In this document: positions 1-64,000 of the stretch, in pieces
Numbering within the stretch: position 1 is the stretch's first letter
Layout of the letters: each line of letters starts with the position of its first letter
Program-made: the position numbers and the translations under genes
Sequence record: MF498774.1
Strand: one strand, 5' to 3'
Length of the DNA: 64,000 nucleotides
Notes under the pieces: model-generated
Seen by the model: only the letters and a program-made list of their open reading frames with translations
What the model was told of the DNA's origin: nothing
Databases searched by the model: none

Positions 1-11
1 TAGGGACAAAC

Positions 12-19
12 CCTAAATA
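12..19 (+). promoter_or_regulatory. Late promoter CTAAATA (variant of T4 TATAAATA); more copies at 2644, 7283, 12016, 14401, 15954, 16848, 17700 (+) and 23300, 24030 (-)
   Basis: Recurs shortly upstream of virion and lysis genes on the coding strand. Confidence 0.75.
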
Positions 20-40
20 AAACAAATAGGAGAATTTATT

Positions 41-511
41 ATGGCCGGAAATAATACATACAAAGGTCAATACTTTGTAAAGAATAGAGAAAAATATAAA
101 GGAGACCCAAAAAAGGTTACCTACCGTAGTTCGTGGGAAAAGTATATAATGGAGATGTTGGATAATAATCCAGACGTTAGATATTGGAACAGCGAATGTA
201 TGGTCATTCCGTATTTTTCTAATGCAGATGGAAAGAAACGACGTTATTTTATGGATATGTGGATACAGTGGTCCGACGGTTCTATTTCTCTCTGGGAAGT
301 TAAGCCTAAAAAAGAATGTTTTCCACCAGTACCACCAAAAAGAAATACATTAAAAGCAAAAAATGCTTATATTCAAGCTGTGTATACATGGCAAGTCAAT
401 AACGACAAATGGAAAACCACCGCTGAATTATGCAAGAAAAAAGGGTGGAGATTTAATATAATTAATGAGGACTCATTGAGAGCAATGGGTTTCAAAGGAC
501 TTACTAAATGA
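41..511 (+). CDS. gp4: Head completion nuclease, T4 gp4-like (TnsA-type PD-(D/E)XK fold)
   Basis: YKGDPKKVTYRSSWE and WNSE..IPY..RRYFMD..EVKP motifs typical of gp4; late promoter and SD upstream. Confidence 0.9.
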   Translation: MAGNNTYKGQYFVKNREKYKGDPKKVTYRSSWEKYIMEMLDNNPDVRYWNSECMVIPYFSNADGKKRRYFMDMWIQWSDGSISLWEVKPKKECFPPVPPKRNTLKAKNAYIQAVYTWQVNNDKWKTTAELCKKKGWRFNIINEDSLRAMGFKGLTK

Positions 512-1506
512 TATTCGAAATAACTGAACGTGCAGAGTCCACAACAGAAAAACGCAATAGAAAACAATGGATTGATGTTGGTGTTGATTATATGAACGCC
601 AAGAAAAAGAACCCAAGTCTTACTGCAAAGAAATATGCAGAGGAAAAAGGGTTGAATTATGAAACATTCAGTAGAGCTATGCGCAGACACAGAGAAGAAA
701 TAAAGACTTATTATTCTCTGGTAAACCCAAACAAGAATAAACAACAATGGATTGAGCTTGGTGTTGATTATTTGACACAAAAAGAAAAGAGTAGCATTAC
801 TCTAAAAAATTATATTGAAGGACGTGGACTTAATAAAGAAACCACGGAGCGGGCATTCAGAAGATTCAAGCAAGATATTCTACTGGCTAAGAAGTTAAAA
901 GATGCGCAAGTAAGCGGAAGAAAACTATCTAAAGCCGAAAAATATCAGATGTTGTTGGCTGACTTTAGAAATAAAGTAAGACAACACGAAAAAGAGCCTG
1001 TAAAGTCTCAGAAGAAGTCAACGGAATGGTTTAACAATTTCATAAAGAAAAACGTTCGTGGTCACCAAGTAACAAGACCAATTGCTGGTCGATTGTATAC
1101 TTTCGCATATGACGCAAAACATAAGGCAACACTACCATACTGGGATAAATTCCCCCTGATCGTATATCTTGGCCTAAGTGCAAAACACAAAGGTTTGATG
1201 TTGGGTCTCAACCTTCACTATATCCCGATCAAAGCCCGTAAAGAATTTATGGAAGAGTTGCTGAAACATGCAACCACAGAGAGGATTACCAACCGTACAT
1301 CCCTAAATATCAACTGGGGTAAGGTTAAGGGAATGAGAGGTGCAGACCATATGATCAAAGCGTATTTGCCGGGTCATATTAAGGGTCCATTAATGGAGAT
1401 TAAACCGCAGGATTGGAGTTCTGTCATTAATCTACCGACTCAACGGTTTGTATCTGGTGTTCCTCCGAAGACCTATAATACGAATTCCGTTTGGAGATCA
1501 TACTAA
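508..1506 (+). CDS. gp2: DNA end protector protein, T4 gp2-like, with N-terminal extension
   Basis: C-terminal GRLYTFAYDAKHK.TLPYWDKFPLI and GLNLHYIP motifs. Confidence 0.9.
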   Translation: MIFEITERAESTTEKRNRKQWIDVGVDYMNAKKKNPSLTAKKYAEEKGLNYETFSRAMRRHREEIKTYYSLVNPNKNKQQWIELGVDYLTQKEKSSITLKNYIEGRGLNKETTERAFRRFKQDILLAKKLKDAQVSGRKLSKAEKYQMLLADFRNKVRQHEKEPVKSQKKSTEWFNNFIKKNVRGHQVTRPIAGRLYTFAYDAKHKATLPYWDKFPLIVYLGLSAKHKGLMLGLNLHYIPIKARKEFMEELLKHATTERITNRTSLNINWGKVKGMRGADHMIKAYLPGHIKGPLMEIKPQDWSSVINLPTQRFVSGVPPKTYNTNSVWRSY

Positions 1507-2447
1507 TGAACTTAATACCACCTATTCCAACCATAGATAGTATGATAGATAGTACTATCGGGTTTGGTGAAGATTTATTAAACGATGGTGGGGATGCAAG
1601 CGAGATCCCCGATCTAACTAGGTTTATGCGGAAAGTTGAGAATACCGATTTGGCTAGACCAAACATGTTTATTGTAAGGTTCGGAGATTTCCGAACCTCT
1701 ATATTCAGTGATGGTGTTTTTGATAGGGATTTACCAATATTTCCTGATTCAAGTAGCGGGATGGACGTCAATGATAGTCTTTTCTCTGGTACAAGTTATG
1801 CTTGGCATAGAGTTCAGGACATTGCTTTGGGACAAGCACACAAAATCCTCACGCCTAGCATGAAGAAGATTTTTGGTGCTTGGGACCCGTCCTTGATCCG
1901 GATCATACCGGGAGCAGGAGAGATCCTTGATGGATTTTTGGGAACTGATTACGATGTAAACAGAGATCTAGCATTAATGGTAAAGAGTGTCGGTCTTCCT
2001 AGTTCTACTTTGGAAACGACAATCAACCGTACAGACAAACTACCTAGACACGAAGTTAGAGGTAGAAACTACGGAACCATGAGTATGACGTTTTACTGTT
2101 CCCCTTCTTACGAGGAACGTTCTTTGATGCTAACATGGCAGAATACAATTGTCAACCCAAGAAATGGACAATTTGGATTTTATAATACGTATGCAAAGGA
2201 TATTGACGTCATCACGTTAGACCGTCATGGAGTTAAGCAATCCACTGTACATAATACAGGGTGCTTTCCCATAGAGGTAGGTGAAGTTCAACTAGATTTT
2301 GAGAACAATTCTCAGGTAGCAACCTTTACCGTCACATTCGCTGTATCAACCACAGTGCATGTTCCTACTAAGGGTGAAGAGAACACCATCGACTCTATAG
2401 AGAGTATCATAAGACGTACTACAGGCGTTGTGAAAGCCATTCGTTAA
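1506..2447 (+). CDS. gp54: Baseplate tail-tube initiator, gp54-like
   Basis: DLARPNMF N-terminus plus a gp19-like tube domain; ATG overlaps the gp2 stop. Confidence 0.75.
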   Translation: MNLIPPIPTIDSMIDSTIGFGEDLLNDGGDASEIPDLTRFMRKVENTDLARPNMFIVRFGDFRTSIFSDGVFDRDLPIFPDSSSGMDVNDSLFSGTSYAWHRVQDIALGQAHKILTPSMKKIFGAWDPSLIRIIPGAGEILDGFLGTDYDVNRDLALMVKSVGLPSSTLETTINRTDKLPRHEVRGRNYGTMSMTFYCSPSYEERSLMLTWQNTIVNPRNGQFGFYNTYAKDIDVITLDRHGVKQSTVHNTGCFPIEVGEVQLDFENNSQVATFTVTFAVSTTVHVPTKGEENTIDSIESIIRRTTGVVKAIR

Positions 2448-2451
2448 TACT

Positions 2452-2476
2452 AAGCCATCCTACGGGGTGGCTTTTT
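2452..2476 (+). terminator. Intrinsic terminator after gp54
   Basis: AAGCCATCC-TACG-GGGTGGCTT followed by T run. Confidence 0.8.
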
Positions 2477-2492
2477 CATATCTATAGATCTC

Positions 2493-2604
2493 GAACGTAG
2501 TGAGACGGCGTAGCCGCCTGTTCGCTTCGCTCACACACTTTCTAATTATAGATTTTCTATATAAATACTTATAGAGACTTTATAGTTTGATTGCAAGTGA
2601 AACT
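2493..2604. repeat. Copy A of a dispersed intergenic element (GC hairpin module plus AT-rich core)
   Basis: 2540-2574 matches 32702-32736 at 34/35 nt. Confidence 0.85.
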
Positions 2605-2679
2605 ATCTAAGATTAAGTCTTGAAGAACATCATGTTACAATGTACTAAATAAGTATAGATCTATAAGGGATTTTTAACT

Positions 2680-3465
2680 ATGACAAACAAAACCACGATT
2701 GACAAGAGTGTACTTCTTGCTGCTATGCAGAAAAACGTACAACAGACCAATGTGACTTTATCAGATGGTAGGAAGATCAAGGTTCGTGCTTTTTTGATGA
2801 AAGAAATGAAACTGTTGATGTTGGCTAACGAAGCCAATACTGGAATCGATGATGCGATCATTCAAATCGTAAAAAACTGTATCCTAACTGATAATGTTGA
2901 TGTAGACCTTTTACCTGTGTTTGACTTGGAAGCAGTTTATCTAGCTTTGTATAAGTTATCAAAAGCAAGTCCAACTGTCCCGGTTATGTTTACTTGCGCC
3001 AACGAAATTCTCGATGAAGATGGTAATGTTCAATATGACCAATATGGTGAAATTGTTCGTTGTGGTTCTGATATTAAAGTAAACGTAAACTTGAATAACG
3101 CTAAATTGTCTGATGCGCCAGATAACAAAATTGTTCTGAATGAGAACATGACAGTTTATATGAGATATCCTAATATCAGCGAGGTTGAATATTTCAACGT
3201 AGAAGTTGAGTCCGACTTGTTTAACTTAATCAATCGCTGTATTGACGAAGTTCATATGGGAGATCAGGTTGTTAAGGTTGGTGTTGATATTCCGTATGAG
3301 GATATTTCTGAAATTATGGAATACGCCGATTCAGTTGCTTTGACCAAAATGGGTAAATTTGTAACATCCCTCCCCCAACATACTCTAAATATACCTGTAA
3401 AGTGTAAAAAATGTGGACACCAAGAAATTGTTACACTTAAAGGGGTAGAAAGTTTTTTCGCATAA
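2680..3465 (+). CDS. gp26: Baseplate hub assembly chaperone, gp26-like
   Basis: RAFLMKEMKLL, LPVFDLE, MRYP and C-terminal CKKCGH..LKGVESFF motifs. Confidence 0.85.
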   Translation: MTNKTTIDKSVLLAAMQKNVQQTNVTLSDGRKIKVRAFLMKEMKLLMLANEANTGIDDAIIQIVKNCILTDNVDVDLLPVFDLEAVYLALYKLSKASPTVPVMFTCANEILDEDGNVQYDQYGEIVRCGSDIKVNVNLNNAKLSDAPDNKIVLNENMTVYMRYPNISEVEYFNVEVESDLFNLINRCIDEVHMGDQVVKVGVDIPYEDISEIMEYADSVALTKMGKFVTSLPQHTLNIPVKCKKCGHQEIVTLKGVESFFA

Positions 3466-3629
3466 CGCTTGTTAACCATACCATATACGATCATTTTAAT
3501 ACGGTATATAAGCTTAGAAAAGATGGATGGAGCCATTCGGACCTTGAGGATATGACCCCCTTTGAATTTGGTGTTTATGTTCACCTCTACCTAAACGATC
3601 TCAAAGAACAGGCGAGAGAAAAGGACTAA
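3459..3629 (+). CDS. gp51: gp51-like hub assembly ORF with no own start codon; probable -1 frameshift extension of gp26
   Basis: Manual translation RITLVNHTIYDHFNTVYKLRKDGWSHSDLEDMTPFEFGVYVHLYLNDLKEQAREKD*; gp51-like LEDMTPFE..Y..L pattern; stop abuts the tape measure start. Confidence 0.75.
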   Translation, partial: RITLVNHTIYDHFNTVYKLRKDGWSHSDLEDMTPFEFGVYVHLYLNDLKEQAREKD

Positions 3630-5498
3630 GTGATGATTGACAAGCAGAAACAGAACGAACTTGATAAATCGGTTCGAGATGTCACGGATGCTATGGATAT
3701 TGTTTCTGATTCGATGCTTAAGTTGGACGACAAGACAGAAAAGTTGTCCAACTCAACAAAAGACCTTACCGCGTCTTATGATATTACCTCTGATTCCAGT
3801 CTGGAAGTCGCACAAGAACAAGAAAAATTAGCGAACCAGATAAAAGGTGCCAGAAAGGATAATAAGCGTAGTAATAAGGTTGAAAACGAATTAGTTTCAG
3901 CTAGACGAAAGCAACTGGAAGACATTTTAAATAATAAACAACCCCTAGTGGATTATAGCCAAGGTGTAAAAAGTCAGAACCCGGAACAGGGGGAAACTGC
4001 CAAACCTATGCAGGAAGACACTAGGGAGACTTTGAAAGAATTTATACAACGCGAAGTTGGTGATCGTCGTGAATTTGTGGAAAATTTCAAAGAAGAAAAT
4101 CAAAAAACTGGTAAATTTGTTCGAGAGATAGCAAAAAAAGCTAATATAGTTGATCGAATGAAGAAATCAGAAACATCAGCAACAGCGAAAATACTTGGTC
4201 ATACTATGTCCGCTGGTATCGGTATGGTTACTGGAACCATAAACGATTTGTTATCAACTATTCCCGGTTATAATCAGGCCGCTAATGCAACGAAGTTTGT
4301 TGGTGGGTCTATTATTGATGCACATAACGCCCGTAAGGAAAAGAAATTAGATGCAAAAGCGAATGCGGCTTATGAAGAGAAGAAGGCTGATGCTACTTCT
4401 AGATTCCAACAGATCCCACAAAACAAACCAGAAGACAAAGTAAAAACAGATAGAAATAACCAAGAGCAAAAGAAAGAAAGACAAGAAAATGGAAGAGAAC
4501 GAGAGAACAACGAAAAGCGTCATAAAAGCTTAATCGATGTTCTTAAAGGTATCCAGATGTCCATGTTGATCGGTAAACTGATTGGTGGTGTTGGATTTGT
4601 TCTTAGTGGTCTTGTTTCTGGTATCAGTGTTCTATCTGGTGCGGTTCTTGGTTTGGCCCCTATGATTGCGGGTGCCCTATCTGCTGCTGTTGGTGGTTTA
4701 ATTGCTAAGTTTTCGGGGTTGTTTGATAAGATACCGGGATTGGGAAGTAAGACCCCTACACCATCGTCTGGCTCTGGTGGTGTTAATCCAAACGATGTGT
4801 CTAAGGATCCTAAGAAGTCTCCGAAAACTACACAACCGGATGGAAAGAAGCCACCTACACCAGAACCAAGACCGGGGCAACCAGCAAAAATTGAGACACC
4901 TAAAACAAAGACACCTACCCCTAAAGGGAAGGCTGGTATTTTGTCAAGGGCTGCTGATCTTGGTAAAAAGGGTTGGTCTGTTGCTACCGATGCTGCAAAA
5001 TCAGCCTCAAAATTTATACCAAAAAGCGCATTAACTGGTGCTGGTATGGCGGTACGTGTCGCCGGTAGAGCAATTCCTTTTGTTGGTGCTGGCTTGATGG
5101 CTTATGAGTTGTATAACTTCGCCAAAGAGAATCCAGATCTGTTGGATAAGGGTGTTGATGCTGCGAAGGGTGCTTGGGAAAGTCTTACCGGGTCATTGTT
5201 TGGAAAAGCTAATGCTAGTGAAGCTCAACCGGAATCTAAATTAGGGAATGAAATTAAGGCGGGTGAAAATGAGCCTGTATTTAAAACCCTTGAGAAAAGA
5301 AACCAAGAGGTTGAAGAATTCCGAGCTAAACAACAACGTGAAAAGGAAGAACGAGATGCACGACGTCAAGAAGGTGCGTTAATGGCTGCTGTAAATAATA
5401 CCACATATAATAGTATGAATTCCGTTCTACCGTCTGGTTTTGGTGAATTTAGACCAGACCAACCACAATATTCATATGGGGTTCAACCGTCAACATGA
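3630..5498 (+). CDS. gp29: Baseplate hub / tape measure protein, gp29-like
   Basis: Long helical, low-complexity protein with a hydrophobic Gly-rich segment, downstream of gp26/gp51. Confidence 0.65.
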   Translation: MMIDKQKQNELDKSVRDVTDAMDIVSDSMLKLDDKTEKLSNSTKDLTASYDITSDSSLEVAQEQEKLANQIKGARKDNKRSNKVENELVSARRKQLEDILNNKQPLVDYSQGVKSQNPEQGETAKPMQEDTRETLKEFIQREVGDRREFVENFKEENQKTGKFVREIAKKANIVDRMKKSETSATAKILGHTMSAGIGMVTGTINDLLSTIPGYNQAANATKFVGGSIIDAHNARKEKKLDAKANAAYEEKKADATSRFQQIPQNKPEDKVKTDRNNQEQKKERQENGRERENNEKRHKSLIDVLKGIQMSMLIGKLIGGVGFVLSGLVSGISVLSGAVLGLAPMIAGALSAAVGGLIAKFSGLFDKIPGLGSKTPTPSSGSGGVNPNDVSKDPKKSPKTTQPDGKKPPTPEPRPGQPAKIETPKTKTPTPKGKAGILSRAADLGKKGWSVATDAAKSASKFIPKSALTGAGMAVRVAGRAIPFVGAGLMAYELYNFAKENPDLLDKGVDAAKGAWESLTGSLFGKANASEAQPESKLGNEIKAGENEPVFKTLEKRNQEVEEFRAKQQREKEERDARRQEGALMAAVNNTTYNSMNSVLPSGFGEFRPDQPQYSYGVQPST

Positions 5499-6058
5499 TA
5501 CATAATCAAGCACACATAACAAACATGCGTCTGGAAATCCCAGACGCAAACACAACCGCCAACTTTGTAACATCAGCTCAATCTGTTGTTCTTCCAACTA
5601 TGGAAATGGATATAACAAGGGTTTCGATAAATCAGATGACGTCCGGACTTATGCCGGGTTCGAAGATCATTTACGAACCATTTAGGATTAGATTTTTGAT
5701 TGATGAAAATTTCGAATCTTATAAAGAGTTGTATCAATGGATGATCTCTGTTACTGATAGTAGAACTTTCAATTCCACCGCCCATCTACCGGGTGCTAGA
5801 CCTAGATCTATTTTGGTTCATATTCTGGATAACTCAAAAAAGAATATAGTATTGACTTTCAAGTTTCATGACCCATTCCCGAGTTCATTGGACGATATAG
5901 AATTGTCCTATGTTGATGACGGAAACCCAGCCCTTATAGGTAATGTAACATTTAGTTACTCATCTATGAGTGTTGTTGGTGTAAACGATTTGGAAATCCT
6001 ACCAAAACAAAACCCGGTCGGTATCGGTGCAGGACACCCATTCCAAAGTAAAATCTAA
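5495..6058 (+). CDS. gp3: Tail tube terminator / tail completion protein, gp3-like
   Basis: QSVVLP, YEPFRIRFLIDENFESYKELYQWM and FPSSL motifs. Confidence 0.85.
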   Translation: MIHNQAHITNMRLEIPDANTTANFVTSAQSVVLPTMEMDITRVSINQMTSGLMPGSKIIYEPFRIRFLIDENFESYKELYQWMISVTDSRTFNSTAHLPGARPRSILVHILDNSKKNIVLTFKFHDPFPSSLDDIELSYVDDGNPALIGNVTFSYSSMSVVGVNDLEILPKQNPVGIGAGHPFQSKI

Positions 6059-6104
6059 AGGTTCTTCGTCTTGAGGTATAATAAACAAAAAGATGAGGTA
6101 CTAT

Positions 6105-6836
6105 ATGATATACGCTATTTCTGGTTTGAAACGGACGGGTAAAGACACAGCCTCGAAGTTCATCCAAGAACTTACTGGGGCTGTTCCATATGCTTTAGCT
6201 CACCCAATTAAAAAATCCATCCATAATGGATTACAACGTATTCAGAAAACAAAAGATATCAGCTTTGCTGATGTTAATGGAGAAACTGAATATGACCGAG
6301 AGCAAGATTTGGGCTTGACTACTTTAGAATTAAAGAGTCTTCTGAATAATGCTATAATGTTCTGCCATAGACACAACAATTTCACATTCGGTGAAATGCA
6401 TACCCTTTTTAATTCCGTCTCCGAATTTAGGTCCAGTGACAAAATGACCATAAAGGATATGCTATGTGTTGGTTTTGCTGAATTCTTTGGTAATAAGAAA
6501 AAAGCAGCAGAAATCGAAAATAAATATAAATGGTCTATTCGTAGACTGATGCAAGTTCTTGGTACGGATCTAGTTGTCAATGTAAGACGTGATTATTGGT
6601 TAGAGTGTATCCCGGATGATGGGAAAGACATCATTATAACCGATGTAAGACAGGCTCACGAAATGCAATTTTGTCGTGATAATGGTGCTAAAGTAATCTT
6701 TATTTGTAAGACTGGAATCGTATCAACCGATTCACATATCACCGAGCGTGGTTTAGAACCATCAGCAAGTGATATTATAGTTTTTAATGATGGTACATTA
6801 GAAGCTCTTAAGAAAAATATCAAATCAATTGTTTAA
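6105..6836 (+). CDS. gp1: Deoxynucleoside monophosphate kinase
   Basis: ISGLKRTGKDT P-loop, RRLMQVLGTD and ITDVR motifs; SD GAGG favours ATG at 6105. Confidence 0.9.
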   Translation: MIYAISGLKRTGKDTASKFIQELTGAVPYALAHPIKKSIHNGLQRIQKTKDISFADVNGETEYDREQDLGLTTLELKSLLNNAIMFCHRHNNFTFGEMHTLFNSVSEFRSSDKMTIKDMLCVGFAEFFGNKKKAAEIENKYKWSIRRLMQVLGTDLVVNVRRDYWLECIPDDGKDIIITDVRQAHEMQFCRDNGAKVIFICKTGIVSTDSHITERGLEPSASDIIVFNDGTLEALKKNIKSIV

Positions 6837-6849
6837 TAGGAAAAATAAA

Positions 6850-7074
6850 ATGCAAGAACAAATTCAAAAACTGTCTAGTGACATCATCGTACTGAAAGCC
6901 CGTATTTTTGATATGAGTGAAGAATCAGTAGCAATTAGTCAACAAAATGCTAAAATCTTTAGTATGCTTGCGGAAGCACTCGAACTAGACAAAGAAGAAT
7001 CTTCTGACATTCAGTTCTATCTGAATAAAATCAATCACCTGAAACAAAATCAGGTTGAAGTTGTAAAAGAATAA
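6850..7074 (+). CDS. gp57A: Tail fibre assembly chaperone, gp57A-like
   Basis: QKLSSDIIVLKARIFD resembles the T4 gp57A N-terminus; same position after gp1 as in T4. Confidence 0.75.
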   Translation: MQEQIQKLSSDIIVLKARIFDMSEESVAISQQNAKIFSMLAEALELDKEESSDIQFYLNKINHLKQNQVEVVKE

Positions 7075-7080
7075 TGTTAT

Positions 7081-7112
7081 AAAGGGGTTGCTTAATAGCA
7101 ACCCCTTTATTT
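7081..7112 (+). terminator. Intrinsic terminator
   Basis: AAAGGGGTTGC-TTAATA-GCAACCCCTTT followed by T run. Confidence 0.85.
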
Positions 7113-7128
7113 TATGGAAGATATTCAA

Positions 7129-7269
7129 ATGGATGACTACTTTGATTTTGATCTAGAACGGATGCGAATCGCAGTTGAAGGAGATACAATCTATAAACCA
7201 GAAGGTATGACCGTGCGGGAGTGGTTGGATTGGTTAAAAACAGTTGACAACGAAAACAAAGAGATGTAA
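7129..7269 (+). CDS. Small hypothetical protein (46 aa)
   Basis: Manual ORF MDDYFDFDLERMRIAVEG...; below the ORF-track length cutoff. Confidence 0.6.
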   Translation: MDDYFDFDLERMRIAVEGDTIYKPEGMTVREWLDWLKTVDNENKEM

Positions 7270-7313
7270 CCTATAGTTGTTGCCTAAATACTGTTTTATA
7301 AAGGAATGATTTT

Positions 7314-8327
7314 ATGTCTAAGATGTTTAATGAGCTGTTTGAATCTATGACTCAAGCAGTCGCGATGAAGGCTCTTGGTTTGACTGGTAAGTTTACTGAT
7401 GACCAACTAAAGGCTGCATATCGCAAGGCAGCAAAGGATAACCACCCAGACCGTGGTGGTTCCACCGAAAAAATGCAGGCAGTAAACCAAGCTTACGAAG
7501 AACTGAAAAAATCCGGTTCTCCTGCAACCCAAGAAGCTACATGGGCACAGAGAAAACAGAAACAGGAAGAAGAGAAACACGTTGTAACTAACTTCGTGAC
7601 CCATATGTTTGACAAGTTTTTTGATACTCAGGCTTATCTCGACTACTTCCAAAAGATGAGCGGTAAAAAGTTCACATTTGAACGTAAAATTACCGTTGGT
7701 ACTTGGGGAACTTCTTCTGTCGATTATAAATTTACGTCGGAAGACCGTACAGTTTTCTTTGATCTGAATGCAATGGCTCATGTGTTTATCACCAAAGCTC
7801 TGGGTGCAGGTATTGATAAACCTGAGTTGGATAAGATGGGTGTTTTCACTGAGGTTCTGATTGACCGTAAAAAAGTAAAAATGACCCAAAGCAATTACAA
7901 CCAATCCGAAACTGAAAAGTTTATGAAGGATCCGAAAATCCTTTTCCCAGAAACCAAGCTAAAGAAAGCTTTTTCTGGTGATAAAAAGGTTAAACCGCTC
8001 AAGAAAGCCGATTATGTTCTTTTCGTCAAAAAAGAACTTGAAGGAAAACATTTGGGCGGTGATGATTTCGCAGTTGACATTGGTAACGGTTCCGTGATTT
8101 ATTTTTCTCGTATGACATGGATGCGAAAGGGTGTATGGAATATCAGTGGTCGTACAGGAACAAAAGAACGTTGGTCTGTAACTACTCCGTTCTATGAAAC
8201 TGAAACACCGGAAAACATGGATGTGATGAAAGAACTTGTACAGACTATGAAATCTCATAGTTCTTCTGGTGGTGCTCAGATGGAAGCTCTTGTCAAGAAA
8301 TTTATGTTGAAAGCTAACAAAGTTTAA
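7314..8327 (+). CDS. J-domain (DnaJ-like) protein
   Basis: LKAAYRKAAKDNHPDRGG..EKMQAVNQAYEEL with intact HPD; CCTAAATA upstream. Confidence 0.9.
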   Translation: MSKMFNELFESMTQAVAMKALGLTGKFTDDQLKAAYRKAAKDNHPDRGGSTEKMQAVNQAYEELKKSGSPATQEATWAQRKQKQEEEKHVVTNFVTHMFDKFFDTQAYLDYFQKMSGKKFTFERKITVGTWGTSSVDYKFTSEDRTVFFDLNAMAHVFITKALGAGIDKPELDKMGVFTEVLIDRKKVKMTQSNYNQSETEKFMKDPKILFPETKLKKAFSGDKKVKPLKKADYVLFVKKELEGKHLGGDDFAVDIGNGSVIYFSRMTWMRKGVWNISGRTGTKERWSVTTPFYETETPENMDVMKELVQTMKSHSSSGGAQMEALVKKFMLKANKV

Positions 8328-8388
8328 AATTAAAAACAGGAGATTATAGTGTTATAATCTCCTTATAAAATAACAAAAGGAAAGATAA

Positions 8389-8613
8389 ATGATTTTTATT
8401 GCTGATATTGTAGATCCGTCTGAATTTGGTGGTGCGTCTCGTACCGTTATTGACACCAAACTGATCAAAGGTCTCTCTGAGAAGAACGGTGTTTCTTATA
8501 TCACCTTTGATGTTCGTGGAACCGATAAGCAAAAAACGATTGCAGTCCATCAGGATTTCGAAGCAATTTTCTCATATATGCAGTTTGATGAACGGATCAA
8601 ACTTAGCCAGTAA
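8389..8613 (+). CDS. Hypothetical protein
   Basis: ORF with SD, followed by a terminator hairpin near 8624-8658. Confidence 0.7.
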   Translation: MIFIADIVDPSEFGGASRTVIDTKLIKGLSEKNGVSYITFDVRGTDKQKTIAVHQDFEAIFSYMQFDERIKLSQ

Positions 8614-8671
8614 AACGTATTAACACCCCTAGCGATTTTCGTTAGGGGTTTATTTTTTGATAGGATGGTTT

Positions 8672-8809
8672 ATGAAAGTAGTTCTTAAAAATGGTCAAGA
8701 AATCGAAGCGAAAGATGTAGTAAAATCAAAATACGATCACCTTGTTGTTACTGAACGTGCTGCATTTTGGATTGATAACAAAGAAATCAAAACCGTGGTT
8801 TGGTGGTGA
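8672..8809 (+). CDS. Small hypothetical protein (45 aa)
   Basis: Manual ORF MKVVLKNGQEIEAKDVV... Confidence 0.55.
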   Translation: MKVVLKNGQEIEAKDVVKSKYDHLVVTERAAFWIDNKEIKTVVWW

Positions 8810-8810
8810 T

Positions 8811-9800
8811 ATGGGTAGTTTTAATACTGTTTGTTCTGTTAGTCGTCAAATCGTTCAAGGTGGTGATAAAGTTCGCTTGATCCCAGTTGCTGGTAAACAC
8901 TGTATTAGTTCTTTCCCACTTACTGCGGTGTATGACGATTATGGTGAGTTTGACATTGATGATAATCTTGCGTTAGAATGCTTAATGAAAAACGTATCCA
9001 TGTTTAACGATGGTGTCTCTAAAGAGAACTTAGCCCATGGATTTTATCCATACGATGAAAATCGTTGGACAATCCCAGACCTATGGAGCAAAACAAAATA
9101 CGAGACTTCTTTTATTGTAGTAAAGTCTGATGTATACGATCTTGTTTCGGAGTTTGGTATTACTTGTTGGTGGGAGAAACCTGTATACGACGTTTCTGAT
9201 GCAGATGACTGGCTACCGGTAACACCGGAACGAGTCGCTAGACATCTTAAAACTCTCCAAGAAAGACTGAAAGAGTTGATCGAAGATAGCGAAGATCCAG
9301 AAGATGATATCCTTGTGAATCATGTTAAGATGATGGTTGATAATGTTCATATTGGTAATGCAAAACATTATGAACTTAGCAGATTGATGAAAACTCAAGA
9401 TCAGATTAATGATTATGCCCATCACGACGATACAACTTATGCAATTTTCAAAAATATTGAAGAATTTGCAAAATTAGAAAATTTTTATGCCGGTTGTAAT
9501 AACTTGGATATTGTGTTAACATCGCAGGAATATGGTCGTCAGACATGCAAACAGTTTGAAAAGGTTCGTATGATGACAAAAATCCAGATTACTGGATTTA
9601 ACCAAACAGAAAAAATTCAGTTGACTCCGGTTGAGTGGGATGTTAAGATTCCTTACTCTATGGTTATGGAATCAACTAAACCCAATTGGTCAAATGAAGT
9701 TGATTTGATTCGAGTTGGTAACTGTCTTGAAATTACGGACTCTAAATACAATGAGTTCAAAGAGTATAAACATGATGATGTCTATCTGAGTGAGAAATGA
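8811..9800 (+). CDS. Hypothetical phage protein
   Basis: Long ORF; likely start MGSFNTVCSVS at 8811. Confidence 0.75.
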   Translation: MGSFNTVCSVSRQIVQGGDKVRLIPVAGKHCISSFPLTAVYDDYGEFDIDDNLALECLMKNVSMFNDGVSKENLAHGFYPYDENRWTIPDLWSKTKYETSFIVVKSDVYDLVSEFGITCWWEKPVYDVSDADDWLPVTPERVARHLKTLQERLKELIEDSEDPEDDILVNHVKMMVDNVHIGNAKHYELSRLMKTQDQINDYAHHDDTTYAIFKNIEEFAKLENFYAGCNNLDIVLTSQEYGRQTCKQFEKVRMMTKIQITGFNQTEKIQLTPVEWDVKIPYSMVMESTKPNWSNEVDLIRVGNCLEITDSKYNEFKEYKHDDVYLSEK

Positions 9801-10050
9801 TATGAATTTTTTAGAATCAGAAAAAGTAACTTGGGGTGGAAGAATATACCCGCTAGATATAGCAAACCAAATATGTTCTGTTCAGCCTATAGACCCTGAG
9901 CCATTTCGAAAACTATATGAGCGGGCTAAAGAGAACGAACGTATTAAGAATCGGCTTTCTAAAGCTTTTATGGTCCCTGTATCAAGGATCGACGCATACT
10001 GTGTAGAAGCATATCGACTTGGTATAAAAGAAAGTAAAAATAAAAGTTAA
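9790..10050 (+). CDS. Hypothetical protein
   Basis: ORF overlapping the upstream stop. Confidence 0.55.
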   Translation: MRNDMNFLESEKVTWGGRIYPLDIANQICSVQPIDPEPFRKLYERAKENERIKNRLSKAFMVPVSRIDAYCVEAYRLGIKESKNKS

Positions 10051-10087
10051 ACATACTTTCTAACTGTGATATGATGTTTATATAAAT
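10039..10087 (+). promoter_or_regulatory. Sigma70-type promoter for tRNA-Leu(TAA)
   Basis: GTTAAACA...TGATATGAT; near-identical copy at 11198-11246. Confidence 0.75.
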
Positions 10088-10089
10088 GA

Positions 10090-10182
10090 GCGTGAGTGGC
10101 GAAGTTGGTTGAAACGCATCGGACTTAAAATCCGATACTGCATAATGGCACATCGTGGGTTCGATTCCCACCTCACGTACCA
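10090..10182 (+). tRNA. tRNA-Leu(TAA)
   Basis: Cloverleaf, TCGGA-CTTAAAA-TCCGA anticodon arm, long variable arm, GTTCGATT, encoded CCA. Confidence 0.95.
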
Positions 10183-10417
10183 AATACGAGATGATAAACT
10201 CAAATTACTTTTGTTGAATGAGCTTTTTGGACGTTATGTGAGTTTATCATCTCTCAAATTCAATATGAGATGCTTAATATGAACGTATACATCAGAAATT
10301 ACATGTGTGGAGTCCTTTGGGGTAGTATCTTCAACGAAGAACACTGTAAAGGTAAATGTGTAAAGATTATGCGCGGTAAACATTTGAAGCCTTTCTATCA
10401 AAAATCGAGATATTAAA

Positions 10418-10807
10418 ATGAAAGTGAAGCTTGGGGCTTACAACCTTAATGAAAAAAGTTCTTTGGTTAATACGAACGGATTAAAATTCATTTTGAATGA
10501 ACAAGTTATAGATGAATTTTCTAAAAAACTACCTGTTCTAATCAATTTTGGTCAAAAATGTTTTAACATTGATAATGCTAAAGATACTCCGGATCCGGTT
10601 GGTATTCTTAATTCCATAGAAACTTACAAGAAAGATAATATCATTATTGTTACTGGTGATGTAGAAATAACCAATGACAAAGTATATGATGTTCATGGGT
10701 GCCTTCCTTCTTTTTGTGTCCGATCTTTAGCTATTCGTAACGGTGATACTTACAAAGTTGGAGAAATTATTGCATGGGATATGGAAATATATGAAGGTTT
10801 ATCATGA
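10418..10807 (+). CDS. Hypothetical protein
   Basis: ORF track. Confidence 0.65.
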   Translation: MKVKLGAYNLNEKSSLVNTNGLKFILNEQVIDEFSKKLPVLINFGQKCFNIDNAKDTPDPVGILNSIETYKKDNIIIVTGDVEITNDKVYDVHGCLPSFCVRSLAIRNGDTYKVGEIIAWDMEIYEGLS

Positions 10808-11202
10808 ATAAACATGATATTCATCTCATTGGTATTAGTAAGTTTATCAAGAAAGGTCTTACTGTGGTTCAATCAAGTTTGATCTTCAAACAAACCAGTG
10901 AAGAATGGAAAAATATCCATGGTGTTGATGTAGACAAGATTTATTGCTATATTAACAACGAGGGAAAGGATATCTACGCAATTGGTAGACTTAGATCCTG
11001 TTGCGGACCTTGGTTGAGTGTTAGTTGTCGGTCTCTCCGTAAAAAAGGTTATATAGCATTTGACTTTAACGATGAAATTGAGATACCATATGGTTCAGGG
11101 ATGAAAACTGCTTATAGGGTATTGTTTTCTGACACCCCTAAATACGAGTATGATGAAGAAGCTAGACATCCAGTCGCTTACTTCGAAAAATACTTCAAAT
11201 AA
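10804..11202 (+). CDS. Hypothetical protein
   Basis: ORF track; ATGA overlap with the upstream gene. Confidence 0.7.
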   Translation: MNKHDIHLIGISKFIKKGLTVVQSSLIFKQTSEEWKNIHGVDVDKIYCYINNEGKDIYAIGRLRSCCGPWLSVSCRSLRKKGYIAFDFNDEIEIPYGSGMKTAYRVLFSDTPKYEYDEEARHPVAYFEKYFK

Positions 11203-11246
11203 AAGTTAAACATCCTTTCTAACTGTGATATGATGTTTATATAAAT
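11198..11246 (+). promoter_or_regulatory. Sigma70-type promoter for the main tRNA run
   Basis: One mismatch versus 10039-10087; ends 2 nt before tRNA-Arg. Confidence 0.75.
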
Positions 11247-11247
11247 T

Positions 11248-11324
11248 GCGCTGTTAGCTCAGTTGGATAGAGCAACGTTCTTCTAAAGCGTGGGTCACTG
11301 GTTCGAATCCAGTACGGCGCACCA
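11248..11324 (+). tRNA. tRNA-Arg(TCT)
   Basis: Cloverleaf, loop CTTCTAA, encoded CCA. Confidence 0.95.
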
Positions 11325-11408
11325 CGGGATGTGGTGAAATTGGCAGACACACTAGATTTAGGTTCTAGCGCCATAGGCGTGACGGTTCGAGTCCGTCCAT
11401 CCCGACCA
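11325..11408 (+). tRNA. tRNA-Leu(TAG)
   Basis: CTAGA-TTTAGGT-TCTAG anticodon arm, encoded CCA. Confidence 0.95.
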
Positions 11409-11409
11409 A

Positions 11410-11485
11410 GCGGGTAAGGTGTTTATGGATACATGCAAGCCTTCCAAGTTTGAGTAGACCGGATCGTTACCGGCTACCCGCTCCA
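11410..11485 (+). tRNA. Atypical tRNA-Gly(TCC)
   Basis: 76-nt cloverleaf, loop CTTCCAA, encoded CCA; A8, U14, T-loop ATCGTTA. Confidence 0.85.
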
Positions 11486-11496
11486 AGATTTAAAAT

Positions 11497-11566
11497 TGAT
11501 GTGTTACAGCTATCAGCTCACCGTTGAAAGAATACGGATAAGTCGGCTCGACTAAAGAACATATCA
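11497..11566 (+). ncRNA. Candidate 70-nt four-way-junction RNA
   Basis: 9-bp closing stem plus three short arms, between two tRNAs. Confidence 0.5.
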
Positions 11567-11569
11567 TTT

Positions 11570-11646
11570 GGCCCCTTAGCTCAGTTGGTTAGAGCAACCG
11601 ACTCATAATCGGTTGGTCACTGGTTCGAGTCCAGTAGGGGCCACCA
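11570..11646 (+). tRNA. tRNA-Ile2(CAT), ileX-like
   Basis: GGCCCCT acceptor stem and body like enterobacterial ileX; loop CTCATAA. Confidence 0.9.
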
Positions 11647-11668
11647 AATTTTTGATGAGAGCTATATT

Positions 11669-11863
11669 ATGTCTGGTATAAAATCCATAATTGAAAATTG
11701 GTCAGTTGGTGATGGTATAATCCATTGGAAGAATGGACGCCATAGTTTAGTAGTCTTTGGGTTTGCTCCAAATGGAGAACCTGCCTTTAAGTTTAAAGGT
11801 AAGAGTAAACTTACATCAGTAAGACAGATCGAAAAATCCATAGTTAATGCATATATTCTATAG
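11669..11863 (+). CDS. Hypothetical protein within the tRNA island
   Basis: 64-aa ORF with SD. Confidence 0.55.
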   Translation: MSGIKSIIENWSVGDGIIHWKNGRHSLVVFGFAPNGEPAFKFKGKSKLTSVRQIEKSIVNAYIL

Positions 11864-12020
11864 TTGTAAGCTCTCACGAATTTAATGGTCGTTGACCTTA
11901 CGATAATAATGAAGCGATACAGAGTCCCATCGCTTCTAAAAATATCAAAAGGGATGTTGATGCGCGTATGTAGCCGGGTTATAATGACCAAGATTCATGA
12001 AGGGTGAAAGACCACCCTAA
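11864..12020 (+). ncRNA. Candidate structured RNA
   Basis: Consecutive hairpins, including GAAGCGAT/ATCGCTTC (11911-11936). Confidence 0.35.
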
Positions 12021-12027
12021 ATATCAT

Positions 12028-12105
12028 AGCGGGGTGGAGAAGTCAGGAGTTCTCGCCAGACTCATTATCTGGAAATCGGTGGTTCAAATCCACCTCCCGC
12101 TTCCA
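12028..12105 (+). tRNA. tRNA-Met(CAT), initiator-like body
   Basis: AGCGGGGTGGAG start like fMet; CCAGA-CTCATTA-TCTGG arm; encoded CCA; CCTAAATA at 12016-12023. Confidence 0.9.
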
Positions 12106-12106
12106 A

Positions 12107-12182
12107 TGGCGTGTAGTTCAGTAGGTAGAACAGCGGACTGTTAATCCGTATGTCGTGGGTTCGAATCCCACCTCGCCAGCCA
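12107..12182 (+). tRNA. tRNA-Asn(GTT)
   Basis: GCGGA-CTGTTAA-TCCGT arm, encoded CCA. Confidence 0.95.
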
Positions 12183-12188
12183 AATTCT

Positions 12189-12279
12189 GGATGTTCGGCT
12201 ACGATGGCGGTGTAGCGGCGGACTGTAAATCCGTTCCCTCTGGGTAAACAAGTTGGTTCGAATCCAACAGCATCCACCA
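12189..12279 (+). tRNA. tRNA-Tyr(GTA)
   Basis: GCGGA-CTGTAAA-TCCGT arm, long variable arm, encoded CCA. Confidence 0.93.
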
Positions 12280-12282
12280 AAT

Positions 12283-12430
12283 AGAAGAAGTTAGAAGACG
12301 TTCTGATAAAATCCTCGGAGACGATGCCCCCTTGCGGTTTTAAACCGTTACGGATAAGCACGGGGTAATCCAAATCAACCATTATAGGGATGTGGTCATC
12401 TGGTATGTAAAATACAGTTGGTTTGGAACT
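12283..12430 (+). ncRNA. Candidate structured RNA of about 150 nt
   Basis: 11-bp stem 12369-12379/12417-12427 plus nested stems; no + strand ORF. Confidence 0.45.
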
Positions 12431-12433
12431 TTT

Positions 12434-12509
12434 CGGTGATTAGCGCAGTTGGTAGCGCGTCTGGTTTGGGACCAGAGGGTCACAGGTTCGAGTCCTGTAT
12501 CACCGACCA
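12434..12509 (+). tRNA. tRNA-Pro(TGG)
   Basis: TCTGG-TTTGGGA-CCAGA arm, encoded CCA. Confidence 0.95.
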
Positions 12510-12787
12510 CTTAGCACAAAGAACGGGTAACGACGTATGCCCCGGAATAAGCCAGCCATAGAGAATCTGGATATCCTGAAACGTGCCTTTAGGTTTCAGG
12601 CGGGATTGGTAGTATAAAGACGATATGGTAACTACTCCTTGACAAGCAGGGTTGAACTTGAGGTAACTGTCCTTTACCAAACAACGAACAGATGGACAAA
12701 ATCAGTTGAACGTCCTTCCTCCTTGTGATAGCATGTCAACTACATTAGGATATAATCACAGTCTAACGATCCTGATTATAATCCGCT
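12510..12787 (+). ncRNA. Candidate structured RNA of about 280 nt
   Basis: Multiple 5-8 bp stems, possible pseudoknot, no + strand ORF, between two tRNAs. Confidence 0.55.
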
Positions 12788-12863
12788 GCCGAATTAGCTC
12801 ATCTGGTAGAGCACAGCCTTTGTAACGCTGGGGTGGTCCGTTCGAGTCGGACATTCGGCACCA
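12788..12863 (+). tRNA. tRNA-Thr(TGT)
   Basis: Cloverleaf, loop TTTGTAA, encoded CCA. Confidence 0.93.
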
Positions 12864-12869
12864 AATTTT

Positions 12870-13335
12870 GGATTCTCGTCAATAGTCCGGTCTATGAGAA
12901 TCGACGCTTTAAGTAGCCCACCGGTATTTGTAAAAAATCTAGTGAAAGCTAGAAAATAAAAACCGAACCCCGACCTCTCCCATTACTCAAATGGTGATGT
13001 AGGTTCCTTCCCTGTAATAAGGTTCTAGTCCGTGACGGGTAAAAGGTTACATAGGGAGTATTGCTTGTGAATGACCACTGATTCAAGCCATCACATAAGC
13101 TCGTCCGTTATGACGTTAAATATAAGGCTTAGATTCCCATAAGGGCCTAAGCGTAAAAGTAACGAGCAAGACCGTTTTGCAGGCGTAGCCCATTGGGGTG
13201 ATGATGTTTGTATGTTGGGCTCGGATAGCCAATGCTATTAAGTCCGGTGATGGTGCGACCGGATCGATTTACGGAACCACATCAACAAGTATGTGCCTTG
13301 GTGGTTCGACCTGCTTTGCAGCCGCACATGAAGCT
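12870..13335 (+). ncRNA. Candidate large multi-branched RNA of about 470 nt
   Basis: At least 10 nested helices found by hand, GAAA tetraloop, no ORF. Confidence 0.65.
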
Positions 13336-13337
13336 AA

Positions 13338-13682
13338 AACTTAAAAAGAGAGGTTGTATATGTCACCGCTAAACGCAAGCCGTTAGGACGTAAAGGTAAA
13401 AATAGTGTTTTTGTAAATGGTTATACCAATAGTGGTATTCCGGTTTTATGTAATATATTTTATCAGTTTGAAACAAATGGTATTCCGTTGGATATTCTGA
13501 TAGAGAAATTTTATAATTCCGGTTATATTATTGATTGGGTTTCTTTCGTTAATGATGCTTTCGAGATCGGATGGAAGAAAGAAACTGTAATAAAAAAGAT
13601 AAAGTATGCATTTGATGATATTGAGATAAATGATTCAAATGAAATACTAAACCGTGTGATTAAATACATAGAAAGCCTGTAA
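13338..13682 (+). CDS. Small protein resembling an alanyl-tRNA synthetase helical fragment; start codon unclear
   Basis: FYQFETNGIPLD resembles AlaRS F.LYDTYGFPLD; frame open from 13338 with no ATG. Confidence 0.55.
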   Translation, partial: NLKREVVYVTAKRKPLGRKGKNSVFVNGYTNSGIPVLCNIFYQFETNGIPLDILIEKFYNSGYIIDWVSFVNDAFEIGWKKETVIKKIKYAFDDIEINDSNEILNRVIKYIESL

Positions 13683-13692
13683 GGAATGATAT

Positions 13693-13944
13693 ATGGGTAA
13701 GACATTTCGTCGTAAAAATGAAAAACATCTGGACAGTTGGTATGGTGATGAACTTAAAGTGAATCGGGATCTGGGAGATAAATATCCTAGTTATCCAGAA
13801 TCGGGTGTCAAAGATCGTTATAATACATTGAGTCGTCAGCGAGATCGTAAATTGAAACATGATATCATGCACGGTAATCACGATGTTTTTGTTGATGATG
13901 ATTACGAAATGAAAAAGGCTAACGCCGGTTATCAATATAGTTAA
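13693..13944 (+). CDS. Basic hypothetical protein (MGKTFRR)
   Basis: ORF with SD. Confidence 0.75.
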   Translation: MGKTFRRKNEKHLDSWYGDELKVNRDLGDKYPSYPESGVKDRYNTLSRQRDRKLKHDIMHGNHDVFVDDDYEMKKANAGYQYS

Positions 13945-13947
13945 GAT

Positions 13948-14192
13948 TTTAAAGTGTACGCGCCCCAAGAGTGGCGCAGCGGCGTCAAACAATACGAGTC
14001 AAGGGTAAAGGTGATACCCTGTATTGTCACTAGACGAAAAGAGACCATATTGCCTCGATTATGGTCCCCGTTTTAAAGAGGGTGGTGTGACCTACCACTA
14101 TCACAAGGTTGTTGTCTGACACCAAAGACAACGTTCGGCAACGGGGACTTTATCTTGCTTTGACTGGCTTGATATAGTCCCCGTTTTTCTTT
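13948..14192 (+). ncRNA. Candidate structured RNA of about 245 nt ending in an intrinsic terminator
   Basis: Six hairpins, then a 10-bp stem AACGGGGACT/AGTCCCCGTT and a T tract. Confidence 0.55.
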
Positions 14193-14212
14193 TTATTAAC
14201 GGAGAATTTGAT

Positions 14213-14398
14213 ATGTTGACTGGAATTTTTATTGTGTATTTGATTGGTGTTCTGGTATTCATTACCGCATTTGTGATTACCGATCATCAAGACCGAGAAG
14301 AGGATAGTACCCCTACTTTTAAAGAAGTTATGGATTATCTTTCTGTATCAGCAATTTGGCCCGTTTTGATTGCTATGTCGATTATTCGTAGTCTTTAA
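14213..14398 (+). CDS. Small membrane protein
   Basis: Two hydrophobic helices. Confidence 0.7.
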   Translation: MLTGIFIVYLIGVLVFITAFVITDHQDREEDSTPTFKEVMDYLSVSAIWPVLIAMSIIRSL

Positions 14399-14437
14399 TC
14401 CCTAAATATGTTCATATCAACTATAGGAGAGTTTTAA

Positions 14438-14647
14438 ATGGCTAAGAATATTCATGAGAAAAGTCATGCCCGTGAGGGTCGTGGTGGTGCCAATGGTGGT
14501 AATGAAAAATGGTATAACTCCAAACTGTGGGAAAACGTAGAAGCCAAACAGGTTAGTCTGGATGCAAAGCCGGATGAACTGTTGAAAGAGAAAGAAGGTG
14601 AAGACCTTCGAGCAAAACAGCGTCGTATGTTCGCGATGGCTTATTAA
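14438..14647 (+). CDS. Late hypothetical protein
   Basis: CCTAAATA at 14401 and SD GGAG. Confidence 0.75.
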   Translation: MAKNIHEKSHAREGRGGANGGNEKWYNSKLWENVEAKQVSLDAKPDELLKEKEGEDLRAKQRRMFAMAY

Positions 14648-14675
14648 AATAAACTAATAAGAAGGTAAAACAGAT

Positions 14676-15230
14676 ATGATGATATCGCCAAACAGTTTCT
14701 TTAGAGACGAATATGTTAGTATGGTAAACAAAAAATTAAAATTATTTAAAAGTTCCGAATATCTAGACAGGAGTCGATTGATGATATCTCCTGATGCATT
14801 CCAACAAGAGTTGGGGACTATATGCTTGGATATGGGAAGACAAACAGGAAAAACATCTGCTGCTATTATGTTGTTAGAAGAACATAAAGACGCTTTGTAT
14901 GTTGTTCACAACCATCCTACTATCAGATCTATATTGTCGGTGGCACCACATTTAAAAGACCAAGTGTTGTCAATTAGCGACTTTGTTAATAGGTTTTATT
15001 CTCGTGGTACATACAATCATGTTATTCATGGAAGTAGGATTGAAAAATATAGTATGATCATTATTGATGAACCTTATTTCACATGTACCAATGGTCAGAG
15101 ACAATTCACTAATCGTAGTAGTTGTTCATATCACTTGGATGGTGGTAAACAAATAAATACCACATACGGTCTAATTAGTTATGCCGCATTCAGGATGGAA
15201 TCATTAATCGTTAAATTAGGAATGCAATGA
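14676..15230 (+). CDS. Small stand-alone P-loop NTPase with terminase-ATPase-like motifs
   Basis: Walker A GRQTGKT, Walker B IIIDE. Confidence 0.6.
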   Translation: MMISPNSFFRDEYVSMVNKKLKLFKSSEYLDRSRLMISPDAFQQELGTICLDMGRQTGKTSAAIMLLEEHKDALYVVHNHPTIRSILSVAPHLKDQVLSISDFVNRFYSRGTYNHVIHGSRIEKYSMIIIDEPYFTCTNGQRQFTNRSSCSYHLDGGKQINTTYGLISYAAFRMESLIVKLGMQ

Positions 15231-15628
15231 AAATAGCTTATAAATATGATATGAAACGAATCTCAGATAGAGTATCTAGATTTGTGACTCTTGGATTAAA
15301 GACGGTTGCAAAGATCCACTATCTCCATCTTACAACCAACAATTATGCGCTCCATATGGCACTTGATGAGTTCTATAAGGAATTCCCAGATGACTACCTA
15401 GATTCGGTTGCAGAGAGCGCCTTGGCTAACGACATCGAGTTGGTATACAATCACTTTGAAGTTGCGTCAGACGACGCTCTGGGTGTGTTACAGGGACTTT
15501 ACGACAACGGTTCTGAGTTGGCTGAGTTACTTGATGGAAAACCAGAGTTCAAAGGAACCCTAAACGCACTTGAGGATTCGTTGGAATTCATTAAGTTGGT
15601 GATCTACAAGGTAAAACGTTTCAAATAA
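15227..15628 (+). CDS. Ferritin/Dps-like four-helix protein
   Basis: HYLHLTT..YALHMALDEFY..LDSVAES pattern. Confidence 0.6.
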   Translation: MKIAYKYDMKRISDRVSRFVTLGLKTVAKIHYLHLTTNNYALHMALDEFYKEFPDDYLDSVAESALANDIELVYNHFEVASDDALGVLQGLYDNGSELAELLDGKPEFKGTLNALEDSLEFIKLVIYKVKRFK

Positions 15629-15706
15629 AAACATCCCCTGTCTATTGACGGGGGATTTTCGTTTGTGTATAGTGAAGAAACTATAAGAATAAAAAGGAAT
15701 ATAAAG

Positions 15707-15958
15707 ATGTACGATGTAAAACGTGTTATTGAAATCTGCGAAGAAGCTTACGAAAAGGTAGAAGTTGTTGATATGGGTAACTATACCAAGATCAAATCTT
15801 TCTATACTAAAGCTTGCTTTATTGATGAACCATGTGAACTGGTATGTGAGTATATTATCAGCATAATGGAATCTGGTATTGTAGTTACTCGGTATAAAGA
15901 CAAGAAAAATATTGTTTTTAAAACTATTGAAGAGTTTTCTTATTGGGTAGATGCCTAA
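15707..15958 (+). CDS. Hypothetical protein
   Basis: SD AGGA; likely start at 15707. Confidence 0.6.
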   Translation: MYDVKRVIEICEEAYEKVEVVDMGNYTKIKSFYTKACFIDEPCELVCEYIISIMESGIVVTRYKDKKNIVFKTIEEFSYWVDA

Positions 15959-15991
15959 ATACCAAGGTAACCAACCTATAGGAAAACAAAA

Positions 15992-16843
15992 ATGAAAATG
16001 AAATTTAGTGAATTCGTTCAATTGGAAGAAAAATTGATGGTATTCGGAAAGAAGGCATACCCTAAGTTTAACAACGTCTTGATCTTGGCTGGTGGGGCTG
16101 GATCTGGGAAGGGGTTTGTTACTTCTAAACTTGTTGGTCTAGAAGGTATTACCCTAGACGTAGACCGTGTAAAAGAGCTTGCTATGGCTTCCACAAAGCT
16201 AGCAGGGCGCATTAAAGCAGAAACCGGGCACGATATATCCAAGTTTGACTTGAAGAAGCCAGAAAACGTTTCTACTCTGCATAGCCTTCTATCTGATGTA
16301 TACAAGACAACCAAGAACATGGATAAACGTGTTTTTAATGGTGTATTGGCTGCACCAGAGGATCGTAAACCTAATTTGATCTTTGACGTTACCCTTAAAG
16401 ATATGGGTAAGATGGCTCAAATTGCAAAACAGGTTCGTGAACTAGGTTATAACAAGGAAAACGTTCATATCGTGTGGGTGATGAATGATATCAACGTTGC
16501 TATGAAACAAAACGCCGAACGTTCCCGTACTGTACCGGTTGAAATTCTTGTTGCAACCCATGAGGGTGCAAGTATGACCTTCAAAAACCTAATGGCTATG
16601 GGTGAAGGTGCCCGGAGTTATGCCGATGGTGATTGGTATATTGCATTCAATAAAATTGGTGTTGACTCTTCTATTGTTAAATCTGGTAAAGGTGGTTCTT
16701 ATGTTAAAGAAGCAAACTACATAAGAGTTAAACAACAGGGTAAAGCTCCGATGAAAGCAACTGAACTTGATAAACAGATTGTGAATAAGATTTCTGATTA
16801 TATTCCAAACCCAGAAACATGGGCTATGGTAATGAAGAAATAA
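15992..16843 (+). CDS. P-loop kinase (zeta-toxin/AAA_33-like), late gene
   Basis: GGAGSGKG Walker A, LIFDVT, R...R lid; CCTAAATA upstream. Confidence 0.7.
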   Translation: MKMKFSEFVQLEEKLMVFGKKAYPKFNNVLILAGGAGSGKGFVTSKLVGLEGITLDVDRVKELAMASTKLAGRIKAETGHDISKFDLKKPENVSTLHSLLSDVYKTTKNMDKRVFNGVLAAPEDRKPNLIFDVTLKDMGKMAQIAKQVRELGYNKENVHIVWVMNDINVAMKQNAERSRTVPVEILVATHEGASMTFKNLMAMGEGARSYADGDWYIAFNKIGVDSSIVKSGKGGSYVKEANYIRVKQQGKAPMKATELDKQIVNKISDYIPNPETWAMVMKK

Positions 16844-16896
16844 AGGTACTAAATAAAAGGGGCATAATGCCCCTTTATCGTTTTGAGGTATTATAA

Positions 16897-17664
16897 ATGA
16901 AATTTTATTCTAAAGGTTCGTCTGTCACCTTGAGTTCAGAAATTACCACAGAAGGTGCAACCTATGTGTGGAAAAAGGGATCTACTGTCATTTCCGGTAA
17001 AACAGAAAAAGACCTTATTCTTAGTTCTTTCGGTGCTTCTGATGTTGCCACTTATACAGTAACTGCAACGGTAGATACTACCGACACAGACACTGTTTTT
17101 GAAATCGGTATGGCTGAATTGGACCTTACACCACAACCACTACAGACCATTACCCTTGAGGAAGGTGATAGTTTTTCGTCTACTATGACAGCAGTCGTTA
17201 AATTTACCCCTGATACCGCTGGTGATAACAAGTCTGATTTTACGATCAAATATCAATGGAAGAAAGGACCCATTAACGTATCCGGTGCAACTTCTGCGGT
17301 ATTAACAAAAAGCAACGTCGTTGTTGCGGACTCTGGTAATTATCTGGTCGAAACGACTCTTATGGATAAAACTACTTCTGGGCAAATGATTTCGACTAGA
17401 ATGGTTGACCTAACCGTTATTACGAAGGTTCTTGAGTCTTTATGGAAAGTTATCCCTCTTGAGTATAGAGGAACTAGCTTTACTTGGATTGGGTACTGGG
17501 TTATTGACGAAATAAAGAAAAATCCATCTTGGTTTACAGACTATAGTTCTCTGAAATATAAAGACGAAATAGAAACCATAGTTAAAGCGTTTGATGAATA
17601 TGGAGAAGTTGAACTTCAAGAATCCAGAAATGGTCGGATTCTAAAGGTAAGTGACTTAAAATAA
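16897..17664 (+). CDS. hoc: Head outer capsid protein Hoc with two Ig-like domains
   Basis: Ig strands YVWKKG and YQWKKG plus the C-terminal ESRNG motif. Confidence 0.85.
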   Translation: MKFYSKGSSVTLSSEITTEGATYVWKKGSTVISGKTEKDLILSSFGASDVATYTVTATVDTTDTDTVFEIGMAELDLTPQPLQTITLEEGDSFSSTMTAVVKFTPDTAGDNKSDFTIKYQWKKGPINVSGATSAVLTKSNVVVADSGNYLVETTLMDKTTSGQMISTRMVDLTVITKVLESLWKVIPLEYRGTSFTWIGYWVIDEIKKNPSWFTDYSSLKYKDEIETIVKAFDEYGEVELQESRNGRILKVSDLK

Positions 17665-17729
17665 AAAGAGCCTTCGGGCTCTTTTTTCATTTCCTAATCT
17701 CTAAATATGTTATATTAAGGAGAATTGAA

Positions 17730-18146
17730 ATGAAATATGAAAACAGTAAAGGTATAGATAGACAAAATATGCCTCAAATTGCAGCCGAGAACGTCCCCGG
17801 ATTTTTGGATTGGTGTACAACAAACGGGGTTGGGTTTATTAAGGAAAGGGTTAAAGTAAAGACTTTACTTCCGACTCAATCAGAGTATAATGAAGAAAAA
17901 GTGGAAAAGATGAGAAGTGTACCATATAGTGTGTTATCAAAACCTATTGTTGTTTCTGATGATAACTACATTCTAGACGGACACCATCGGTATAGTGCAT
18001 TGTTAGCCAATGATGGTGATAACCTGATTGAAATATATCGGGTTCGTTGTGATATTGTGGATCTATTGATTGCTGCTCATAAGTTTCCATTAACATTTTA
18101 TAAAGGGCTCAAAGAGAGTCGTAAAAAGTTTTCTGATTTTATCTGA
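17730..18146 (+). CDS. ParB/sulfiredoxin-like domain protein
   Basis: LLPTQ...PIVVSDDNYILDGHHR. Confidence 0.75.
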   Translation: MKYENSKGIDRQNMPQIAAENVPGFLDWCTTNGVGFIKERVKVKTLLPTQSEYNEEKVEKMRSVPYSVLSKPIVVSDDNYILDGHHRYSALLANDGDNLIEIYRVRCDIVDLLIAAHKFPLTFYKGLKESRKKFSDFI

Positions 18147-18154
18147 GGTATGAT

Positions 18155-18730
18155 ATGTCTAGTTTGCATTTCCATCATTCCGCAATGAATGCGGGAAAGA
18201 GTTCTCATTTATTGCAAGTTGCTTATAATTATGAAGAAAGGGGGATGGGAGTTTTAGTTTTAAAACCTTGCATTGATACTCGTGATGGGGAAATGGTTTC
18301 TTCACGATTGGGGGTTTCTCGTCCATCAATTATGTTTTCTGATAAGGAGAATTTAACTGATCTTTATTTGAGTTATAAGATCGGAAAGAAAATAGATTGT
18401 ATTCTTATCGATGAAGCCCAATTTATGACGGTCGAACAAGTAAAGCAACTGGCTTTTATTGTTGATAACTACGATGTTCCTGTTATGTGTTATGGTCTTA
18501 TGTCTGACTCCAATGGAGAGATGTTTGATGCAAGTCGTCAACTTGTGGTTATGGCTGAACAAATTGTGGAACATAAAACAATTTGTTGGTGTGGTTCTAA
18601 AGCAACGATGAACCTTCGTGTTGATGAGAACGGCAAAAAAGTTATTGGTGATCAAGTTTGTATTGGTGGGAACGATAGATATATTTCTGTTTGTCGTAAA
18701 CACTGGGTTGCTGGTATGAGTGGAAAATGA
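18155..18730 (+). CDS. tk: Thymidine kinase
   Basis: AMNAGKS, LIDEAQF, CWCG zinc site, YISVCRKH. Confidence 0.95.
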   Translation: MSSLHFHHSAMNAGKSSHLLQVAYNYEERGMGVLVLKPCIDTRDGEMVSSRLGVSRPSIMFSDKENLTDLYLSYKIGKKIDCILIDEAQFMTVEQVKQLAFIVDNYDVPVMCYGLMSDSNGEMFDASRQLVVMAEQIVEHKTICWCGSKATMNLRVDENGKKVIGDQVCIGGNDRYISVCRKHWVAGMSGK

Positions 18731-18760
18731 AAAAGGGATCCCTATTTGGGATCCCTTTTT
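18731..18760. terminator. Bidirectional terminator where the + and - blocks converge
   Basis: AAAAGGGATCCC-TATTT-GGGATCCCTTTT. Confidence 0.9.
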
Positions 18761-18763
18761 GTT

Positions 18764-19264
18764 TTATGCGAATGGATAACCTTTGTAAGTACCAGTCTCA
18801 ATAACGTCTGTAACTCTCTTAGCACGATTTGGTGTCTGTCTCGCCCAAGCACTAGCAAGACCGTGCTTCTTTGCTTCTACCCAGTTCTTGGAGCGCATAG
18901 CGCGAAGCATCGACGGGAAGCCATTTACACCTTTGGCCCCCATCTGAAAAACCATATTTTCCAATGCGGTTTTTCTGACTTCATCTAATCCAACATATGT
19001 AGACCATAAATCGACATACCCTTTCATAGAATTTCTAACTACTTCAAGATCTTTAGCAAAAAGTTGACTTTCTTCTGATTGAGTAATCTTACCGTCGGTA
19101 ATAACCCTCCCAACATGGGAACTTAACTCACGGTTAATTTCCCCCATATCTTTCGTACGAAGTTTCTTTATTAAATGACCAATACCGATAGTCGGATATC
19201 CTTCGGTATCCCAATAAACAGTAAGCTTCGAACCCTCGTCGAATTTAAGCATTTTTTCTAACAT
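18764..19264 (-). CDS. e: Endolysin, T4-type lysozyme
   Basis: DEG...YWDTEGYPTIGIGH, ALENMVFQMG, WARQTPNRAKRV. Confidence 0.95.
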   Translation of the reverse strand: MLEKMLKFDEGSKLTVYWDTEGYPTIGIGHLIKKLRTKDMGEINRELSSHVGRVITDGKITQSEESQLFAKDLEVVRNSMKGYVDLWSTYVGLDEVRKTALENMVFQMGAKGVNGFPSMLRAMRSKNWVEAKKHGLASAWARQTPNRAKRVTDVIETGTYKGYPFA

Positions 19265-19310
19265 ATAATATTCTCTCTAAAATTATGGACTCCCGAAGGA
19301 GTCCAAATTA

Positions 19311-22300
19311 TTAAGTTATCCGCTGTGCCAATGTTACGTTCCAAGAACCCCAACCGTCGCCGTTTTGGGAATTTGCTCTAGAAACACCCATCAGACGCCA
19401 TGTACCATAGTTACAGGCAACCATATTAGTACCTTCCGCGTTCGAGAATGCAATCTGAGTACCTTGGAGAACAGTCCCCGGACCTTGTGGACCAAGGTTG
19501 GATTTGACTGTGACCATCGCATATGAACCAATATCCATATTGCCGCCGCCGTTGACGACTGATCTCAGTATTACACCATCTGGAATTGGGTTACTTGGTG
19601 AATAAACTCGTTGACCTACGTCGTGAACACCACCATTAGCGTTAACAGAACCTGCTATTCCGGTATTACCATTGTTATCAATAGACATTCTGAGTTTAGT
19701 TTCACCACCGGCACCATTACTTGATGTAAATCGAAGTTGACCGTCTGTGTTCATGTAAATCATTGTTGCCCAAAATCCGGGACGATGAAATTCTAGTCTG
19801 TTATTATTATTGCTAATGATAGAGGCATAACCACTATTAACACCTACAGATCCACCAACCTCAATGTTTCCATTAACACTTAGGGAACCAGACATTGTTC
19901 CGCTGGTTGTGTTGAAACCCGTACTCATAGTAACCACACCGTTCGAACCTATCATAAATGGTTGGAGATTCCATACACCATCTTGATAACGATGGATACC
20001 AAGGTTACCATTAGATAGATCCATACCCATCCCCCAAGTCACACCACTCCGGTTACTATTTGGGGAGAACTGTAATCCTGCGTTGTTAATAACTCGGAAA
20101 GTTGGAGCAGCGATTCGATCTTGGTTAGCAATAATCTCACCCTGATCAAATGTCAGAACACGTATGTTTCCAGTATCACCAGATCTTCGTACATACACGT
20201 ATGGGTTTATTCCGTTGGATTCTTGAGCACCAATCCCAAACACCCGAGTTCCATCAGCTCCACTCACAAACATTGCAGTTCTTGCACTTAATTGTGTTTG
20301 TAATTCCATTACTGTGGGGCTAACGTATAGTAGCTGATTATCGGCATTGTCTCCATGTTTTAGTTTAAAGGTGTTACCTTCTGTCAGTATATGGAATCTA
20401 GCATTAGCTCCGTCTTGGAAACTAATCGATGCACCATTATTAATCATAACAGCATTCTTTATGGTTGCAGTAGTTACCGCTCCAGTTAGAGTGCCACCAG
20501 ACAGATTTAATTTAGTATTAAGTAAATTATCTGTTTCAGTTTTTGTGTATGCATTAAAATCACCAGCAGAAGGTTTATTACCAGTGTGATATATGGTGTA
20601 ATCGTTACTTCCAATCCTTACCATTGGGTTATTTTTGCTTTCAAGATATACAGTACCAGTCTTAGCAGCCAGATATATATTGTTGCTCGCGGCGTTGATA
20701 TATTCATCTGTTGCATCCCAACGAATTGCGCCAGTCATGATACCACCAGACAGATTAAGCTTTTTGTTAAGCTCTGTGTTTATCTGTGTAGTTGTTAATG
20801 TACCAACGTCGGCGGCTGATGGTTTATTGCCGGTATGATATATGTCATAATCTGTGTTATTAACTTTAACCTTCGGATTGATAGTTCCAGAAGCTAATGT
20901 CAATCCAGATGGTGAGCGTTCGACGTAATAATCAGAACCACTACCAAGAGTCAATCTAGTGGTGTTGCCAGAGTTAAATCTAACATCCCCAGTTACAGTA
21001 CCACCAGTTAAAGACAACGCCCCAACATCAGCGGAAGTAGGTTTAAACTCTTCGTTATAGTCACGATACCAAGGCTTCCACGCACCACTTGAATATTGTG
21101 CTCTAGACCAAACTTCGGACGAGTTATATACCCAATATTTTTGAATAACGCCAGCGGAAGTAGTAACAATAAGGTTACCAGCTTTCTCAACTGGATAGTT
21201 CAAACTAGTTAATGCTTTAGCGTTAGCAACTTGGCTATATATACCAGCGGTTTTAATATCGTTGAGGTTATCTGTATCTCTCAGTGTGATAATAGAACTA
21301 AAACCACCAAGAGCAACACCATCAACATATGCCTTGTTTGTTAAATGCATTGCCAACGTCGGAACTTGGTTATTTGATATAGTACCGTTTGCATTAAAGA
21401 CAGTTTCCCCAGTTACAGTTCCCGAACCATTTGGACGAATCACAACACCAGATGAACCACCACCAATAATTGTTCTATTATCTAAATAGATTCCTTGGTT
21501 TGCATTACCGGAATATTGAAGTGCATAACCAGTTGTGGTTACAATAAATTTCTCTGCATTCACATTACCGGTTTCGATCTGTACTTTCTTACCTGCATGG
21601 GTAAATTCAGCACCAACATCTCTACTTATTCTTAGTGTACTAGTGTCAGCAGTCGAACCATCAGACCCTTTGCGATATCTAGAAGCTAAGAACAAAGTAC
21701 CTTCATATTCACCGGTTGTGGTTGTGTTTGTTGCTTGACCTATAATTCTAGACAACTGATCGCCACTATGGGGATCATATCGGTTTGTAGCACCAACTCT
21801 AAAACTAACCTCACCTATTGTGTATGGAATACCAGCAGCAACACCATCACGATATTTTTCCTTGGTATAAGATACGTAAGGATAAACAGAATCGTCATTA
21901 GTAGAGTTATTGTGTCTTAGAATACCAGTTCTATATGTGTTTACCTGTTCCCACACACCAGTCGGTAACCATGGTTGCCAACCTTCAACTGCATTAATCC
22001 ATACCCTTGTAAACTCTCTTGGTTCTACAAATCCACCGACTGTTACCCAGTTACTGAATTTCTGAACAGTCAAGTTATCGAAAGATCGTTGTTTAACCTC
22101 AACAATACCCGTATGAGTAGTTGTAGTTGCGGTATTGTCAGTTCCATTAGCCCAGTTACCATCAACTGTAAAAACACCGTTGGTCTTAATTAGGTTGAAG
22201 TCACGAACACCACCGGTTACTGTGATCGCGTTGGGGCTATCACCAACACCAAGACCCATACCACCCACCGGCTGTTTGTTCAGAGAGGTATACATTTCAG

Positions 22301-23261
22301 CCCATGGCTGCCAAACACCGATATATTGTCTGCGCACCCATACACGGTTTTCAGTATAAGAAAAGAATATTTGTGCGTTTGCCCCATTACCCCAACGAGT
22401 AACAAGGAGGGTTGAACCACTAGGTCCTATACCACCAGCAACGGGAGTATTTTTTGTGTTGGCGAAAACACCATAGTTACCGGGCATAATTGCTTTATCG
22501 CAATCATCTTCTGGTGGACGATCATATACCGCCATTGCCTTTACTTCTTCCGCACTAGGCAAATTACCTTTATGGAAAATATCATAGTTTGTATTTCCAT
22601 AAGATACTTGAGGATTAACCCCGGCAGCCATATTAAATCTTACTTGAGTTAGTGGTGTACCATACCAACCACTAAAAGCAATTCGTTGATCCGTAACGTC
22701 TCTATCTACTTTACCACCTTGGAAATAAAGTAATGAACCAGATGCAACCATACGCTGTGCGTATGTATTGGTAGCAGAATCATAAACTTCAACTTGACCG
22801 TTGGATTTGATTCTATTCGCCTCAACCTGACCATTAACCATTAGGTTTCCAGTCATAGTATCGCCATCTCTATTAACAGCTCGAACAGGTAAACCGTCTA
22901 GCTTTGTCTTATCTTCTTTGCTCATTGCCCCATGAGCGGATTGCGTTGCGTTATTAATTGAAACTCGCGGACTTACACCAGTAGTAACGACGATTGGGAG
23001 AGTCCCGGTTACAGATTTCACCGATGTACTATCTAGGTTATCAACATAACCTTTAATGGCAACTTCATTAGAATTGACAGGAGTTTTATATGTCAATGTT
23101 CCGGTAAAGGTTTTAGCCCCACCAATAGATTGATTACTAACACTATCAATAACCTCATTACCATTATAAAACAGCTTAACGTCTTGCGGGGAAAATGGTA
23201 GGTTAGTCTGTGTCCAAACTAATCCACCCCCAGCGGTAGACGAACTCTTAAGGTCTGCCAT
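19311..23261 (-). CDS. Long tail fibre distal subunit (gp36-like N-terminus, gp37-like body)
   Basis: MADLKSSSTAGG start like gp36; three knob domains; YHTGNKPSA repeats; late promoter upstream. Confidence 0.85.
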   Translation of the reverse strand: MADLKSSSTAGGGLVWTQTNLPFSPQDVKLFYNGNEVIDSVSNQSIGGAKTFTGTLTYKTPVNSNEVAIKGYVDNLDSTSVKSVTGTLPIVVTTGVSPRVSINNATQSAHGAMSKEDKTKLDGLPVRAVNRDGDTMTGNLMVNGQVEANRIKSNGQVEVYDSATNTYAQRMVASGSLLYFQGGKVDRDVTDQRIAFSGWYGTPLTQVRFNMAAGVNPQVSYGNTNYDIFHKGNLPSAEEVKAMAVYDRPPEDDCDKAIMPGNYGVFANTKNTPVAGGIGPSGSTLLVTRWGNGANAQIFFSYTENRVWVRRQYIGVWQPWAEMYTSLNKQPVGGMGLGVGDSPNAITVTGGVRDFNLIKTNGVFTVDGNWANGTDNTATTTTHTGIVEVKQRSFDNLTVQKFSNWVTVGGFVEPREFTRVWINAVEGWQPWLPTGVWEQVNTYRTGILRHNNSTNDDSVYPYVSYTKEKYRDGVAAGIPYTIGEVSFRVGATNRYDPHSGDQLSRIIGQATNTTTTGEYEGTLFLASRYRKGSDGSTADTSTLRISRDVGAEFTHAGKKVQIETGNVNAEKFIVTTTGYALQYSGNANQGIYLDNRTIIGGGSSGVVIRPNGSGTVTGETVFNANGTISNNQVPTLAMHLTNKAYVDGVALGGFSSIITLRDTDNLNDIKTAGIYSQVANAKALTSLNYPVEKAGNLIVTTSAGVIQKYWVYNSSEVWSRAQYSSGAWKPWYRDYNEEFKPTSADVGALSLTGGTVTGDVRFNSGNTTRLTLGSGSDYYVERSPSGLTLASGTINPKVKVNNTDYDIYHTGNKPSAADVGTLTTTQINTELNKKLNLSGGIMTGAIRWDATDEYINAASNNIYLAAKTGTVYLESKNNPMVRIGSNDYTIYHTGNKPSAGDFNAYTKTETDNLLNTKLNLSGGTLTGAVTTATIKNAVMINNGASISFQDGANARFHILTEGNTFKLKHGDNADNQLLYVSPTVMELQTQLSARTAMFVSGADGTRVFGIGAQESNGINPYVYVRRSGDTGNIRVLTFDQGEIIANQDRIAAPTFRVINNAGLQFSPNSNRSGVTWGMGMDLSNGNLGIHRYQDGVWNLQPFMIGSNGVVTMSTGFNTTSGTMSGSLSVNGNIEVGGSVGVNSGYASIISNNNNRLEFHRPGFWATMIYMNTDGQLRFTSSNGAGGETKLRMSIDNNGNTGIAGSVNANGGVHDVGQRVYSPSNPIPDGVILRSVVNGGGNMDIGSYAMVTVKSNLGPQGPGTVLQGTQIAFSNAEGTNMVACNYGTWRLMGVSRANSQNGDGWGSWNVTLAQRIT

Positions 23262-23322
23262 TTTTAAATTCCTCTATTTTGAAATTGTTTCTACTCTTTT
23301 ATTTAGGTAACAAAAAAGTCCC

Positions 23323-23622
23323 TTATTTGGGGACTTTTTGACATTGTGGTTCTTTCAGATCCTTTCTATAAGAACATAACATTCTATTTTGTGAGTCTAT
23401 ATAAACACCTATTTTTTCCAGCCACGCCCTATATCTTAAACTATCCTCATATGTCATTCCGACATATGTTGTTTCACCTTCCTTAATAACAGTCCATTTC
23501 GGAATATAAGTTTTGACCGGTGTTGGTCTATTTGGATGAAACACTAATACCGGGTCTGGTCTCGGTGGTGTTGAACATGCAGCAAGAACCACTATACACA
23601 TCATAATTAGAATTTTTTTCAT
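23323..23622 (-). CDS. Outer-membrane spanin (Rz1-like lipoprotein)
   Basis: LAAC lipobox followed by a Pro-rich segment; overlaps the i-spanin end. Confidence 0.85.
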   Translation of the reverse strand: MKKILIMMCIVVLAACSTPPRPDPVLVFHPNRPTPVKTYIPKWTVIKEGETTYVGMTYEDSLRYRAWLEKIGVYIDSQNRMLCSYRKDLKEPQCQKVPK

Positions 23623-23996
23623 TTACATTCCCCCAGAGTAAGGCAATCCATTCTGCTTCCAAACTCTTCATAATCCTTCTGGATTATCTTCTCTACTAGC
23701 TTAGGTTTCTTGTCTATTGCATCCTTACCGCGACTAGCATTAGATTCCAGCGTACCAATGCGCTTAGAAAGCTCTCTATTCGATTTCTCTTCCGTCTGAC
23801 TATACTCGCTAGACTGTTGTTTGAAATCGCTTATACTCAATTCCATGGCGGATAATTTGGATGTCATTGTTTCTAGTTGTTGGGTCATCTCTCCGATTGT
23901 TATTGCCTGTGATTCGATCTTGTTGAACATATACCAAGTAGACCCACCAACCAAAATAAGAAGAATCCCAAATATAATTGCCTTGTATCTTACCAT
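23619..23996 (-). CDS. Inner-membrane spanin (Rz-like)
   Basis: N-terminal TM helix plus coiled coil; late promoter at 24030-24037. Confidence 0.8.
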   Translation of the reverse strand: MVRYKAIIFGILLILVGGSTWYMFNKIESQAITIGEMTQQLETMTSKLSAMELSISDFKQQSSEYSQTEEKSNRELSKRIGTLESNASRGKDAIDKKPKLVEKIIQKDYEEFGSRMDCLTLGECK

Positions 23997-24060
23997 TATT
24001 AATATCTCCAAATAAAAAGGCTCCAACCTTATTTAGGTTAGAGCCTTTGGGAGATAATGA

Positions 24061-24555
24061 TTACTTTTTATCCCATTCGACACAAATCAATTCTTCGAAA
24101 TCGTCTTCGTCAAAACAATTTTCAATTACTTGTGAGATAACATCCCAATCTCCACCGGCAACACCAGCCCCAATCTTTGGGAATATAAGTCGATACCCTT
24201 CATATCCAAAATCTTCCGCTAAGTGGACGAAACCATTCTCTAATGCATCCAAACGAAGATCTCGACCGGGGAAATATTGTGTGTATAGGTTAATCAATCG
24301 AGAGTCATAATCTAAGGGAGTCCAGCTATATTGACCCAACATTCCAATATCCACTTGACCGTTTGTCTTAAACAGCCGTTGGAAATGTGCGTCTACAATA
24401 GGCGCATCTGGGAAGTTCATGGCAATACCAGCAGCAATACCAGAGCCCATTGCGGTATGACAATTACACCCATGAACGAACAAAGTTGGAATCTTCAATA
24501 CTTCTGGGTCTTTCATCATGGCGATCATATCGCCTTTAACATAACGAATTTTCAT
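24061..24555 (-). CDS. Macrodomain protein (ADP-ribose binding or hydrolase)
   Basis: YVKGD, VHGCNC...MGSGIA, INLYTQ, FPKIGAGVAGGDW. Confidence 0.9.
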   Translation of the reverse strand: MKIRYVKGDMIAMMKDPEVLKIPTLFVHGCNCHTAMGSGIAAGIAMNFPDAPIVDAHFQRLFKTNGQVDIGMLGQYSWTPLDYDSRLINLYTQYFPGRDLRLDALENGFVHLAEDFGYEGYRLIFPKIGAGVAGGDWDVISQVIENCFDEDDFEELICVEWDKK

Positions 24556-25211
24556 TTTTCTATATCTCTTTGCTTTGGATATTGTTTTTGTTCCATCTGG
24601 TTAACTTTATCAAGTTTTTTAATATGAACTAACGGATAAACATAACTATGTTTTCCCGGTACTACTACTTCTTCTAGAAGACCATTATTTTTCATATATT
24701 GTAGTCTTTGTGCAAAAGGTTTCAACATACCTTTATATTTTGTTCTCAATGCCCTACTGTGATACAACTTACCATCTGGTGTTTTTAGTAGTTTATCTTT
24801 AGGCGTTTCACCCACATATATCCAGTTTGTTGCTTGATATATAATACCAACATGGTCATGAAACGGATCTGCATAACTAATTACAACTTTATGAGTTTTT
24901 AATTTTTTCAATATTCTCAGACAAGAACCAATGACCCACGATTCGGAATTATGAGGTAGCTCGTCCAACAGCACTAGTCTCCGTAATTCTAATACATCAT
25001 CCTCTTTATCAGAAAACTTTTTCCATGCAGTTGTACTAAGTTGTCCAAATATAACAGCCCCAACCAATTTCCCATTTTTATCATCAATCCGAAAACAATA
25101 TGATGTTTTTAGACCATTGATATTATGAGAGTAATGATGAGCTTCTACGAATTCCTTTATTTCTTTTCTTTCACATAAAGATAATTCGTAATCCCTCCAT
25201 TTTATGGTCAT
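24552..25211 (-). CDS. Mom-like GNAT-fold DNA adenine modification enzyme
   Basis: HHYS, GAVIFG, ELRRLVLLD...NSESW, ISYAD...H.GIIYQATNW as in phage Mu Mom. Confidence 0.8.
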   Translation of the reverse strand: MTIKWRDYELSLCERKEIKEFVEAHHYSHNINGLKTSYCFRIDDKNGKLVGAVIFGQLSTTAWKKFSDKEDDVLELRRLVLLDELPHNSESWVIGSCLRILKKLKTHKVVISYADPFHDHVGIIYQATNWIYVGETPKDKLLKTPDGKLYHSRALRTKYKGMLKPFAQRLQYMKNNGLLEEVVVPGKHSYVYPLVHIKKLDKVNQMEQKQYPKQRDIEK

Positions 25212-25474
25212 TCGATAACATCCTTATGAAATTCACCAATAACTTTTTCCGGTGAATGACCCAACACAACCATATTGACTGGATGGGAAATGGTATGGAC
25301 GCCGCTAACAAAATAAAATTTAACTACGTTTGTTTCTGTAATTCCACGAGATTCGTCAAGGGTTACGAAATCATACATCCAATCGTTGAACCCGCGATAT
25401 TTTGCATTGTTCAAAATAATTTCAGCAGCAAGCCCGAAAGACCGGGCTTTATCCTTCAATTCTTTAACTGTCAT
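25208..25474 (-). CDS. Hypothetical protein
   Basis: ORF track. Confidence 0.6.
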   Translation of the reverse strand: MTVKELKDKARSFGLAAEIILNNAKYRGFNDWMYDFVTLDESRGITETNVVKFYFVSGVHTISHPVNMVVLGHSPEKVIGEFHKDVIE

Positions 25475-25477
25475 ATT

Positions 25478-25732
25478 TTAACACCGACACGGAATAAAAA
25501 GAAAACTCTCTTTTTGGTTAATAAAAACGGTTCCATCATTGATATAGATTGGATTTTTCTTTTCCTTATCTTCAATATCACAAACCGCGATTACATTTTC
25601 ATCATCGTCGATATGAAATACAATGAACCCATTCTTGAGAATTTCATAATTATAAAAATTACGTTCGCAACTGGTACGATATTCTTGAGCCGCTTCTACA
25701 GACCGAAAACGGTAAATGGTATCAAAGTTCAT
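25478..25732 (-). CDS. Hypothetical protein, divergent K[IV]RFK family member
   Basis: IYRFRSVEAAQEY...N. Confidence 0.55.
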   Translation of the reverse strand: MNFDTIYRFRSVEAAQEYRTSCERNFYNYEILKNGFIVFHIDDDENVIAVCDIEDKEKKNPIYINDGTVFINQKESFLFIPCRC

Positions 25733-25745
25733 ACGTGGGTATTGA

Positions 25746-26327
25746 TCATTTGGATACACTGAATGTCACCTTACCATTTTTAATGGAAATTTTGATTTCC
25801 ATATCTTGAGAAAGTTTACCTTGTGTGTTAACTAGATTGAAAATTGCTTGATCGAGTGGTGTCAACTGACAATTACCAATTTTTAGGTTACCTGTTATGT
25901 TAAGACCTTCGTCGTTTTTCTTCAAAGGTTTAGTTACATCCCCAGAAAATGTGGGTTTGTTCCCCTCGAACTTAGAAACGACTGGTGTTTTATTGAGAAT
26001 AATCTCATTACAGACCCCACCCATTAGTTCCTCATCACTAATCTGACGAGGTTTTGGGAGATCTTCAAGCTCAATCTCTTTATCAAGTGTAAAATATTTA
26101 TCAAATTCGTCATGGTCAATGGTATTGAATTCGTCTACCTTCAATACACCATTAACAATAAAACGGCTAATGTAACCGTCGCTATTAAGTCGGTTCAAGC
26201 TATCTTGGTTAACTGTCAGACGATAATCGACCAGATAATTTGAAACAATCCAATCATTAATTTTTGCTAGACCGATAAACTCTTTCCGGTCTTTTAGAGT
26301 TTTGAATTTATAAACAAAAGCTTTCAT
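25746..26327 (-). CDS. Hypothetical protein with K[IV]RFK family N-terminal domain
   Basis: VYKFKTLKDRKEF...IND.I. Confidence 0.65.
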   Translation of the reverse strand: MKAFVYKFKTLKDRKEFIGLAKINDWIVSNYLVDYRLTVNQDSLNRLNSDGYISRFIVNGVLKVDEFNTIDHDEFDKYFTLDKEIELEDLPKPRQISDEELMGGVCNEIILNKTPVVSKFEGNKPTFSGDVTKPLKKNDEGLNITGNLKIGNCQLTPLDQAIFNLVNTQGKLSQDMEIKISIKNGKVTFSVSK

Positions 26328-26341
26328 TATTTTTCCTTGTA

Positions 26342-27852
26342 TTAGTCCATGTAAGAGCTGCGGTATGCAACTTTTTCACCAACCACATCATTGATTTCAT
26401 TACAAATAATCTGCATGATTTCCTCTTTGTAAGTCAACGACTGATGACCGCAATATGGAATATTGAATTTTGGATTCAAGAAAGACTCTTTACCGGATTT
26501 ATACGCAATTTCAAACCCGAGACCCAAAACAAGGTCTTTTACTTTTTTCTTTCTTCCAAATTCAACATACACAGAGGAAAATCCACAACAGTCCCAATCG
26601 TGGGGATGACGCTCAAGGTAATCCCGATGGTAATCATTGATTTTCTCGATTACTTTTTCAACAAAAGAAACGTCATATCCAGATTCAGGTTGTACTACTT
26701 CCGGTAATGGTTTCTTCTCTTCTTTGTCAAGACAGATCAGTTCATTCTCTTCATATGCACTGATAGTACCATTGGGCCAAGTAACCTCAACCCAAACCTC
26801 TGGATTGTAGTATGAAACCACACCAACCACACCAAACAAATGACGTTGACTTTCGTCATTCATCACATTGCTATTGATCTGTACGTTGCTACCTTCTTTC
26901 ATAGTCATTTCCTCGTTGTTGTTTACGAGATAGAGAATACCAGAGTGTGGTTGGTTATGTCAAACACTTTATTACATCAGTTTCAATTTCAGTGACTTTA
27001 GTTGATCTCGGTCGTTTCGATTGATGAAGTATGATTTACCTTTGTAATCAGTTGCAAATGCGGAACCATCTTGACCAATAAACGAAACAGAAATATCTTT
27101 TGGATTTTTGTTTCGACGAAGACCAATAGTAAGAAGGTCACCGACTTCCAGTTCCTTAAATTCTGTTACTTTCTCTTTCTTGGTTGTAAACAGATCACCG
27201 TTCAGAGTCATTCCAAACTCAGACACATCAGTTACATAAGTAACAGTACCACTGGAATGATGCTCTGTAACGCGAACACCACCAAGAATATTAAACTGGT
27301 CTAAAATAACAGTTAACCCGGTAACACACGCAATAAGTTGCGACACAACACCATTCTTTTTGTTAATGACGGAGACAACTAGACGCTTGGATTTATGGTT
27401 GAATCCGCTACCCTCTTCAACAACAACCCCTTCAACGTCTTTCATGACTTGTTTTTCTACATGAAGTTTTTTCATTACATACCCCATTCTTTTTCAATTA
27501 CATCATTACAAAAATCAACAGAATTTTCGAAATCATACATTTTGTTCATCAAATCGCCAAATTTAGATTTGATAAGTTGTTCTGCCGCTTCTCGCACCCG
27601 TTGATCAAATGCTTCTACGTTGTATTGTTTTTTAACCCGATTTTCCATAACTTCATACTGGTATTTCATGAAGTTTTCGTAAGATTCGACATGTTCGATC
27701 TCGATGCCGTTGATCAAGACAGTCAGTTTGAAAGGTTCATCCTTGATATCACCCTTTCGAGTGTCCCGGATCTTTTCCAAAATTTCATCTGATTGGTCAA
27801 GAAACAGGTGGTTCACAACAAGGTTAGCTTCATCAAGTCCAAATTTCATCAT
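26342..27852 (-). other. Three hypothetical genes (26342-26908, 26972-27475, 27475-27852)
   Basis: Co-oriented ORFs with SDs; TTGACA promoter near 26935-26965. Confidence 0.7.
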
Positions 27853-27861
27853 AATTTCCTC

Positions 27862-28200
27862 TTAATCACTAAGTTTACCGAACGGGATTTGTTCAACAAA
27901 AGCCCAAGCGGCATGATAAACGGTAGCACCGGGGGTTTCACTCATAAACACAGTATCAACTGGAGCCACAACACGAAATAAAGTTGGTTCTCCACCAATC
28001 GAACGAGCCGCCCGACGTGCGTATACTTTTGCCAGTCCACGGTCTTTAGTGAAGAACACACGGTCTAAGTTTTTCTTACGACCTTTCTCTGAAATTGTAT
28101 CAGTCATCTCAGGAGGAAGCAACATATTACCTTTCAAACCAAGAGTACAGGAACCATGATAGAACTCAACATAATCTGGTTTGCAGTGAATGGTTGTCAT
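27862..28200 (-). CDS. Small ADP-ribosyltransferase-like protein (Arr/Tpt1-like)
   Basis: FYHGS...VFFT.D...AKVYA motif order. Confidence 0.6.
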   Translation of the reverse strand: MTTIHCKPDYVEFYHGSCTLGLKGNMLLPPEMTDTISEKGRKKNLDRVFFTKDRGLAKVYARRAARSIGGEPTLFRVVAPVDTVFMSETPGATVYHAAWAFVEQIPFGKLSD

Positions 28201-28227
28201 ATCTTCTCTCCATCAACGTTACAACCC

Positions 28228-28599
28228 TTATTCTACACTTTCTTCGTCTGGTGTCAATATGTTTTTAGAAATAAAATTTATTACCCCATCATCTGGACGT
28301 TCAAACAACCAAATGCAATTTAGATATCCCAGTGAACTGGGATCTTCATGGTCAACACGACCCACTGGGATCTCACTGTCGTAACAAAACCCTTTGTAAT
28401 CATCACATACATAGAAACCACACTGTTTACTGTAAACAATACCAACACAAACGCAAGATTCGGGCCAAAGTTCAACCAGACCATCATTGTTTACAGTTAC
28501 AGCAAATTTGTCATATTTGTGTTCGTTTACTGGGAGGTCGAGAACCAAATTATCAATTATAACAGGAATGTTAAAACTCTTAAAAGGTGGTGTATACAT
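28228..28599 (-). CDS. Hypothetical protein
   Basis: ORF track. Confidence 0.65.
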   Translation of the reverse strand: MYTPPFKSFNIPVIIDNLVLDLPVNEHKYDKFAVTVNNDGLVELWPESCVCVGIVYSKQCGFYVCDDYKGFCYDSEIPVGRVDHEDPSSLGYLNCIWLFERPDDGVINFISKNILTPDEESVE

Positions 28600-28654
28600 T
28601 TTAGTACCCTAAATATAAATGAGCAACTGATGATATATATTATCAGTTTAAATA

Positions 28655-28686
28655 AAAAAGGGATCCTGTGAGGATCCCTTTTTTAT
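28655..28686. terminator. Bidirectional terminator after asiA
   Basis: AAAAAAGGGATCC-TGTGA-GGATCCCTTTTTT. Confidence 0.85.
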
Positions 28687-28955
28687 TCGTCAACCATACA
28701 GTTAATCAAATGATCAATTCTACCAGCATCAAATTCTTTTATAATCTCTTTTTTCTGATATGGGGTTAGACTACTAACCATAACTCTGAAATTAAAAATC
28801 GTTAATGGTTTACCTCGCACGGTAGTAAACCCTAGTTCATTTAGAAAATCTACAAACCCAGATTGAGTATCTAGAATGTCATCACAGCCATATTTTGCCA
28901 AGATAGATGCGGTAGCTACAATATCTTTCATCAATTCAACTTTTGTAATTTTCAT
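28683..28955 (-). CDS. asiA: Anti-sigma70 factor AsiA
   Basis: IVATASILAKY..DDI......FVDFLNELG...LT...F..MVSSLT aligns with T4 AsiA; 90 aa. Confidence 0.85.
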   Translation of the reverse strand: MKITKVELMKDIVATASILAKYGCDDILDTQSGFVDFLNELGFTTVRGKPLTIFNFRVMVSSLTPYQKKEIIKEFDAGRIDHLINCMVDE

Positions 28956-29200
28956 ATTTTATAATCTTTGTCTCTTAGGATCACATCAGTTCGATTTCGA
29001 ACATCACCAATAAATCTTGCAGTACTACCACATGGAAAAATAATAATACTTACTTCATACCCAAACGCATCTTTTTGGATAGACAGTTTGACCGTTTCCA
29101 TTGAATGGTCTTTAAGGTTGATATGGGTAGGTTTTCCATCTTTTGTAAGACCAGACACTACCCCACCACCAAATAATGTCATATCAATCATAATCACCAA
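28952..29200 (-). CDS. Hypothetical protein
   Basis: ORF track. Confidence 0.6.
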   Translation of the reverse strand: MVIMIDMTLFGGGVVSGLTKDGKPTHINLKDHSMETVKLSIQKDAFGYEVSIIIFPCGSTARFIGDVRNRTDVILRDKDYKI

Positions 29201-29304
29201 CCTTCTGATTTCTTATGCTTTTTACCACGAATTTTCTTGGAATTCTCTTTCTTATCCTTCATAACAGAAGGACGATTGAAATTATGTTTAGCTACTGGAT
29301 TCAT
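29194..29304 (-). CDS. 36-aa basic peptide
   Basis: Manual ORF MNPVAKHNFNRPSVMKDKKENSKKIRGKKHKKSEGW*. Confidence 0.7.
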   Translation of the reverse strand: MNPVAKHNFNRPSVMKDKKENSKKIRGKKHKKSEGW

Positions 29305-29388
29305 TTTCTATTCCTTATGTTATGAAAGAGGGGGCGAACCCCCTTGATGTGGTTATAGTCTCATAACCAATACATGTTTGCAAGTGGT

Positions 29389-29838
29389 TTATACTGGGAG
29401 AAGCCAGAAAAGACCACAGAAGAAGCCAGAAACGGCAGCAATGAGAGCCAAAAGAGCCACAACCGTGATTGCATTGATTCGTTTGTTGGTAGCCTCTCGT
29501 TCATCGTTGGTCATTGCTTCCCATTTCCGAATTGACTCTTCCAGATCTTTAACCCCATCAATACCACTCTCGATGTAGATCAGTGTCATTGGGTTAGCAT
29601 AAGCTTTACCAAGATAACCTACCCGTTCTTTAGCATAAGAGATCATGGTCAGATACTGGAACATCACCATCACGATAGCGCCAATGATAATAGGGCCATA
29701 CATAGTGGATGCTGGGATTGATGCAAGGGCTGCTGCCATGAAGAACAGGCCCCACGTAACAATCGCATTTGACTTAACCCGTTGGGTTTCTTCATGAATA
29801 CGTTGTTTTACTTTTGTTACACGAGTTTCAATAGACAT
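29389..29838 (-). CDS. Membrane protein with three TM segments
   Basis: Three hydrophobic stretches. Confidence 0.7.
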   Translation of the reverse strand: MSIETRVTKVKQRIHEETQRVKSNAIVTWGLFFMAAALASIPASTMYGPIIIGAIVMVMFQYLTMISYAKERVGYLGKAYANPMTLIYIESGIDGVKDLEESIRKWEAMTNDEREATNKRINAITVVALLALIAAVSGFFCGLFWLLPV

Positions 29839-29866
29839 TTCATTTTCCTTTTTTACAAAACTATAT

Positions 29867-30295
29867 TTAGAGGAACAACCAAGATGATACCATTACAGGA
29901 ACACCAAATAAACCAAGATAAAATACAAAATCACAAAAGTATATTACTATTCCTGCAATAGTAATTCGTAGATTAAAGTTTGGTGTATTTTTATAAATAT
30001 GAAGGTATTTCCCAACGTTATTATCGCAAAATGAGTATAGCATACACATAGATAATGGATGTTTAAACTCTTTGCCATAATTGGGGCGCTTAATCCATAC
30101 AACTACCATGAACACAATATCAAGGAGAACATAAAATATGGCACATAACAGTATGTATAGATTGACATCCGGCACAAACCCACAACCAACAAGTACACTT
30201 GCTACCAATGCCCCCATACATGATGGGATGAGCGCAGGCAACATCCCGTTTGTTTCTGTTTCTGCCTGTCTCATAATATTTATTTCTATAGACAT
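29867..30295 (-). CDS. Membrane protein
   Basis: Three hydrophobic stretches. Confidence 0.65.
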   Translation of the reverse strand: MSIEINIMRQAETETNGMLPALIPSCMGALVASVLVGCGFVPDVNLYILLCAIFYVLLDIVFMVVVWIKRPNYGKEFKHPLSMCMLYSFCDNNVGKYLHIYKNTPNFNLRITIAGIVIYFCDFVFYLGLFGVPVMVSSWLFL

Positions 30296-30296
30296 T

Positions 30297-31643
30297 TTAT
30301 TTACTATCCTTCAATTTATTTTTCAAAGTTGTTAAATCTTTCAAATATTCTTTTTTTGAGTTTGTACTTTTCCAATAAGCTAGATCTTTTTCCGCTTGCT
30401 CATATTCTTTAACCAGCTTTTCTACTTCATCTTCTGTCATGTTAAAGATTGGAAGACCAACCACCTTATCAGCATAAACCGAAAGCTCTGGGTCCAGAAG
30501 AGTTTTAACTTGTTGGATCATAGATTTCTTCGGTTGATTATAACCGATTTTCCCATCACGAGCCAGACGAATAAATTCTGCCTTCGCTTTCAATTCCGGG
30601 ATAAGAATAGTCAGATTTTCAATCATATTTTCAATGCGACGGTCAACGACAGTCATGCGATAATCGACAAATTCGCACACGAGTTGGCTTGTATTGTCGT
30701 ATTTTCGCAGATCCATATCCCCTGTAACCATGTTAGAGTTTGGACCGATTACGTTGATATTCTGATAGATATTCTCAGATAGAGAGAACTGTTTCATGAT
30801 ATTTTCATGAGAAGTATCAAAATCACGTTTCAAAGTGACTCGGAATGTAAAATCACCGTCACCTTCAATCTCATCATAACTAACAATCTGGTCTTTTTCA
30901 ATAAGATTGTTCAAAATCGCTACATATTTAATTCGATTGAAACTAACTGGGATCTCTGTGATCAGAAGTTTGGTTTTACCTTGGAGTTCGTAAACCCCTT
31001 CGTTTGTCCATTGTTCACCTGATGTATTAACGTTCCCAATAAAAGAAGGGAACTTGATTTCTGGGTCTTTACATTTACCAGTCTTAACATAAGAAATACA
31101 TTCATCAATAACGCTGTGAATGTCATGTGGTAGTATATGAGTCGCGTAACCAGTTGCAACACCATGAACCCCATTGATTAGAACAAACGGAATGACTGGG
31201 AGATAAAATTTTGGAATAGAATAAGAATCAATCTCACTTGGTAAAACTAGATCCAAATCTTTAAACAGTAGGTCAAAATTATCATCCAGCTTACCGAAGA
31301 TGTAACGTGGTTCCGCTGCTGCTGGGTTCTGTCGTGAACCAAAGTTACCGCGACCCTTGATAACTGGGAAGTTGTTTGCGTATTCAGTTGCCATACCTGC
31401 AAGAACATCATACCCACTTGCTTCACCATGGGGATATCCATAGTCGGAGATAACACCACAAAGAAATGCGGATTTCTTGAAGTCCTTACTTGCGTTTTTG
31501 ATTGTGGAGTACAAAACAAAACGCTGAGATGGTTTGAACCCATCTACCATGGAAGGTAATGCCCGGTTGACGATGGTATAAAATGTATATTCTTTTGCTT
31601 CATTATGAATATAACTTGAAATAGTACGATCTACGAATTTCAT
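30297..31643 (-). CDS. gp52: DNA topoisomerase II medium subunit (GyrA/ParC-like)
   Basis: RALPSMVDGFKPSQR, YPHGEAS, AEPRYIF catalytic Tyr. Confidence 0.95.
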   Translation of the reverse strand: MKFVDRTISSYIHNEAKEYTFYTIVNRALPSMVDGFKPSQRFVLYSTIKNASKDFKKSAFLCGVISDYGYPHGEASGYDVLAGMATEYANNFPVIKGRGNFGSRQNPAAAEPRYIFGKLDDNFDLLFKDLDLVLPSEIDSYSIPKFYLPVIPFVLINGVHGVATGYATHILPHDIHSVIDECISYVKTGKCKDPEIKFPSFIGNVNTSGEQWTNEGVYELQGKTKLLITEIPVSFNRIKYVAILNNLIEKDQIVSYDEIEGDGDFTFRVTLKRDFDTSHENIMKQFSLSENIYQNINVIGPNSNMVTGDMDLRKYDNTSQLVCEFVDYRMTVVDRRIENMIENLTILIPELKAKAEFIRLARDGKIGYNQPKKSMIQQVKTLLDPELSVYADKVVGLPIFNMTEDEVEKLVKEYEQAEKDLAYWKSTNSKKEYLKDLTTLKNKLKDSK

Positions 31644-31726
31644 ATCATTCCTTATTTTAATTTATTTTATGTATCATACCACATATGAATATAAACTGTA
31701 AAGCCCATCAAAAGACGGGCTTTGTT

Positions 31727-32131
31727 CTAACTTACCATTCGACCATGGATGATAAATTTGTTTCGGATCTTGCCAGTCAACTCATGACCATTATTCATCT
31801 GTCCGTATTCTTCAATCCCAAGGAGGTGTCGGGCTTGGCTATATTTAAGGAAATATAGTTTTACGGTTTTTCCTGTCATCAGATAATCATGAACATCTTT
31901 AGCCTGTCCGGTACGTGGTTTTCGAAGTCGGATCATGGTTTCACCAAAACCACGTTTTCGCTGTTGATTTCCAACATGAGTCATATAAACAACAGAACTA
32001 GCGGGGGCAGAAATGAAGTAAAACCCCTCTTTCGTTACATCACCAGTTTCGTTAAGGTTGATACCATCAAAGTTACCAACAACAACCGCACCAGACTTGA
32101 CAAGCTCCTTTGTAGTTAAATTCTTTTTCAT
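31727..32131 (-). CDS. ndd: Nucleoid disruption protein Ndd-like
   Basis: GAVVVG...GFYF...HVGNQQRKRGF resembles T4 Ndd; next to gp52 as in T4. Confidence 0.7.
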   Translation of the reverse strand: MKKNLTTKELVKSGAVVVGNFDGINLNETGDVTKEGFYFISAPASSVVYMTHVGNQQRKRGFGETMIRLRKPRTGQAKDVHDYLMTGKTVKLYFLKYSQARHLLGIEEYGQMNNGHELTGKIRNKFIIHGRMVS

Positions 32132-32567
32132 TATTTCACCATATTAAAAATTAAAAACAAGACAATACCAAGACCCAATATTTTAATAAACCAACCGGTG
32201 GGAGTGGTCATCATTGATTCCGGGTGATACATTTCTTCTGGTATATCTCTTTTATTGCCATAACGGTCGTGAGTATCCATCAGCCTAGGGCCTTCATCCT
32301 CATCGTATGGTTGATATCTCATTCACCCACCCGAAAAAATTTTCCGTCTCGAACCAGTACATGATCCAAATTATAAATGATGAACCCTTTGGTTTCATAT
32401 GGGGTAACAACACGATATTCGACGTCTTTGGTATCGTGATTCACATGAAAGGAATATACCCAGTCTTTAACCTTTAATTGAAGGCTTGTATAACCAGACA
32501 CAAACGGTATTACCTCCTTATAGCCTTCACTTTTCTTAATGTTTACGAAACTCTCTATAGAAACCAT
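32131..32567 (-). other. Two small hypothetical genes (32131-32322 with a TM tail, 32319-32567)
   Basis: ORF track. Confidence 0.6.
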
Positions 32568-32659
32568 GATTAAACCTCGTGTATGGTGTCTAGAATCAAT
32601 TCCTACAAAGAATACATAACATTGTACGAGATAACAAGGAATTGATTCTAGGAATATTG

Positions 32660-32766
32660 GTGAGCTTTAGCGAACCGGCTACGCCGTACTCGTTTCACTC
32701 GTTCTAATTATAGATCTTCTATATAAATACTTATAGGAGATCTATAATTTGATTTCAGATGATACT
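32660..32766. repeat. Copy B of the dispersed intergenic element
   Basis: Core 34/35 identical to 2540-2574; GC module inverted relative to copy A. Confidence 0.85.
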
Positions 32767-33244
32767 AACCTAGTACCTTTTTGACAAGGGCACCATCAAA
32801 CAAAAGACCTTTGGCAGCAGCAGCCTTCTTACAAGCTCCCATGACTTGACCGATGTTAGAACCACCGACGAGCTGACCAAGTACCTCTTTGATATGTTCT
32901 TCGTCAAACACCTTCGGAAGATAGGAACTCAGCAATTCACGTTCGATCATTAAGTCTGTGAATTTGATATCAGTTTTAAGAATATCCATCACTTCTTGAT
33001 TGGTCATATCGTTTGATACGGATACAACCCGTTTGCGGATCTCGGTAACTGCTTCGTCAATGTTTTTAACGAATTTACGAATAACCGATTGGACTTGTTC
33101 GTCAGTTACTACCTGATTACCGGAAGGACTTGCTTCACCAATTAGGGTTGTTAGCGCGTTGATACGAACTTTCCCGCAATGGGTAGATCGATCTTCTGAT
33201 TTACGGAATGAGATTTGGTCTTTCTTAATTTTTTCAAGCAGCAT
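32765..33244 (-). CDS. GatB/YqeY domain protein
   Basis: LLEKIKKDQ...LTTLIGEA...IRKFVKNIDE...LSSYLPK. Confidence 0.85.
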   Translation of the reverse strand: MLLEKIKKDQISFRKSEDRSTHCGKVRINALTTLIGEASPSGNQVVTDEQVQSVIRKFVKNIDEAVTEIRKRVVSVSNDMTNQEVMDILKTDIKFTDLMIERELLSSYLPKVFDEEHIKEVLGQLVGGSNIGQVMGACKKAAAAKGLLFDGALVKKVLG

Positions 33245-36200
33245 TTAATACACCTTTCATATATTGGATAGTTGATTTGAGGGTTTCCAGATCTTCTTTG
33301 CAAGAGTTGTTTTCAACCCAAGCAATAAACGCCATAACTTCTTGAGCTTCCATCACGTTCAGAGATTTCTGATGCATCATACGATTATAAACAGCTTCAA
33401 TCGCATATTGGGAAGGGTCTTCGATACAAACCCACTCTTGATAGCGCGGATAAAGTTCATAAAACTCATGCATGTTCAGACGAATAATCATGGTAAATCC
33501 CTCTTTGTTTTATAGTTGAATTTTAAACTGGCCTTTTGTTTATGTCAACGGTTTATCGGATAGAAATAAAACCGTATACACCAGAAGAAGAACCAAAGGA
33601 CATTGCAGCCTTCCAGTTGTCGATGTGTCCACGGACATACTTAGAAGCACCTTTCCATCCATTTCCTTTGTGAATATCACCGGTTTCCATGTTTACAAAC
33701 CAAACCATCGAACCGGTAGTTTCCTCTCGTCCGTAATCGTGCATCATGATACGAGCGAATTTTCGGCCTGTTTGATATGAGTAAGAACGGCGGTTGAGAT
33801 TTGCAGAGATAAAAGATTCTACATGTTCTTCGCTGTAGCGAGCCCGCATTTCAGGAAGGACGCGATTGAACCAGTTATCTTCTGAAAAGGCATTCATTTC
33901 AGCAACCATAGTTTCGATTTTGTTCAACATAGTCATTCTCCTAATTGGTGTCTCGTCTCAACAGGGATAGTATCTCATAACAGTGTTATTCGATCAAGTA
34001 CTTTTCTACAAAAGTTTTAGCCAATTTTAGTTCAGAAACGATTACATCAAAGTATGCTTGTCGCACATCCACATCTTTAACATTAAAAAATTCGTTTTCA
34101 GTTGCGATCTGATACTTATTGAAAACTTCACTTGCCCGCACCAAAGCCTGAAAAGAGAATGTGTGGTGTTCGAAATAAGGACCACCATTCAGAGAGAACA
34201 TCGCCACACTAATACAGTCATTGGTACTTTTGAATAGAGATTCGTTTTCGAAAATACTGATTGCGTTATTGATATCATTAATGATTTTCTTTTTCATATC
34301 AGACCTCGTAATCAAGAACATCTTGGAAATCAAAGGATTCAACGCCACCACCAGACGATTTGTCATAGTAGCAATGAACATCACCTTCAAAATCTTCGTC
34401 GTAATAGCTTTCATATACCATTTCGACACCAGATTTCAGAACAACAACGATCTTGTCCTCGAATTGGGTCAGATCGATATGCTTGAAACCTTTAACACCA
34501 TGCAGAGCAACCAATACGTTATCCATCTTAATCTCCTTTGGGAACCATTTCCCGACACAGTTAGTATCTCATAGGCCGGAATACCGATCAACAACTTTTT
34601 TAAATTATTTTCCAAGGTTGATGTAAGCAGCCCGAAGATTGGCAACAACCAGATCCATATAGATACTGAAATCTTCGGTAATCTCTCCGTCATGAGCCGC
34701 ACATAAATCGTGGCAGTTCTTGAACTCGATTGTGGCCTTCTCTACGTAGTTGCGTGATTCACAAGGCCCCAAGTTGTTCATCAATTCTTTCATGTCGTTG
34801 GCGGTTTGGGAAAAAGTGAAGTTGGAGCTAATACCAGTAACAACCTTGGCATTTACCATTACCAGTTCGGACTGAATATCCATAATGGATTCACGAAGGG
34901 TTTGCATAGTGATATGAGTCATAGTAATTCTCCATTAGACGGGGAACCACTCCCCGTTTCGACAAGACCTATATTATCAGAATACGACTGGATGTCAACG
35001 CTCTAATTGTGATTGTTTGCAAATATTTTTATATCGTGCTTCTAAGCAATCTAACCAGTGACGATGAACAGGGTCCGGATTCTTTTCCAGATGTTCTGTC
35101 AACATATCAATCATTAGCTGGAAATTGTCAATCAGATATGCTTGATCGTCAAATTCCAGTGGGATGAATGTAACCCCTTGATTCCACGAATATTGTTTCA
35201 TACAAATACATCTTCCATAGTGAAATTGATGGAACCTAATGCTTCTTTTAGTATATCAACTGTTTTGTATACTGCTGGGATGGTCTGACAATCCTCCAAA
35301 CCCCGATGACGATACAGGTGATGGCGAATCATCATATCAATGACACTACTGGTAATTGTCTTGATATCACTGGGGTATTTGCTACCGATATACCGTTTGT
35401 ATTCCTTGATGAACCATTCCTGAGAACGGAATTTAGTTCGTTTCAGAAATTCGGTTGGGATAGTGATACTCATTTCTGAGGTAATCCATACCTTGGTATA
35501 TTCGCGACCTACAATATATTCTTTTTCTTCACGAACAAATGCTTTATAAACGGTATCTCCAATAGGAGAGTTTGGGTTGAATTCCCAATTCGAGATAACA
35601 CCATCGTTGTTTATCTCGATTGTACCTGCTTTGTGGTCGACAACACAATCATCAGGATTGTACCTAATTGCGTCTTTAAATTCACCACTTTCGCCGATCC
35701 AAACCGTCCATTGACTCATGAACGTGCTGTAGTGACAGTAACCAATCTTCATCATTAACCCTCGATTTTGAACTCGTTGTAACCAACGAGAGAGATTTTA
35801 CGTTCTTTCTTATGGTACACCAGTTGGCGAATCACATCAACTTCTTTAACGTGATTTCGAATATAGTTGTCAAGATCCATCATGGAATCGGCGGAAATTC
35901 GAACCCCGTTTATAACTCGGTATAACGGCATCGATACGGTATCAAATACATTAACACACAAGGTACGAGCTTCCTGCCAAGACAGGTTAATCATAACCTT
36001 CTGTTGTTTAATAATCCCATCGTAGTAGTAGCCAGTCCAACCTTTCCCGTTGTTTGGGCGATACCCCATCAACCACATAAGGGTGTCCATGTGTTCCATC
36101 ACTACTTTAGCATTGGGCCATTTATCGAAATTTTTCATTTTACTTGTACCCATTCGTTATTTTCATGATAGAAAGAGTTGGATTCGCGGAAGAATACCGG

Positions 36201-37784
36201 AAGGTCATCAAATTCTTGAACAAGGCTTTCCGCAACCATCTTCATGATACGAATACCTTCTTGGTTGTGACCAAGGGATATATAAACTTTATCGCCATCA
36301 TAAACCAAACCATCAATTTCCTCTTTTTGAGAAACTGTACACATAAACACACTTCGCTTTCCGCTTTCCGTGTTAAATACGATTACAAAGCTTTGGAAAT
36401 CGTAAGAGTGAATTGTTGCAAATCCACCAACGTTACCAACTGTGTTCGCTATGTTGATTTTCTGAATGAGACGATGAACAACGTGGCCTATGTCGGTGAT
36501 GTTCATGTTGTGATTGCTGATGTCAACAAAAATAGAAGTAGATACGCTCATAATAAAAATTCCTTAATTGTGTTTTGTTTCAACAAAAAACAGGATACCT
36601 TTATTGATATCCTCTTGTCAACATGTTTAATCAACAAATTTCAGGGAAGGGCAGATTTTTTCTTTCTTCGCTTTCAGGAAAGATGTAATCAACGATTCTT
36701 TGTATTCCCCATTTGCTTTTTTCTTAGCGTCTCGTTGCAATTTCTTTTGGCGCATAGAACTCTTCATATGGTCACAAAGGAAGAAAAACCCAACTATAAT
36801 CACAATCGCAATCACAGCAAATACAAAACCAATCAAAGGAGAAGTTATCAAAACGAGACCACTGGTGATACCAAATGCTTTTAGAATCGACAATCCAATC
36901 CCAGATAGGGCAAAAATAAACAGGGTTGACATACCGGATATCAGAACCAATGCCCAAACAGTTTTCCAAAAATATGGGCACAAACTAGTTGGGATTGTAT
37001 CAAACATTTTGTTGTTCAGACGATAGTGCCAGCTTGATTTATTAATATTCATTTTTATTCCTTTTCAATTTTCCAGTTGATGATGAGATTATCTAACGTA
37101 CTCACCTTTTTGTCACTACGATTATAACCTATATGTTCATAGAAGTCCCATACACTATCAAAATAAATTTCTTGATTTTTGTAGTAGTCTGTTTCACCTA
37201 TGGCTTTATTCATCCGTTCATTATTACCGGAATCACATGGATCATATCGACCAAATACGCCCTTGTCAATAACACCCATATGTTTATCATACCATCTGTT
37301 TAGGATACGACCGACAAACCCCTCAATAGAGGTAAGTTGACGATACCAACCACCTTTTGGATGTCCGTCATAAATCCGGATCCGATATAGCTGTGTTATC
37401 GGGTGTTCATAAAATTTATAAGTATAAACCTTATCCATTACTGAGTTCCTTTAGGATCCTCTGACTTTCATTAATCATATTTTGTTTCTGATTAAAAAAC
37501 CAAGAACTCCACAAAGTATAGCATTGATTGGCGGCCTCAAACGCAATCTCTTCCGTATCAAACACATACAGGACTTTCCTAGAACTCACAAAAGAATCTT
37601 CCTCTAATTCAGTAGATTGTCGATTCAAACCTGCTGGGATTCGTCGTGAAATATAAACTCGATCCCCAGAAACTTTGGTTACAAGACGAGGTTTTGACGC
37701 AACAACACCACCGACATTAATGGATTCGGTTAAAACCCATTTATCAACTAGATGTGCATGTGCTTCTACTTTTTCTTTAGCCAT
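33234..37784 (-). other. Run of about 12 small hypothetical early genes
   Basis: Tightly packed - strand ORFs: 33234-33491, 33553-33936, 33986-34297, 34299-34526, 34605-34922, 34995-35201, 35198-35755, 35755-36138, 36135-36551, 36627-37052 (TM), 37055-37438, 37431-37784; several TTGACA promoters. Confidence 0.7.
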
Positions 37785-37786
37785 TA

Positions 37787-38239
37787 CTACCTCTTTTTAT
37801 TGTTAATTTTTAAGAATATGGATGTAAATTTATCACCACAACACGACCGATGTTGTGTATGTGGAACAACACCAAGAGATTCCCAAAATAAAACAGAATA
37901 AGAATATCCAGTATAAGCCCAATGACTTTCACCGTCAACCTTCAATCTGTTTACTAGTTCGGAACCGACACCCGAGTTACGAAATTCATCTTTGACGTAA
38001 CACATCATAAAGTTTTTATAACCACTCATGATCCCACGGGTTGCTAGTCCAACGGGGTTACCGTCCTTGTACTTGATTGCAACTTTGGTGATAAACCTCT
38101 TTTCAAATTCGATAACTTGTACGAGATATGGTTTCAATGACCACCCTTCAACATACATTTTCTTATCTAAAAGATATTGACAGATCTCTTTGATATGAGA
38201 TCCAGAATAAACCTTTACATCACCATAGTCAACAATCAT
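37787..38239 (-). CDS. GNAT acetyltransferase
   Basis: CYVKDEFRNSGVGSELV acetyl-CoA binding motif. Confidence 0.8.
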   Translation of the reverse strand: MIVDYGDVKVYSGSHIKEICQYLLDKKMYVEGWSLKPYLVQVIEFEKRFITKVAIKYKDGNPVGLATRGIMSGYKNFMMCYVKDEFRNSGVGSELVNRLKVDGESHWAYTGYSYSVLFWESLGVVPHTQHRSCCGDKFTSIFLKINNKKR

Positions 38240-38240
38240 G

Positions 38241-39342
38241 TTATACTACCTCAAATCCGTCAGTGTTCATCTCTTCGAGATGACCCCATTCACTAGTACC
38301 CAACGAGATGACTTTCCCTTCTTCTGTGACGATTACGTAATCACGAGCACAAATATCCAAACAATCACCATCTACTGTTGGTGGATTATAAGCCTCTTGA
38401 CCATCAAACGGGATCTGTTTCAGAACATAAACCCATTTGATGTTAGGAAACAACCCTTTCAGGTTAGTCAATGCATGTTCACACTTAACATACTTATATG
38501 AATCTACATGCCAACTTTCGCCATAAAACTCGTTTACATTATCAAAATCAATCATAAATCACCTTAAAATTGGATACTTGGGGAAACCATATAACTTTCG
38601 ATATCCATATGTGGGAAGTACGTAATTGTCAAGGTATCAACACCTTTAACCATTCGATCCTCAACAGGTACATGACGGTTAATTTCCTTCCGAATCTCCT
38701 TGAGGTCATCTTTAACACTATGAGTTTTCCCACGAACCTTTTTCCCAGAAAGGCTGATCGTGGTTTTCCCAAGTACATTACTATAATACGAAGTGATATA
38801 AACCATACTCTCTCCTTTGTCGGTGTATTGATATGTTCTCATCCAATACACCTTTTGTCAACTACTTATACTGTTTACAAACACCAAATATCTTGAGTCT
38901 CTGTGTCATCCCGAACTACATCTAGTTCACCCCAACAATCAGTTTTCTTCGCAATTTCGATTGCTTCCTCTTCTGAGTTTGCATATACATAAGCAGTCTT
39001 GTGTCCGCGAATGTATCCACTAATCTCTTTTCTTACCTCATACTCTTTCATCTGGCTCATCTTTTACCCCTCATAATTCTTTTCAAGTACATCAATGATA
39101 TGAGAAACCATAGCTTTGTTCTTATCCTTTTCCCAACTAAAGTGTCTGATATCCATAGAGAAAAGACTTTTTGGGAGAGAAAATTTGCGTATTAAGAACC
39201 CATCACCTCGACTCGTGGGGTCATCAACAAAGAAATCATATTCATCTTCCCATACACGAATTTCTTTAAGATATTTCTTGACAAATTGAGAAACTGTAAT
39301 ATCAATTGTTTTTGTTGTTACTACTTGGTATGTATGTTTCAT
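38241..39342 (-). other. Four hypothetical genes (38241-38555, 38564-38851, 38875-39060, 39064-39342)
   Basis: ORF track. Confidence 0.65.
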
Positions 39343-40058
39343 CAGTAAAATTCCGCTGTTGCTATTTCGACCATGGGACTTACACCATGCCACTCAGAAA
39401 GATAAATCGAAGTGTCTACACCACATCCCGGATCAAGACGGATACCGGTTTGTTCGGTGAACTTCAAATACTTATTTGATTGGTCTTTGTCACAAAATGA
39501 ACGTACACCACTGTATTTAAATCCAGCACTCATTTGGGGGATAATAAAGACCCCGAATTCAGATACCTTACTGGCAGCCTCTATAACCTTATATTCGAAT
39601 TCTGCACCAGTATACCGACCTTTATAACCAGATGTATTGATGTTGCCAAAAGGTGGATTGCTAATACAAAAATCAAATCGGTCATTAGTGTTATCACAGT
39701 ATTCCAGTGCATCACCACGGATCCAGTTTGCATGTGGTACGACTCGTTTACCAACCTCAAAATATTCGTGGTTCAACTCAACACAAGTAACATCGTTGTC
39801 ATACAACCAGAAAGACAAACCACCAATACCAGCACATAGATCCAATACAGAGCGGTCTGGGTTAACTTCGATCATAGCATCACGAGCTAACATAACTGGT
39901 GTGAAAAATGCACCAGCAAGGCCATTCATCTGGGTTGCACCCTCTTGATAATTCTCAAGGATAAAACGACGTTCGTCCCATGAGAGGACTTTATCAGAGT
40001 GAACAAGATCCATAGCCTTGTTATGGAGTTTCAACGCCTGTTTGCTGATCTTAGCCAT
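39342..40058 (-). CDS. SAM-dependent N6-adenine DNA methyltransferase-like protein
   Basis: FFTP, DLCAGIGG (motif I), SNPPF (motif IV). Confidence 0.85.
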   Translation of the reverse strand: MAKISKQALKLHNKAMDLVHSDKVLSWDERRFILENYQEGATQMNGLAGAFFTPVMLARDAMIEVNPDRSVLDLCAGIGGLSFWLYDNDVTCVELNHEYFEVGKRVVPHANWIRGDALEYCDNTNDRFDFCISNPPFGNINTSGYKGRYTGAEFEYKVIEAASKVSEFGVFIIPQMSAGFKYSGVRSFCDKDQSNKYLKFTEQTGIRLDPGCGVDTSIYLSEWHGVSPMVEIATAEFY

Positions 40059-40061
40059 CGG

Positions 40062-40845
40062 TCATTTACTCCATCGCTTGTATTCGGTAGGGCAGATGTC
40101 TTGTACCGGACATTCATCACAGTATCCGGTTGTGTACTTGACTTCTACACCGGGCTCGGTCACTTCTTCCCATACCTCATTATCGATTGCTTCGTTATGG
40201 ATACAGCCCCAGATTTCTGCTTCTTTCCGGTTCCAGTAAAACACAGGCATTGTGTTAGCAATCTTGGTGCAAAGTTTTTGAAGCTTCTCCTTATTGTCCA
40301 TTACATTACGTTTTTGAACGGCTTTCAGTTCTTTATACTCTTCTTCTGTCAAAATGTATTGCATTACACAAACTCCAATTTAAGGAAAGAACCTTTGAGA
40401 TGACCGACGTGTCGGCCACCCATAGACGGAACACCAAGATAAGAATCCCAATCAATACCATACTGAGTTTTCTTTGGGAATAGCACCACATGAATGGAGC
40501 GAACATCGGGTTTCTTATCTGTTCCGCTATTCCACAAGTAGGTTCCGGGGGTTTTTGGTGTATAGGGCGAAAAACTACTCAGACAGACCTCCATCACTTA
40601 CCCTCTTTCAGCATATCGATAAACGCCCCGCGAATAGATTCCTTGCATTCTTCGGTGTTTTGGTTGCTACCACACCAGATAGACTCAGCAACGCCTTTAA
40701 GGCCCTGTTCCTGTACGTTAACGGCAGCATAACCAACAAGAGCGACTTGTGCTGCAATCATCAAGAGAACACCGATAAAGAACACTGTAAAGATCTTGTT
40801 GAAGTGGCGGAAAAACCAAGGCTGATTGCTGTTAAAATTGCGCAT
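40062..40845 (-). other. Three hypothetical genes (40062-40364, 40364-40597, 40594-40845 with TM)
   Basis: ORF track. Confidence 0.65.
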
Positions 40846-40848
40846 ATT

Positions 40849-41334
40849 TTATTCCTCAATGTCAATAATAAAATTTGATGGGGTGATATTCGAGCCTACC
40901 GACTCAAGTTCTTTGTAAATATCACGTTCTCGAATCTTAAGCTGTTGTAGTTCTTTTGTCAACATACTTTCTTTACTTTTAATATGACTCTGAACGAATT
41001 TATCCTTGACATACTCAGATACTTCTGGGTCGTTCATAGCCCATTCCATCATCATAGTCTTTGTAAATTCCGGTTGTCCGCTCAAAGTAATTTCTTCTGA
41101 ATCAAGAAAAGATTCCATCTCAGTTTTGGTAAATGGCATTCTGTACCCCGGATGATAATTCACGGTTTTTCGATCTTCACTAATGACAACCGGTCGAAAG
41201 AGTTCATCCTCTTCAATAGTAAACCATTTGGGGTATTCACATACGGAAATGATACTATTGTACAAATTATCGTTATTGTTGATGACAAACAAATCCCAAG
41301 TGGCTTGACTTTTAAACTTATATTTCTTTTTCAT
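40849..41334 (-). CDS. K[IV]RFK family protein
   Basis: KKYKFKSQATWDLF...NDN. Confidence 0.65.
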   Translation of the reverse strand: MKKKYKFKSQATWDLFVINNNDNLYNSIISVCEYPKWFTIEEDELFRPVVISEDRKTVNYHPGYRMPFTKTEMESFLDSEEITLSGQPEFTKTMMMEWAMNDPEVSEYVKDKFVQSHIKSKESMLTKELQQLKIRERDIYKELESVGSNITPSNFIIDIEE

Positions 41335-41335
41335 C

Positions 41336-44300
41336 TTATTTCCCGTTCAAAAATTGTTTCAGTTGTTCTTTGTATTGGTCAAGTTCGATACGAGCTTGAG
41401 CCTTGGCAGCCTTATTAGCTTCTTCTCGGATAGTATTGCTATAGATCCAATGGTTGTCTGTTCCCCCAGAAGTTGTTACCGAAATACCGTTTTTGATAAT
41501 ATCTTCCAAAACTTTGATCTGATCAATGATTTTATGGGATTGTTCGTAAGTCATGTTTGTATCTCCTAATTATCCGAGATCTTGAAGGATGAGAATGGTT
41601 CGGTTTGCTGGGTCTGCGTGAACATCATAGAACCCTTTATACTGGCCGTCTGTGATGACGAAGGAGTTACCCCAACCAATAGATACCTTTTGGTAATTGA
41701 TATCATGCCGCTTAAAGAAACGTTCTGCCATTTCTTCACTGTGACCAGATAACCAACGAAGTTCAACGGCATATGCACCAGTAGGAAGAAGTTCGAAATT
41801 TTTCATGATATTTTACCTCTTAGTTGAACCACGGGTCGTTAATCATTTCTTCTAAACGAGCTTGGATTTCTTTGATCTCTTGCTCGTAATCAGCGAGAAG
41901 ACCAGCATATTCTTTTTTGGTGTTATCGTCAATGTCTTTTGACAACATATTTCGACAGTATGCGGCCTGTTTACCAAGTGATTCTAACTTCTTCATGTTC
42001 AGTTCAACATAGTGGTTCATATCGTTTCCTCCGAATCAACAAAGCCCATTCTACACGAACGGGCTAAAGATGCAACTACTATTTTTAGAAACTATCCTAA
42101 TTCATATAAGCCTGATATAGATAAATCTTTGGACCATAATGAGAATATTTCTCAATCCACAAAAATTCATGCTCTAAACCAAATTTATCTGATGCTTTCC
42201 AGATATACCCATCGTCTCTATTTGCATTGACTTTGGTAAATTCTGGTTTCTTTGTGCATTTAAATGGACCAAAACGACCATCCCAAAATTCAGTTCCAAT
42301 ATCTATTTTTTCGATTACGTCTTTCATATTTGCACCTCGTGATATGACAATATGATGTCATTTACCGTTTCAACTGAGCAAGACTTGATATTATCCTTGC
42401 TGGTGTAGTATGTCATTACTAACACATCTTCGCCGTGGATATTCATTTCAGACACAAAGAAATCGTATGTGTCATCATATCCATATTCGGTGATTTTACC
42501 AGTAGACCCTACTTGTAGTCGGTCTGTTATCACCCGGTTTACATCATGACCGTGTGGGGTGTTGATTCCATGTTCTACATGTACGATATCATCACCGTGT
42601 TTTTCTTGAAACTCTACGCTTGACATATAAACTGGGTGGTTTCCGAATGGATTAGGTGTGATCTGTCGACCCCCGGAAACACGAACTAAAAGTTGTACAT
42701 CACCTTTCATATAAACTGTATAATAACCAAACGTCATTTTCTTGACAAAATCATTGAGCTTTATATTCATAACCAGTCCTCACCGAGTAACAAAGTAATA
42801 GATACCGTAATACCAAAGGATCTCAGTGATAGTACCAATTGGGTGTTGACTAACAGTCAGTTTGCCATCACCAAACAGTTTGTTATTGATTACCGCAATA
42901 CGAAGAAGTGGGGCGTTCCAATGGAAGTATGTACCAATAACCATAAGTACCAGAGAAAAACATTCTCCAGCAGACAAAGTAAACAACCAAGCGTTAATAT
43001 ATTCAAACATAATAATTTCCTCAGTTAAATTTGGCTACAACAGCCATAAAGTTTTCGACGTTTTCATTAAAGAACTTGATTACTGCATCACATGCTTCGA
43101 GTTGGGTTTTCTTCTTACGAAGTACCGGCTTACCAACACTACTCAAAAGGACTTTAAACTTTGTTTCATCTTCGTGCATGATGAATTGAATGATTCGCCC
43201 ATTGAAGTATTCGACTCCAGTTTCAACCTCTTTACCAGTTGCAATGAATGCAACGGTAGTATCGGCTTGCCCAATACACCAGCTAGGATATGCCTGAATG
43301 TATGGGAGAAGAACAGGATCTACCTTAGAAAGGATATAATCCGCATTCTTTTGCATTTCTGCGATACGGGTGGCCTTGTTTACTTCATATTCGTTAGCAG
43401 TCATGGTTTCTTCCTCTGGTTTCGATATGGATAATGTAATCTATCTATTTTCAAAAAGCAACAATAAATTATTATTTTTCCTTACGAACTTCAAGCCAGA
43501 CCAACAGACCAAATATTACTACAACACCAATCACGGTTTCAAGAACAAAAACATTAAGAAATGTCATAAAATCTCACATATCCAAATAAATATTACTTGC
43601 TTTTTCTAGGTCTTCTTCACTGAAAAACCCATAAACAAGACCATCCAGCCCCATGGTGGATTCATCCCCCTCTCGTTCTTCCCATTCGTATTTTATTCCT
43701 GATAGTTCGAGATGAGTTTCAAACACAGAAGCTGAATTATTCCAGTAGTCAAACCACAATGTATAATGCACTTTACACCCCATATTCTCTTTTGTAAAGT
43801 TCAATATCGTCATCGGTAACGTATGATGAACTACATTTCGTCATATAGCAAGCACTTTCTTTGTTCATCTTAAAGATTCTAGCCGATCCAATTGATACAT
43901 AAGGAATTTTATTCAGGTTGAGGAATGAGTCAACCCATTCCTCTTTACCTTCAACCTCAAGTTTAACAAGCCCGTCGTTCATCTCGGATCCTCTCAACCA
44001 GACCACCAACACCAACCTCAAGGTCGTTACAAAAATAAGAAGGTAGGTCGTCGTTGTAAAGTGTAATCAAATGACCATAACCGACTGTCAAGATCTCTTC
44101 ATTACCTTCAATTTCAACGATAATAGAGTCGGACTTAAAGAAATCTTTTACCACAAAACACACATGTTTAAGACGGTCTGCGTCGTCATAATAAGAAGCT
44201 CGTACAACGTCACCAACCTTAAGTTCTTCACGTTCACCAAACGTATACAAACAGCCGTCAATAAAGGCGTAATGCCACTGCGTTGTGTTACAGTGAGATG

Positions 44301-47300
44301 TTTGTGTTTTGTAATAGTAACTGTGCACAGAATCAAATTTGATCTCTACACCACTCTCTAGTTTGATCTGACCATACATATGGTTTATATCAACGATTTT
44401 CGACTTGAGGTTACCATCATTAAATGAATCGCCAATAGCCAACTTACCCCAAGTATTCTTTTTCCAGAAAATCATACGTCTTCCCTCAATTTTTCGATGT
44501 CTTGTTCGATATCATCAATCTGTCCCCTGAGTTTTTCCCGCTTCCAATAATGGTCAACCCCTGTTAATGCTTCAATATTAAAACATTCTTCAATTTCGCC
44601 ATCAAGTTCACGAACTTTATAATACAGACTCATAATTTCCAACTCGTTTTTATGACCAATCGGAAGAAAACGAGTTGGGGATAATTGAATTTTAACCCCA
44701 GATAGTTGAACAAGGTCACCAGCCATAAGACTTATGTATTTGTCAACAACATATGTTTTACCTACAACTAAAACACCTTCCATCTCAAGGTTATTAACAC
44801 ATACAATCTCTTGATTTTCTTTAAATTTCATGATTACACCTTTACTTTAGACATTGCAAACATAATGGCCGCACGACCAACAGGAGTTTTATCATTGATC
44901 TGTTTACCACACCACAAAACTTTGGCATCAAAGGATTCGAAGGTCAGTTTCTGATCTTCGATATGAGTGTTGAAAAACTCAGCAACCGCTTTTTTGAATT
45001 CTGTGTTAATCATCTTTTCTCTCCTTTGTTGGTACAGGGGTATAATCTCATACCCCCTAATCTACGTCAACTACTTTTTATCTGTCATGTCACGATTAAA
45101 ACGAAAATCTTGATACAACCTGTCTTTCAGTTCCTCTTGAAGCTGGTCGATCTGGTCTACAAGAGAGAATCGATGTGGAAGGTCACAAGGACTGTTTATA
45201 AACTTATCTACAACCCGTTGCGGTTCTTCCGGATCATCATAATCGATTTCGCAATCGATGAATTTGTTTGTGTCTTTTTTGAATAAATATGCAAAACCAT
45301 CATAAGTAAACCAACTCAGTTCACCACTACTAATATCTTTGATGTAGAACTCAAAGAATTTGATGTTTCGTACAGTTAATAGACTTGTTACAGTTGAAAA
45401 CATTTTCATTTTATACTCTCTACAAAATTAGCTGGAATTTCTTCGATCTCAAATTCATCATGAATGAACCAAACATCAATACTTTCTACAACACGAATAA
45501 AATCACCGTCATAATAGGTTGCTTCATGAGTGATATTTTTCTTGATAGTTTCTAGGATAGTTACCCAATTAGGAACACCCTCTTCTTCATCAATCACATT
45601 GCAATCGATATCAAGAAAGCGCTTGAACTGGTTAGCCATATGCGGATTTTCTTCGAGTTTATCAAACAACTCAAAAACTAATGCATCTGTGTAAGGATCA
45701 TTACCATAACCCGGCTCTTTCCAATCATTTGCGCTGTTAAAAAACGGAGCAATAACACGGAAGAAATCGACATCATCGCGAGTCAGACCAGTATGGTAAA
45801 TGGTATGGTAATAATCACCGTCGTTTTCCCAACTAGTGATCCCTACAATGTAACCACGGGGGATAACAGTCCCAATTGGGAGTTCTAATTTTTTCATTTT
45901 AAAATTTCCGATTGTCAATTTTTGCTATTACCATACCGCACATATCTAGGTCTGCTAGGTCATCGCCAAGAGTCGAACAGTCGCTATCAATCCAAGTGTC
46001 GATCTGTTCTTCTTCCACATCAACAACCACACAAACGGTATGGTGAGATTTTACTATCATGTCCATAACTTCAATACGAGTGGGGGTACATTCTGTAATT
46101 TCAACCACATTCATATCATCATCAAAACCAATAAATACGATCATAAAGTTCCTCAATCATTAATTTTTAGATACAAACCATCTTGAAGTAAATCAAGAAC
46201 CGTGTCAACTACTTCACGCTGTACATCCTCAACAGAACCCCTAAGAAAGCCTTTCCAACCATCTTGACCAACAGTACCCATACTGATATCAATTGACCAT
46301 GTATCGTTGTTAAATCGAGTCATAGACACGTTATGATTGTCCATATGGAACGGGCGATATACGTAGTTCACGTAATACGTTTCTTTTGACGCATTACTAT
46401 CCTTTAACCATTCAGGATCCTTGGAGAAATGGATTGCAGCACGAACAGATTCCTTATGACACCCCTTCTCAAACTCTTCCTGTTCACCCCAAGAATCCAT
46501 AGCCGCTTCGATTTCTGATTCAATCATATCATCAACTCGACGCGCTAGGTCGGGAGAAATTTCATCGATCATCCTAACCAGTTCATCCACTTTTAGATTA
46601 TGTTGAATATACATATCAAATCCTTATTTCAATGGAGTTCCGAAATCGAATTGTTCATCTTGTTGTTTCTTTTGCTCGTATTTTTTCCCGACACCAACAC
46701 CGATAATAGTGATTACAACGATGATCAGGAACCATTCGATACCATAAGCAGGAACCCAATAATAAATATTGTTCAGAAAGGCGAACAGAAAAGAGGCTAA
46801 CATATGAAAGTAACGAATAATGAAATCCATAATTATTCCTCGATTGCAAAATATTTTACATCGGCCCACCCCTCGAAATAAAGAGAATCGGTAATATCAT
46901 GTTCCCATGTGTCATATTCATTTTCATATTCAAAAATACGACCGTTCCCGTCTGCATAAAAAGATTCACCAAACGGGAACGGAGTTTCTTGAAAAATACT
47001 GATACCAGTAACAACAAAGTAACCTTTTTCCGGAATACCATCAACTTGAACAAGTTTCATTTTTAACCTCAAAATAAGTGTGTAAGGGTTTGAGACTGCT
47101 TTGGGGTCTCGACATAATCAATATACTTTTTGTTTAGGTCTTTGTCAAACACTAAAATCTGCCCATTGATACTATCATGTTGGGAGATCATCGACCTCCC
47201 ATACTTAAACAGAGCCTCGTTGTGATTATCCGTGATAATATCCTGATAGTCAATCCAAAATCCAGTATTTCTATCTTTGAACCTTGAATGTCGATAGTTT

Positions 47301-48999
47301 GACATTAAGAAAAATCTAAGTTCTTCCTTCGAACACATCAGATGTAATCCTTTACCAATCGGCGCATCATACCCTTTGCCTCTTCGAGTTGAGAGTTAAG
47401 GAAAATTACTTTGTTTTCTGCAATCGCTTTCTCTTTGATGATATTATCGATTGTATCTTTGATGTATTCAAACTCTGATGTATTTTTTACTGTGATGGTT
47501 TCGGTTGAAACATTAACGGGTTTCGTGGACTTCGGTTTTTTAACCTTATCCCCAATATCCTGATTCAAAATAATACTAATATGTGGTTGTTCACCAAATG
47601 TTTCATACATGTACCTAATATCAATCAGATCTAGGAATCTTAAAAATTCTTTACTGTGACCATGGATGGATAGAAACGGGCCATTTATCAAACATTTTGA
47701 AAAACTAAAAAGTTTTGTATCTAACCCTTTCTTTTTACAAAGATTTTCTATTTTTGTACCAATACCAGATGCAGGCTCGTAACGATAGAGTGAATATATA
47801 CCACAATAATTTACAAACAAATCAAATCTTGATTTTGCAGATGAATAATTATCCCCATCATAGCCACGGAGAAGGTATTTTTTGATGAGACGACTAGTAT
47901 TCCGTTTCCATCGTGCTTGTTTAGCTGCGTTTCGTAATACTGCTTTTCCACTACTCATTTTTATCCCTCAACAATAGATTCATAACTAAACAAACGACCA
48001 CACGGAACATCTGGTTTTGTTGAGCTAAATTTCAACAGATATCGTTTCCCATTGTACCAAACTTTAATGTCTGTGTAATACAAATCACAGTCTGGTCGTG
48101 GACGTCCATCGTTGCTAATAGATCCTTTCTTGATAACAGTCTGTTTCCTACTTAGTTCCTCTACGATACCATACTTGATTGCGATCTCCAACGATTCACC
48201 CTCTTGGAAAGGGAAAATATCAGTCACTCCAAACGCATCATTATATTCGTGGAAGTAAGCCCACTTGTCACCTTCCTCAAGTTGGTTCTCCATATCATCA
48301 ATATAGAGATATGGGGTATGGGGATATCCTTCTTCGTTAAAGAACTGTTCATCACAGTCGGCCCAATCGATTTCACCGTAAAAGTAATCATCGCGGTCTT
48401 CATCACCGGGCTTACAGGCTACACCAACAATACCCATTTTAAGATGGTCGTTCACAAAGCCAAACGAATAACCACGATCCAAATAACAGATCTCTAAACC
48501 GGGGATTGGTGGTTCGTCCACCCCGATTTCATAAATGTTAAGAGTTCGCATTATCATCATCCCAATCTTTAATTGCTACATCGAAAGCCAGTTTGTTATA
48601 ACCGGTTTCGTTCCAATTCTCTTTGACAAATTCTTTTGTCAGTTCTTCCCGAAGGTTATTAACTGATGCAATAACAAACTCTTTTCGTGAATATGTCTCT
48701 GGGCTTTCATAAAGAACACCGTCGATTAACGCAACAATGTCATAAGGCTCATCGGTCTTTAGATTAGTTGCCCATATTCGGGGTTGGATGTTAACTTGTG
48801 GAGCAGAAACAAACCAATTTTTCCCATCTACATCAATAAACATAGTACCCGATTGGTCTTCAAAGAAATCAGTAGCACCATCAACACCACGATAAAAATT
48901 GTATTCAGTTTGATTGCGGATTTGTTCCAGAAGGTCAATATGGATACTTGCATTGTCTTTCGATTTAAATTCTTCGTAAACTTCTTTGATAGTCTTCAT
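41336..48999 (-). other. Run of about 22 small hypothetical genes
   Basis: Continuous - strand ORFs with overlapping stops/starts and SDs; no motif recognised. Confidence 0.7.
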
Positions 49000-49057
49000 A
49001 ATATTTCCTTTGTTAAGTTACGGGAGTATTATCACACACTCCCGTTATGTCGTCAAC

Positions 49058-49912
49058 TCAATCGTGCATTTTAGGACGCTGGATTACAGTCTGGTTGACC
49101 CCTTTATATTCTTCGTGAGCCTTGATAGAGAATGACATAACTGCGGTGTTACCCTTGGTTGGGATAGACTTCAAAGATGAACCCATGTATTTGTAAGTCC
49201 GGCCTTCTGAGTCAATCAACACAGCGAGGTAAACATCATAATCACCGTAATATTGAGCTGATTTAACACACATCTCAAAAGTGGTGGTGAGTTCTACTTT
49301 CTTCACCCGATCACCAACAGCACCGAAGAATTCATTCAACTGATTTTTCTTGAACTCGAAATCAGCAATACCGTTTTCAATTGCAATCTTTTGTGCATCA
49401 GACATAGAGCAGTAATGGATACAGGATTCGATGATCTCTTCAATCCACTCGTAACCAGTAGCCAACCCAGCGTCGAACAGTTCTTTGTGGGTCTCGCGAT
49501 ACACTTTACGCTTTGTGTCCCATTCATCCTGTATGGCCTTCTGAGCCATTTCTTTATCGGTGAGACCACCATTACGCACTCGTTCCTCTTCGTTGCGCTT
49601 GCGCGTTTCTGCGGCCTTCTGTGCGTTGTTGAAAGCCTTACGCTCGGCCTTGACAGCATCAATCAATGTGGTGTCGTTGGTGTAGTTCACACACTCACAA
49701 CCAACCACAAATTTCTGACCGTCTGCATCGTGGATCATGTAGTTGTATACGATACCAGTACCACACACATGACAGGAACCAGCACCATAACCTTGAGGGA
49801 GTGCCGCATAATCCTGCATAGTTGCAGTATCCTTGTTAGGCATCTTGAACATACCAACACAACGGAACGGAGCCTTACCAACACCCTGAGATTCCCATTT
49901 GTTCATAGTCAT
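49058..49912 (-). CDS. Hypothetical protein with N-terminal Cys pairs and an OB-fold-like C-terminus
   Basis: CHVC..VGCEC; IKAHEEYKGVNQTVIQRPK. Confidence 0.65.
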   Translation of the reverse strand: MTMNKWESQGVGKAPFRCVGMFKMPNKDTATMQDYAALPQGYGAGSCHVCGTGIVYNYMIHDADGQKFVVGCECVNYTNDTTLIDAVKAERKAFNNAQKAAETRKRNEEERVRNGGLTDKEMAQKAIQDEWDTKRKVYRETHKELFDAGLATGYEWIEEIIESCIHYCSMSDAQKIAIENGIADFEFKKNQLNEFFGAVGDRVKKVELTTTFEMCVKSAQYYGDYDVYLAVLIDSEGRTYKYMGSSLKSIPTKGNTAVMSFSIKAHEEYKGVNQTVIQRPKMHD

Positions 49913-49980
49913 GATTTCTTCCTCAATAGTTATGTCCCAATCGACAAAAAGAGTATCCCATAAATGAGATACCCCGTCAA

Positions 49981-50370
49981 CTAAATTTCGTCATCCATTT
50001 CCAAGTTTTTGAATGGATTGTGGTTATATACGTTTTTGTCCATATACAGTTCCATCAGGTCATACATGAACTTGGAAATATTACGATTCTGTTTACTTTC
50101 AAGTGTGGCACGGTTACACAGGTTGCAACCGGATTGATTGCAATAGGAATTCCACTTGGCGAGATACAAATCCTTATAAAACAGATAGATAACTCCATCC
50201 ACCTTATGAAGAACAATGTTTTTCTCTACCCAAATTTCTGCTTCGATGAAGTCCTCAAACACACAATCATTAATACCAAGCTTGGTTAAGACATTATGAA
50301 AGCCCGATTGGTCAACCAAAACCTCAGACTGTCCACTACTAACAATCTCAATAAGTTCAATTAGTTTCAT
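49981..50370 (-). CDS. Hypothetical protein
   Basis: ORF track. Confidence 0.6.
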   Translation of the reverse strand: MKLIELIEIVSSGQSEVLVDQSGFHNVLTKLGINDCVFEDFIEAEIWVEKNIVLHKVDGVIYLFYKDLYLAKWNSYCNQSGCNLCNRATLESKQNRNISKFMYDLMELYMDKNVYNHNPFKNLEMDDEI

Positions 50371-50379
50371 TATCGTTCC

Positions 50380-50727
50380 TTAGTTGGCATAGTTGTTGCG
50401 ACGGTTCAGTTTCAGAGCGGTTTTCATTTCAGATTTATTGAAAGAGTAATGAACAGAACCATCCTCATAGGTAGTTTTCTTAACAGTGACTTCCAGCTTA
50501 TCACCAGCTTTAGCATAGCAACCAAGGCAGTTTGTACCCTTCTGAGAAACAACGTGGTTGTTCATCTCGATACCTTCGGAAGTGGTAACACTAACACGCT
50601 GGCTATCGGAATGCTTCTTAACGAACTTGGTAACAGTCACAGTATCAACGAAAGAAACTTCGCTAACTTCTTTCTTGCAACCAACCAGAACGAACAGGGC
50701 AATCAGAGCAATCAGTACGTGTTTCAT
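50380..50727 (-). CDS. Lipoprotein, paralog 1
   Basis: LVGC lipobox; CLGCYAKAGDK. Confidence 0.8.
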   Translation of the reverse strand: MKHVLIALIALFVLVGCKKEVSEVSFVDTVTVTKFVKKHSDSQRVSVTTSEGIEMNNHVVSQKGTNCLGCYAKAGDKLEVTVKKTTYEDGSVHYSFNKSEMKTALKLNRRNNYAN

Positions 50728-50757
50728 AATCTTTCCTCAGTTAGGTATCTCGCTTCG

Positions 50758-50798
50758 ATGTAGGTATAATACCATAACCAAAGACCGATGCAAGTACT
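50758..50798 (-). promoter_or_regulatory. Early sigma70 promoter, exact 41-bp duplicate of 51256-51296
   Basis: TTGCAT...TGG TATTAT on the - strand. Confidence 0.8.
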
Positions 50799-51042
50799 AA
50801 ATCACACAATTTCGATAATATGCACCAGAATGCCATGGCAAAGGATTAATCTCTTTTGGATCGATACCACATTGAACCATCATCAACTCGTGTGTTTTTC
50901 TCTTAAAGCACCGACTCTCGTTAAGATAACAAGCGTAACCACCATCATAAATTTGAACAACGTGGCGAGTGAATCCACCATCATGAGAATAGATTAGGTC
51001 CTTCCCATGATTTGTTTTACGAACAATCACATTCATTGTCAA
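50797..51042 (-). CDS. Hypothetical protein
   Basis: ORF track. Confidence 0.55.
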   Translation of the reverse strand: MTMNVIVRKTNHGKDLIYSHDGGFTRHVVQIYDGGYACYLNESRCFKRKTHELMMVQCGIDPKEINPLPWHSGAYYRNCVI

Positions 51043-51236
51043 TCCTCAAAATACCAACACGGGTGAGTGTTATCAAAATCGACTGGGGTTTTCCACTCAC
51101 CGTACTACACATCATAACAAATATTAGAATCCCCCTTGAAGAAACTAATAGAATCACTTGCTGGTGCACCAACATAACGAAGAACGTAAAACTTGGTATT
51201 GTTAGGCACGGCTTTGAATTCACATTCGATTTTCAT
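51039..51236 (-). pseudogene. 65-codon ORF interrupted by an in-frame TAG at 51105-51107
   Basis: MKIECEF...ICYDV*YGEWKTPVDFDNTHPCWYFED*; SD and promoter upstream. Confidence 0.5.
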
Positions 51237-51296
51237 AACAGTCTCCTTTGTTTCTATGTAGGTATAATACCATAACCAAAGACCGATGCAAGTACT

Positions 51297-51530
51297 TTAT
51301 TCCATCCTCAGTGAATCCAGCATCTCATTAATACGGTCTTTGAATACATATGAACAACCTCGCCACGCAAAAAACATTTTGCCAGTACAAGGCTCACGAA
51401 ACAATGGAAAAGAAATCTTACCCAAGTCAGAGAGCATCTTGTCAGTTGCTTCAATCTGGTCGCCAGCTTTGATACCCTTCGCAAGTTTAAGTAGCGCGTT
51501 TATCTCTTTCTGACTATATTTTTTCTTCAT
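51297..51530 (-). CDS. Hypothetical protein
   Basis: ORF track. Confidence 0.6.
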   Translation of the reverse strand: MKKKYSQKEINALLKLAKGIKAGDQIEATDKMLSDLGKISFPLFREPCTGKMFFAWRGCSYVFKDRINEMLDSLRME

Positions 51531-51838
51531 TAAAACTTTCTCATCTGTTTTCCAACCTCGTTTGAATCTACAACAAGTTCGGTTGTATTGTTGCTTTTCA
51601 CCTGTTGGGTGATAGTAATATCCATCTTATCACCAATGATAGAATAGCACCCCTCACATGCGCCCCAGATATAAACGTTAGTCACTACCAATCCACTATC
51701 AGAAACAAAACTAATAAACCGATTGACAGGATCCCATTTGATAACGGTTACTGATTCCTTAACGCTAAAAGTGTTAACAATCCCAACCGGTGCACACCCA
51801 ACCAACAACAAAGTTAGACCAACAATTAATGCTCTCAT
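51530..51838 (-). CDS. Lipoprotein, paralog 2
   Basis: LVGC lipobox; CEGCYSIIGDK. Confidence 0.8.
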   Translation of the reverse strand: MRALIVGLTLLLVGCAPVGIVNTFSVKESVTVIKWDPVNRFISFVSDSGLVVTNVYIWGACEGCYSIIGDKMDITITQQVKSNNTTELVVDSNEVGKQMRKF

Positions 51839-52432
51839 ACAATTTCCCCTGATTGATATGCATCATAAGCTTTCCAGCGATCATCATTGTCATCATCCAT
51901 ATAATCAGCAGCAACAAGAACAACACCCTCAAGAGGCTTATAGTAATCAGAGCTGTTAATCAGTTCCTCAACCTTATCCCAACTACCTGCATTGATAAAA
52001 GTAGCCAGTGCACAATGGTTAAGATAGTTAACATAATTGGGAGTAGTGTGTGAACGTTCTACACAAGCACATGCATAAGCGTTAGGATACATTTTGATAT
52101 AGTCAATAACTTTCATATTATTCTCCAATAGGTGCCCAAATCAAAATACGGTTATCGCCTTCATCCTCATTCCAGACAGCAGAGAAACCATTCTTAACAA
52201 ACAACGGGATGATGTCATCTCGGATAAGGTCATAGAACATAACCCCATCAAGTTCAACATTACAAATACGCTCAATACCATAGATACTGAGGTCTGTTTC
52301 CAGTTCATCTAGATTCAGCATGGATTCAACCGTCTCGTCATAAATCCCTTGCACAATAGCCTTACGAAGTTCTACACGAGCTTGTTCTTTCTCACGAATG
52401 GCCTTTACCAATTCAGCAGCAGTCATAGTCAT
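51835..52432 (-). other. Two hypothetical genes (51835-52116, 52118-52432)
   Basis: ORF track. Confidence 0.65.
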
Positions 52433-52737
52433 TTCCTCAAAAATTCTTTAGTCTCATAACGGTTGATACTATAAGTAACACCACCATCATCCCAAGTTTT
52501 CTTGGTAACAGTTACAGAGAACTTATCACCCTTATAAGCATAACACCCACTACAGCGTTTAGCAACATATTGATTAATCAAAATACCATCAGATGTTATT
52601 ACCTTAATCCGCTGTCGCTTATGCCTCTTCACAAACTCAGTAACAACAACAGTATCTCGATAAGTTTCTTCGTGAACTACTTTAGGGACACAACCAACCA
52701 ATCCAATTACAGCCAATAAAGCAATGAGATTCTTCAT
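52429..52737 (-). CDS. Lipoprotein, paralog 3
   Basis: LVGC lipobox; CSGCYAYKGDK. Confidence 0.8.
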   Translation of the reverse strand: MKNLIALLAVIGLVGCVPKVVHEETYRDTVVVTEFVKRHKRQRIKVITSDGILINQYVAKRCSGCYAYKGDKFSVTVTKKTWDDGGVTYSINRYETKEFLRK

Positions 52738-53394
52738 CTAATCCTTCCAAAAATCTTTCTTACTCTCACGCTTTATACGCTCAACAACCATACCATTAAC
52801 CAACGCATTCAGTTTCTTAATAGTATCTTCACGACTCAATTTCTTTTTACGGATATTATAAAGTTTCCAGTACACAACCCAAGAAAGACATTTATCACAT
52901 CGAGTTATACCACCAAGACGAACCATTTGACATTTATCAAGAATAATATCAGCAGGATAATAGTTAAAACCAAAACCGTGATACTTCAACCATTCACGGA
53001 TAGAATCACGCTCGTTCTTAAACTTGTTTTCAGTGATATAAATGAACATCAAAAACCAAAACGTCAAGAGCCAAATAGCAACAACAACACCAATCACAAT
53101 ATATTCCATATCTTACTCCACGTAATCAATGCAGCACTTCAACACAGGAACCAACTCAGCTTCACTAGTCGGGTCTTCAAAGTCAACATTATCATAGCAA
53201 AGTTCTTCTGCGATAACAATAGAATGAATACCACGAACTAACGCAAAGTCACGCGCTACCTTTTCCAACTCACGGCCTTTGATAACCATCATAGCATTGT
53301 TATCAAGATACATACCAAAAACAGAAGTGATACCATAACCACGAGAGTTCAGTAGGGTTTTCATTTCAGCAGCAATTTCACGAATGTTTTTCAT
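52738..53394 (-). other. Two hypothetical genes (52738-53109 with TM, 53113-53394)
   Basis: ORF track. Confidence 0.65.
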
Positions 53395-53429
53395 ATCTAT
53401 CTCCAATCAGTCAGTAAGAACATGGTACT

Positions 53430-53665
53430 ACATCACCTAATGTGTGTCCACACTTTTTTGTTCTAGAATCAAACTTTTTAATTTAAGAACCAAACATTAT
53501 CAAAATATGAAAGAATGTTAACAGATATGAAAAGTTATGAAAATATGTGAAAGAATATTAACAGAATCCCTTATACCACAAGGGATAGAGAGAAAATGTT
53601 TTAAAATGGTGTATAAAAGAAAATGCACCAAAAAAGTGCATTTTACCCCTCTCACTATCGTTTGA
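53430..53665. other. AT-rich non-coding gap with direct and inverted repeats
   Basis: 17/18-nt direct repeat at 53508 and 53548; inverted repeats at 53566-53586 and 53620-53644. Confidence 0.6.
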
Positions 53666-53669
53666 TGAT

Positions 53670-54014
53670 TCAGCGGAACATTCGATTATATTCAGCGTGG
53701 TAAAGTTCCAAGCTACGTTCAAAAGCAGCTTTCTTTTCTTGTACATCGTCCCATAGTTCCCATAGAGCTTCAATGGTATTCATGGGATTGATATCATCTT
53801 CAACAATATCAAAATACTTCATTTCGCGTGAACTGATGAAAGCATAAAACCCATTGATGATTAGTTTTAATCCATCATTGGAGAGATACCAACCATGTTC
53901 ATTCTGGATTACTTCATGTGGTTCATTACCAATCTTAAACTCGATATCTTTATTAATATTGTCACACTGTCGGAACTCGTGTCGGGACTGTTCGTCTTTA
54001 AACTTAATCTTCAT
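53670..54014 (-). CDS. K[IV]RFK family protein with coiled-coil tail
   Basis: MKIKFKDEQSRHEF; true start 54014 with SD GGAG. Confidence 0.8.
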   Translation of the reverse strand: MKIKFKDEQSRHEFRQCDNINKDIEFKIGNEPHEVIQNEHGWYLSNDGLKLIINGFYAFISSREMKYFDIVEDDINPMNTIEALWELWDDVQEKKAAFERSLELYHAEYNRMFR

Positions 54015-54264
54015 AATGCATCTCCAAATATTGAGTTTCATCTTCAAAGAAGCAAGCATTCCATCCATTGTCTGGAACCGCTTTACCATACGTATTGAGA
54101 GTAATATTATTCCCTTTACTATCCACGAGTTCGATGCTTCCATCAAAGCACGTTTGAGCTTCATGGAAATCGTTACCCATGTATTCTGCGATAGACATAT
54201 TAGCTCGTCCGCCGGTGGTAAACTTGAACTTGGATTCGATATTTTTAAATCGCACTTTCATCAA
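54004..54264 (-). CDS. K[IV]RFK family protein
   Basis: MKVRFKNIESKFKF...ANMSIAEYMG. Confidence 0.8.
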   Translation of the reverse strand: MMKVRFKNIESKFKFTTGGRANMSIAEYMGNDFHEAQTCFDGSIELVDSKGNNITLNTYGKAVPDNGWNACFFEDETQYLEMHYED

Positions 54265-54616
54265 GCTTCTCCATTACTGCTTTGTTGTATTCAGTCATAG
54301 CATCATCATACTCTGCCTTCTTCTGTTGTGCGATATCCCAGAGTTCTTTGATAGATTTTTTCTTTTCAATCGGGAGAATATCCCATTCGAAAAATTGGTA
54401 TTCAGATGGGTGAATGAATGAGTCAACATCACCGTCATCAACCACCACTTCATTGTTGTTCTCATCTACCAGATACCAGCGACGACCATCAAATGAAACT
54501 CGATTCCAAACCATACCCATATGGTTTGCGATGTGGGTGTTTGCGTTTACACTACGGGATACAAAATGTTCTTTGTCCTTTTCGCTGAGGAAACGAATAC
54601 GCATAACATCTGTCAT
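54245..54616 (-). CDS. K[IV]RFK family protein with coiled-coil tail
   Basis: MRIRFLSEKDKEHF...ANTHIANHMG. Confidence 0.8.
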   Translation of the reverse strand: MTDVMRIRFLSEKDKEHFVSRSVNANTHIANHMGMVWNRVSFDGRRWYLVDENNNEVVVDDGDVDSFIHPSEYQFFEWDILPIEKKKSIKELWDIAQQKKAEYDDAMTEYNKAVMEKLDESAI

Positions 54617-54619
54617 AAT

Positions 54620-54853
54620 TTATTCTCCTTTATTATCTTGGGTTGGAACGAAATCTACTTCCCCATCAATGTACACGTTAAGAATACCTGAATCGTCTTC
54701 GTAAGTAAAGGCCAGATTTGAGTTGGTATTAGCAACCGACATTTCTACTTTGTGCCCAGTAGAGGAAAGACGTTCAACAGGGACAAAGAGGTTCTGTTGT
54801 GGATTGGTACAACCTTTATCAACGAATGTATTGTAGATAGTTCGAATATCCAT
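54620..54853 (-). CDS. Hypothetical protein
   Basis: ORF track. Confidence 0.65.
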   Translation of the reverse strand: MDIRTIYNTFVDKGCTNPQQNLFVPVERLSSTGHKVEMSVANTNSNLAFTYEDDSGILNVYIDGEVDFVPTQDNKGE

Positions 54854-54913
54854 TTAAATTTCCTTTTGATGACAACGGAACAAGTACCAATATACAGATA
54901 ACCTAATAGATGG

Positions 54914-55210
54914 TCAACTGTTTTCTTTAACCGATTGGATATAGTCGTTGAAAGCCTTGTCGTATTCGGCCTTCTTTTCTAACATGATATCGAAAAGGGT
55001 TTTGGGATCATCTTCAATCCAATCGAAGAAATCGTGTTCGGATTCAAGGATAAGAGTGCAATCAAGAATGTCGGTTTCGATATAGTAATGACCATGGATC
55101 TTAACTACTTCAACTGGGTGCATTCTCATAAAATCCGCGATTTCCAAATTTTCTACCGATGCAGCTTTAAAATCGCGTAGATGCTGTTCTGATTTAAAAC
55201 GGATCTTCAT
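54914..55210 (-). CDS. K[IV]RFK family protein with coiled-coil tail
   Basis: MKIRFKSEQHLRDF. Confidence 0.8.
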   Translation of the reverse strand: MKIRFKSEQHLRDFKAASVENLEIADFMRMHPVEVVKIHGHYYIETDILDCTLILESEHDFFDWIEDDPKTLFDIMLEKKAEYDKAFNDYIQSVKENS

Positions 55211-55213
55211 ATC

Positions 55214-55462
55214 TTATTCCCCTTCAATAACAAAGTAACGACGCTCACCCTTATGGATAACCGCATTCCACCCTTCAAACCCAGAGATATATGGATCTGG
55301 AATAGTGATACCACAATTATTATCATCTATCAGCCCAATATCCCCGCTACAATAATTGTATGCTTCGTGTGTATCCATTCCCATATAGTTTGCAATAGCA
55401 ACGTTAGCACGACAATTGGAGAAGTCCTGATGGGCTTGTTCATCTTTAAAACGAATCTTCAT
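55214..55462 (-). CDS. K[IV]RFK family protein
   Basis: MKIRFKDEQAHQDF...ANVAIANYMGMDTHEA. Confidence 0.8.
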   Translation of the reverse strand: MKIRFKDEQAHQDFSNCRANVAIANYMGMDTHEAYNYCSGDIGLIDDNNCGITIPDPYISGFEGWNAVIHKGERRYFVIEGE

Positions 55463-55465
55463 AAT

Positions 55466-55681
55466 TTATTCCTCAACAATAGTGAAGTAATGGCTTTCGT
55501 CTTCAATTTGGATAGTGAAATCTCCATCAATAGTATCCCAGAAATCACCGGTATCGTCAATCTCTACTTTGAAGGTTTTCATACCAAAATTCTTAACCAT
55601 GTTGTGGTTGTGGCGGTGGAAAGACGGATCCCGTTTAGAAAACTCTTCCATGGCTTTTTCATCTTTAAAACGAATCTTCAT
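55466..55681 (-). CDS. K[IV]RFK family protein
   Basis: MKIRFKDEKAMEEF. Confidence 0.8.
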   Translation of the reverse strand: MKIRFKDEKAMEEFSKRDPSFHRHNHNMVKNFGMKTFKVEIDDTGDFWDTIDGDFTIQIEDESHYFTIVEE

Positions 55682-56131
55682 TTACTTAATCTCCACCAGA
55701 CGCCACGGGATCATACCAATGGTGTAGAAGCACCAAGACATTGAGCTATCTTGGATATTGTAGATAGTACCATCATCCATCTCAATCACCGTAATCCCTT
55801 CGGTGTAGCCCGTCTTGAGGGTTTCTTTTACTGTGAAATAGTTACCAACTACCATCAGTGGAAACTCTGATTTCATGATAGGGCTTACTTCTTCGATGAT
55901 TTTGAATTTCTTGTTTAGCATATCTTTATTCCTCTAATAGTTGGCGAACAGTATTCACCCCTTGAATTCAATTCCGAAATCTCTCTTTAGTGCTACAATA
56001 GCCTTGCGCCTTACCTCACTAGTTGAACCACTTCGTGCTAATGATTCAAGGCCAATGATTCGTGAGTTTGCTGGATGACGGCCTTGGTCCCAGACGCTTT
56101 TTATGCTCGGAATGTGATTGGTCTTTGACAC
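55682..56131 (-). other. Two small hypothetical genes (55682-55921, 55955-56131)
   Basis: ORF track plus SD inspection. Confidence 0.6.
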
Positions 56132-56135
56132 TAAA

Positions 56136-56378
56136 TTATTCCTCAATGATAAAGAACTGTTGTTCACCTTGATGTACCTGTGCTTCCCACTGGTCGAATT
56201 CACCAACAGTGATTGGGTCGCCGTTAACGTCTACCAGAGCAATGATGGTCTTACCACACTCTTCATACGAAATGGCGTCATGGGTATCCATTCCCATATA
56301 TTCTGCAATAGCTGCATTTGCATCAGACATACACAAGAATTCATATTGGGCGTCGGTATCTTTGAAACGAATTTTCAT
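56136..56378 (-). CDS. K[IV]RFK family protein
   Basis: MKIRFKDTDAQYEF...ANAAIAEYMGMDTHDA. Confidence 0.8.
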   Translation of the reverse strand: MKIRFKDTDAQYEFLCMSDANAAIAEYMGMDTHDAISYEECGKTIIALVDVNGDPITVGEFDQWEAQVHQGEQQFFIIEE

Positions 56379-56379
56379 A

Positions 56380-58048
56380 CTAGCTCCTTAACAATCAACA
56401 CAAACATTATAAAACAGATTACCAGAGTAAACAACCCACCAATCCCACCATTTGCATCTTTTTTACCAGCCCATTCAGCAACATGAATAAGAAAGAGGCC
56501 GAGTGATACCAGAACCAAGGAAATGAGGATATTCATCATACTTCCAGACTATCCAGAGCTTCCCGTCGTTTAGCTTTTGCCTTTTCTTGTGTATGGTTAT
56601 TATAACGTTTAAGGGCTCGGTGTCGCGCATTATCCAGTGCTTTGATTTCTTTCTTGTTGTTATTGATATCGAAAATCTCAATACATGTAGTTCCGCCATT
56701 GGTATTGGATTTGTTAAGGAAAATACTGCGGGGTTTTCCTTCGGCATCACAACTAAAACCAAGATGAAAACCTTCAAAGAAAACAGTCCGTGGCGTATCA
56801 CCAAAGATATCCCCAGTCGGATGGGTATCCATATACTGTACCATGGCAGCGGCTTTAGGGTCGATTTTACGGAAGAATGAGAACATAATAAGCTCCTTAG
56901 TGAACCAGAGTTTTTGCTTTCTTGGTGATGATGGTAACGGCCTTGCAACCGTTCTTGCGAACACCACGACCGACAGACAGGGTTTTGTTCCCGGTAGAGT
57001 TCACATCGACAGTACGAGCCCAACGATTGGTGGCCTGAGTACCGTTGTCAGTCATTTTACCAAAACCAGCAACACGAGCAGCGGAACGAGTGGCGAAGAA
57101 GATTTGTGCAGTCATGATGATTTCCTTTTTCAAGAGAGGGTTTCTGTCTACGGGATTAGTATCTCAAAACACGCTTTCGGAGTCAACTATTTATTTTGTT
57201 TTCTTTGCAATTGCCCAAGCTGCTTTGAACTCGTCTACCATATCAACTGGGATCATGTAACCACAACCAATACCCTCGTCATAGAGTGGGCACATATCGG
57301 AATGGTCTCGCCAAGTGAGAACACGACCGTCACCGCGAATCCCTATTTCCATAGCATCGATAACAGCCTCAACGCGAGCAATACGATCCCCATCTTTATC
57401 GTGAATGGAAAATGCCCAGTTACCACGATATTCAGAACCAAGGTTAATTGCGTCACGTTGGAGTTTCATATTAATTCCTTTTGAGTTCGTTTCAACAAGG
57501 ACATTATTACATTACCAGATTATGGGGTCAATCAGTTTTTCAAAAGATTTTTGATTTCTTCCATCTCATCTTTCAGATCGCTAATCCAATATTGAGCAGG
57601 GAAGCAATTCAGGAACTCCATATAAGCCCGGATAACCTCGATGCATTCTTCTACATCACCGAGATAAATCATTTCGCAAGCCCAGTCATAATCGACACCA
57701 TAAACGGTTTGGGCTGCATCATACACTTCATCAGTGATATTGTTCTCAGCAACGTTGATAACTTTTTTGGCAAGGGAAACGACGTAGTTCATGATAACAC
57801 CTCTCTCGATTCGATATTTAAACCATATCCACTTCGACAGTAGAGAAATTCAGAATGGAAAGTCCATACCCATTATCACCGGTAATCACTGGCTTCATAT
57901 ACAGAGGGAATTCGCTTTCTTCGTAATCCCGACCCATAAAACTCCGATCACAGAAATTGTGCTCTTTCATAATCAGGGTGGAGAACTTATCAAACTCTTC
58001 CACAGAAGAAATCAAGGTATAACCAATTTTAGTCATGAACTCTTTCAT
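56380..58048 (-). other. Six small early genes (about 56380-56538 with TM, 56536-56886, 56897-57115, 57191-57469, 57532-57792, 57818-58048)
   Basis: ORFs with SDs; duplicated 24-bp leader at 57794-57817 and 58050-58073. Confidence 0.7.
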
Positions 58049-58107
58049 AATAACACCTCTCTCGATTCGATATGGAAATGATATACTTTGTTTGTGGATG
58101 ATGTCAA

Positions 58108-58587
58108 TCAATTCCGAAAAATATTTTCCATTTCTTGTACTGTCATACCAGCTTTATTAGCAATTTCCTGTTTCTTGAGGCGCTTATCAATTTGAGCTTG
58201 AACGGATTCATTCATCTTAACTTCGTTGATGGACACATACAACTCACCATCAACACGGATAAACGGAACTTCCGCCATAGGGGTTTTGTTGGTGATAGAA
58301 TAGTGTTCTGCAACCTTCTCATCAGTGGTTGTAACAGCGCCATATCCGTTCGCAATCAACCAAGCTTTTTCTTCAATGACAACTTCGAAATAAGAGACGC
58401 TTTCGATGATGGTCAGATAGTCCTTACCAAACGAGTAATCCCGTGTGTAATAACCATCATACTTAGTTTCCTTCTGCCAATTAGCACCATTCTCAATGGC
58501 GTCAATGACTTTCTTGCCCCATTCAGTCAATCCAAAACGAGAAATGAATTTGGAGCGGATAATAGGTGATTTGAATTTCAGTTTCAT
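58108..58587 (-). CDS. K[IV]RFK family protein with C-terminal extension
   Basis: MKLKFKSPIIRSKF...SYFEVVIEE. Confidence 0.7.
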   Translation of the reverse strand: MKLKFKSPIIRSKFISRFGLTEWGKKVIDAIENGANWQKETKYDGYYTRDYSFGKDYLTIIESVSYFEVVIEEKAWLIANGYGAVTTTDEKVAEHYSITNKTPMAEVPFIRVDGELYVSINEVKMNESVQAQIDKRLKKQEIANKAGMTVQEMENIFRN

Positions 58588-58599
58588 ATTAATTTCCTC

Positions 58600-59170
58600 T
58601 TACTTAGAAGCGTAATAAATCGCAGCCCGGAGATTTACCAGAGCCATATCAAGGTGAATACCAATCAGGTCATCCTCATAAGAATCACCACGGTCTGAAA
58701 CAGTTTTTGCATCATCGACATTACGAAGGGCTGAATCGATATAACCCCGAACCTCATCATCTCCAAAAGGAACCGCGATATAGACGTGGGAAAGGGTTTG
58801 CATGACATCAGAATAATCGCAGTCAGAAACCTCAAATTTCTTGGATAAACATTTAACGGATTCTAAAGCTTCACGCAGGGCGATGGCGATTTCCATAATA
58901 TTCTCCTTAGACTTCGACACGAACAACAGTATAACCGTAACCAAGATAACCCAGTTCTTCTTGCATCACATCAGCTCGACGTTGGGCTTCATCACGCGCT
59001 TTTCCATCATATTCAACTGTGGTCTCTACGTGTACCGAAACAACGTGGTCGAAGCTATCAGGGCCGTTTTCCAGTACCGCATATGCATTGCGATAAACCA
59101 GACCTTGGCGCTTTTTGGATTTTGCTTCTTCCAGCTTGATAGCGATTGCATTCATCATTTCGTTTACCAT
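58600..59170 (-). other. Two hypothetical genes (58600-58896, 58907-59170)
   Basis: ORF track plus SD inspection. Confidence 0.65.
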
Positions 59171-59237
59171 AAGAACCTCCCGTTTCGATATACACATAGT
59201 AAAACAAATGACTCACCAAAGCAAGCCATTTTTCATT

Positions 59238-59912
59238 TTATTTTATCCGACAAATCAATCTCTTATAAACAAACGCCTTATCTTTACAGTGTTTATTGTT
59301 ACTTATTATCTTTTCAATAGAAAACGTGATACCCAGAGGTAATAAAAATTCCATCTCGGATTTGAAAGAAGATTCTTTGTCTTTTAAAACTGTGCAAACT
59401 GGAATGGCCTTCATATCGTTAACATAGAACTCAATTTGAATTTTTACATTATCATCTCGCATCCCATCAACTGGCTTAAACGGTACTGGGTTTATTGATG
59501 TGGAACAAAACCCAAGATTCGTTATCTCTTTCTTTTTCAGCACTTCTTTCCACTGAGATTTAGATAGGTATATAGTTCTATACAATCTAGCGGATATAGT
59601 ACAAGAACGGTCTATCACGTCCTGCATTTTTCTAATGTATTCGTTGACATCTTCCGCTGATGGATTTAGATCTGGTGATAATTCTTCACCACAAAGAAAC
59701 TTATTTGTATTGATATAGTAGTCTAGAGCATAGTTTTCGATCAGTTCTTTGTCTTCTTTCGTATATGACGATATATCAATATTGTCAAATGCAGATGCCA
59801 TAATACTTCTATAATTATACGAAGATGAAGACCTAATCTTTACTATGTCTTCATCAGAAAAAAGATTCATAATGTTAACTGTCGTTTCGTCATTATTTTC
59901 GTTTGCATTCAT
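59238..59912 (-). CDS. NAD:arginine ADP-ribosyltransferase (Alt/Mod/VIP2-like fold)
   Basis: LYR, GFCSTS and SEMEFLLP form the R-STS-ExE triad. Confidence 0.85.
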   Translation of the reverse strand: MNANENNDETTVNIMNLFSDEDIVKIRSSSSYNYRSIMASAFDNIDISSYTKEDKELIENYALDYYINTNKFLCGEELSPDLNPSAEDVNEYIRKMQDVIDRSCTISARLYRTIYLSKSQWKEVLKKKEITNLGFCSTSINPVPFKPVDGMRDDNVKIQIEFYVNDMKAIPVCTVLKDKESSFKSEMEFLLPLGITFSIEKIISNNKHCKDKAFVYKRLICRIK

Positions 59913-59926
59913 AAAGTATTATCCGT

Positions 59927-61904
59927 TCAACCCAGAATCTTACTGAAATCCATAATGGATAGAAGGGTTACATACCCGTTGATGGACATTGCACACAGGG
60001 CAAAGTGCATCAAGTAAGAAAGGAATTTCTCTACCTTACTGTATTGGCGAGATTCGTAATAGGTTGCAACACCGTTGAACACGATACCACACAGAAACAT
60101 GGTGGTAATAAGAACGAAACCAATTTGACTATTAATAAAATCCATCATAATAAACTCCTTACAGGTAGTGGTCTTTCATTTCAAACGGGATATTGTTTTC
60201 TTCTGCCAGATGTTTCATGGTAGCAACATCACTCACCTCACAGGTGGTAACGTAATCATTGAAACTTGGTTCAGTCAGGATAACCCGGTGGCCGTCAATA
60301 TCGAAAATGTAATTGGTCTGGGTAAAACCGATATCTGCATCATAATTGGTCTCGGTAGCGTAATAACCCACACCAATCATTTCCAGAAGTTCCAACAGGT
60401 CTTGAATATCAAAGCGAATATACATAATCAATTCTCTAATGAAAGTGGGAAACTCCCCAACAAGGAAAGTATCCCATAAATCGATTACCGTTACAAGTAG
60501 TTTTTACATAACTTGCAAAAGAAAATTATATTCGTCGATACTAAGTTCGACCATTGGAACCAGATCACTATCCAGAGACATAATAAATTCGATGACTTGA
60601 GCCTTCTCGCTCGGATAAGTATCAATCGTATCCTGTGACATCCAATATAACTTAAGTTGGACATTCTTTGTATCAATCAAAGCCTTCATACTATCCCCCT
60701 TAGAAAGTCATCATAATCGGTTGGGCTCCACAGATCGTCGTCCCAGCACTCCTGTTTCTTAGGAAGCGATTTAACGTGCTCAGACCAGCGTTTGGCAGCC
60801 TTGTAAGTGTAGAAGGTGCGATTAGTACCACCCGGATGACTACCACCAATACCAGCATCGGTAAGGCTGAAATCATCATTAAAGAAGTTACTCACTTCTC
60901 GAACCACACCGAATTTGTAACTATTGGTTTTGAACCACTTACGATAGTTCACCCACAGAGTACCATTCAGCACAGAATCTTTTTTCTTGTACACAAACGG
61001 ACGAGAGGTGATCAGAAGCTTGGTGATGAAACCAGTAGGGCCACATACACGATATACAGTCTGACCAGCGCGGAGAGATTTTGCAGTTACTTTACCTTTA
61101 GCCATGATAGCTCCTTAGAGTGCGGGTTTTGCTTTAGCGTGATAAACACCAATATATTTTTCTTGAATCTTCTCAACTGCACATTTCGGGGAGTTTGCCC
61201 AAACGTATTCTGTAAGGACTTTATCACCAAATGCATTTTGGATTTTGAAGGAAACAATAAAACTTTTCATAATATCCCCTTAATAATTCTTAACAACGAT
61301 ATGAGAGATGGAATCACCGTAAGTTTCCAGCGCCTGTTTGGTGTACATACGGCCTTTATTCTCTACACCATTTTCGGTGGTGATGCTCACATCAACAACA
61401 AAGTCCATACCACCATTATCAAGCGCGGCCTTCATGGTAATGGTTCCGATTGTGGAAGTACAAACCAGAGTTTGATTACCAAGCATGTTATTCAGGCGAT
61501 TGCGGAGTTTGGTGTTCATAGTCATTTCCTTCTCAGTTGGTGTACAGACATATTACCAGAACCACTTATCGAGTCAAACGTTATTTGATAAATTCTTTGT
61601 TCAAACGGTAAATATTTTCTTCGTAATAGTTGTCACCATAAACACGGTCACGACCATAGTTGTATTTCTTCAAAGTGGGTTCTTTGACACTGAACTTGTG
61701 GTCAACAATCAGAACACCAGCCTTAATGAGAGCGCGAACAGTAGCACGGTTAACAGCACCCAGACGGAAAGTCATATCTTCTTTGGCCTTACCCTTGGGA
61801 GTGTTTTCCCAACGAACCAAATCAACTTGATACTGGTTCCAAAGACGCTCAACTTCCGCAACACAAATAGCAACTACTTCGTTTTGGGCTTTGCTGAGTT
61901 TCAT
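59927..61904 (-). other. About seven small hypothetical early genes
   Basis: 59927-60148 (TM), 60159-60431, 60504-60689, 60686-61105, about 61115-61270, 61280-61525, 61581-61904. Confidence 0.65.
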
Positions 61905-61943
61905 GATTTCTTCCTTTCCGTCTCTCGTTTCGATATGGATATA
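61899..61943 (-). repeat. 45-bp promoter/leader/SD/start cassette duplicated at 62987-63031
   Basis: Exact match read by hand. Confidence 0.85.
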
Positions 61944-61957
61944 ATACCAGAACTAGA

Positions 61958-62176
61958 CTACGATGCAACAACTATTTCAAAATAAATTCCTTCACCAGTT
62001 TTATGGATAGTGAAATCGCCATCAACTGTATCCCACCAAGATTCGGTAATATCAACCTCAACCTCGAAAGGGTTCATACCATGACGAAGAACCAGATCTT
62101 TATTGTGGGAAGACCAACCAAGATTGATATTTGCGAACTCGTTCATATGTGCTTCGGATTTGAATTTGATTTTCAT
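61958..62176 (-). CDS. K[IV]RFK family protein (close to 55466-55681)
   Basis: MKIKFKSEAHMNEF...WDTVDGDFTI. Confidence 0.8.
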   Translation of the reverse strand: MKIKFKSEAHMNEFANINLGWSSHNKDLVLRHGMNPFEVEVDITESWWDTVDGDFTIHKTGEGIYFEIVVAS

Positions 62177-62185
62177 AATAGATCC

Positions 62186-64000
62186 TTAAACATAAAGGGT
62201 TTTGATATCAGAGCGATTTTTCATTTCTTCCACTTGGGAATTTGCAACTCGTATAGTTTCATTCCTCGGGTAGGAACAACTAAACGGAATGCATTCGTCA
62301 ACCAAGTAATCCATAACCTTTTTCTTGGCCTTAGAAGGATCCATAGCAGAGACCAAAAATCTTTCCATACCGTTAACCGTTTTCATCACAACAATATAAT
62401 TGAAGAAATTCATGTTAATTACCTCGTTAATTTCGATATAGATATCTTACCAGAACAGAACACTGAGTCAATCAATAATTTCAGAGGAACCACATCATAT
62501 TCGTCAAACTTGACATACGGGGTTCACCAGATTCATAAACCCCATATTCCCCAGTGAAAGTGATGACGTTACCGTCTTTGATTTTCATGATTAACCCCTT
62601 TGAACTTTAGCAACGTTTTTCTTGAACTCTTCGACTTTCTTTTCCATCAACTCAACAAAAGTAACCGGGGCCTTGCGAGCTTTAGCAGCATCAAGCTGGT
62701 CTTCCAGATCGAACAGCTCACGAGTGACGTAGAGTTGAGCAATGGTTAGGGTGTATTTGTCGGCCTGCTCGTCGGTCATATCAGCAACAACACCATAGTT
62801 CTGACCGTTGGCGATATCAACACCGTGCTCAGGACGGAAGTGGTTACCGAGCATTGCACCAGTTTCTGGATGACACAGGGTCATTTGCTTCTTACCACAG
62901 GATTTCACAACAGCACGGGACCATGAGAAGGTGCCTTTACCGTCTACGCTTGCAACCTGAATAACAACCTGACCTTTGGTGAATGCTTTCATGATTTCTT
63001 CCTTTCCGTCTCTCGTTTCGATATGGATATAGTAGCACAACCAGTTTTCAAAACAACTAATTTATCGGTATATCTTCAACAAATCTCCATTCCAGTTTCT
63101 CATTTTGCTGCTGTCTCGTTCTGCACGGAGTTCACACTGGCGATTGTGATAAGCTCGAACTTCTTGATTATGCATATCCAGTTCCAGATTTGCAACACGC
63201 ACCAGAGTAGAAAGAGTCGAGTCCGGAATAGTACACTCTTTACGAGCGTTATCCATATGGTTTTCGTAAAGGTCATCAAACGGGATATCGCAGTAGCCAT
63301 TAGCTACATTACTCATATTGGCATAGTGTCCTGCTACGGATTTCATATGGCGATTGACTTCATATGAACTATTACTCTGTAGTAGCCAACATTTGTTAAC
63401 CGGGTCGAAAACAATCATATTGCTTGAATGACGATCCGAATAATGAATCTGCTGTTCAGATGTCTTGTTCAACCAAGACCAACATTGGGCGGGAACATTA
63501 CCAATACGATCAGGGAATTTCTTGTTTACATAGTCACATGCGATAGCAATATCAACCGGATGAGACAATCGAAAACACCAATACTTCATAGCTTTATATC
63601 CTTTTATTTCAAAATAAATTCTACGATATCATAATCATCTGGTTTGATATATGTGTATATGTCATCATTACTATTAGCCAATGCATCCTTTACATCGTTG
63701 ATGTTGGATTCTGTATAGGGAAACAAAGCGGTATCAGCATCGGTATCGTCCACCAAATAAGTACAATCACCACCCACATCCAGTTGAGCCAACTTACCAG
63801 TCTTCTTATGTTTTAACGCATAGAGAATCATATTTTATTCCTCAAACAGCCAGTTGCGAACGTGGTCACGCATAACCCCGTACATGTATTTGGTCATTTC
63901 ATCAGCTGCGATATCATTGTCACAAGCATCATAATCGATTACCCGACCGAAGAAGTTGCGGAGCGCAATACATTGAGAATTGCGCAACTCTTGTCCTTCC
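62186..64000 (-). other. Hypothetical genes 62186-62413, 62591-62992, 63062-63589, 63604-63831 and an ORF cut by the window edge
   Basis: ORF track. Confidence 0.65.

What the first reader, a model, noticed from the sequence alone, without database searches (positions are those of the whole stretch)
3440..3629. Candidate -1 programmed frameshift fusing gp26 to a start-less gp51, a lambda G/GT-like chaperone pair in a T4-type tail module
Seen: gp26 ends AGT TTT TTC GCA TAA, so a T-TTT-TTC slippery heptamer (3453-3459) lies one codon before the stop. The -1 frame is closed by TAA at 3438-3440, has no ATG until deep inside the conserved motif, and reads a 56-aa gp51-like domain whose stop (3629) abuts the tape measure start. 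A slip gives a 316-aa fusion alongside the 261-aa gp26. An SD-like AGGGG (3441-3445) sits just upstream, as in dnaX. Established: lambda-type G/GT tail chaperones are made by -1 frameshift immediately upstream of the tape measure gene, while T4 gp26 and gp51 are described as separate genes. Inference: gp26/gp51 here are a G/GT equivalent, and a conserved 'FF' end in gp26 homologues could be a preserved slippery site.
Basis: partly seen in the sequence, partly recalled or inferred. Interest (0 to 1): 0.85.

Follow-up and report, generated by a model that had tools for sequence, protein, structure and literature searches.

The report
Frameshift site in tail chaperone gene
The gp26 tail/baseplate chaperone gene of this T4-like Aeromonas phage ends in a slippery run of T's that very probably lets a few ribosomes slip back one base and add a 56-residue gp51-like tail, as lambda does for its G/GT tail chaperones; the site is real and strongly conserved, but the idea has been in the literature since 2022.

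Summary
The window is Aeromonas phage AS-yj (Ceceduovirus). gp26 (2680-3465) ends AGT TTT TTC GCA TAA. The in-phase heptamer is 3453-3459. The -1 frame is open 3441-3629 and has no ATG/GTG/TTG before 3552.

The -1 peptide is homologous to the C-terminal part of gp51 (PHROG 634, E 2e-12; hhalign to T4-type gp51 residues 200-242).

In 95 of 96 related junctions that have this -1 ORF, the heptamer T TTT TTY sits in the same phase next to the stop. This holds even in a GC-rich phage that otherwise never uses TTT. Four Tevenvirinae, where gene 51 is a separate divergent gene, keep Phe-Phe but as TTC TTT.

Substitutions just after the gp26 stop fall mostly on -1-frame third positions (16/11/48).

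A -1 ribosomal shift giving a 316-aa long form beside the 261-aa gp26 is therefore the best explanation (about 0.75). No protein evidence exists, and the window has no convincing RNA stimulator.

The G/GT analogy is not new. [quoted passage not shown] I could not read that paper. None of the 30 fetched GenBank records annotates the shift.

The parts
2680..3465 (+). gp26 (TAC-N, short chaperone form), 261 aa
   Evidence: PF12322 T4_baseplate, E 1.1e-54, matched to the last profile position. phrog_150, E 6.7e-59, profile positions 8-232 of 282. AF2 model with pLDDT 85.8.
3453..3459 (+). Slippery heptamer T TTT TTC, in phase, one codon before the stop
   Evidence: Read directly from the sequence. 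Conserved in 95 of 96 related junctions that have the -1 ORF, and absent in 4 Tevenvirinae without it.
3463..3465 (+). Zero-frame stop TAA of gp26, bypassed by shifted ribosomes
3459..3629 (+). -1 frame extension: 56 codons plus the TAA at 3627-3629. This is the gp51-like C-terminal domain (TAC-C). The -1 frame itself is open from 3441.
   Evidence: phrog_634 'baseplate hub assembly catalyst', E 2.2e-12. phrog_150 positions 230-282, E 0.035. hhalign of the -1 peptide alignment against T4-type gp51 residues 200-242: probability 83%, E 8.9e-6. Third-position substitution bias just after the gp26 stop. No ATG/GTG/TTG before 3552.
3441..3445 (+). SD-like AGGGG, 7 nt upstream of the heptamer. A role as stimulator is not supported.
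   Evidence: Present. It codes the conserved Lys/Arg-Gly, and equivalent purine-GG strings occur in non-shifting Tevenvirinae gp26.
3467..3513 (+). Weak hairpin starting 7 nt after the heptamer. Not significant.
   Evidence: -8.4 kcal/mol, z -1.43, 19 of 200 shuffles fold as well. No conserved structure in relatives. No Rfam match.
3630..5498 (+). 622-aa ORF (GenBank start 3633), candidate tape measure protein. Its start abuts the -1 ORF stop.
   Evidence: phrog_11300, unknown function. No detectable homology to T4-type gp29. The model is almost all long helices but has pLDDT 40. It lies between the chaperone pair and a gp3-like gene. Identity is inferred.
1491..2447 (+). Upstream gp54-like tail-tube-family gene, followed by a terminator-like hairpin at 2452-2473
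   Evidence: phrog_45 'tail tube', E 1.1e-46, and a weak PF06841 match. GenBank product 'baseplate-tail tube initiator'. Terminator scan.
5495..6058 (+). gp3-like tail completion / sheath stabiliser gene downstream of the 622-aa ORF
   Evidence: PF06841, E 1.3e-6, and phrog_45. GenBank annotation.

Best explanation
**Mechanism proposed: a programmed -1 ribosomal frameshift.** Most ribosomes translate gp26 to the TAA at 3463-3465 and release the 261-aa short chaperone. A minority shift while the two Phe-tRNAs sit on TTT (3454-3456) and TTC (3457-3459). Both tRNAs re-pair one base back, on TTT TTT at 3453-3458. These ribosomes then read CGC at 3459 and 55 further codons in the -1 frame and stop at 3627-3629. 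The result is a 316-aa long form: the gp26 domain plus a 56-residue gp51-like C-terminal domain.

**Proposed function (inferred, not shown).** By analogy with lambda G/GT and with the T4 hub-assembly chaperones gp26 and gp51, the gp26 domain would hold the tape-measure-like product of the next gene. The rare C-terminal domain would link that complex to tube or hub proteins. Neither form would end up in the virion.

**Relation to T4.** In T4-type phages the same two forms are made from two separate genes. Gene 26 gives the short form. Gene 51 gives a gp26-like domain with the same C-terminal domain in one frame.

**What is shown and what is not.** Shown: the sequence anatomy, the homology, the conservation, and coding selection in the -1 frame. 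Inferred: that the shift is ribosomal, its efficiency, and the binding partners.
For: 1. **Anatomy.** The heptamer is in phase, the -1 ORF is open, and there is no canonical start before 3552.
2. **Homology.** The -1 peptide matches phrog_634 (gp51) with E 2.2e-12, and positions 230-282 of phrog_150. T4-type gp51 (AR1, 250 aa) covers phrog_150 positions 13-281, while gp26 (208 aa) covers 14-235. The gp51 N-terminal region aligns to the gp26 profile. The -1 peptides align to gp51 residues 200-242 with probability 83%.
3. **Conservation of the heptamer.**
   - T TTT TTY sits in the same phase in 95 of 96 junctions from Aeromonas, Vibrio, Cronobacter, Citrobacter, Pseudomonas, Stenotrophomonas, Ralstonia, Xanthomonas and Acidovorax phages and from cyanophages.
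   - The amino acid before Phe-Phe varies (Asp, Ser, Ala, Asn), but its codon always ends in T.
4. **Synonymous-codon control.**
   - Phe codons elsewhere in these gp26 genes are 82 TTT to 83 TTC.
   - ACP17 uses 0 TTT and 12 TTC, with 8% third-position T, yet its gene ends GAT TTT TTC.
5. **Natural negative control.** Four Tevenvirinae have a divergent gene 51 and end gp26 with GAA TTC TTT followed by 3-4 more codons. They have no heptamer.
6. **Coding selection with no start codon.**
   - In the 15 codons straight after the gp26 stop, differences fall 16/11/48 on -1-frame positions 1/2/3 over 8 pairs.
   - Window against phage 65 gives 1/1/9, with 8 synonymous and 2 non-synonymous codon changes.
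   - The first canonical start codon wanders between lineages.
7. **Gene packing.** The -1 stop overlaps or abuts the start of the next large ORF in all lineages.
8. **Motif class.** All-pyrimidine heptamers and UUY A-site codons are shift-prone in E. coli (PMC4066793).
9. **Literature.** gp26 and gp51 are hub assembly chaperones (PMC3004832). The lambda G/GT model is reviewed in PMC5009743. Vladimirov et al. 2022 is known to me only as cited.
Against: - There is no protein, ribosome-profiling or RNA evidence for any of these phages.
- The window has no convincing 3' stimulator: the hairpin is -8.4 kcal/mol with z -1.4. No structure is conserved across relatives.
- The SD-like element is uninformative.
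- Five lineages have an ATG overlapping the gp26 stop, so a free C-terminal peptide may also be made there.
- One lineage, Vibrio phage 1.244.A, has the -1 ORF without an in-phase heptamer.
- A run of six T's cannot exclude RNA polymerase slippage, which would give the same protein.
- phmmer of the -1 peptide against 1.84 billion representatives found no adjacent in-frame fusion.
Confidence: 0.75

Rival explanations
1. Transcriptional slippage. RNA polymerase adds one extra U in the T6 run (3453-3458) in a fraction of transcripts. Normal translation of those transcripts then gives the same 316-aa long form.
For: The site is a homopolymer run. Three lineages have seven T's: pf16, RSP15 and VmeM-32. 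The protein product would be identical, so sequence alone cannot exclude this. No conserved RNA stimulator of ribosomal shifting was found. The title of the 2022 paper mentions a non-translational mechanism, though a citing paper reads that as separate genes.
Against: Bacterial slippage is described on runs of 9 A or T (PMC5009743); here there are six. The seventh base is C in about 92 of 95 junctions, where a longer run would slip better. That C also makes the conserved Arg codon of the -1 frame, so this argument is weak. Strong hairpins 5-10 nt downstream in S-WAM1, S-SZBM1, ACG-2014j and ACP17 fit ribosomal stimulators and would do nothing for the polymerase.
Confidence: 0.08
2. Independent expression. 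The -1 ORF is translated as a free peptide of about 55 aa. Ribosomes would restart after gp26 termination, or initiate at a near-cognate codon next to the stop (ATA 3462, ACG 3465). No fusion to gp26 would be made.
For: An ATG overlaps the gp26 stop (TAATG or TGATG) in ValKK3, Bhz51, RSP15, S-CRM01 and Vibrio 1.244.A. Annotators call such ORFs 'baseplate hub assembly catalyst'. Vibrio 1.244.A lacks the in-phase heptamer.
Against: The window and phage 65 have no ATG/GTG/TTG for 31 codons after the shift site, yet those codons are under purifying selection. There is no good SD at a suitable distance from ATA or ACG. This model does not explain the invariant synonymous choice NNT TTT TTC, least of all in GC-rich ACP17. 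The one form known in T4-type phages, gp51, carries this domain fused to a gp26-like domain.
Confidence: 0.1
3. Chance or relic. The heptamer simply encodes the conserved Phe-Phe, and the -1 ORF is an unexpressed remnant in this phage.
For: Phe-Phe is conserved as protein even in Tevenvirinae. GenBank leaves 3466-3632 unannotated.
Against: The -1 peptide is 100% identical in all 15 Ceceduovirus records, while the DNA differs by up to 3.2%. Both differences from CC2 inside the ORF are synonymous. There is third-position bias and homology to gp51. Codon choice is fixed against background usage.
Confidence: 0.02

Closest known systems
[quoted passage not shown]
   Same: Same genes and same idea. 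gp26 is the short form (TAC-N). The long form (TAC-NC) carries the gp51 C-terminal domain. Citing papers credit the paper with poly-T slippery sequences in TAC-N genes of T4-like phages and with the separate short and long genes of some T4-like phages. My data reproduce both patterns.
   Different: I could not read the paper. I therefore cannot say whether Ceceduovirus or the Aeromonas phages were included, how wide its survey was, or which mechanism it favours for the poly-T sites. No fetched GenBank record implements the shift.
Lambda gpG/gpGT and the conserved -1 frameshift of tail assembly genes (Levin 1993; Xu, Hendrix and Duda 2004; reviewed in PMC5009743)
   Same: Two overlapping ORFs lie just upstream of the tape-measure-type gene. 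[quoted passage not shown] There would be a rare long form and an abundant short form, neither in the virion (for lambda; for T4 gp51).
   Different: There is no detectable sequence similarity. gp26 is about twice the size of typical G-like proteins. Fold similarity to the HK97 chaperone is only a hint. The ratio of forms and the binding partners are untested here, and the downstream gene is not proven to be a tape measure.
T4 gp26 and gp51 as two separate, divergently transcribed genes
   Same: The window's gp26 is a PF12322 / phrog_150 member. The -1 domain aligns with gp51 residues 200-242.
   Different: In T4-type phages the long form is one continuous ORF on the other strand, and gp26 has no heptamer (TTC TTT). 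In the window the long form can arise only by a change of frame.
Phage T7 gene 10A/10B -1 frameshift
   Same: A U-rich shift site with a Phe codon near the end of the short form, decoded by bacterial ribosomes (PMC5009743; compared in PMC12846349).
   Different: A capsid gene rather than a chaperone. The first triplet of the T7 motif is not homogeneous, whereas here all six positions before the C are T.
E. coli dnaX tau/gamma frameshift (heptamer plus upstream SD-like element plus downstream hairpin)
   Same: A heptamer with an SD-like string upstream.
   Different: Here the SD-like string is explained by protein coding. Its spacing of 7 nt is, from my own knowledge, shorter than in dnaX. No significant downstream hairpin exists in the window.

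Membership tests
G/GT-type tail assembly chaperone pair with programmed -1 frameshift | Second ORF overlaps the end of the first in the -1 frame and lacks its own start | tested here: met
   The -1 frame is open 3441-3629. The first ATG/GTG/TTG is at 3552.
G/GT-type tail assembly chaperone pair with programmed -1 frameshift | [quoted passage not shown] | tested here: met
   T TTT TTC at 3453-3459, one codon before the stop. The motif belongs to a shift-prone class.
G/GT-type tail assembly chaperone pair with programmed -1 frameshift | Arrangement and slippery site conserved among diverged relatives | tested here: met
   95 of 96 junctions. Codon-usage control and Tevenvirinae negative control both agree.
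G/GT-type tail assembly chaperone pair with programmed -1 frameshift | Located between tail tube genes and, immediately downstream, the tape measure gene | tested here: inconclusive
   The upstream neighbour is of the tube family. The downstream 622-aa ORF has the right size and is predicted all-helical, but with pLDDT 40 and no homology to gp29 or any named tape measure.
G/GT-type tail assembly chaperone pair with programmed -1 frameshift | Tail assembly chaperone fold of the first ORF | tested here: inconclusive
   Foldseek against PDB found nothing with E <= 0.001. The highest-probability hit is 2ob9, the HK97 tail assembly chaperone (probability 0.77, E 0.62, TM 0.50 by target). BFVD gave one mycobacteriophage chaperone at E 0.019.
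G/GT-type tail assembly chaperone pair with programmed -1 frameshift | Two proteins with a common N-terminus actually made, with the long form rare | not testable with these tools
   Needs proteomics or ribosome profiling of infected cells.
T4 gp26 family (PF12322 / phrog_150) | Full-length profile match | tested here: met
   PF12322, E 1.1e-54, profile positions 6-219 of 219. phrog_150, E 6.7e-59.
T4 gp51 'baseplate hub assembly catalyst' (phrog_634; long form within phrog_150) | C-terminal domain homologous to gp51 | tested here: met
   phrog_634, E 2.2e-12, positions 55-112 of 121. hhalign to AR1 gp51 residues 200-242, probability 83%, E 8.9e-6.
T4 gp51 'baseplate hub assembly catalyst' (phrog_634; long form within phrog_150) | gp26-like N-terminal domain and C-terminal domain in one continuous ORF | tested here: not met
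   In the window the two parts are in different frames. AR1 gp51 has both in one ORF.
dnaX-type stimulated -1 frameshift | Functional upstream SD-like element and downstream stable hairpin | tested here: not met
   The hairpin has z -1.43. The SD-like string is also present in non-shifting relatives.
Transcriptional slippage sites | Long homopolymer run (about 9 A or T in bacteria) | tested here: not met
   The run is 6 T's. The criterion is taken from PMC5009743.

The most novel reading that the evidence does not exclude
**Three routes to the long chaperone form.** T4-like phages appear to use three interchangeable ways of making it.
1. An invariant heptamer placed one codon before the stop, working without any conserved RNA stimulator. 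This covers the window and most non-Tevenvirinae lineages.
2. A start codon overlapping the stop, which may also release a free C-terminal peptide. This occurs in the KVP40-like, Menderavirus, RSP15, S-CRM01 and Vibrio 1.244.A lineages.
3. A duplicated, fused gene: Tevenvirinae gp51.

**What could be new.** If the 2022 paper did not document the family-wide in-phase heptamer and its loss in Tevenvirinae, that pattern would be new. So would a shift that depends on the adjacent stop rather than on RNA structure.
Probability: 0.15. Interest if true: 0.5.

Novelty: already known. Interest (0 to 1): 0.28.

Why it matters
**For biology.** The result supports the view that the short/long tail-chaperone principle of lambda-like phages also applies to T4-type contractile tails. 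It also explains why 'gp51' looks start-less or missing in many T4-like genomes.

**For annotation.** This is the practical value.
- None of the 30 annotated records I fetched joins the two frames.
- They either leave a gap, as in AS-yj at 3466-3632, or call truncated ORFs of 26-60 aa from internal ATGs.
- About 1,300 phage records carry a gp26 homologue.

**Limit.** This is not a discovery. The concept was published in 2022.

Tried and rejected
- **Homologues of the -1 peptide among called proteins.** The word-indexed search found none. phmmer against 1.84 billion representatives found only short ORFs of 26-57 aa plus spurious long hits, and no adjacent in-frame fusion.
- **Diverse gp26 alignment as a locus query.** Single-protein scans gave 9, 2, 0 and 80 loci.
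- **Downstream RNA stimulator.** It is weak in the window. It is strong in only four of the other lineages. No consensus structure appears across 56 cyanophage junctions. There is no Rfam match.
- **SD-like AGGGG as stimulator.** Rejected, because the same purine-GG string is present in non-shifting Tevenvirinae.
- **The 622-aa ORF as a gp29 homologue.** BLASTP, hhalign and PHROGs were all negative. The AF2 model was too poor (pLDDT 40) for a fold search, so none was run.
- **gp26 profile against PDB sequences.** Nothing found.
- **Reading Vladimirov et al. 2022.** The paper is not held. Most citing papers only list it in their references.
- **Literature searches.** Searches for gp26/gp51 with 'frameshift', and for 'baseplate hub assembly catalyst' with 'frameshift', found nothing relevant.
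Full report
**What the window is.** Bases 2600-3700 are 100% identical to Aeromonas phage AS-yj (MF498774.1; Straboviridae, Emmerichvirinae, Ceceduovirus). They are 96.8-99.7% identical to 14 other records of that group. GenBank annotates 2680-3465 as 'baseplate hub subunit' and 3633-5498 as 'hypothetical protein'. It leaves 3466-3632 empty.

**The observation.**
- gp26 (261 aa) ends AGT TTT TTC GCA TAA.
- The heptamer T TTT TTC is 3453-3459, in X XXY YYZ phase, with one sense codon before the stop.
- The -1 frame is open from 3441, after TAA at 3438-3440, to TAA at 3627-3629. That stop abuts GTG (3630) and ATG (3633) of the 622-aa ORF.
- The first ATG, GTG or TTG in that frame is at 3552-3554, the 32nd of the 56 post-shift codons.
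- A shift would give 260 + 56 = 316 residues.
- ORFs of at least 120 aa in the window hold 49 in-phase heptamers of this type. This one has the longest -1 continuation: 56 codons, against 31 for the next.

**What the two pieces are.**
- The zero-frame ORF is a full-length gp26. It matches PF12322 with E 1.1e-54, up to the last profile position, and phrog_150 positions 8-232 of 282.
- The -1 peptade matches phrog_634 'baseplate hub assembly catalyst' (gp51) with E 2.2e-12. More weakly (E 0.035), it matches positions 230-282 of phrog_150, which is exactly the part of that profile the gp26 ORF does not reach.
- The T4-type phage AR1 explains this. Its gp26 (208 aa) covers phrog_150 positions 14-235, and its gp51 (250 aa) covers 13-281.
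- The gp51 N-terminal 185 residues align to my gp26 profile.
- An alignment of eighteen -1 peptides aligns to gp51 residues 200-242 with probability 83% and E 8.9e-6.
- T4-type gp51 is therefore a gp26-like domain plus the C-terminal domain in a single frame. The window encodes the same two modules in two frames.

**Comparative test of the shift site.** tblastn with the -1 peptide and with gp26, fetched records and IMG/VR loci gave 96 junctions in which a gp51-like ORF follows gp26 in the -1 frame.
- In 95 of them, T TTT TTY lies in the same phase. The last base is C in all but three.
- One sense codon separates the heptamer from the stop in 94 junctions, and none in S-CRM01.
- The hosts span Aeromonas, Vibrio, Cronobacter, Citrobacter, Pseudomonas, Stenotrophomonas, Ralstonia, Xanthomonas, Acidovorax and Synechococcus. 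gp26 identity falls to about 25%.
- The residue before Phe-Phe varies (Asp, Ser, Ala, Asn), but its codon always ends in T.
- Elsewhere in these gp26 genes Phe is coded 82 times by TTT and 83 times by TTC. GC-rich ACP17 uses 0 TTT and 12 TTC, with 8% third-position T, yet ends GAT TTT TTC.
- Four Tevenvirinae (AR1, EcS1, Mineola, CGG4-1) serve as a negative control. Their gene 51 is a separate, divergently transcribed gene. They keep Phe-Phe but code it TTC TTT after GAA, run on for 3-4 more codons, and have gene 25 in the -1 frame.
- The single exception with a -1 ORF is Vibrio phage 1.244.A. It has a five-T run in another phase and an ATG overlapping the stop.

**Is the start-less part translated?**
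- All 15 Ceceduovirus records encode an identical -1 peptide. Both differences from CC2 inside the ORF are synonymous in that frame.
- I compared 8 pairs of relatives over the 15 codons directly after the gp26 stop, which is upstream of any start codon in the window. Differences fall 16, 11 and 48 on -1-frame codon positions 1, 2 and 3.
- For the window against phage 65 the split is 1, 1 and 9, with 8 synonymous and 2 non-synonymous codon changes.
- The first canonical start codon in the -1 ORF differs from lineage to lineage, so no conserved independent start exists.
- In the -1 peptide alignment the two Phe are invariant, and the next residue is Arg in at least 90% of sequences. That Arg codon is built from the heptamer's C plus the first two bases of the last gp26 codon, and the amino acid encoded by that last codon varies.
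- The -1 stop overlaps or abuts the start of the next large ORF in every lineage.

**Stimulators.**
- The window has only a weak hairpin, 3467-3513: -8.4 kcal/mol, z -1.43.
- Strong hairpins 5-10 nt downstream exist in S-WAM1 (-25.7 kcal/mol, z -7.5), S-SZBM1 (-25.3), ACG-2014j (-16.2) and ACP17 (-22.5).
- No structure is shared, even among 56 cyanophage junctions. There is no Rfam match.
- The SD-like AGGGG encodes the conserved Lys/Arg-Gly. It has equivalents in the non-shifting Tevenvirinae, so it is not evidence.
- All-pyrimidine heptamers with a UUY A-site codon are shift-prone in E. coli without further help (PMC4066793). That would suit the low long-to-short ratio known from lambda, about 1:30 (PMC5009743).

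**Rivals.**
- *Transcriptional slippage* would give the same protein and cannot be excluded from sequence. However, bacterial cases use runs of about 9, and here there are six.
- *Independent initiation or restart* is plausible in the five lineages with TAATG or TGATG at the junction. It is not plausible in the window. It also leaves the codon-level conservation of the heptamer unexplained.
- *Chance or relic* is contradicted.

**Context.**
- The upstream neighbour is a gp54-like tube-family protein, followed by a terminator-like hairpin.
- Downstream lie the 622-aa ORF and then a gp3-like gene.
- The 622-aa protein has no detectable homology to T4-type gp29 or to any named family.
- Its AF2 model is nearly all long helices but has pLDDT 40. 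'Tape measure' is therefore an inference from size, position and composition.
- The gp26 model (pLDDT 85.8) has no significant PDB match. Its highest-probability hit is the HK97 tail assembly chaperone 2ob9 (probability 0.77, E 0.62).
- In BFVD the fold is widespread among myovirus 'baseplate hub' proteins.

**Literature and novelty.**
- Leiman et al. 2010 list gp26 and gp51 as hub assembly chaperones and say nothing of frameshifting (PMC3004832).
[quoted passage not shown] It is not held in the library.
- One citing paper says it shows that some T4-like phages carry one short gene and one longer fused gene instead of frameshifting (PMC10885494).
- Another cites it for TAC-N and TAC-NC isoforms and for poly-T -1 slippery sequences in TAC-N genes of T4-like phages (PMC12846349).
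- My data reproduce both patterns independently.
- I therefore rate the concept as already known. What remains is a well-supported but unannotated instance. The flags of all 30 fetched annotated records show no joined CDS.

**Verdict.** Novelty is low, and interest is 0.28.

- I also repeated, once, the junction string quoted in the finding.
- No sequence joining the two frames was built. All translations were single-frame reads of the DNA as it stands.

Noticed in passing
window 10090-12863: A cluster of 10 tRNA genes on the + strand: Leu x2, Arg, Gly, Met x2, Asn, Tyr, Pro and Thr. Typical of large T4-like phages.
   Followed up: no
window 3466-3632; L003 1609-1689; L004 1543-1695; L005 1561-1683; L007 1615-1728; L013 1573-1692: Annotation gap or artefact. 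GenBank either leaves the -1 ORF unannotated or calls truncated ORFs of 26-60 aa from internal start codons, named 'hypothetical protein' or 'baseplate hub assembly catalyst'. No fetched record joins the frames.
   Followed up: yes
L009 1520-1580, L011 1511-1571, L008 1520-1580, L015 1520-1580: Strong hairpins starting 5-10 nt after the heptamer in cyanophages S-WAM1, S-SZBM1 and ACG-2014j and in Acidovorax phage ACP17 (-16 to -26 kcal/mol, z -3.4 to -7.5). They are lineage-specific and not conserved across 56 cyanophage junctions.
   Followed up: partly
L035 1757-1780 (Vibrio phage 1.244.A): The only junction with a gp51-like -1 ORF but no in-phase heptamer. gp26 ends TCA CTT TTT CGC TAA, with an ATG overlapping the stop. 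It may rely on translational coupling or on single-tRNA slippage.
   Followed up: no
L018 3323-3327; L030, L031, L037 junctions: In ValKK3, Bhz51, RSP15 and S-CRM01 an ATG overlaps the gp26 stop while the heptamer is retained. Both a fused form and a free form of the C-terminal domain might be made there.
   Followed up: partly
window 508-1506: The 332-aa ORF combines a gp2-type DNA end protector domain (phrog_429, residues 136-332) with an N-terminal HTH DNA-binding module (phrog_32288, residues 1-69). GenBank calls it hypothetical.
   Followed up: no
window 7314-8327: A 337-aa ORF with an N-terminal DnaJ (J-domain) match (PF00226, E 5e-9), annotated as hypothetical.
   Followed up: no
window 2452-2473: A terminator-like hairpin (9 pairs plus a T tract) directly after the gp54-like gene. 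gp26, the -1 ORF and the 622-aa ORF therefore probably form their own transcription unit.
   Followed up: no
BFVD hits to the gp26 model: Several 'baseplate protein' entries of 312-316 aa (for example from uncultured marine phages and Pseudomonas phage PaBG) align over about 300 columns. They might be natural in-frame long forms. Their sequences could not be fetched.
   Followed up: no
L031 (Ralstonia phage RSP15), L035 (Vibrio phage 1.244.A): Both records carry an 'Ackermannviridae' taxonomy line but have a T4-type gp26 followed by a gp51-like ORF.
   Followed up: no

Follow-up and report, generated by a model that had tools for sequence, protein, structure and literature searches.

The tRNA island of the Aeromonas phage AS-yj, a T4-like phage of Ceceduovirus, contains four conserved secondary structures, S5, S6b, S6c and S7, that are distinct from tRNAs and exist on the tRNA strand, and one of these, S6b, is a new motif of ~95 nt. 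The analyzed window is a stretch of 64,000 nucleotides (MF498774.1) that matches AS-yj with 100%, and all features described here lie on its plus strand. With somewhat more confidence than doubt, we interpret the island as an array of tRNAs, small ORFs and at least four non-tRNA RNAs, which become discrete after tRNA processing and perhaps act in trans. Transcription would proceed in one or a few units from sigma70-type promoters at ~10048, 11207 and 11957, closed by a terminator at 14140-14196, and at least four non-tRNA RNAs (S5, S6b, S6c and S7) would fold independently within these transcripts. RNase P would cleave where the downstream tRNA begins, and the A/U-rich trailer 3' of each CCA would be processed by RNase E and 3' trimming. 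As each of the RNAs has a tRNA on either side, or a tRNA on one side and the terminator on the other, they are most likely stable RNAs that are freed from the tRNA precursor by the tRNA-maturation enzymes of the host. The species 1 and species 2 RNAs of phage T4 arise through the same processing route.

Organization of the tRNA island

Ten tRNAs were identified by ARAGORN between 10090 and 12863, eight of which also exceed the Rfam tRNA gathering score. These are tRNA-Leu (UAA, 10090..10182, 62.3 bits with the Rfam tRNA model), the abutting tRNA-Arg (UCU), tRNA-Leu (UAG) and tRNA-Gly (UCC) at 11248..11485, a first copy of tRNA-Met (CAU, 11570..11646, also found with Rfam), a second copy of tRNA-Met (CAU) followed by tRNA-Asn (GUU) and tRNA-Tyr (GUA) at 12028..12279, and, both likewise recovered with Rfam, tRNA-Pro (UGG, 12434..12509) and tRNA-Thr (UGU, 12788..12863). 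An earlier note, made from the sequence alone, had counted the same ten tRNAs and seven non-tRNA spacers; the latter are confirmed with sizes near those given there (87, 84, 164, 154, 278, 477 and 248 nt, ~1.49 kb when summed; S1 10183-10269, S2 11486-11569, S3 11864-12027, S4 12280-12433, S5 12510-12787, S6 12864-13340, S7 13945-14192). The strict alternation of tRNAs and spacers that it described does not hold, as tRNAs also occur in runs (Arg-Leu-Gly and Met-Asn-Tyr), and the island contains in addition five ORFs with PHROG families and one 48-codon ORF annotated in relatives. The G+C content of the spacers is 0.42-0.50 versus 0.27-0.37 in the ORFs.

In line with the sigma70 promoter duplication described in the note, a 61-nt repeat is present in two copies with 90% identity, each with a sigma70-like site and an extended -10 element. 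Copy 1 (10027..10087, candidate hexamers 10048-10075, TG-extended -10) ends 2 nt upstream of tRNA-Leu, copy 2 (11186..11246) has its candidate hexamers at 11207-11234, and a further candidate site with 10/12 matches and a spacer of 17 lies within S3 (11957-11985). These three sites are conserved and match 9-10 of the 12 hexamer positions, in a scan for -35 and -10 hexamers spaced 16-18 nt that yielded 21 sites in total versus 13.3 by chance. For the late promoter suggested at 12016, no exact match to the late-promoter octamer was found, which is weak evidence. The terminator was recovered as a 15-bp inverted repeat (14140-14185) followed by a T-run, with G+C-rich arms that are 93% complementary, as in an intrinsic terminator (14140-14196); the fold has a z-score of -5.9 for the 3' half of S7, and its stem is preserved in ZPAH1 via compensatory changes.

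Three ORFs for hypothetical phage proteins (10270-10416, 10418-10807 and 10804-11202; phrog_17866, phrog_17440; CDS in phage G2) occupy the interval from tRNA-Leu (UAA) to promoter copy 2. ORF D (11669..11863, 64 aa, hypothetical, phrog_21687) corresponds to 65p133 of phage 65, and ORF E (13341..13682, phrog_22967) and ORF F (13693..13944, 83 aa, phrog_1774) precede S7. ORF E had been described as a fragment resembling alanyl-tRNA synthetase (AlaRS), a similarity that could not be recovered in Pfam (E up to 1) or NCBIfam; in the PDB, the sole phmmer match with E up to 10 was a copper ATPase (E 1.2), and a profile search returned nothing. Relative to its 140-aa homologue P0001 (66% identity) ORF E shows a single 5' truncation, and its conserved N-terminal part is without an ordinary start codon.

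Compensatory changes in S5, S6c and S7

The evidence for structured RNAs comes mainly from base pairs in which both sides have changed. S5 (12510..12703, ~190 nt), located directly 3' of tRNA-Pro, is a multi-helix RNA with alifold helices from ~12525 to 12698, and 99.6% of the cells in its 45 pairs are paired, with both sides changed in 6 pairs (16 cells) compared to at most one pair in slid controls. S6c (13122..13271) is an RNA of ~145 nt with four helical arms (helices ~13125-13264; model R3, 172 bits), for which 43 pairs are 99.3% paired and 6 pairs have changed on both sides, compared to none in slid controls. Most compensatory changes among the four RNAs are found in S7 (13965..14196, ~215 nt), which ends in the intrinsic terminator and has well-supported helices from ~13983, five of them conserved 5' of the terminator; its 56 pairs are 95.7% paired and 23 of them (34 cells) have changed on both sides, compared to 2-6 in slid controls. 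The alignments of S5, S6c and S7 comprise 5-7 sequences from only 3-4 lineages and therefore shuffle statistics are inflated by relatedness, which makes the slid controls the fairer test.

The strand that carries the tRNAs is also the RNA strand, because the helices contain many G-U pairs, which in a transcript of the opposite strand would turn into C-A mismatches. That the spacers are hidden small protein-coding genes or DNA-level sites for origin, recombination or packaging is scarcely credible, as this asymmetry indicates an RNA made from a single strand. Short plus-strand frames can be found, such as those of 46-48 codons over 13198-13372, but they are not preserved: phage 65 has a different frame here, and in other relatives the only frames of this size across S6c/S6d are interrupted by tRNA-Trp. 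Moreover, substitutions are compensatory by pair and not codon-periodic. This tRNA-Trp is located a few nt 3' of S6c in AP1, P19, CC2, ZPAH1 and Aswh_1, and AS-yj is without it.

Comparison of the spacers with the neighboring ORFs, which had been named as a check on their relevance, supports three of the four structured RNAs (S5, S6b and S6c), which are better conserved, and not S7, which is no better conserved at 75-76% identity. Identity to Ishigurovirus amounts to 84-96% for S5, S6a, S6c and S6d (84-85% for S5 and 85-95% for S6c) versus 66-80% for most neighboring ORFs (C, E, F and I), while ORF D reaches 94% identity to phage 65. The identity of 84-85% for S6b refers to ZPAH1/Aswh_1 only. 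Model R2, built for S5, found matches confined to Emmerichvirinae.

This degree of conservation also bears on the idea that the spacers are decayed tRNAs or homing-endonuclease debris under neutral drift, which we consider highly improbable. Relatives do carry extra tRNAs (Lys, Trp, Ala, Ile, Ser and Asp) in the same island slots, a homing endonuclease gene is present within the P19 island, ARAGORN reports odd tRNA-like objects in spacers of phage 65 and avDM6, and S2 and S4 are lineage-specific. However, the conservation of S5, S6c and S6a/d exceeds that of the ORFs, and the compensatory changes show selection on pairing. In the spacers of AS-yj, tRNA models gave no match, since tRNA-clan matches in Rfam (E up to 10) are confined to the annotated tRNAs and ARAGORN at the 90% threshold found no additional tRNAs; its 75% threshold was uninformative because coding DNA matched too. 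Decay or debris is thus contradicted for S5, S6b, S6c and S7, and possible for S2 and S4. A search with all families of Rfam 15, including ribozymes and riboswitches, with permissive filters and E up to 10 gave no match in any spacer.

S6b recurs in tRNA arrays of unrelated phages

S6b (12956..13055, ~95-100 nt; model R1, 105.8 bits) consists of a closing helix P1, a variable hairpin P2, a hairpin P3 whose 9-nt loop is invariant, a hairpin P4 of 3 bp and a 3' tail that is conserved. Its 14 distinct members are 95.5% paired, with both sides changed in 5 pairs (17 cells), compared to 36-48% pairing in slid controls. A pseudoknot between loop and tail was considered and rejected, as it is disrupted and uncompensated in four members with the other tail type. 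Eleven of the 14 copies are found within tRNA arrays and share the strand of the tRNAs, in phages as unrelated as T5-like, T4-like and metagenomic ones, and therefore the cluster would make more than tRNAs. Between S6a and S6c the motif is present in some lineages and absent in others.

About one third of the S6b positions are invariant across unrelated phages and surround the freely varying hairpin, a pattern typical of aptamers and small ribozymes. S6b might thus be a cis-regulatory or catalytic RNA, either a leader of the riboswitch type or an element whose self-cleavage aids cutting of the precursor, which we regard as unlikely. Something always follows it on the same strand: S6b ends 6 nt upstream of tRNA-Leu in two metagenomic contigs, and in the three cases outside tRNA arrays (ESCO10, KASIA and L027) it lies 5' of ordinary genes, which would fit a cis-regulatory leader, with ORFs downstream in KASIA and ESCO10. 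On the other hand, the downstream gene is inconsistent, an alternative terminator/anti-terminator fold is not evident, the proposed pseudoknot is broken in the four members mentioned above, and no riboswitch or ribozyme family of Rfam matched at E up to 10.

A broader explanation is that the structured spacers act in cis within the polycistronic tRNA precursor, as insulators of folding, entry sites for RNase III/E or attenuators, which would set processing order and tRNA yield and have no life after cleavage. We consider this possible, if rather doubtful. All elements share the strand of the tRNAs and are positioned between them, S1 is a long and nearly perfect hairpin of the type cut by RNase III, S5b and the leader hairpin of S3 adjoin tRNA 5' ends, and S6a is always found 3' of the last tRNA in a run. 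But pairing is all that simple insulators need, and S5, S6c, S7 and S6b nevertheless contain long unpaired stretches that do not vary across genera or families; moreover, S6b occurs three times without a tRNA nearby, and S7 follows two ORFs and does not adjoin a tRNA. The invariance of these unpaired segments, and the movement of S6b as a self-contained unit from one phage to another unrelated one, suggest that the RNAs are more than spacers and may act in trans on a partner from the host or the phage, at lower confidence than their release by processing. One could speculate that they would act on translation or as defense decoys.

The remaining spacers

A set of non-tRNA structured RNAs had been proposed for the spacers, and this stands for S5, S6b, S6c and S7 on account of their compensatory changes; S3 is mostly a candidate promoter, and for S1, S2 and S4 the relatives are nearly identical. 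As S1, S2 and S4 are present only in such relatives, their status as structured RNAs is unproven. S1 (10183..10269) forms a long hairpin with a core of 66 nt (inverted repeat with arms 10188-10208 and 10233-10253; z-score -4.2), is restricted to Ceceduovirus and has an invariant lower stem, hence one without compensatory changes. S2 (11486..11569, 84 nt) is predicted to fold into a 9-bp stem enclosing three small hairpins (z-score -2.3), has no match to tRNA models, and is likewise restricted to Ceceduovirus, with 99-100% identity wherever present. S4 (12280..12433, 154 nt) folds no better than shuffles (z-score -1.4) and is also limited to Ceceduovirus; its first 40 nt alone match the longer Ala-to-Pro spacer of avDM6.

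S3 (11864..12027) is largely putative promoter and leader hairpin: it comprises two hairpins, the candidate sigma70-type promoter and a short leader hairpin (~12001-12018) adjoining tRNA-Met. Its identity to Ishigurovirus is 86-92%, and the part 11922-12000 also matches the Cinqassovirus phages Aeh1/Ah1, there between tRNA-Gln and tRNA-Ser. S5b (12704..12787) consists of two hairpins (z-score -2.5) that are conserved in phage 65 and avDM6, the second of which stops 3 nt upstream of tRNA-Thr. In S6, the conserved trailer S6a (12864..12947) with a hairpin at 12871-12902 and one compensatory pair is 96% identical to phage 65/avDM6, where it also lies 3' of the last tRNA; the hairpins between S6b and S6c (13056..13121; z-score -0.8, not significant) are common to ZPAH1/Aswh_1 only; and S6d (13272..13340, 69 nt), 5' of ORF E, is 96% identical to phage 65 and has no stable fold (z-score 0).

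Comparison with known RNAs

Transcription of the T4 tRNA region also yields rnaC and rnaD, two RNAs without a known role (PMC3014915, PMC9697503). Like these RNAs (species 1 and species 2), the AS-yj elements are non-tRNA RNAs of 100-200 nt in the tRNA cluster of a T4-type phage, and they lie on the tRNA strand within or at the end of the cluster; T4 has two such RNAs, whereas AS-yj has four or more units. Models R1 (S6b; filters off, T4 tRNA region), R2 (S5) and R3 (S6c) gave no match on rnaC/rnaD. In a blastn search with T4 rnaD, the 60 matches listed of 735 include no Aeromonas phage, Demerecviridae, KASIA phage or S6b-bearing genome, and the ten commonest organism names include no Aeromonas or Shewanella phage; rnaD does match JS98, which belongs to the same genus as ESCO10.

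GOLLD and ROOL are also phage or prophage RNAs of unknown function that are often found near tRNA islands (PMC12286853), but they measure 500-800 nt compared to 100-215 nt for the units here, in which Rfam found no match at E up to 10. A further parallel is provided by phage tRNAs that neutralize anticodon nucleases, as T5 tRNA-Lys does against PARIS and T5 tRNA-Tyr against retron Eco7 PtuAB (PMC11464382); such RNAs of a phage tRNA cluster are of value in the phage-host conflict and not for codon supply. It is in this setting that one might imagine the spacer RNAs as decoys, although the T5 examples are true tRNAs and the AS-yj elements are not tRNA-like in any model tried. S7, for which no promoter of its own was detected, resembles 3'-end-derived bacterial sRNAs in its position after the last ORF and in its 3' end, a strong hairpin with a U-run as is usual for these sRNAs, but has more helices upstream of the terminator than typical sRNAs.

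Organization of the tRNA island

Over its 4.3 kb, the region matches Aeromonas phage AS-yj with 100% identity and, with 95-99% identity, the CC2-like phages (genus Ceceduovirus, subfamily Emmerichvirinae, family Straboviridae); phage 65, avDM6, ZPAH1 and Aswh_1 (Ishigurovirus, 73-92% identity) are the distant relatives useful for comparison. ARAGORN recovered the ten tRNAs claimed in the earlier note, all on the + strand, namely tRNA-Leu (10090-10182), tRNA-Arg, tRNA-Leu and tRNA-Gly (11248-11485), tRNA-Met (11570-11646), tRNA-Met, tRNA-Asn and tRNA-Tyr (12028-12279), tRNA-Pro (12434-12509) and tRNA-Thr (12788-12863), and the seven claimed spacers (S1-S7, about 1.49 kb in total) are present as well. 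The island also contains ORFs, three at 10270-11202 and one each at 11669-11863 (ORF D), 13341-13682 (ORF E) and 13693-13944 (ORF F), and therefore the tRNAs and RNAs do not follow the strict alternation that had been proposed. Five of the ORFs were assigned to PHROG families of unknown function. ORF E, previously described as AlaRS-like, belongs to phrog_22967, and searches of Pfam, NCBIfam and the PDB (by sequence and by profile) revealed no similarity to AlaRS. Its conserved part has no ordinary start codon, and comparison with a homologue of 140 aa on a ZPAH1-like contig indicates that the AS-yj copy was truncated once, at the 5' end.

Both copies of the sigma70 promoter were found again as predicted sites in a 61-nt repeat (10027-10087 and 11186-11246, 90% identical), which ends shortly before a tRNA; the sigma70-like site in it has a TG-extended -10. 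A third and better predicted site of the sigma70 type (11957-11985, spacer 17, 10/12 matches) is located inside spacer S3 (11864-12027), after which site come a short hairpin and tRNA-Met. Conservation of the S3 part 11922-12000 extends to Aeh1 and Ah1 (Cinqassovirus), in which two tRNAs flank it as well. Due to this site, the hairpin and the conservation, we assume that S3 is mostly promoter plus leader. The late promoter suggested at 12016 could not be confirmed; an approximate late-promoter octamer of T4-type phages had no exact copy in the island, a result that serves as a lead only. The terminator at 14140-14192 is clearly recognizable by 15-bp arms (14140-14185) with a T-run next to them. 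Inside S7, at 14041-14075, there is a second hairpin with a short U-run after it. The 3' half of this hairpin repeats the 3' arm of the terminator (repeat D7). It may be a weaker upstream terminator or a processing site.

Conservation of the spacers

The G+C content of the spacers is 0.42-0.50, whereas that of the island ORFs is 0.27-0.37. A comparison of spacer and ORF conservation, as proposed in the earlier note, revealed that identity to Ishigurovirus is higher for S3 (86-92%), S5 (84-85%), S6a (96%), S6c (85-95%) and S6d (96%), the last three being segments of S6 (12864-13340), than for ORFs C, E, F and I (66-80%), but this does not apply to S7 (75-76%). ORF D is the exception among the ORFs with 94% identity to phage 65. 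S1 (10183-10269), S2 (11486-11569) and S4 (12280-12433) are restricted to Ceceduovirus genomes of 87-100% identity and therefore hold no comparative information. S1 forms a strong hairpin (fold z-score -4.2), the lower stem of which is invariant, and S2 folds into three hairpins within a closing 9-bp stem (z-score -2.3); the fold of S4 is no better than that of shuffled sequence. We also considered the spacers as decayed tRNAs and rejected this, as tRNA models did not give any match.

In phage 65 (L002 4196-4638) and avDM6 (L003 4014-4422) an unannotated spacer of 410-443 nt lies between tRNA-Ala and tRNA-Pro and matches S4 of the window over 40 nt only. At L003 4349-4420 and L002 2855-2930, ARAGORN reported unusual objects that resemble tRNAs. 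This spacer may hold further RNAs or pseudo-tRNAs.

Structured RNAs in S5, S6c and S7

Each of the four RNAs in S5, S6b, S6c and S7 is under selection for structure. The model of S5 (12510-12703) consists of 45 pairs in nine helices with 99.6% of the cells paired and two-sided changes at 6 pairs (16 cells), compared with at most 1 in slid controls; one stem contains an additional inserted base pair. For S6c (13122-13271, 43 pairs, 99.3% of cells paired) two-sided changes were found at 6 pairs and at none in the slid controls. S7 (13965-14196, 56 pairs, 95.7% of cells paired) has two-sided changes at 23 pairs (34 cells) against 2-6 in the controls, and its structure is kept despite a sequence identity of only about 75%. 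It is made up of five helices 5' of the terminator, and the unpaired linkers between the helices are the most conserved letters. The alignments comprise 5-7 sequences from 3-4 lineages; so small a set causes shuffle statistics to overstate the significance, and a fairer measure is given by the slid controls. G-U pairs are numerous in all three structures and would turn into mismatches on the opposite strand; therefore the RNA strand is the tRNA strand.

Matches to the covariance models of S5 (R2) and S6c (R3) were limited to Emmerichvirinae, with none in the T4, Aeh1, Ah1 and T5-like phage loci searched, and 17-mer scans for S7 and S6c recovered only the isolates and chance matches. CC2 (L014 6233-6315) and Assk (L019 5575-5630) contain a partial extra copy of S6c (R3 E about 3e-8 and 5e-7) as a 137-nt insertion between S6b and S6c. 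A tRNA-Trp (CCA) is located directly 3' of S6c in AP1 (L018 4278-4352), CC2 (L014 6521-6595), P19 (L017 4861-4935), ZPAH1 (L004 6751-6824) and Aswh_1 (L012 6152-6226). AS-yj and its closest relatives are without this tRNA and S6c joins S6d directly (13264-13275); in Assk this position is taken up by about 75 nt, in which ARAGORN called no tRNA.

A portable motif in phage tRNA arrays

A blastn search with S6 gave unexpected matches to a core of about 95 nt (S6b, 12956-13055) in several other phage groups, namely T5-like Aeromonas phages (Shenzhenvirus), the Aeromonas Straboviridae phage Ahp1_CNU, Citrobacter phage Ci1, Escherichia phage ESCO10 and Shewanella phage KASIA. Together with the S6b covariance model (R1) and pattern scans of metagenomes and genomes, the family amounts to 14 distinct members; the scans contributed five true new members and two weak ones, the remainder being chance, and in IMG/VR a strict S6b pattern matched nothing but the isolates. 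The structure comprises a closing helix with three covarying states (P1), a hairpin freely variable in length and sequence (P2), a hairpin with an invariant 9-nt loop (P3) and a hairpin of 3 bp, two of which covary (P4). Pairing is kept in 95.5% of the cells with two-sided changes at 5 pairs (17 cells), and slid controls are 36-48% paired. A run within the invariant loop resembles an anticodon loop. A loop-to-tail pseudoknot is not supported: three of its pairs are invariant and the other two are each broken in four members and uncompensated.

The motif is located in tRNA arrays and on the tRNA strand in 11 of the 14 cases, and in two metagenomic contigs its 3' end is 6 nt before tRNA-Leu; the copies of ESCO10, KASIA and a third locus (L027) have no tRNA nearby. 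S6b, which some lineages of Emmerichvirinae have between S6a and S6c and others lack, therefore behaves as a movable module. Neither S6b nor any other spacer matched Rfam 15 at E up to 10, which makes S5, S6b, S6c and S7 four candidate families missing from this database, and the core strings of S6b were not found printed in the literature searched.

One S6b copy lies with 23 tRNAs on a 4.9-kb contig labelled as Phocaeicola sp. MAG (JBOFFJ010000068.1), in the same order as in Aeromonas phage AhSzw-1; the contig appears to be a piece of a T5-like phage that was placed in a bacterial MAG by binning. The R1 matches in a lake metagenome contig of 122 kb (L030 4608-4699) and a Planctomycetota MAG (L031 2203-2294) are weak (E about 1e-3). 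They have the P3 hairpin and loop in common with S6b but little else, no tRNAs are nearby, and they may represent a distant subfamily or be due to chance. In KASIA the terminase large-subunit gene 5' of the S6b copy (L011 1-2079) is annotated as three joined pieces and contains an HNH endonuclease gene, which suggests that it is interrupted by intervening sequences.

Comparison with T4 and possible roles

To our knowledge, the function of the two RNAs of the T4 tRNA cluster has not been known for fifty years, partly for want of comparisons. The T4-type Aeromonas phages add at least four more non-tRNA RNAs in the same niche: S5, S6b, S6c and S7 are conserved and folded, lie on the tRNA strand and have tRNAs or the terminator as neighbours. 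By eye, S6b and T4 rnaD appear to have a closing helix, loop and tail in common, but homology was rejected as unsupported, the covariance model giving no match even with filters off. Using the rnaC and rnaD sequences under the accession given in PMC9697503, none of R1, R2 and R3 matched, and no S6b-bearing phage genome was among the 60 of 735 rnaD blast matches listed. The likeness is one of genomic niche and presumed biogenesis and does not extend to the family. A literature search on T5 stable RNAs gave nothing usable.

Given the established bacterial tRNA maturation pathway and the T4 precedent, RNase P would cut at the 5' ends of the downstream tRNAs, and RNase E and exonucleases would act in the A/U-rich trailers after each CCA, which are repeated as family D2; by analogy, these cuts would release the four RNAs as discrete molecules. 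From the sequences we favour action in trans over a purely cis role, because long stretches without pairing do not vary and S6b is portable, although neither is a proof. A role as decoy or in translation is speculation. Phage tRNA clusters are currently being reinterpreted as counter-defence loci. We consider it rather improbable that S6b represents a new functional RNA class which spreads by horizontal transfer between tRNA arrays of unrelated phages and could act as a small catalytic or processing RNA or as a mimic titrating a host factor (e.g., a tRNA-directed nuclease or modification enzyme), with S5, S6c and S7 as lineage-specific members of a wider unrecognized phage RNA repertoire using the tRNA-processing pathway. 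S6b is common to T5-like and other phages and almost always found in tRNA arrays, and the odd RNAs of phage tRNA clusters turn from anecdote into a recurring class open to comparative study.

Gene content at the island and its edge

ORF D, S2 and the first tRNA-Met are missing from the island of P19, which contains a putative homing endonuclease gene (L017 2901-3404); this fits a reshuffling of island modules driven by the endonuclease. An IMG/VR search with a protein encoded beside the island matched only CC2 and AS-zj. Just 3' of the island (15227-15628) we found a homologue of the "starvation-inducible transcriptional regulator" gene (rI.-1), which is also located at the edge of the tRNA island in Aeh1 and Ah1, and therefore this linkage is kept across genera.

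What the first reader, a model, noticed from the sequence alone, without database searches (positions are those of the whole stretch)
11410..11485. tRNA-Gly(TCC) with inverted tertiary pairs
Seen by numbering the 76-nt cloverleaf: A8/U14 instead of U8/A14; A54/U58 instead of T54/A58 (T-loop ATCGTTA); U15/G48 instead of purine15/pyrimidine48; U21; and an A49-C65 mismatch. G18G19, the acceptor stem, U73 and CCA are intact. Established: U8-A14 and T54-A58 are near-invariant, the 49-65 region tunes EF-Tu binding, and staphylococcal non-ribosomal tRNA-Gly species deviate in these regions. Inference: coordinated swaps argue against decay. It may evade host modification or nucleases, or donate Gly outside the ribosome.
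Basis: partly seen in the sequence, partly recalled or inferred. Interest (0 to 1): 0.7.

Follow-up and report, generated by a model that had tools for sequence, protein, structure and literature searches.

The report
Phage glycine tRNA with rewired core
This is a real, conserved glycine tRNA gene of an Aeromonas phage whose internal folding contacts use "mirror-image" base pairs; the same design recurs in many unrelated phages, showing that pairs thought near-invariant in tRNA can be replaced as a set.

Summary
The window is a T4-like Aeromonas phage (100% identical to AS-yj/AsSzw2). Rfam's tRNA model does not report it at all.

It is not decay. I found 72 distinct relatives at 135 public loci: Aeromonas phages of four genera, Xanthomonas phage Kintu, and many environmental phage contigs.
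- A8/U14 never varies.
- All four stems keep pairing, and three of them show two-sided compensatory changes.
- The bacterial glycine identity set (G1-C72, C2-G71, U73, C35, C36) is kept.
- Tertiary pairs covary: G18/U55 alternates with A18/G55 without exception, and 54/58 alternates among A-U, U-A, C-A and others.

"G48" always pairs with C65, and "A49" is a bulged extra base. The Levitt pair is therefore U15-A, a swap of the canonical A15-U48 form.

The same core also occurs in phage tRNA-Asp, Lys, His and Thr.

Most likely it is an ordinary translational tRNA, reading GGA/GGG for an AT-rich phage, built on an alternative core scaffold that circulates among phages. Evasion of host enzymes is possible but untested. 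A non-ribosomal role is unsupported.

The parts
11410..11485 (+). tRNA-Gly(UCC) gene, 76 nt, CCA encoded
   Evidence: ARAGORN. It is 100% identical in CC2-like Aeromonas phages, where two annotated records call it tRNA-Gly. There are 72 distinct relatives.
11417..11417 (+). A8, the partner of U14 (canonical tRNAs have U8)
   Evidence: A8/U14 occurs in 72 of 72 relatives, and in all tRNA-like matches of a scan that left 8 and 14 free.
11423..11424 (+). U14 and U15 (canonical tRNAs have A14 and a purine at 15)
   Evidence: U14 in 72/72 and U15 in 71/72, though position 15 was fixed by two of the three search patterns.
11427..11428 (+). G18 G19, the D-loop partners of U55 and C56
   Evidence: G19-C56 in 72/72. 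Pair 18/55 is G/U in 59 and A/G in 13, with no exception.
11430..11430 (+). U21 (canonical tRNAs have A21)
   Evidence: Positions 21/22/46 covary: U,A,U in 68 and C,G,G in 4. Across other phage tRNAs, a non-A base at 21 accompanies A8/U14.
11441..11447 (+). Anticodon loop CUUCCAA: C32, U33, anticodon UCC at 11443-11445, A37, A38
   Evidence: U33, U34, C35, C36 and A37 are invariant in 72/72; C32 in 71/72.
11456..11456 (+). A at the end of the variable loop; it plays the structural role of position 48 and pairs with U15
   Evidence: Alignment column 47 is A in 72/72, and U15 with this A forms a standard pair type in 71/72.
11457..11457 (+).
   Evidence: Column 48 pairs with 65 in 72/72 (GC 65, CG 3, AU 2, UA 1, GU 1). 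RNAalifold predicts the same pair.
11458..11458 (+).
   Evidence: It never pairs with 65 (0/53) and is absent from the 19 relatives that are 75 nt long.
11463..11469 (+). T loop ATCGTTA: A54, U55, C56, G57, U58, U59, A60
   Evidence: In relatives 54/58 is A-U 37, U-A 15, C-A 13, C-G 2, G-G 2, C-C 2 and A-A 1.
11482..11485 (+). Discriminator U73 and 3' CCA
   Evidence: U73 in 71/72. U73 is a bacterial glycine identity element (PMC9976931).
11207..11234 (+). Promoter-like site (TAAACA, 16 nt, TATGAT, with TG) just upstream of tRNA-Arg; context only
   Evidence: The same motif lies at 10048-10075, before tRNA-Leu(UAA). This is a consensus match only.
11248..11408 (+). tRNA-Arg(UCU) 11248-11324 and tRNA-Leu(UAG) 11325-11408, abutting the tRNA-Gly with 0-nt and 1-nt spacers; probably one precursor
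11570..11646 (+). tRNA(CAU), the next gene downstream on the same strand

Best explanation
It is a working elongator tRNA-Gly(UCC) of a T4-like Aeromonas phage.

How it most likely works:
- It is transcribed with tRNA-Arg and tRNA-Leu as one precursor and cut out by host RNase P (inferred).
- It is charged by the host glycyl-tRNA synthetase through an intact bacterial glycine identity set (elements shown, charging inferred).
- It is used on the ribosome to read GGA/GGG. These codons are common in this 38.6% G+C phage and are expected to be rare in its G+C-rich host (host composition is from general knowledge).

What is unusual is the L-shape core, which is held by an alternative but self-consistent set of tertiary contacts:
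- A8-U14 instead of U8-A14.
- U15-A48 instead of purine15-pyrimidine48.
- A pyrimidine at 21.
- A U46-A22-U13 layer.
- A T-loop closing pair (54/58) that is free to be A-U, U-A, C-A and others.
- One bulged base after the first T-stem pair.

This core is an inherited scaffold that circulates among unrelated phages. Within phages it also serves other amino-acid specificities. In tRNA clusters it replaces the canonical tRNA-Gly as a cassette. Why phages keep it (neutral lock-in or an advantage) is not established.
For: Shown by tools:
1. ARAGORN cloverleaf.
2. 72 distinct relatives at 135 loci. They come from Aeromonas phages of Ceceduovirus, Ishigurovirus, Tulanevirus and Biquartavirus, from Xanthomonas phage Kintu, and from environmental phage contigs of about 4 to 354 kb. 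One of those contigs has a terminase 44% identical to PAK_P5-like Pseudomonas phages.
3. Structure is conserved. 96.6% of pair cells form standard pairs, against 87.6% in shuffles and 30-44% in slid controls. Eleven pairs show two-sided changes. RNAalifold recovers the acceptor, D and bulged T stems.
4. Tertiary covariation. 18/55 is G/U in 59 and A/G in 13, with no mixed state and at least 5 switches on a rough tree. 54/58 switches about 27 times, as often as stem pairs. 21/22/46 covary.
5. Identity elements are kept: G1-C72 72/72, C2-G71 72/72, U73 71/72, C35 and C36 72/72 (element list from PMC9976931).
6. Phage 65 carries a canonical tRNA-Gly(UCC) in the same Arg-Leu-[Gly]-Met slot, between nearly identical flanking tRNAs. 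The two forms look interchangeable.
7. Spacers to the upstream tRNAs are 0 and 1 nt, all genes encode CCA, and a promoter-like site lies upstream.
8. GGA plus GGG make up 31% of glycine codons in 64 window ORFs. The cluster's other tRNAs mostly read A-ending codons.
9. The same core occurs in other isoacceptors, for example the unannotated tRNA-Asp of Ralstonia phage RSP15.
Against: - There is no expression, processing, charging or decoding data for this tRNA.
- The single-sequence minimum-energy fold is not a cloverleaf, and its energy is unremarkable (z = -1.2).
- Rfam's tRNA model rejects the gene.
- An engineered A14U/U8A swap in a cellular tRNA-Leu did not restore activity (PMC6614811). 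A8-U14 is therefore not automatically tolerated.
- Conservation figures for positions 4-25 and 56-76 are inflated, because my search patterns fixed many of those bases.
- A bulge inside the T-stem segment that binds EF-Tu could weaken delivery to the ribosome.
Confidence: 0.75

Rival explanations
1. Same tRNA, but the rewired core is kept because it hides the tRNA from host proteins that read the canonical core or elbow. These could be body-modifying enzymes (s4U8, m5U54, pseudouridine-55, m7G46, acp3U47, dihydrouridine enzymes) or tRNA-directed defence nucleases. On this view the phage tRNA keeps working when host tRNAs are attacked or when modification capacity is limiting.
For: - The window tRNA lacks the usual target bases: A8, A16, A20, U46, A47 and A54 (target positions are general knowledge).
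- A review reports s4U8 and acp3U47 on a T4-like vibriophage tRNA, so host enzymes do act on canonical phage tRNAs (PMC13191261).
- Variation concentrates at 54, 55 and 58, which are modification sites.
- Swapped pairs are common in phage tRNAs: A54/U58 in 57 and A8/U14 in 31 of 913 unique non-family tRNAs. They were absent from the few well-formed elongator tRNAs seen in random bacterial loci.
- Defence systems that destroy host tRNA exist, for example Retron-Eco7 (abstract of PMC12673091).
Against: - Only one of the ten tRNAs in this phage has the A8/U14 and A54/U58 swaps. A general escape strategy would be expected to affect more.
- 54/58 changes at about the same rate as neutral stem pairs.
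- Both 54/58 states occur in phages of the same host species.
- No nuclease or enzyme that discriminates these cores is known to me or was found in the literature searches.
Confidence: 0.2
2. A tRNA-like RNA whose main job is not decoding. It could be a processing signal that releases the neighbouring tRNA-Leu, or a decoy or sponge for a host factor that binds tRNA-Gly.
For: - The 1-nt spacing to tRNA-Leu means cleavage at its 5' end also nearly makes the tRNA-Leu 3' end.
- The D-arm half is far more conserved than a simple stem needs: about 87% of family members found through the 3'-half pattern carry the same 17-mer.
- U73 and G71, the elements named for TacT acetylation of Gly-tRNA-Gly, are kept (PMC9976931).
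Against: - The anticodon UCC, U33, A37 and the full glycine identity set are invariant across 72 relatives while the anticodon stem changes freely by compensation. That is the pattern of a decoding tRNA.
- In other phages the gene sits next to different neighbours with longer spacers.
Confidence: 0.05
3. A non-ribosomal glycine donor, like the staphylococcal non-proteogenic tRNA-Gly used for cell-wall bridges.
For: - It is a UCC glycine tRNA with an odd D/T region.
- 13 of 72 relatives (not the window copy) have G55, as the staphylococcal species do.
Against: - Defining features were tested and not met: G19-C56 is invariant, the first T-stem pairs are G/C-rich rather than A49-U65/A51-U63, and A8 replaces U8.
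- The same core serves Asp, Lys, His and Thr tRNAs.
- The immediate neighbouring ORFs have no Pfam match, so no transferase is evident.
- The staphylococcal lineage is reported only in staphylococci (PMC7826273).
Confidence: 0.03
4. A decaying tRNA pseudogene whose odd bases are accumulated damage.
For: - Rfam's tRNA model does not report it.
- One relative (Aszh-1, an UNVERIFIED_ORG record) differs from the window copy by one deletion and one substitution and is no longer called by ARAGORN.
Against: - The family has 72 distinct sequences at 135 loci, with 96.6% of pair cells paired, two-sided compensatory changes in the acceptor, anticodon and T stems, and an invariant anticodon and identity set.
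- Joint changes occur at tertiary pairs.
Confidence: 0.02

Closest known systems
Canonical phage tRNA-Gly(UCC), e.g. Aeromonas phage 65 (L002:1777-1852) and the tRNA-Gly of PAK_P-like Pseudomonas phages
   Same: - Same anticodon, the same glycine identity elements and a nearly identical acceptor stem.
- Same slot in the tRNA cluster (Arg-Leu-Gly-Met), with encoded CCA.
- Presumably the same job.
   Different: - Phage 65 has U8/A14, A21, a purine at 15, U54/A58, and a regular 5-bp T stem.
- Its sequence matches tRNAs in 581 phage records. The window's form has full-length matches in only 38 records of the same collection.
Staphylococcal non-proteogenic tRNA-Gly (NP1-NP3)
   Same: - Glycine tRNAs with a UCC anticodon and deviant D and T regions.
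- G55 in place of U55 is shared with a minority of the family (13/72), though not with the window copy.
   Different: - The NP tRNAs keep U8 (as s4U8), lack G19, and have weak A-U pairs at 49-65 and 51-63.
- They bind EF-Tu poorly, serve Fem transferases, and are confined to staphylococci (PMC7826273).
- None of these features holds here.
Phage tRNAs that survive host tRNA-cleaving defences (known to me: variant tRNA-Lys and tRNA-Tyr of phage T5; anticodon-loop variants in mycobacteriophages)
   Same: - A phage-encoded tRNA that differs from the host's version at positions a host protein could read.
   Different: - In those cases the differences lie in or near the anticodon loop, and a cognate nuclease is known.
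- Here the anticodon loop is ordinary, the changes are in the tertiary core, and no nuclease is known.
- The T5 and mycobacteriophage cases are recalled from memory, not tested here.
tRNAs with non-canonical cores (mammalian mitochondrial tRNAs; eukaryotic initiator tRNA with A54/A60)
   Same: - They depart from the 'universal' tertiary nucleotides while still forming an L-shape (PMC2777451 abstract). The initiator tRNA case is from general knowledge.
   Different: - Mitochondrial tRNAs mostly lose contacts and shrink their loops.
- This family keeps normal loop sizes and replaces contacts one for one, with covariation.
Engineered A14U/U8A double mutant of Streptomyces tRNA-Leu
   Same: - The same A8-U14 swap.
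   Different: - In a canonical background the swap left 1-8% of leucylation efficiency and gave no complementation in vivo (PMC6614811).
- In the phage family the swap is fixed, and it comes together with U15-A48 and a non-A base at 21.

Membership tests
Class I elongator tRNA (cloverleaf) | 7-bp acceptor stem, 4-bp D stem, 5-bp anticodon stem with a 7-nt loop and U33, 5-bp T stem with a 7-nt loop, 3' CCA | tested here: met
   ARAGORN and pair counts on 72 relatives. The T stem has 5 pairs only if 'position 48' pairs with 65 and one base is bulged.
Class I elongator tRNA (canonical tertiary core) | U8-A14 reverse-Hoogsteen pair with A21 | tested here: not met
   A8, U14 and U21. A8/U14 in 72/72 relatives.
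Class I elongator tRNA (canonical tertiary core) | Purine 15 - pyrimidine 48 Levitt pair | tested here: not met
   U15 with A at the structural position 48 (71/72).
Class I elongator tRNA (canonical tertiary core) | U54-A58 closing the T loop | tested here: not met
   A54/U58 in the window. Only 15 of 72 relatives have U-A.
Class I elongator tRNA (canonical tertiary core) | Elbow pairs G18-U55 and G19-C56 | tested here: met
   Both present in the window. G19-C56 in 72/72; 18/55 is G/U or A/G only.
Rfam RF00005 (tRNA) | Score at or above the gathering threshold of 29 bits | tested here: not met
   Not listed at the gathering threshold, at E<=10 on 3.4 kb, or at E<=10 on 96 nt.
Bacterial tRNA-Gly (substrate of bacterial GlyRS) | G1-C72, C2-G71, U73, C35, C36 (PMC9976931) | tested here: met
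   All present in the window. Kept in 72, 72, 71, 72 and 72 of 72 relatives.
Bacterial tRNA-Gly (substrate of bacterial GlyRS) | Actual glycylation | not testable with these tools
   No biochemical or tRNA-sequencing data were available.
Staphylococcal non-proteogenic tRNA-Gly | Loss of G19 (U/D19) and a UGC/UGU T loop (G55) | tested here: not met
   The window has G19 and U55. G19 is invariant in the family; G55 occurs in 13/72, always with A18.
Staphylococcal non-proteogenic tRNA-Gly | Weak EF-Tu-binding pairs A49-U65, U50-A64, A51-U63 | tested here: not met
   The window has G-C65, C50-G64 and C51-G63. Family counts are; the feature list is from PMC7826273. The effect of the bulged A on EF-Tu is unknown.
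Staphylococcal non-proteogenic tRNA-Gly | Partner Fem-type aminoacyl-tRNA transferase | not tested
   Only six ORFs next to the cluster were scanned against Pfam, with no match. The rest of the window was not scanned.
Phage tRNAs that escape anticodon nucleases | Anticodon-loop difference from the host isoacceptor, and a cognate host nuclease | not tested
The loop CUUCCAA is ordinary.

The most novel reading that the evidence does not exclude
Phages carry a second, self-consistent architecture for the tRNA core: A8-U14, pyrimidine15-A48, a non-A base at 21, A18-G55 as an alternative to G18-U55, and a free 54/58 closing pair. Several isoacceptors share it, and it moves between unrelated phages as gene cassettes. 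On the most novel reading it is selected because it makes these tRNAs unreadable to host proteins that recognise the canonical core, namely modification enzymes or tRNA-directed defence nucleases. They are already unreadable to standard covariance-model annotation.
Probability: 0.2. Interest if true: 0.85.

Novelty: new variant of a known kind. Interest (0 to 1): 0.62.

Why it matters
U8-A14, purine15-pyrimidine48, G18-pseudouridine55 and T54-A58 are textbook near-invariants of tRNA. It has been hard to tell whether they are fixed by folding or by the many proteins that read them.

This family is a natural experiment. Swapped or substituted versions are fixed and covary, while the tRNA keeps everything needed for charging and decoding. 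That points to recognition and history, not folding alone, as what holds the canonical pairs in cells. It also gives concrete sequences for structural and modification studies.

There is a practical consequence as well. Rfam's tRNA model misses these genes, and they are left unannotated in records that annotate other tRNAs (Xanthomonas phage Kintu, Aeromonas phage 31, Ralstonia phage RSP15). Counts of phage tRNAs, and codon-usage arguments built on them, are therefore biased.

Tried and rejected
- **Rfam at three settings** did not report the gene. I take this as a limit of the model, not as evidence against a tRNA.
- **Single-sequence folding** gave a non-cloverleaf minimum with an ordinary energy. 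This is uninformative for a tRNA. It did, however, pair G48 with C65 and bulge A49.
- **Bacterial-genome scan.** Absence from bacteria is therefore not shown. Blastn found nothing in 5,426 E. coli genomes and only partial matches to ordinary tRNA-Gly in 72,556 plasmids.
- **Literature.** Searches for A8-U14, A54-U58, A18-G55, U15-A48 and for phage tRNA with T-loop terms found no tRNA paper. The library covers open-access papers only.
- **Standard numbering rejected.** The A49-C65 mismatch and U15-G48 reading does not survive comparison.
- **Host adaptation of 54/58 rejected.** Both states occur in A. salmonicida phages.
- **Not done.** I did not build a covariance model or scan the whole window's proteins for transferases.
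- **Alignment caveat.** MAFFT misplaces the gap for the four Kintu-type sequences in the anticodon arm. This lowers the paired share of helix 27-31/39-43.
Full report
**What the window is, and the observation**

The tRNA region of the window is 100% identical to Aeromonas phages AS-yj and AsSzw2. It is 97% identical to vB_AdhaM_G2 and AP1, which are CC2-like T4-type phages of about 230 kb. ARAGORN finds ten tRNA genes on the + strand between 10090 and 12863. In the annotated relative the cluster lies between the tail and baseplate genes, dNMP kinase and a tail-fibre chaperone on one side, and thymidine kinase and lysozyme on the other.

The gene at 11410-11485 is called tRNA-Gly(tcc).
- A8, U14, U15, G18 G19 and U21.
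- G48, and A49 opposite C65.
- T loop ATCGTTA, giving A54 and U58.
- U73 and an encoded CCA.

The other nine tRNAs of the cluster all have U54/A58, and eight of the nine have U8/A14. Rfam's tRNA model finds eight of the ten genes. It does not list this one at its gathering score, at E<=10 on 3.4 kb, or at E<=10 on a 96-nt slice.

**Close relatives**

Blastn against 50,697 phage records finds the full-length gene in 38 records. Thirty-seven are Aeromonas phages and one is Xanthomonas phage Kintu. I fetched copies from five lineages and aligned them.
- The Ishigurovirus phage ZPAH1 has two two-sided compensatory changes in the anticodon stem.
- Tulanevirus phages (phiAS4, Aes012) and Biquartavirus phages (44RR2.8t, 31) keep A8, U14, U15 and U21. 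Their T loop, however, is TTCGATA, so 54/58 is U..A where the window has A..U. That is a double change at one tertiary pair.
- Both forms occur in phages of Aeromonas salmonicida.
- Kintu's copy is 76% identical and unannotated, and lies between tRNA-Trp and tRNA-Arg. It has A8, U14, U15 and A54/U58. It also has A18 with G55.
- Phage 65 carries a fully canonical tRNA-Gly(UCC) in the same Arg-Leu-[Gly]-Met slot. Its flanking tRNAs are nearly identical to the window's, while the segment between them is unrelated. That looks like a cassette replacement.

**A large family**

I ran three pattern scans of public collections.
- A 5'-half 17-mer against viral contigs.
- A 3'-half pattern against viral contigs that left the 5' half free.
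- A D-arm pattern against metagenomes with N at positions 8 and 14.

Parsing the results with a script gave 72 distinct family sequences at 135 loci: 55 IMG/VR contigs, 72 metagenome contigs, 7 isolate records and the window. Some viral and metagenome records are the same contig.

With positions 8 and 14 left free, every tRNA-like match had A8/U14. That was 82 distinct strings at 130 loci, and the only other two matches were non-tRNA chance hits.

The carrier contigs range from about 4 kb to 354 kb. They encode terminase, portal, tail-fibre and ligase genes. One terminase is 44% identical to those of PAK_P5-like Pseudomonas phages, and isolates of that group carry a canonical tRNA-Gly.

One caveat applies to the conservation figures. 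The patterns fixed many bases in positions 4-25 and 56-76, so conservation there is overstated. About 87% of family members found through the 3' pattern alone also carry the exact 5' 17-mer. The D-arm conservation is therefore largely real.

**Secondary structure, and a correction**

On the 72-sequence alignment, 96.6% of pair cells form standard pairs. Shuffles give 87.6%, and controls with slid partners give 30-44%. Eleven pairs show two-sided changes.

The two readings of the T arm differ sharply.
- In the standard reading, 49-65 pairs in 0 of 53 sequences.
- In the alternative reading, the base numbered 48 pairs with 65 in 72 of 72 sequences: GC 65, CG 3, AU 2, UA 1, GU 1.
- The 19 members that are 75 nt long simply lack base 49.
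- RNAalifold independently predicts the 48-65 pair with 49 bulged.

So the window tRNA has three features:
- A 4-nt variable loop ending in A (11456).
- A first T-stem pair G(11457)-C65(11474).
- One bulged A (11458).

The Levitt pair is then U15-A in 71 of 72 sequences. This is the swap of the canonical A15-U48 form, not a U-G pair.

**Tertiary covariation**

| Positions | States observed in 72 sequences | Switches on a rough tree |
|---|---|---|
| 18/55 | G/U 59, A/G 13, no mixed state | at least 5 |
| 19/56 | G-C 72 | none |
| 21/22/46 | U,A,U 68; C,G,G 4 | 2 |
| 54/58 | A-U 37, U-A 15, C-A 13, C-G 2, G-G 2, C-C 2, A-A 1 | about 27 |

The 54/58 switching rate is as high as that of freely compensating stem pairs. 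By my reading every observed 54/58 combination could form a trans Watson-Crick/Hoogsteen pair, but I did not test this. The T-loop closing pair therefore looks unconstrained in identity.

**Signs of function**

- The bacterial glycine identity set is G1-C72, C2-G71, U73, C35 and C36 (PMC9976931). It is present in the window and kept in 72, 72, 71, 72 and 72 of 72 relatives.
- U33, the anticodon and A37 are invariant, and C32 is present in 71 of 72.
- Position 32 governs whether an unmodified UCC anticodon can read all four glycine codons (PMC7826273). That C is the permissive base is from my own knowledge.
- tRNA-Arg, tRNA-Leu and tRNA-Gly abut with 0-nt and 1-nt spacers, and each encodes CCA. 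A promoter-like site lies at 11207-11234, and the same motif precedes tRNA-Leu(UAA). That is a consensus match only.
- The window is 38.6% G+C. In 64 ORFs, GGA plus GGG make up 31% of glycine codons.
- The cluster's tRNAs mostly read A-ending codons. This fits codon supplementation in a G+C-rich host. The host's composition is from general knowledge.

**The same core in other tRNAs**

ARAGORN over all fetched phage loci gave 913 unique non-family tRNAs with standard geometry.
- 31 have A8/U14 and 57 have A54/U58.
- 13 have both. That is 42% of the A8/U14 set, against 4% of the U8/A14 set.
- A8/U14 occurs in tRNA-Asp, Lys, Thr, His, Trp and Ala.
- A8/U14 comes with a non-A base at 21: A21 in 4 of 31, against 506 of 618 in canonical tRNAs. 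Position 48 is mostly A. A purine15-pyrimidine48 pair occurs in only 2 of 31, against 510 of 618.
- G55 comes with AG rather than GG in the D loop in 9 of 10 tRNAs. Of 941 tRNAs with U55, 909 have GG.
- Ralstonia phage RSP15 (Ackermannviridae) has an unannotated tRNA-Asp with the same D arm, the same T loop and the same bulged T stem.
- The few well-formed elongator tRNAs in random bacterial loci were canonical at these positions.
- The family was not found in 5,426 E. coli genomes or 72,556 plasmids.

This sample of phage loci is biased, because I fetched them for carrying the family.

**What it most likely is**

It is a working translational tRNA-Gly(UCC) built on an alternative core scaffold that circulates among phages.
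- Shown: conservation, covariation, identity elements, and cassette-like exchange with the canonical form.
- Inferred: co-transcription, RNase P processing, charging, and decoding of GGA/GGG.

The stacked layers 8-14 and 15-48 are both mirrored, so the purines sit on the position-8 and position-48 side. This may explain why the swaps come as a set (inference). It may also explain why a lone A14U/U8A swap failed in a cellular tRNA-Leu (PMC6614811).

Homing-endonuclease genes sit next to the gene in two relatives.
- Aes012 has a SegE-like GIY-YIG gene, just above Pfam's cutoff.
- ZPAH1 has an HNH gene, with a weak match.

They suggest a route for cassette spread (inference).

**Rivals**

- **Evasion of host enzymes or nucleases** remains possible. 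The window tRNA lacks U8, U16, U20, G46, U47 and U54, which are usual modification targets. Host enzymes do place s4U8 and acp3U47 on a canonical phage tRNA (PMC13191261). Against it, only one of the ten tRNAs in this phage has these swaps, 54/58 evolves like a neutral pair, and no discriminating protein is known.
- **A non-ribosomal role** fails the defining features of the staphylococcal species.
- **Decay** is very unlikely given the comparative data. One relative only (Aszh-1, an unverified record) has one deletion and one substitution and is no longer called by ARAGORN.

**Novelty**

Full-text searches of about 8.4 million open papers and preprints found no tRNA paper that mentions A8-U14, A54-U58, A18-G55 or U15-A48. 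The subscription literature was not searched. I rate this as a new variant of a known kind.

Noticed in passing
window 12189-12279 (+): tRNA-Tyr(GTA), 91 nt with a long variable arm, is also missed by Rfam's tRNA model. Its best match is tRNA-Sec at 31.4 bits, below the cutoff of 47. By simple indexing it has C at positions 8 and 14.
   Followed up: partly
window 11248-11485 (+): tRNA-Arg, tRNA-Leu and tRNA-Gly are packed with 0-nt and 1-nt spacers, and all ten tRNAs of the cluster encode their CCA.
   Followed up: partly
window 10048-10075 and 11207-11234 (+): The same promoter-like motif (TAAACA, 16 nt, TATGAT with an upstream TG) sits just before tRNA-Leu(UAA) and just before tRNA-Arg. Other promoter-like sites precede the tRNAs at 12028 and 12788. 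The total number of sites is not above the shuffles.
   Followed up: no
L322:4001-4076 (Ralstonia phage RSP15, LC121084.1): An unannotated tRNA-Asp(GTC) has the same alternative core: A8, U14, U15, T loop ATCGTTA and a bulged T stem. ARAGORN also calls Glu, Cys and Val tRNAs there that the record lacks.
   Followed up: partly
L005:2501-2575 (Xanthomonas phage Kintu, PP313117.1); L009:2501-2576 (Aeromonas phage 31): Family tRNA-Gly genes are left unannotated in records that annotate their neighbouring tRNAs with tRNAscan-SE.
   Followed up: yes
L004:2414-2489 (Aeromonas phage Aes012): The tRNA-His next to the family tRNA-Gly has a canonical U8/A14 but a T loop ATCATCC, which gives A54/U58.
   Followed up: no
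L004:2696-3289; L007:2035-2394: Homing-endonuclease genes lie next to the family tRNA-Gly in two relatives. Aes012 has a SegE-like GIY-YIG gene (26 bits against a cutoff of 25). ZPAH1 has an HNH gene (a weak match, with the record's own annotation). These are a possible vehicle for cassette exchange.
   Followed up: partly
L002:1855-1930 (Aeromonas phage 65): A tRNA-like gene with a 6-nt anticodon loop (ARAGORN 'tRNA-???') directly follows the canonical tRNA-Gly. It has no counterpart in the window.
   Followed up: no
L092, L315, L035, L059 and other environmental phage loci: In some phage contigs 35-47% of the tRNAs depart from U8/A14 or U54/A58. Whole tRNA sets, not just single genes, can be non-canonical. 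ARAGORN false positives were not excluded.
   Followed up: partly
L082:5251-5325: A tRNA-Gly(UCC) has the family's acceptor stem and bulged T arm (A54, G55, U58) but a different D arm with U8/A14. This looks like a mosaic of the two core types.
   Followed up: no
L284 (metagenome contig): A family-type tRNA-Gly carries the anticodon CCC instead of UCC.
   Followed up: no

Follow-up and report, generated by a model that had tools for sequence, protein, structure and literature searches.

Why does a phage tRNA array contain a gap of 278 nt with no tRNA gene in it? The gap lies at positions 12510–12787 of the stretch of DNA that we analyzed (64,000 nucleotides from MF498774.1, hereafter the window), between the genes for tRNA-Pro and tRNA-Thr. 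The region 10000–13200 is 100% identical to the Aeromonas phages AS-yj and AsSzw2, which are T4-like (Straboviridae, Emmerichvirinae), and ARAGORN identifies ten tRNA genes on its + strand, from 10090 to 12863. The original prediction, made from the sequence alone, was that the entire gap is a structured RNA that is bounded by the two tRNAs, with a possible pseudoknot or a switch between alternative folds. The boundaries were correct (Table 1), and all of the complementary segments that it listed are present where it placed them. (Two other gaps in the same array also lack tRNAs: 11647–12027, which is 380 nt, and 12280–12433, which is 154 nt. The first of these contains a 64-aa ORF from PHROG 21687, a family without a function.)

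Folding energy is uninformative for this spacer, because neither the spacer as a whole (z = −0.05 on the + strand and −0.59 on the − strand, relative to shuffled sequence) nor its conserved core (z = +0.96 for the nested fold) folds better than shuffles. By this measure, the predicted helices are not above chance. Energy-based folding cannot see pseudoknots. The sole part that stands out by energy is the 3' tail (12700–12787, z = −2.51).

Sequence comparison divides the spacer into a conserved core of 188 nt (12512–12699), which begins 2 nt after the 3' end of tRNA-Pro, and a tail of 88 nt (12700–12787). The spacer is 84–100% conserved in the Aeromonas phages G2, P19, CC2, 65, 65.2, and avDM6, and in Aeromonas phage ZPAH1 the conservation is limited to the first two thirds. 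Also, a 63-nt central piece of the spacer matched jumbo phages of E. coli, which led to full-length relatives. By BLAST, the core is carried by Aeromonas phages; by Bragavirus and a related Straboviridae phage (Proteus PM2 and Pm5461, Shigella SdyM_006, and Morganella Mm5); by Novosibvirus of the Demerecviridae (Proteus phage 1); by Stephanstirmvirinae (Klebsiella KP13-16); by Asteriusvirus (121Q, PBECO4, vB_Ec-M-J, and others); and by Alcyoneusvirus (RaK2 and K64-1). One pattern scan of metagenomes found the element on three contigs. Contig L024 has two diverged copies, one on each side of a tRNA-Arg gene, and the covariance model described below finds one copy in the window and one in each phage genome tested. 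Two pattern scans of IMG/VR returned only known isolates and chance matches. Two pattern scans of 185,579 bacterial species genomes, which detect only copies that keep the chosen conserved motifs, returned 0 and 16 matches, and the model confirmed none of them.

None of the 4227 models in Rfam 15 matched the window except for tRNAs, and nothing overlaps 12510–12787 either at gathering scores or at E ≤ 10. In five other members, nothing in Rfam overlaps the element at E ≤ 1. ARAGORN found no tmRNA in the window, and the Rfam tmRNA models do not match the spacer. (In KP13-16, the gap between tRNA-Thr and tRNA-Gln, L013 319–552, has sub-threshold matches to the Rfam models for tmRNA, at 31.6 bits, and permuted tmRNA, at 23.4 bits.) In the databases and genomes that we searched, these comparisons show a family of RNAs that is restricted to phages and was previously unclassified; we will term it X. 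The motif may already be among the roughly 10,000 viral candidate RNAs in a catalogue from 2023 (PMC10690425).

The structure of the core is supported by covariation. Ten members from outside the Aeromonas phages, together with a hand-drawn nested structure that does not include any pseudoknots, were used to build a covariance model, which recovers every member at full length. We then counted covariation across 19 distinct sequences, for the nested helices and for three pseudoknots that are outside of the model. Standard pairs make up 96.8% of the pair cells (versus 27–38% with slid partners), both partners have changed in 33 of 54 pairs (versus 8–12 in the slid controls), and the covariation score is 0.452 (versus about 0.06 in the slid controls). 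Because the nested helices guided the alignment, their share of these counts is biased in their favor. None of 500 shuffles reached any of the observed covariation values. The pseudoknots are free of this bias, and they are 96–100% paired even though they were left out of the model. The original prediction had suggested a covariation analysis as one check.

Table 1. Features of the spacer and of the flanking tRNA genes in the window
Feature	Positions	Strand	Evidence or remarks
tRNA-Pro(UGG), gene anticodon tgg	12434–12509	+	CCA encoded; ARAGORN; Rfam tRNA, 70.1 bits
Core of RNA family X, 188 nt	12512–12699	+	Full-length match to the covariance model, 69.8 bits, E = 3.5e-21
PK1, GCAC/GTGC	12514–12517 with 12583–12586 (P3 loop)	+	97% of cells paired
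P1 hairpin, GGGTA/TGCCC	12525–12542	+	Both-sided change in 7/9 pairs; also in the MFE fold
P2 hairpin, CCAG/CTGG	12552–12570	+	Both-sided change in 4/5 pairs
P3 hairpin, CCTGAAAC/GTTTCAGG	12575–12600	+	Both-sided change in 6/6 pairs; 99% paired
Junction J3/4, CGGGATTG (family consensus CGGGNTTG)	12601–12608	+	Near-invariant in three alignments
P4 hairpin, GGTAGT/ACTACT	12608–12636	+	Both-sided change in 6/8 pairs; 98.7% paired
H-type pseudoknot P5/PK2	12637–12660	+	Both helices 100% paired
P5, CCTTG/CAGGG	12637–12641 with 12647–12651	+	
PK2, CAAG/CTTG	12643–12646 with 12657–12660	+	
H-type pseudoknot P6/PK3	12662–12697	+	Ties down the 3' end of the RNA
P6, GGTAA/TTACC	12662–12666 with 12674–12678	+	
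PK3, GTCC/GGAC	12669–12672 with 12694–12697	+	
Hairpin A, AGTTGA/TCAACT	12704–12741	+	Arms at 12704/12736; GGTTGA/TCAACC in relatives
Hairpin B, (T)ATAATCA/TGATTAT(A)	12748–12784	+	Arms at 12751/12773; ends 3 nt before tRNA-Thr
tRNA-Thr(UGU), gene anticodon tgt	12788–12863	+	ARAGORN; Rfam

Thus, the claim of a structured RNA between the tRNAs holds, but the structured unit is a covarying core of 188 nt with a lineage-specific tail of 88 nt rather than the entire 278 nt. Similarly, a pseudoknot had been suspected, and covariation supports three of them, but none is among the pairings that had been listed. Two of the listed helices, CCTGAAAC/GTTTCAGG (12575/12593) and GTAGT/ACTAC (12609/12631), correspond to P3 and P4, and both are confirmed by compensatory changes.

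Along the core, the order of the elements is PK1, P1, P2, P3, J3/4, P4, P5/PK2, and P6/PK3. P5/PK2 and P6/PK3 have the S1-S2-S1'-S2' order of strands that defines an H-type pseudoknot, and in each case both stems show both-sided changes. We used a register-independent script to count the variants of each pseudoknot by lineage. PK1 has three complementary variants across the lineages (CCAC/GTGG, GCAC/GTGC, and CCTC/GAGG). PK2 has three fully complementary variants (CTAG/CTAG, CAAG/CTTG, and CTGG/CCAG) as well as three forms with G-U pairs. PK3 has six (GTCC/GGAC, ACCC/GGGT, ATCC/GGAT, GCCC/GGGC, TCCC/GGGA, and TTCC/GGAA), and the exceptions are one G-U form and one single mismatch. The loops are also conserved: the loop of P4 contains an invariant GACGATA (12619–12625), and the loop of P1 is a conserved 8-nt sequence (A-Y-G-R-Y-G-T-A), for which we found no tertiary partner when searching by eye. 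The stem of P1 is shorter in the Aeromonas phages than in other members, and the Aeromonas phages have a reduced form of P7, a small hairpin that most members possess. (RNAalifold proposed another 3-bp helix, closing P6, which competes with PK2. We dropped it because both of the copies on contig L024 break it yet keep PK2.)

G-U pairs are frequent, with 14, 18, and 14 sequences having them at three positions. Since a G-U pair would be an A-C mismatch on the other strand, the RNA is on the + strand, which is the strand of the tRNAs, and the element has the same orientation as the tRNAs. Overall, the comparative evidence shows that 12512–12699 (+) is a gene for a non-coding RNA, with a predicted compact fold of seven helices and three pseudoknots.

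The 88-nt tail contributes two further hairpins, which are found in Aeromonas phages only. Hairpin A was among the pairings listed originally, and it has gained one compensatory change: an A-T pair is replaced by G-C in G2, CC2, phage 65, and avDM6. Its loop includes a pyrimidine tract, CCTTCCTCCTT (12714–12724), that resembles the anti-Shine-Dalgarno end of 16S rRNA, and CCTTCCTC is conserved among Aeromonas phages. Hairpin B is missing from ZPAH1 and from all of the non-Aeromonas members. Its arms are complementary as predicted (ATAATCA/TGATTAT), but the stem is invariant in the Aeromonas phages, so that covariation neither supports nor refutes it.

As originally noted, the spacer has no ORF on the + strand, and no reading frame is conserved among the members of the family. 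We rejected a protein-coding reading because most members have stops in all six frames. Nevertheless, hypothetical proteins are annotated over the RNA in phage 65 (65p135, L001 2353–2553), in 121Q (gene 129), and in Salmonella SD-15_S21 and SD-6_S16. As no frame is conserved, these CDSs are probably not real genes, and the identification of X corrects the annotation of several GenBank records. On the antisense strand, an ORF of 66 codons with a TTG start (12480–12680) lacks stops only in the window, G2, and CC2. In phages 65 and avDM6, it is interrupted by three stops, and so it is spurious.

The genomic context of X varies across the phages. Most copies are between two tRNA genes, which are tRNA-Pro and tRNA-Thr in the window, tRNA-Gly and tRNA-Asp in PM2 and SdyM_006, and tRNA-Leu and tRNA-Ser in Proteus phage 1 and KP13-16; in the latter two contexts, X fills the gap between the tRNAs. 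(In PM2, 7 nt separate the modelled core from the next tRNA.) In the jumbo phages, X lies between protein-coding genes, upstream of the tRNA genes. Because the flanking tRNAs differ by lineage, and because the jumbo-phage copies are between protein genes, these comparisons indicate that X is an RNA gene rather than a spacer. In vB_Ec-M-J, a sigma-70 promoter that matches 11/12 positions ends 3 nt before X, and a canonical transcription start would fall within PK1. (This near-consensus promoter, L002 1362–1390, consists of TTGACT, 17 nt, and TATAAT, with TG.) The ORFs near X belong only to PHROG families that have no assigned function, and no protein gene accompanies X across the phage lineages.

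The distribution of X also indicates that it is accessory and mobile, because Asteriusvirus G17 lacks it and because the copies from Asteriusvirus and Bragavirus are about 91% identical. We noticed no other DNA similarity between the Asteriusvirus and Bragavirus phages. G17 is cleanly without the element and keeps the downstream tRNAs. Where vB_Ec-M-J has an intergenic region of 388 nt (L002 1366–1753), vB_EcoM_G17 has only 76 nt (L048 901–976), in which the promoter survives along with about 34 nt of X. From this comparison, G17 has naturally and cleanly lost the RNA together with the segment after it. Just downstream of the RNA in vB_Ec-M-J is a second conserved non-coding segment (L002 1594–1647), which is an 81% match to E. 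coli phages of about 77 kb (XT32, XT18, XT73, 1-6bf, and FH3) and may be another mobile RNA module.

Rearrangements are seen among the Aeromonas phages as well. tRNA-Pro and the RNA are separated in phage 65 by about 295 nt (L001 2207–2500), on which two small ORFs are annotated. As these nucleotides are absent from the window, what is conserved cannot be equated with the spacer, and the RNA would seem to move as a unit with the downstream tRNA-Thr. Aeromonas phage Aszh-1 has a rearranged copy (L007 1519–1717) that is fused at P3: its 5' domain has been swapped for a duplicated 3' tail and the 5' part of tRNA-Thr.

What might X do? We propose that X is a non-coding RNA of a new family that is freed from the tRNA array, is stable, and serves as an accessory factor in trans; taken jointly, we consider these proposals to be rather probable. 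X would be transcribed within the tRNA array. Its 5' end would be released when the 3' end of tRNA-Pro is matured (by endonucleolytic and exonucleolytic cleavage), and its 3' end by RNase P cutting at the 5' end of tRNA-Thr, as expected from general tRNA processing. The tail with its two hairpins could then be either kept or trimmed. The product is predicted to resist 3' exonucleases and the 5'-end-dependent RNase E, because both termini sit in pseudoknots (PK1 at the 5' end and PK3 at the 3' end), and so it would accumulate as a stable RNA. More tentatively, X might act in trans by binding or sequestering a component that is conserved in the Enterobacterales and Aeromonas hosts or, alternatively, a component that is present in all of the carrier phages. 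The target would probably be in the sphere of tRNA, translation, or RNA turnover, and X would not be a mere spacer. We suggest a role in trans because X has spread horizontally, is dispensable, has invariant loops, and has no co-travelling protein gene.

The strongest competing idea is that X works in cis as part of the tRNA operon, by guiding or insulating the processing by RNase E or RNase P, and that it has no role once it is excised. In variants of this idea, X keeps the transcript free of Rho sites or modifies RNA polymerase, like the put-type antiterminators. A role in cis would fit with the location of X, since every copy lies among tRNA genes or shortly before them and points the same way, and with the jumbo-phage copies, which are promoter-proximal and ahead of the tRNA genes. 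However, a generic spacer would not need the invariant GACGATA, the invariant CGGGNTTG, or three precise pseudoknots across six lineages. Also, the flanking tRNAs are different in every lineage, G17 retains its downstream tRNAs without X, and no antiterminator or leader family in Rfam matches the element. We consider a role in cis, in any of these variants, to be unlikely but worth keeping in mind. It is also rather unlikely, in our view, that X is a self-sufficient RNA of a new class, either catalytic or acting by RNA alone as a counter-defense or decoy against a host factor that attacks tRNAs or translation, which would be exchanged as a mobile cassette, as tRNA genes are, and might self-assemble as ROOL and GOLLD do. 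A more specific proposal is a new class of self-cleaving or catalytic RNA that frees itself or the adjoining tRNAs without host nucleases. A compact fold with multiple pseudoknots and invariant unpaired nucleotides is typical of ribozymes, and the 5' boundary of X is within 1–3 nt of tRNA ends, but no known class of ribozyme in Rfam 15 matches X, even at E ≤ 10, and as we read the structure, the strand order of its helices is unlike the HDV-like, twister, or glmS folds. Moreover, the jumbo-phage copies are not adjacent to tRNAs, the promoter just upstream in vB_Ec-M-J would make cleavage unneeded, and the two ends require nothing beyond the host's RNase P and RNase E, which leaves self-cleavage quite improbable.

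The original prediction also allowed for a switch between alternative folds. If X were a switch that senses a ligand or a tRNA, ATATCCT/AGGATAT (12571/12747) and the long-range GCGGGATT/AATCCGC (12600/12780) would compete with local helices and so regulate the downstream tRNA. These segments are indeed complementary, and they overlap P3 and hairpin B, but neither pairing has comparative support. The ATATCCT/AGGATAT pairing is found in only some Aeromonas phages, shows no informative change, and is missing in ZPAH1 and in the other lineages. The 5' arm of the long-range pairing, GCGGGATT, is the junction CGGGNTTG that is conserved across the family, but the changes in its partner are not compensated, and phages other than those of Aeromonas lack this partner. 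More broadly, the alternative partners are in the 3' tail, which is missing from ZPAH1 and from all non-Aeromonas members. An expression platform is lacking as well: the array has no terminator-like site on the + strand and no RBS, the next tRNA in PM2 begins 7 nt past the modelled core, and no riboswitch family in Rfam matches the element. A switch is therefore very improbable. Finally, X could be a spacer that has no function and forms hairpins by chance, or it could be a small protein gene, as one might guess from its unremarkable folding energy, from the hypothetical proteins in some GenBank records, or from the minus-strand frame that is open in the window's own subclade. Given the compensatory changes in 33/54 pairs, the conservation across unrelated phages, and the stops in every frame in most members, which already refute both readings, this is scarcely credible.

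Other RNAs that are not tRNAs are known from similar locations. RNAC (species 1) and RNAD (species 2) of phage T4 have been enigmatic since the 1970s. They are products of the tRNA region, and no biological role is known for them (PMC3014915, PMC9697503). Like X, they are non-coding, adjoin a tRNA, and are found among the clustered tRNA genes of a T4-type phage, on the same strand as these. In contrast to the 188-nt core of X, their lengths are 139 and 119 nt; a tRNA-like T-arm/acceptor sequence is present at the end of RNAC but is lacking in X; and RNAC and RNAD are proven transcripts, whereas X is predicted from sequence. Our family models (R1 and R2) found no candidate for X in the entire T4 genome, including the tRNA region, and we rejected homology between X and RNAC or RNAD as there is no relationship in sequence or structure.

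ROOL and GOLLD are pseudoknotted phage RNAs that are "often near tRNA islands" and have no known protein partner or function (PMC12286853). X is likewise encoded by phages, is near tRNA islands, and has multiple pseudoknots. It is much smaller, as ROOL is about 580 nt and GOLLD is often over 800 nt, versus 188 nt for the core of X. Also, ROOL and GOLLD are mainly found in other groups of bacteria and form nanocages, and their Rfam models do not match X. By analogy, X seems to occupy the same niche as RNAC and RNAD of T4 and, on a larger scale, ROOL and GOLLD.

Two more distant comparisons concern the arrangement and the maturation of X. The 3' UTR of tobamoviruses has consecutive H-type pseudoknots (the upstream pseudoknot domain) directly 5' of a tRNA-like structure, so that a run of pseudoknots immediately precedes a tRNA shape, as it does in X. 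However, the tobamovirus element is from a plant RNA virus, acts in cis on the genomic RNA, and is not homologous to X, and the downstream element is a tRNA-like structure rather than a real tRNA gene. In MALAT1/mascRNA, a cut by RNase P at a downstream tRNA-like unit makes the 3' end, which is protected by a tertiary structure. The resemblance to the maturation that we propose for X is an analogy of mechanism only: MALAT1/mascRNA is eukaryotic and uses a triple helix, whereas X would use a pseudoknot.

X thus adds a compact and very well supported family to the non-tRNA RNAs of phage tRNA islands. It is shared, at high identity, by lytic phages from six taxonomic groups that infect Enterobacterales and Aeromonas, and yet it has been lost in a close relative. 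X is small enough for structure probing, crystallography, or cryo-EM, and it is dispensable enough to be cleanly deleted. As its carriers are cultivable (they include phages of E. coli, Proteus, Klebsiella, and Aeromonas), the role of non-tRNA RNAs in phage tRNA arrays becomes directly testable.

As for existing transcript data, metatranscriptome contigs from RNA libraries over a 701-letter stretch cover the two tRNAs only, and these come from other organisms. One contig of 216 nt, from a run only tentatively labelled as RNA, covers tRNA-Pro plus 140 nt at the 5' end of the core.
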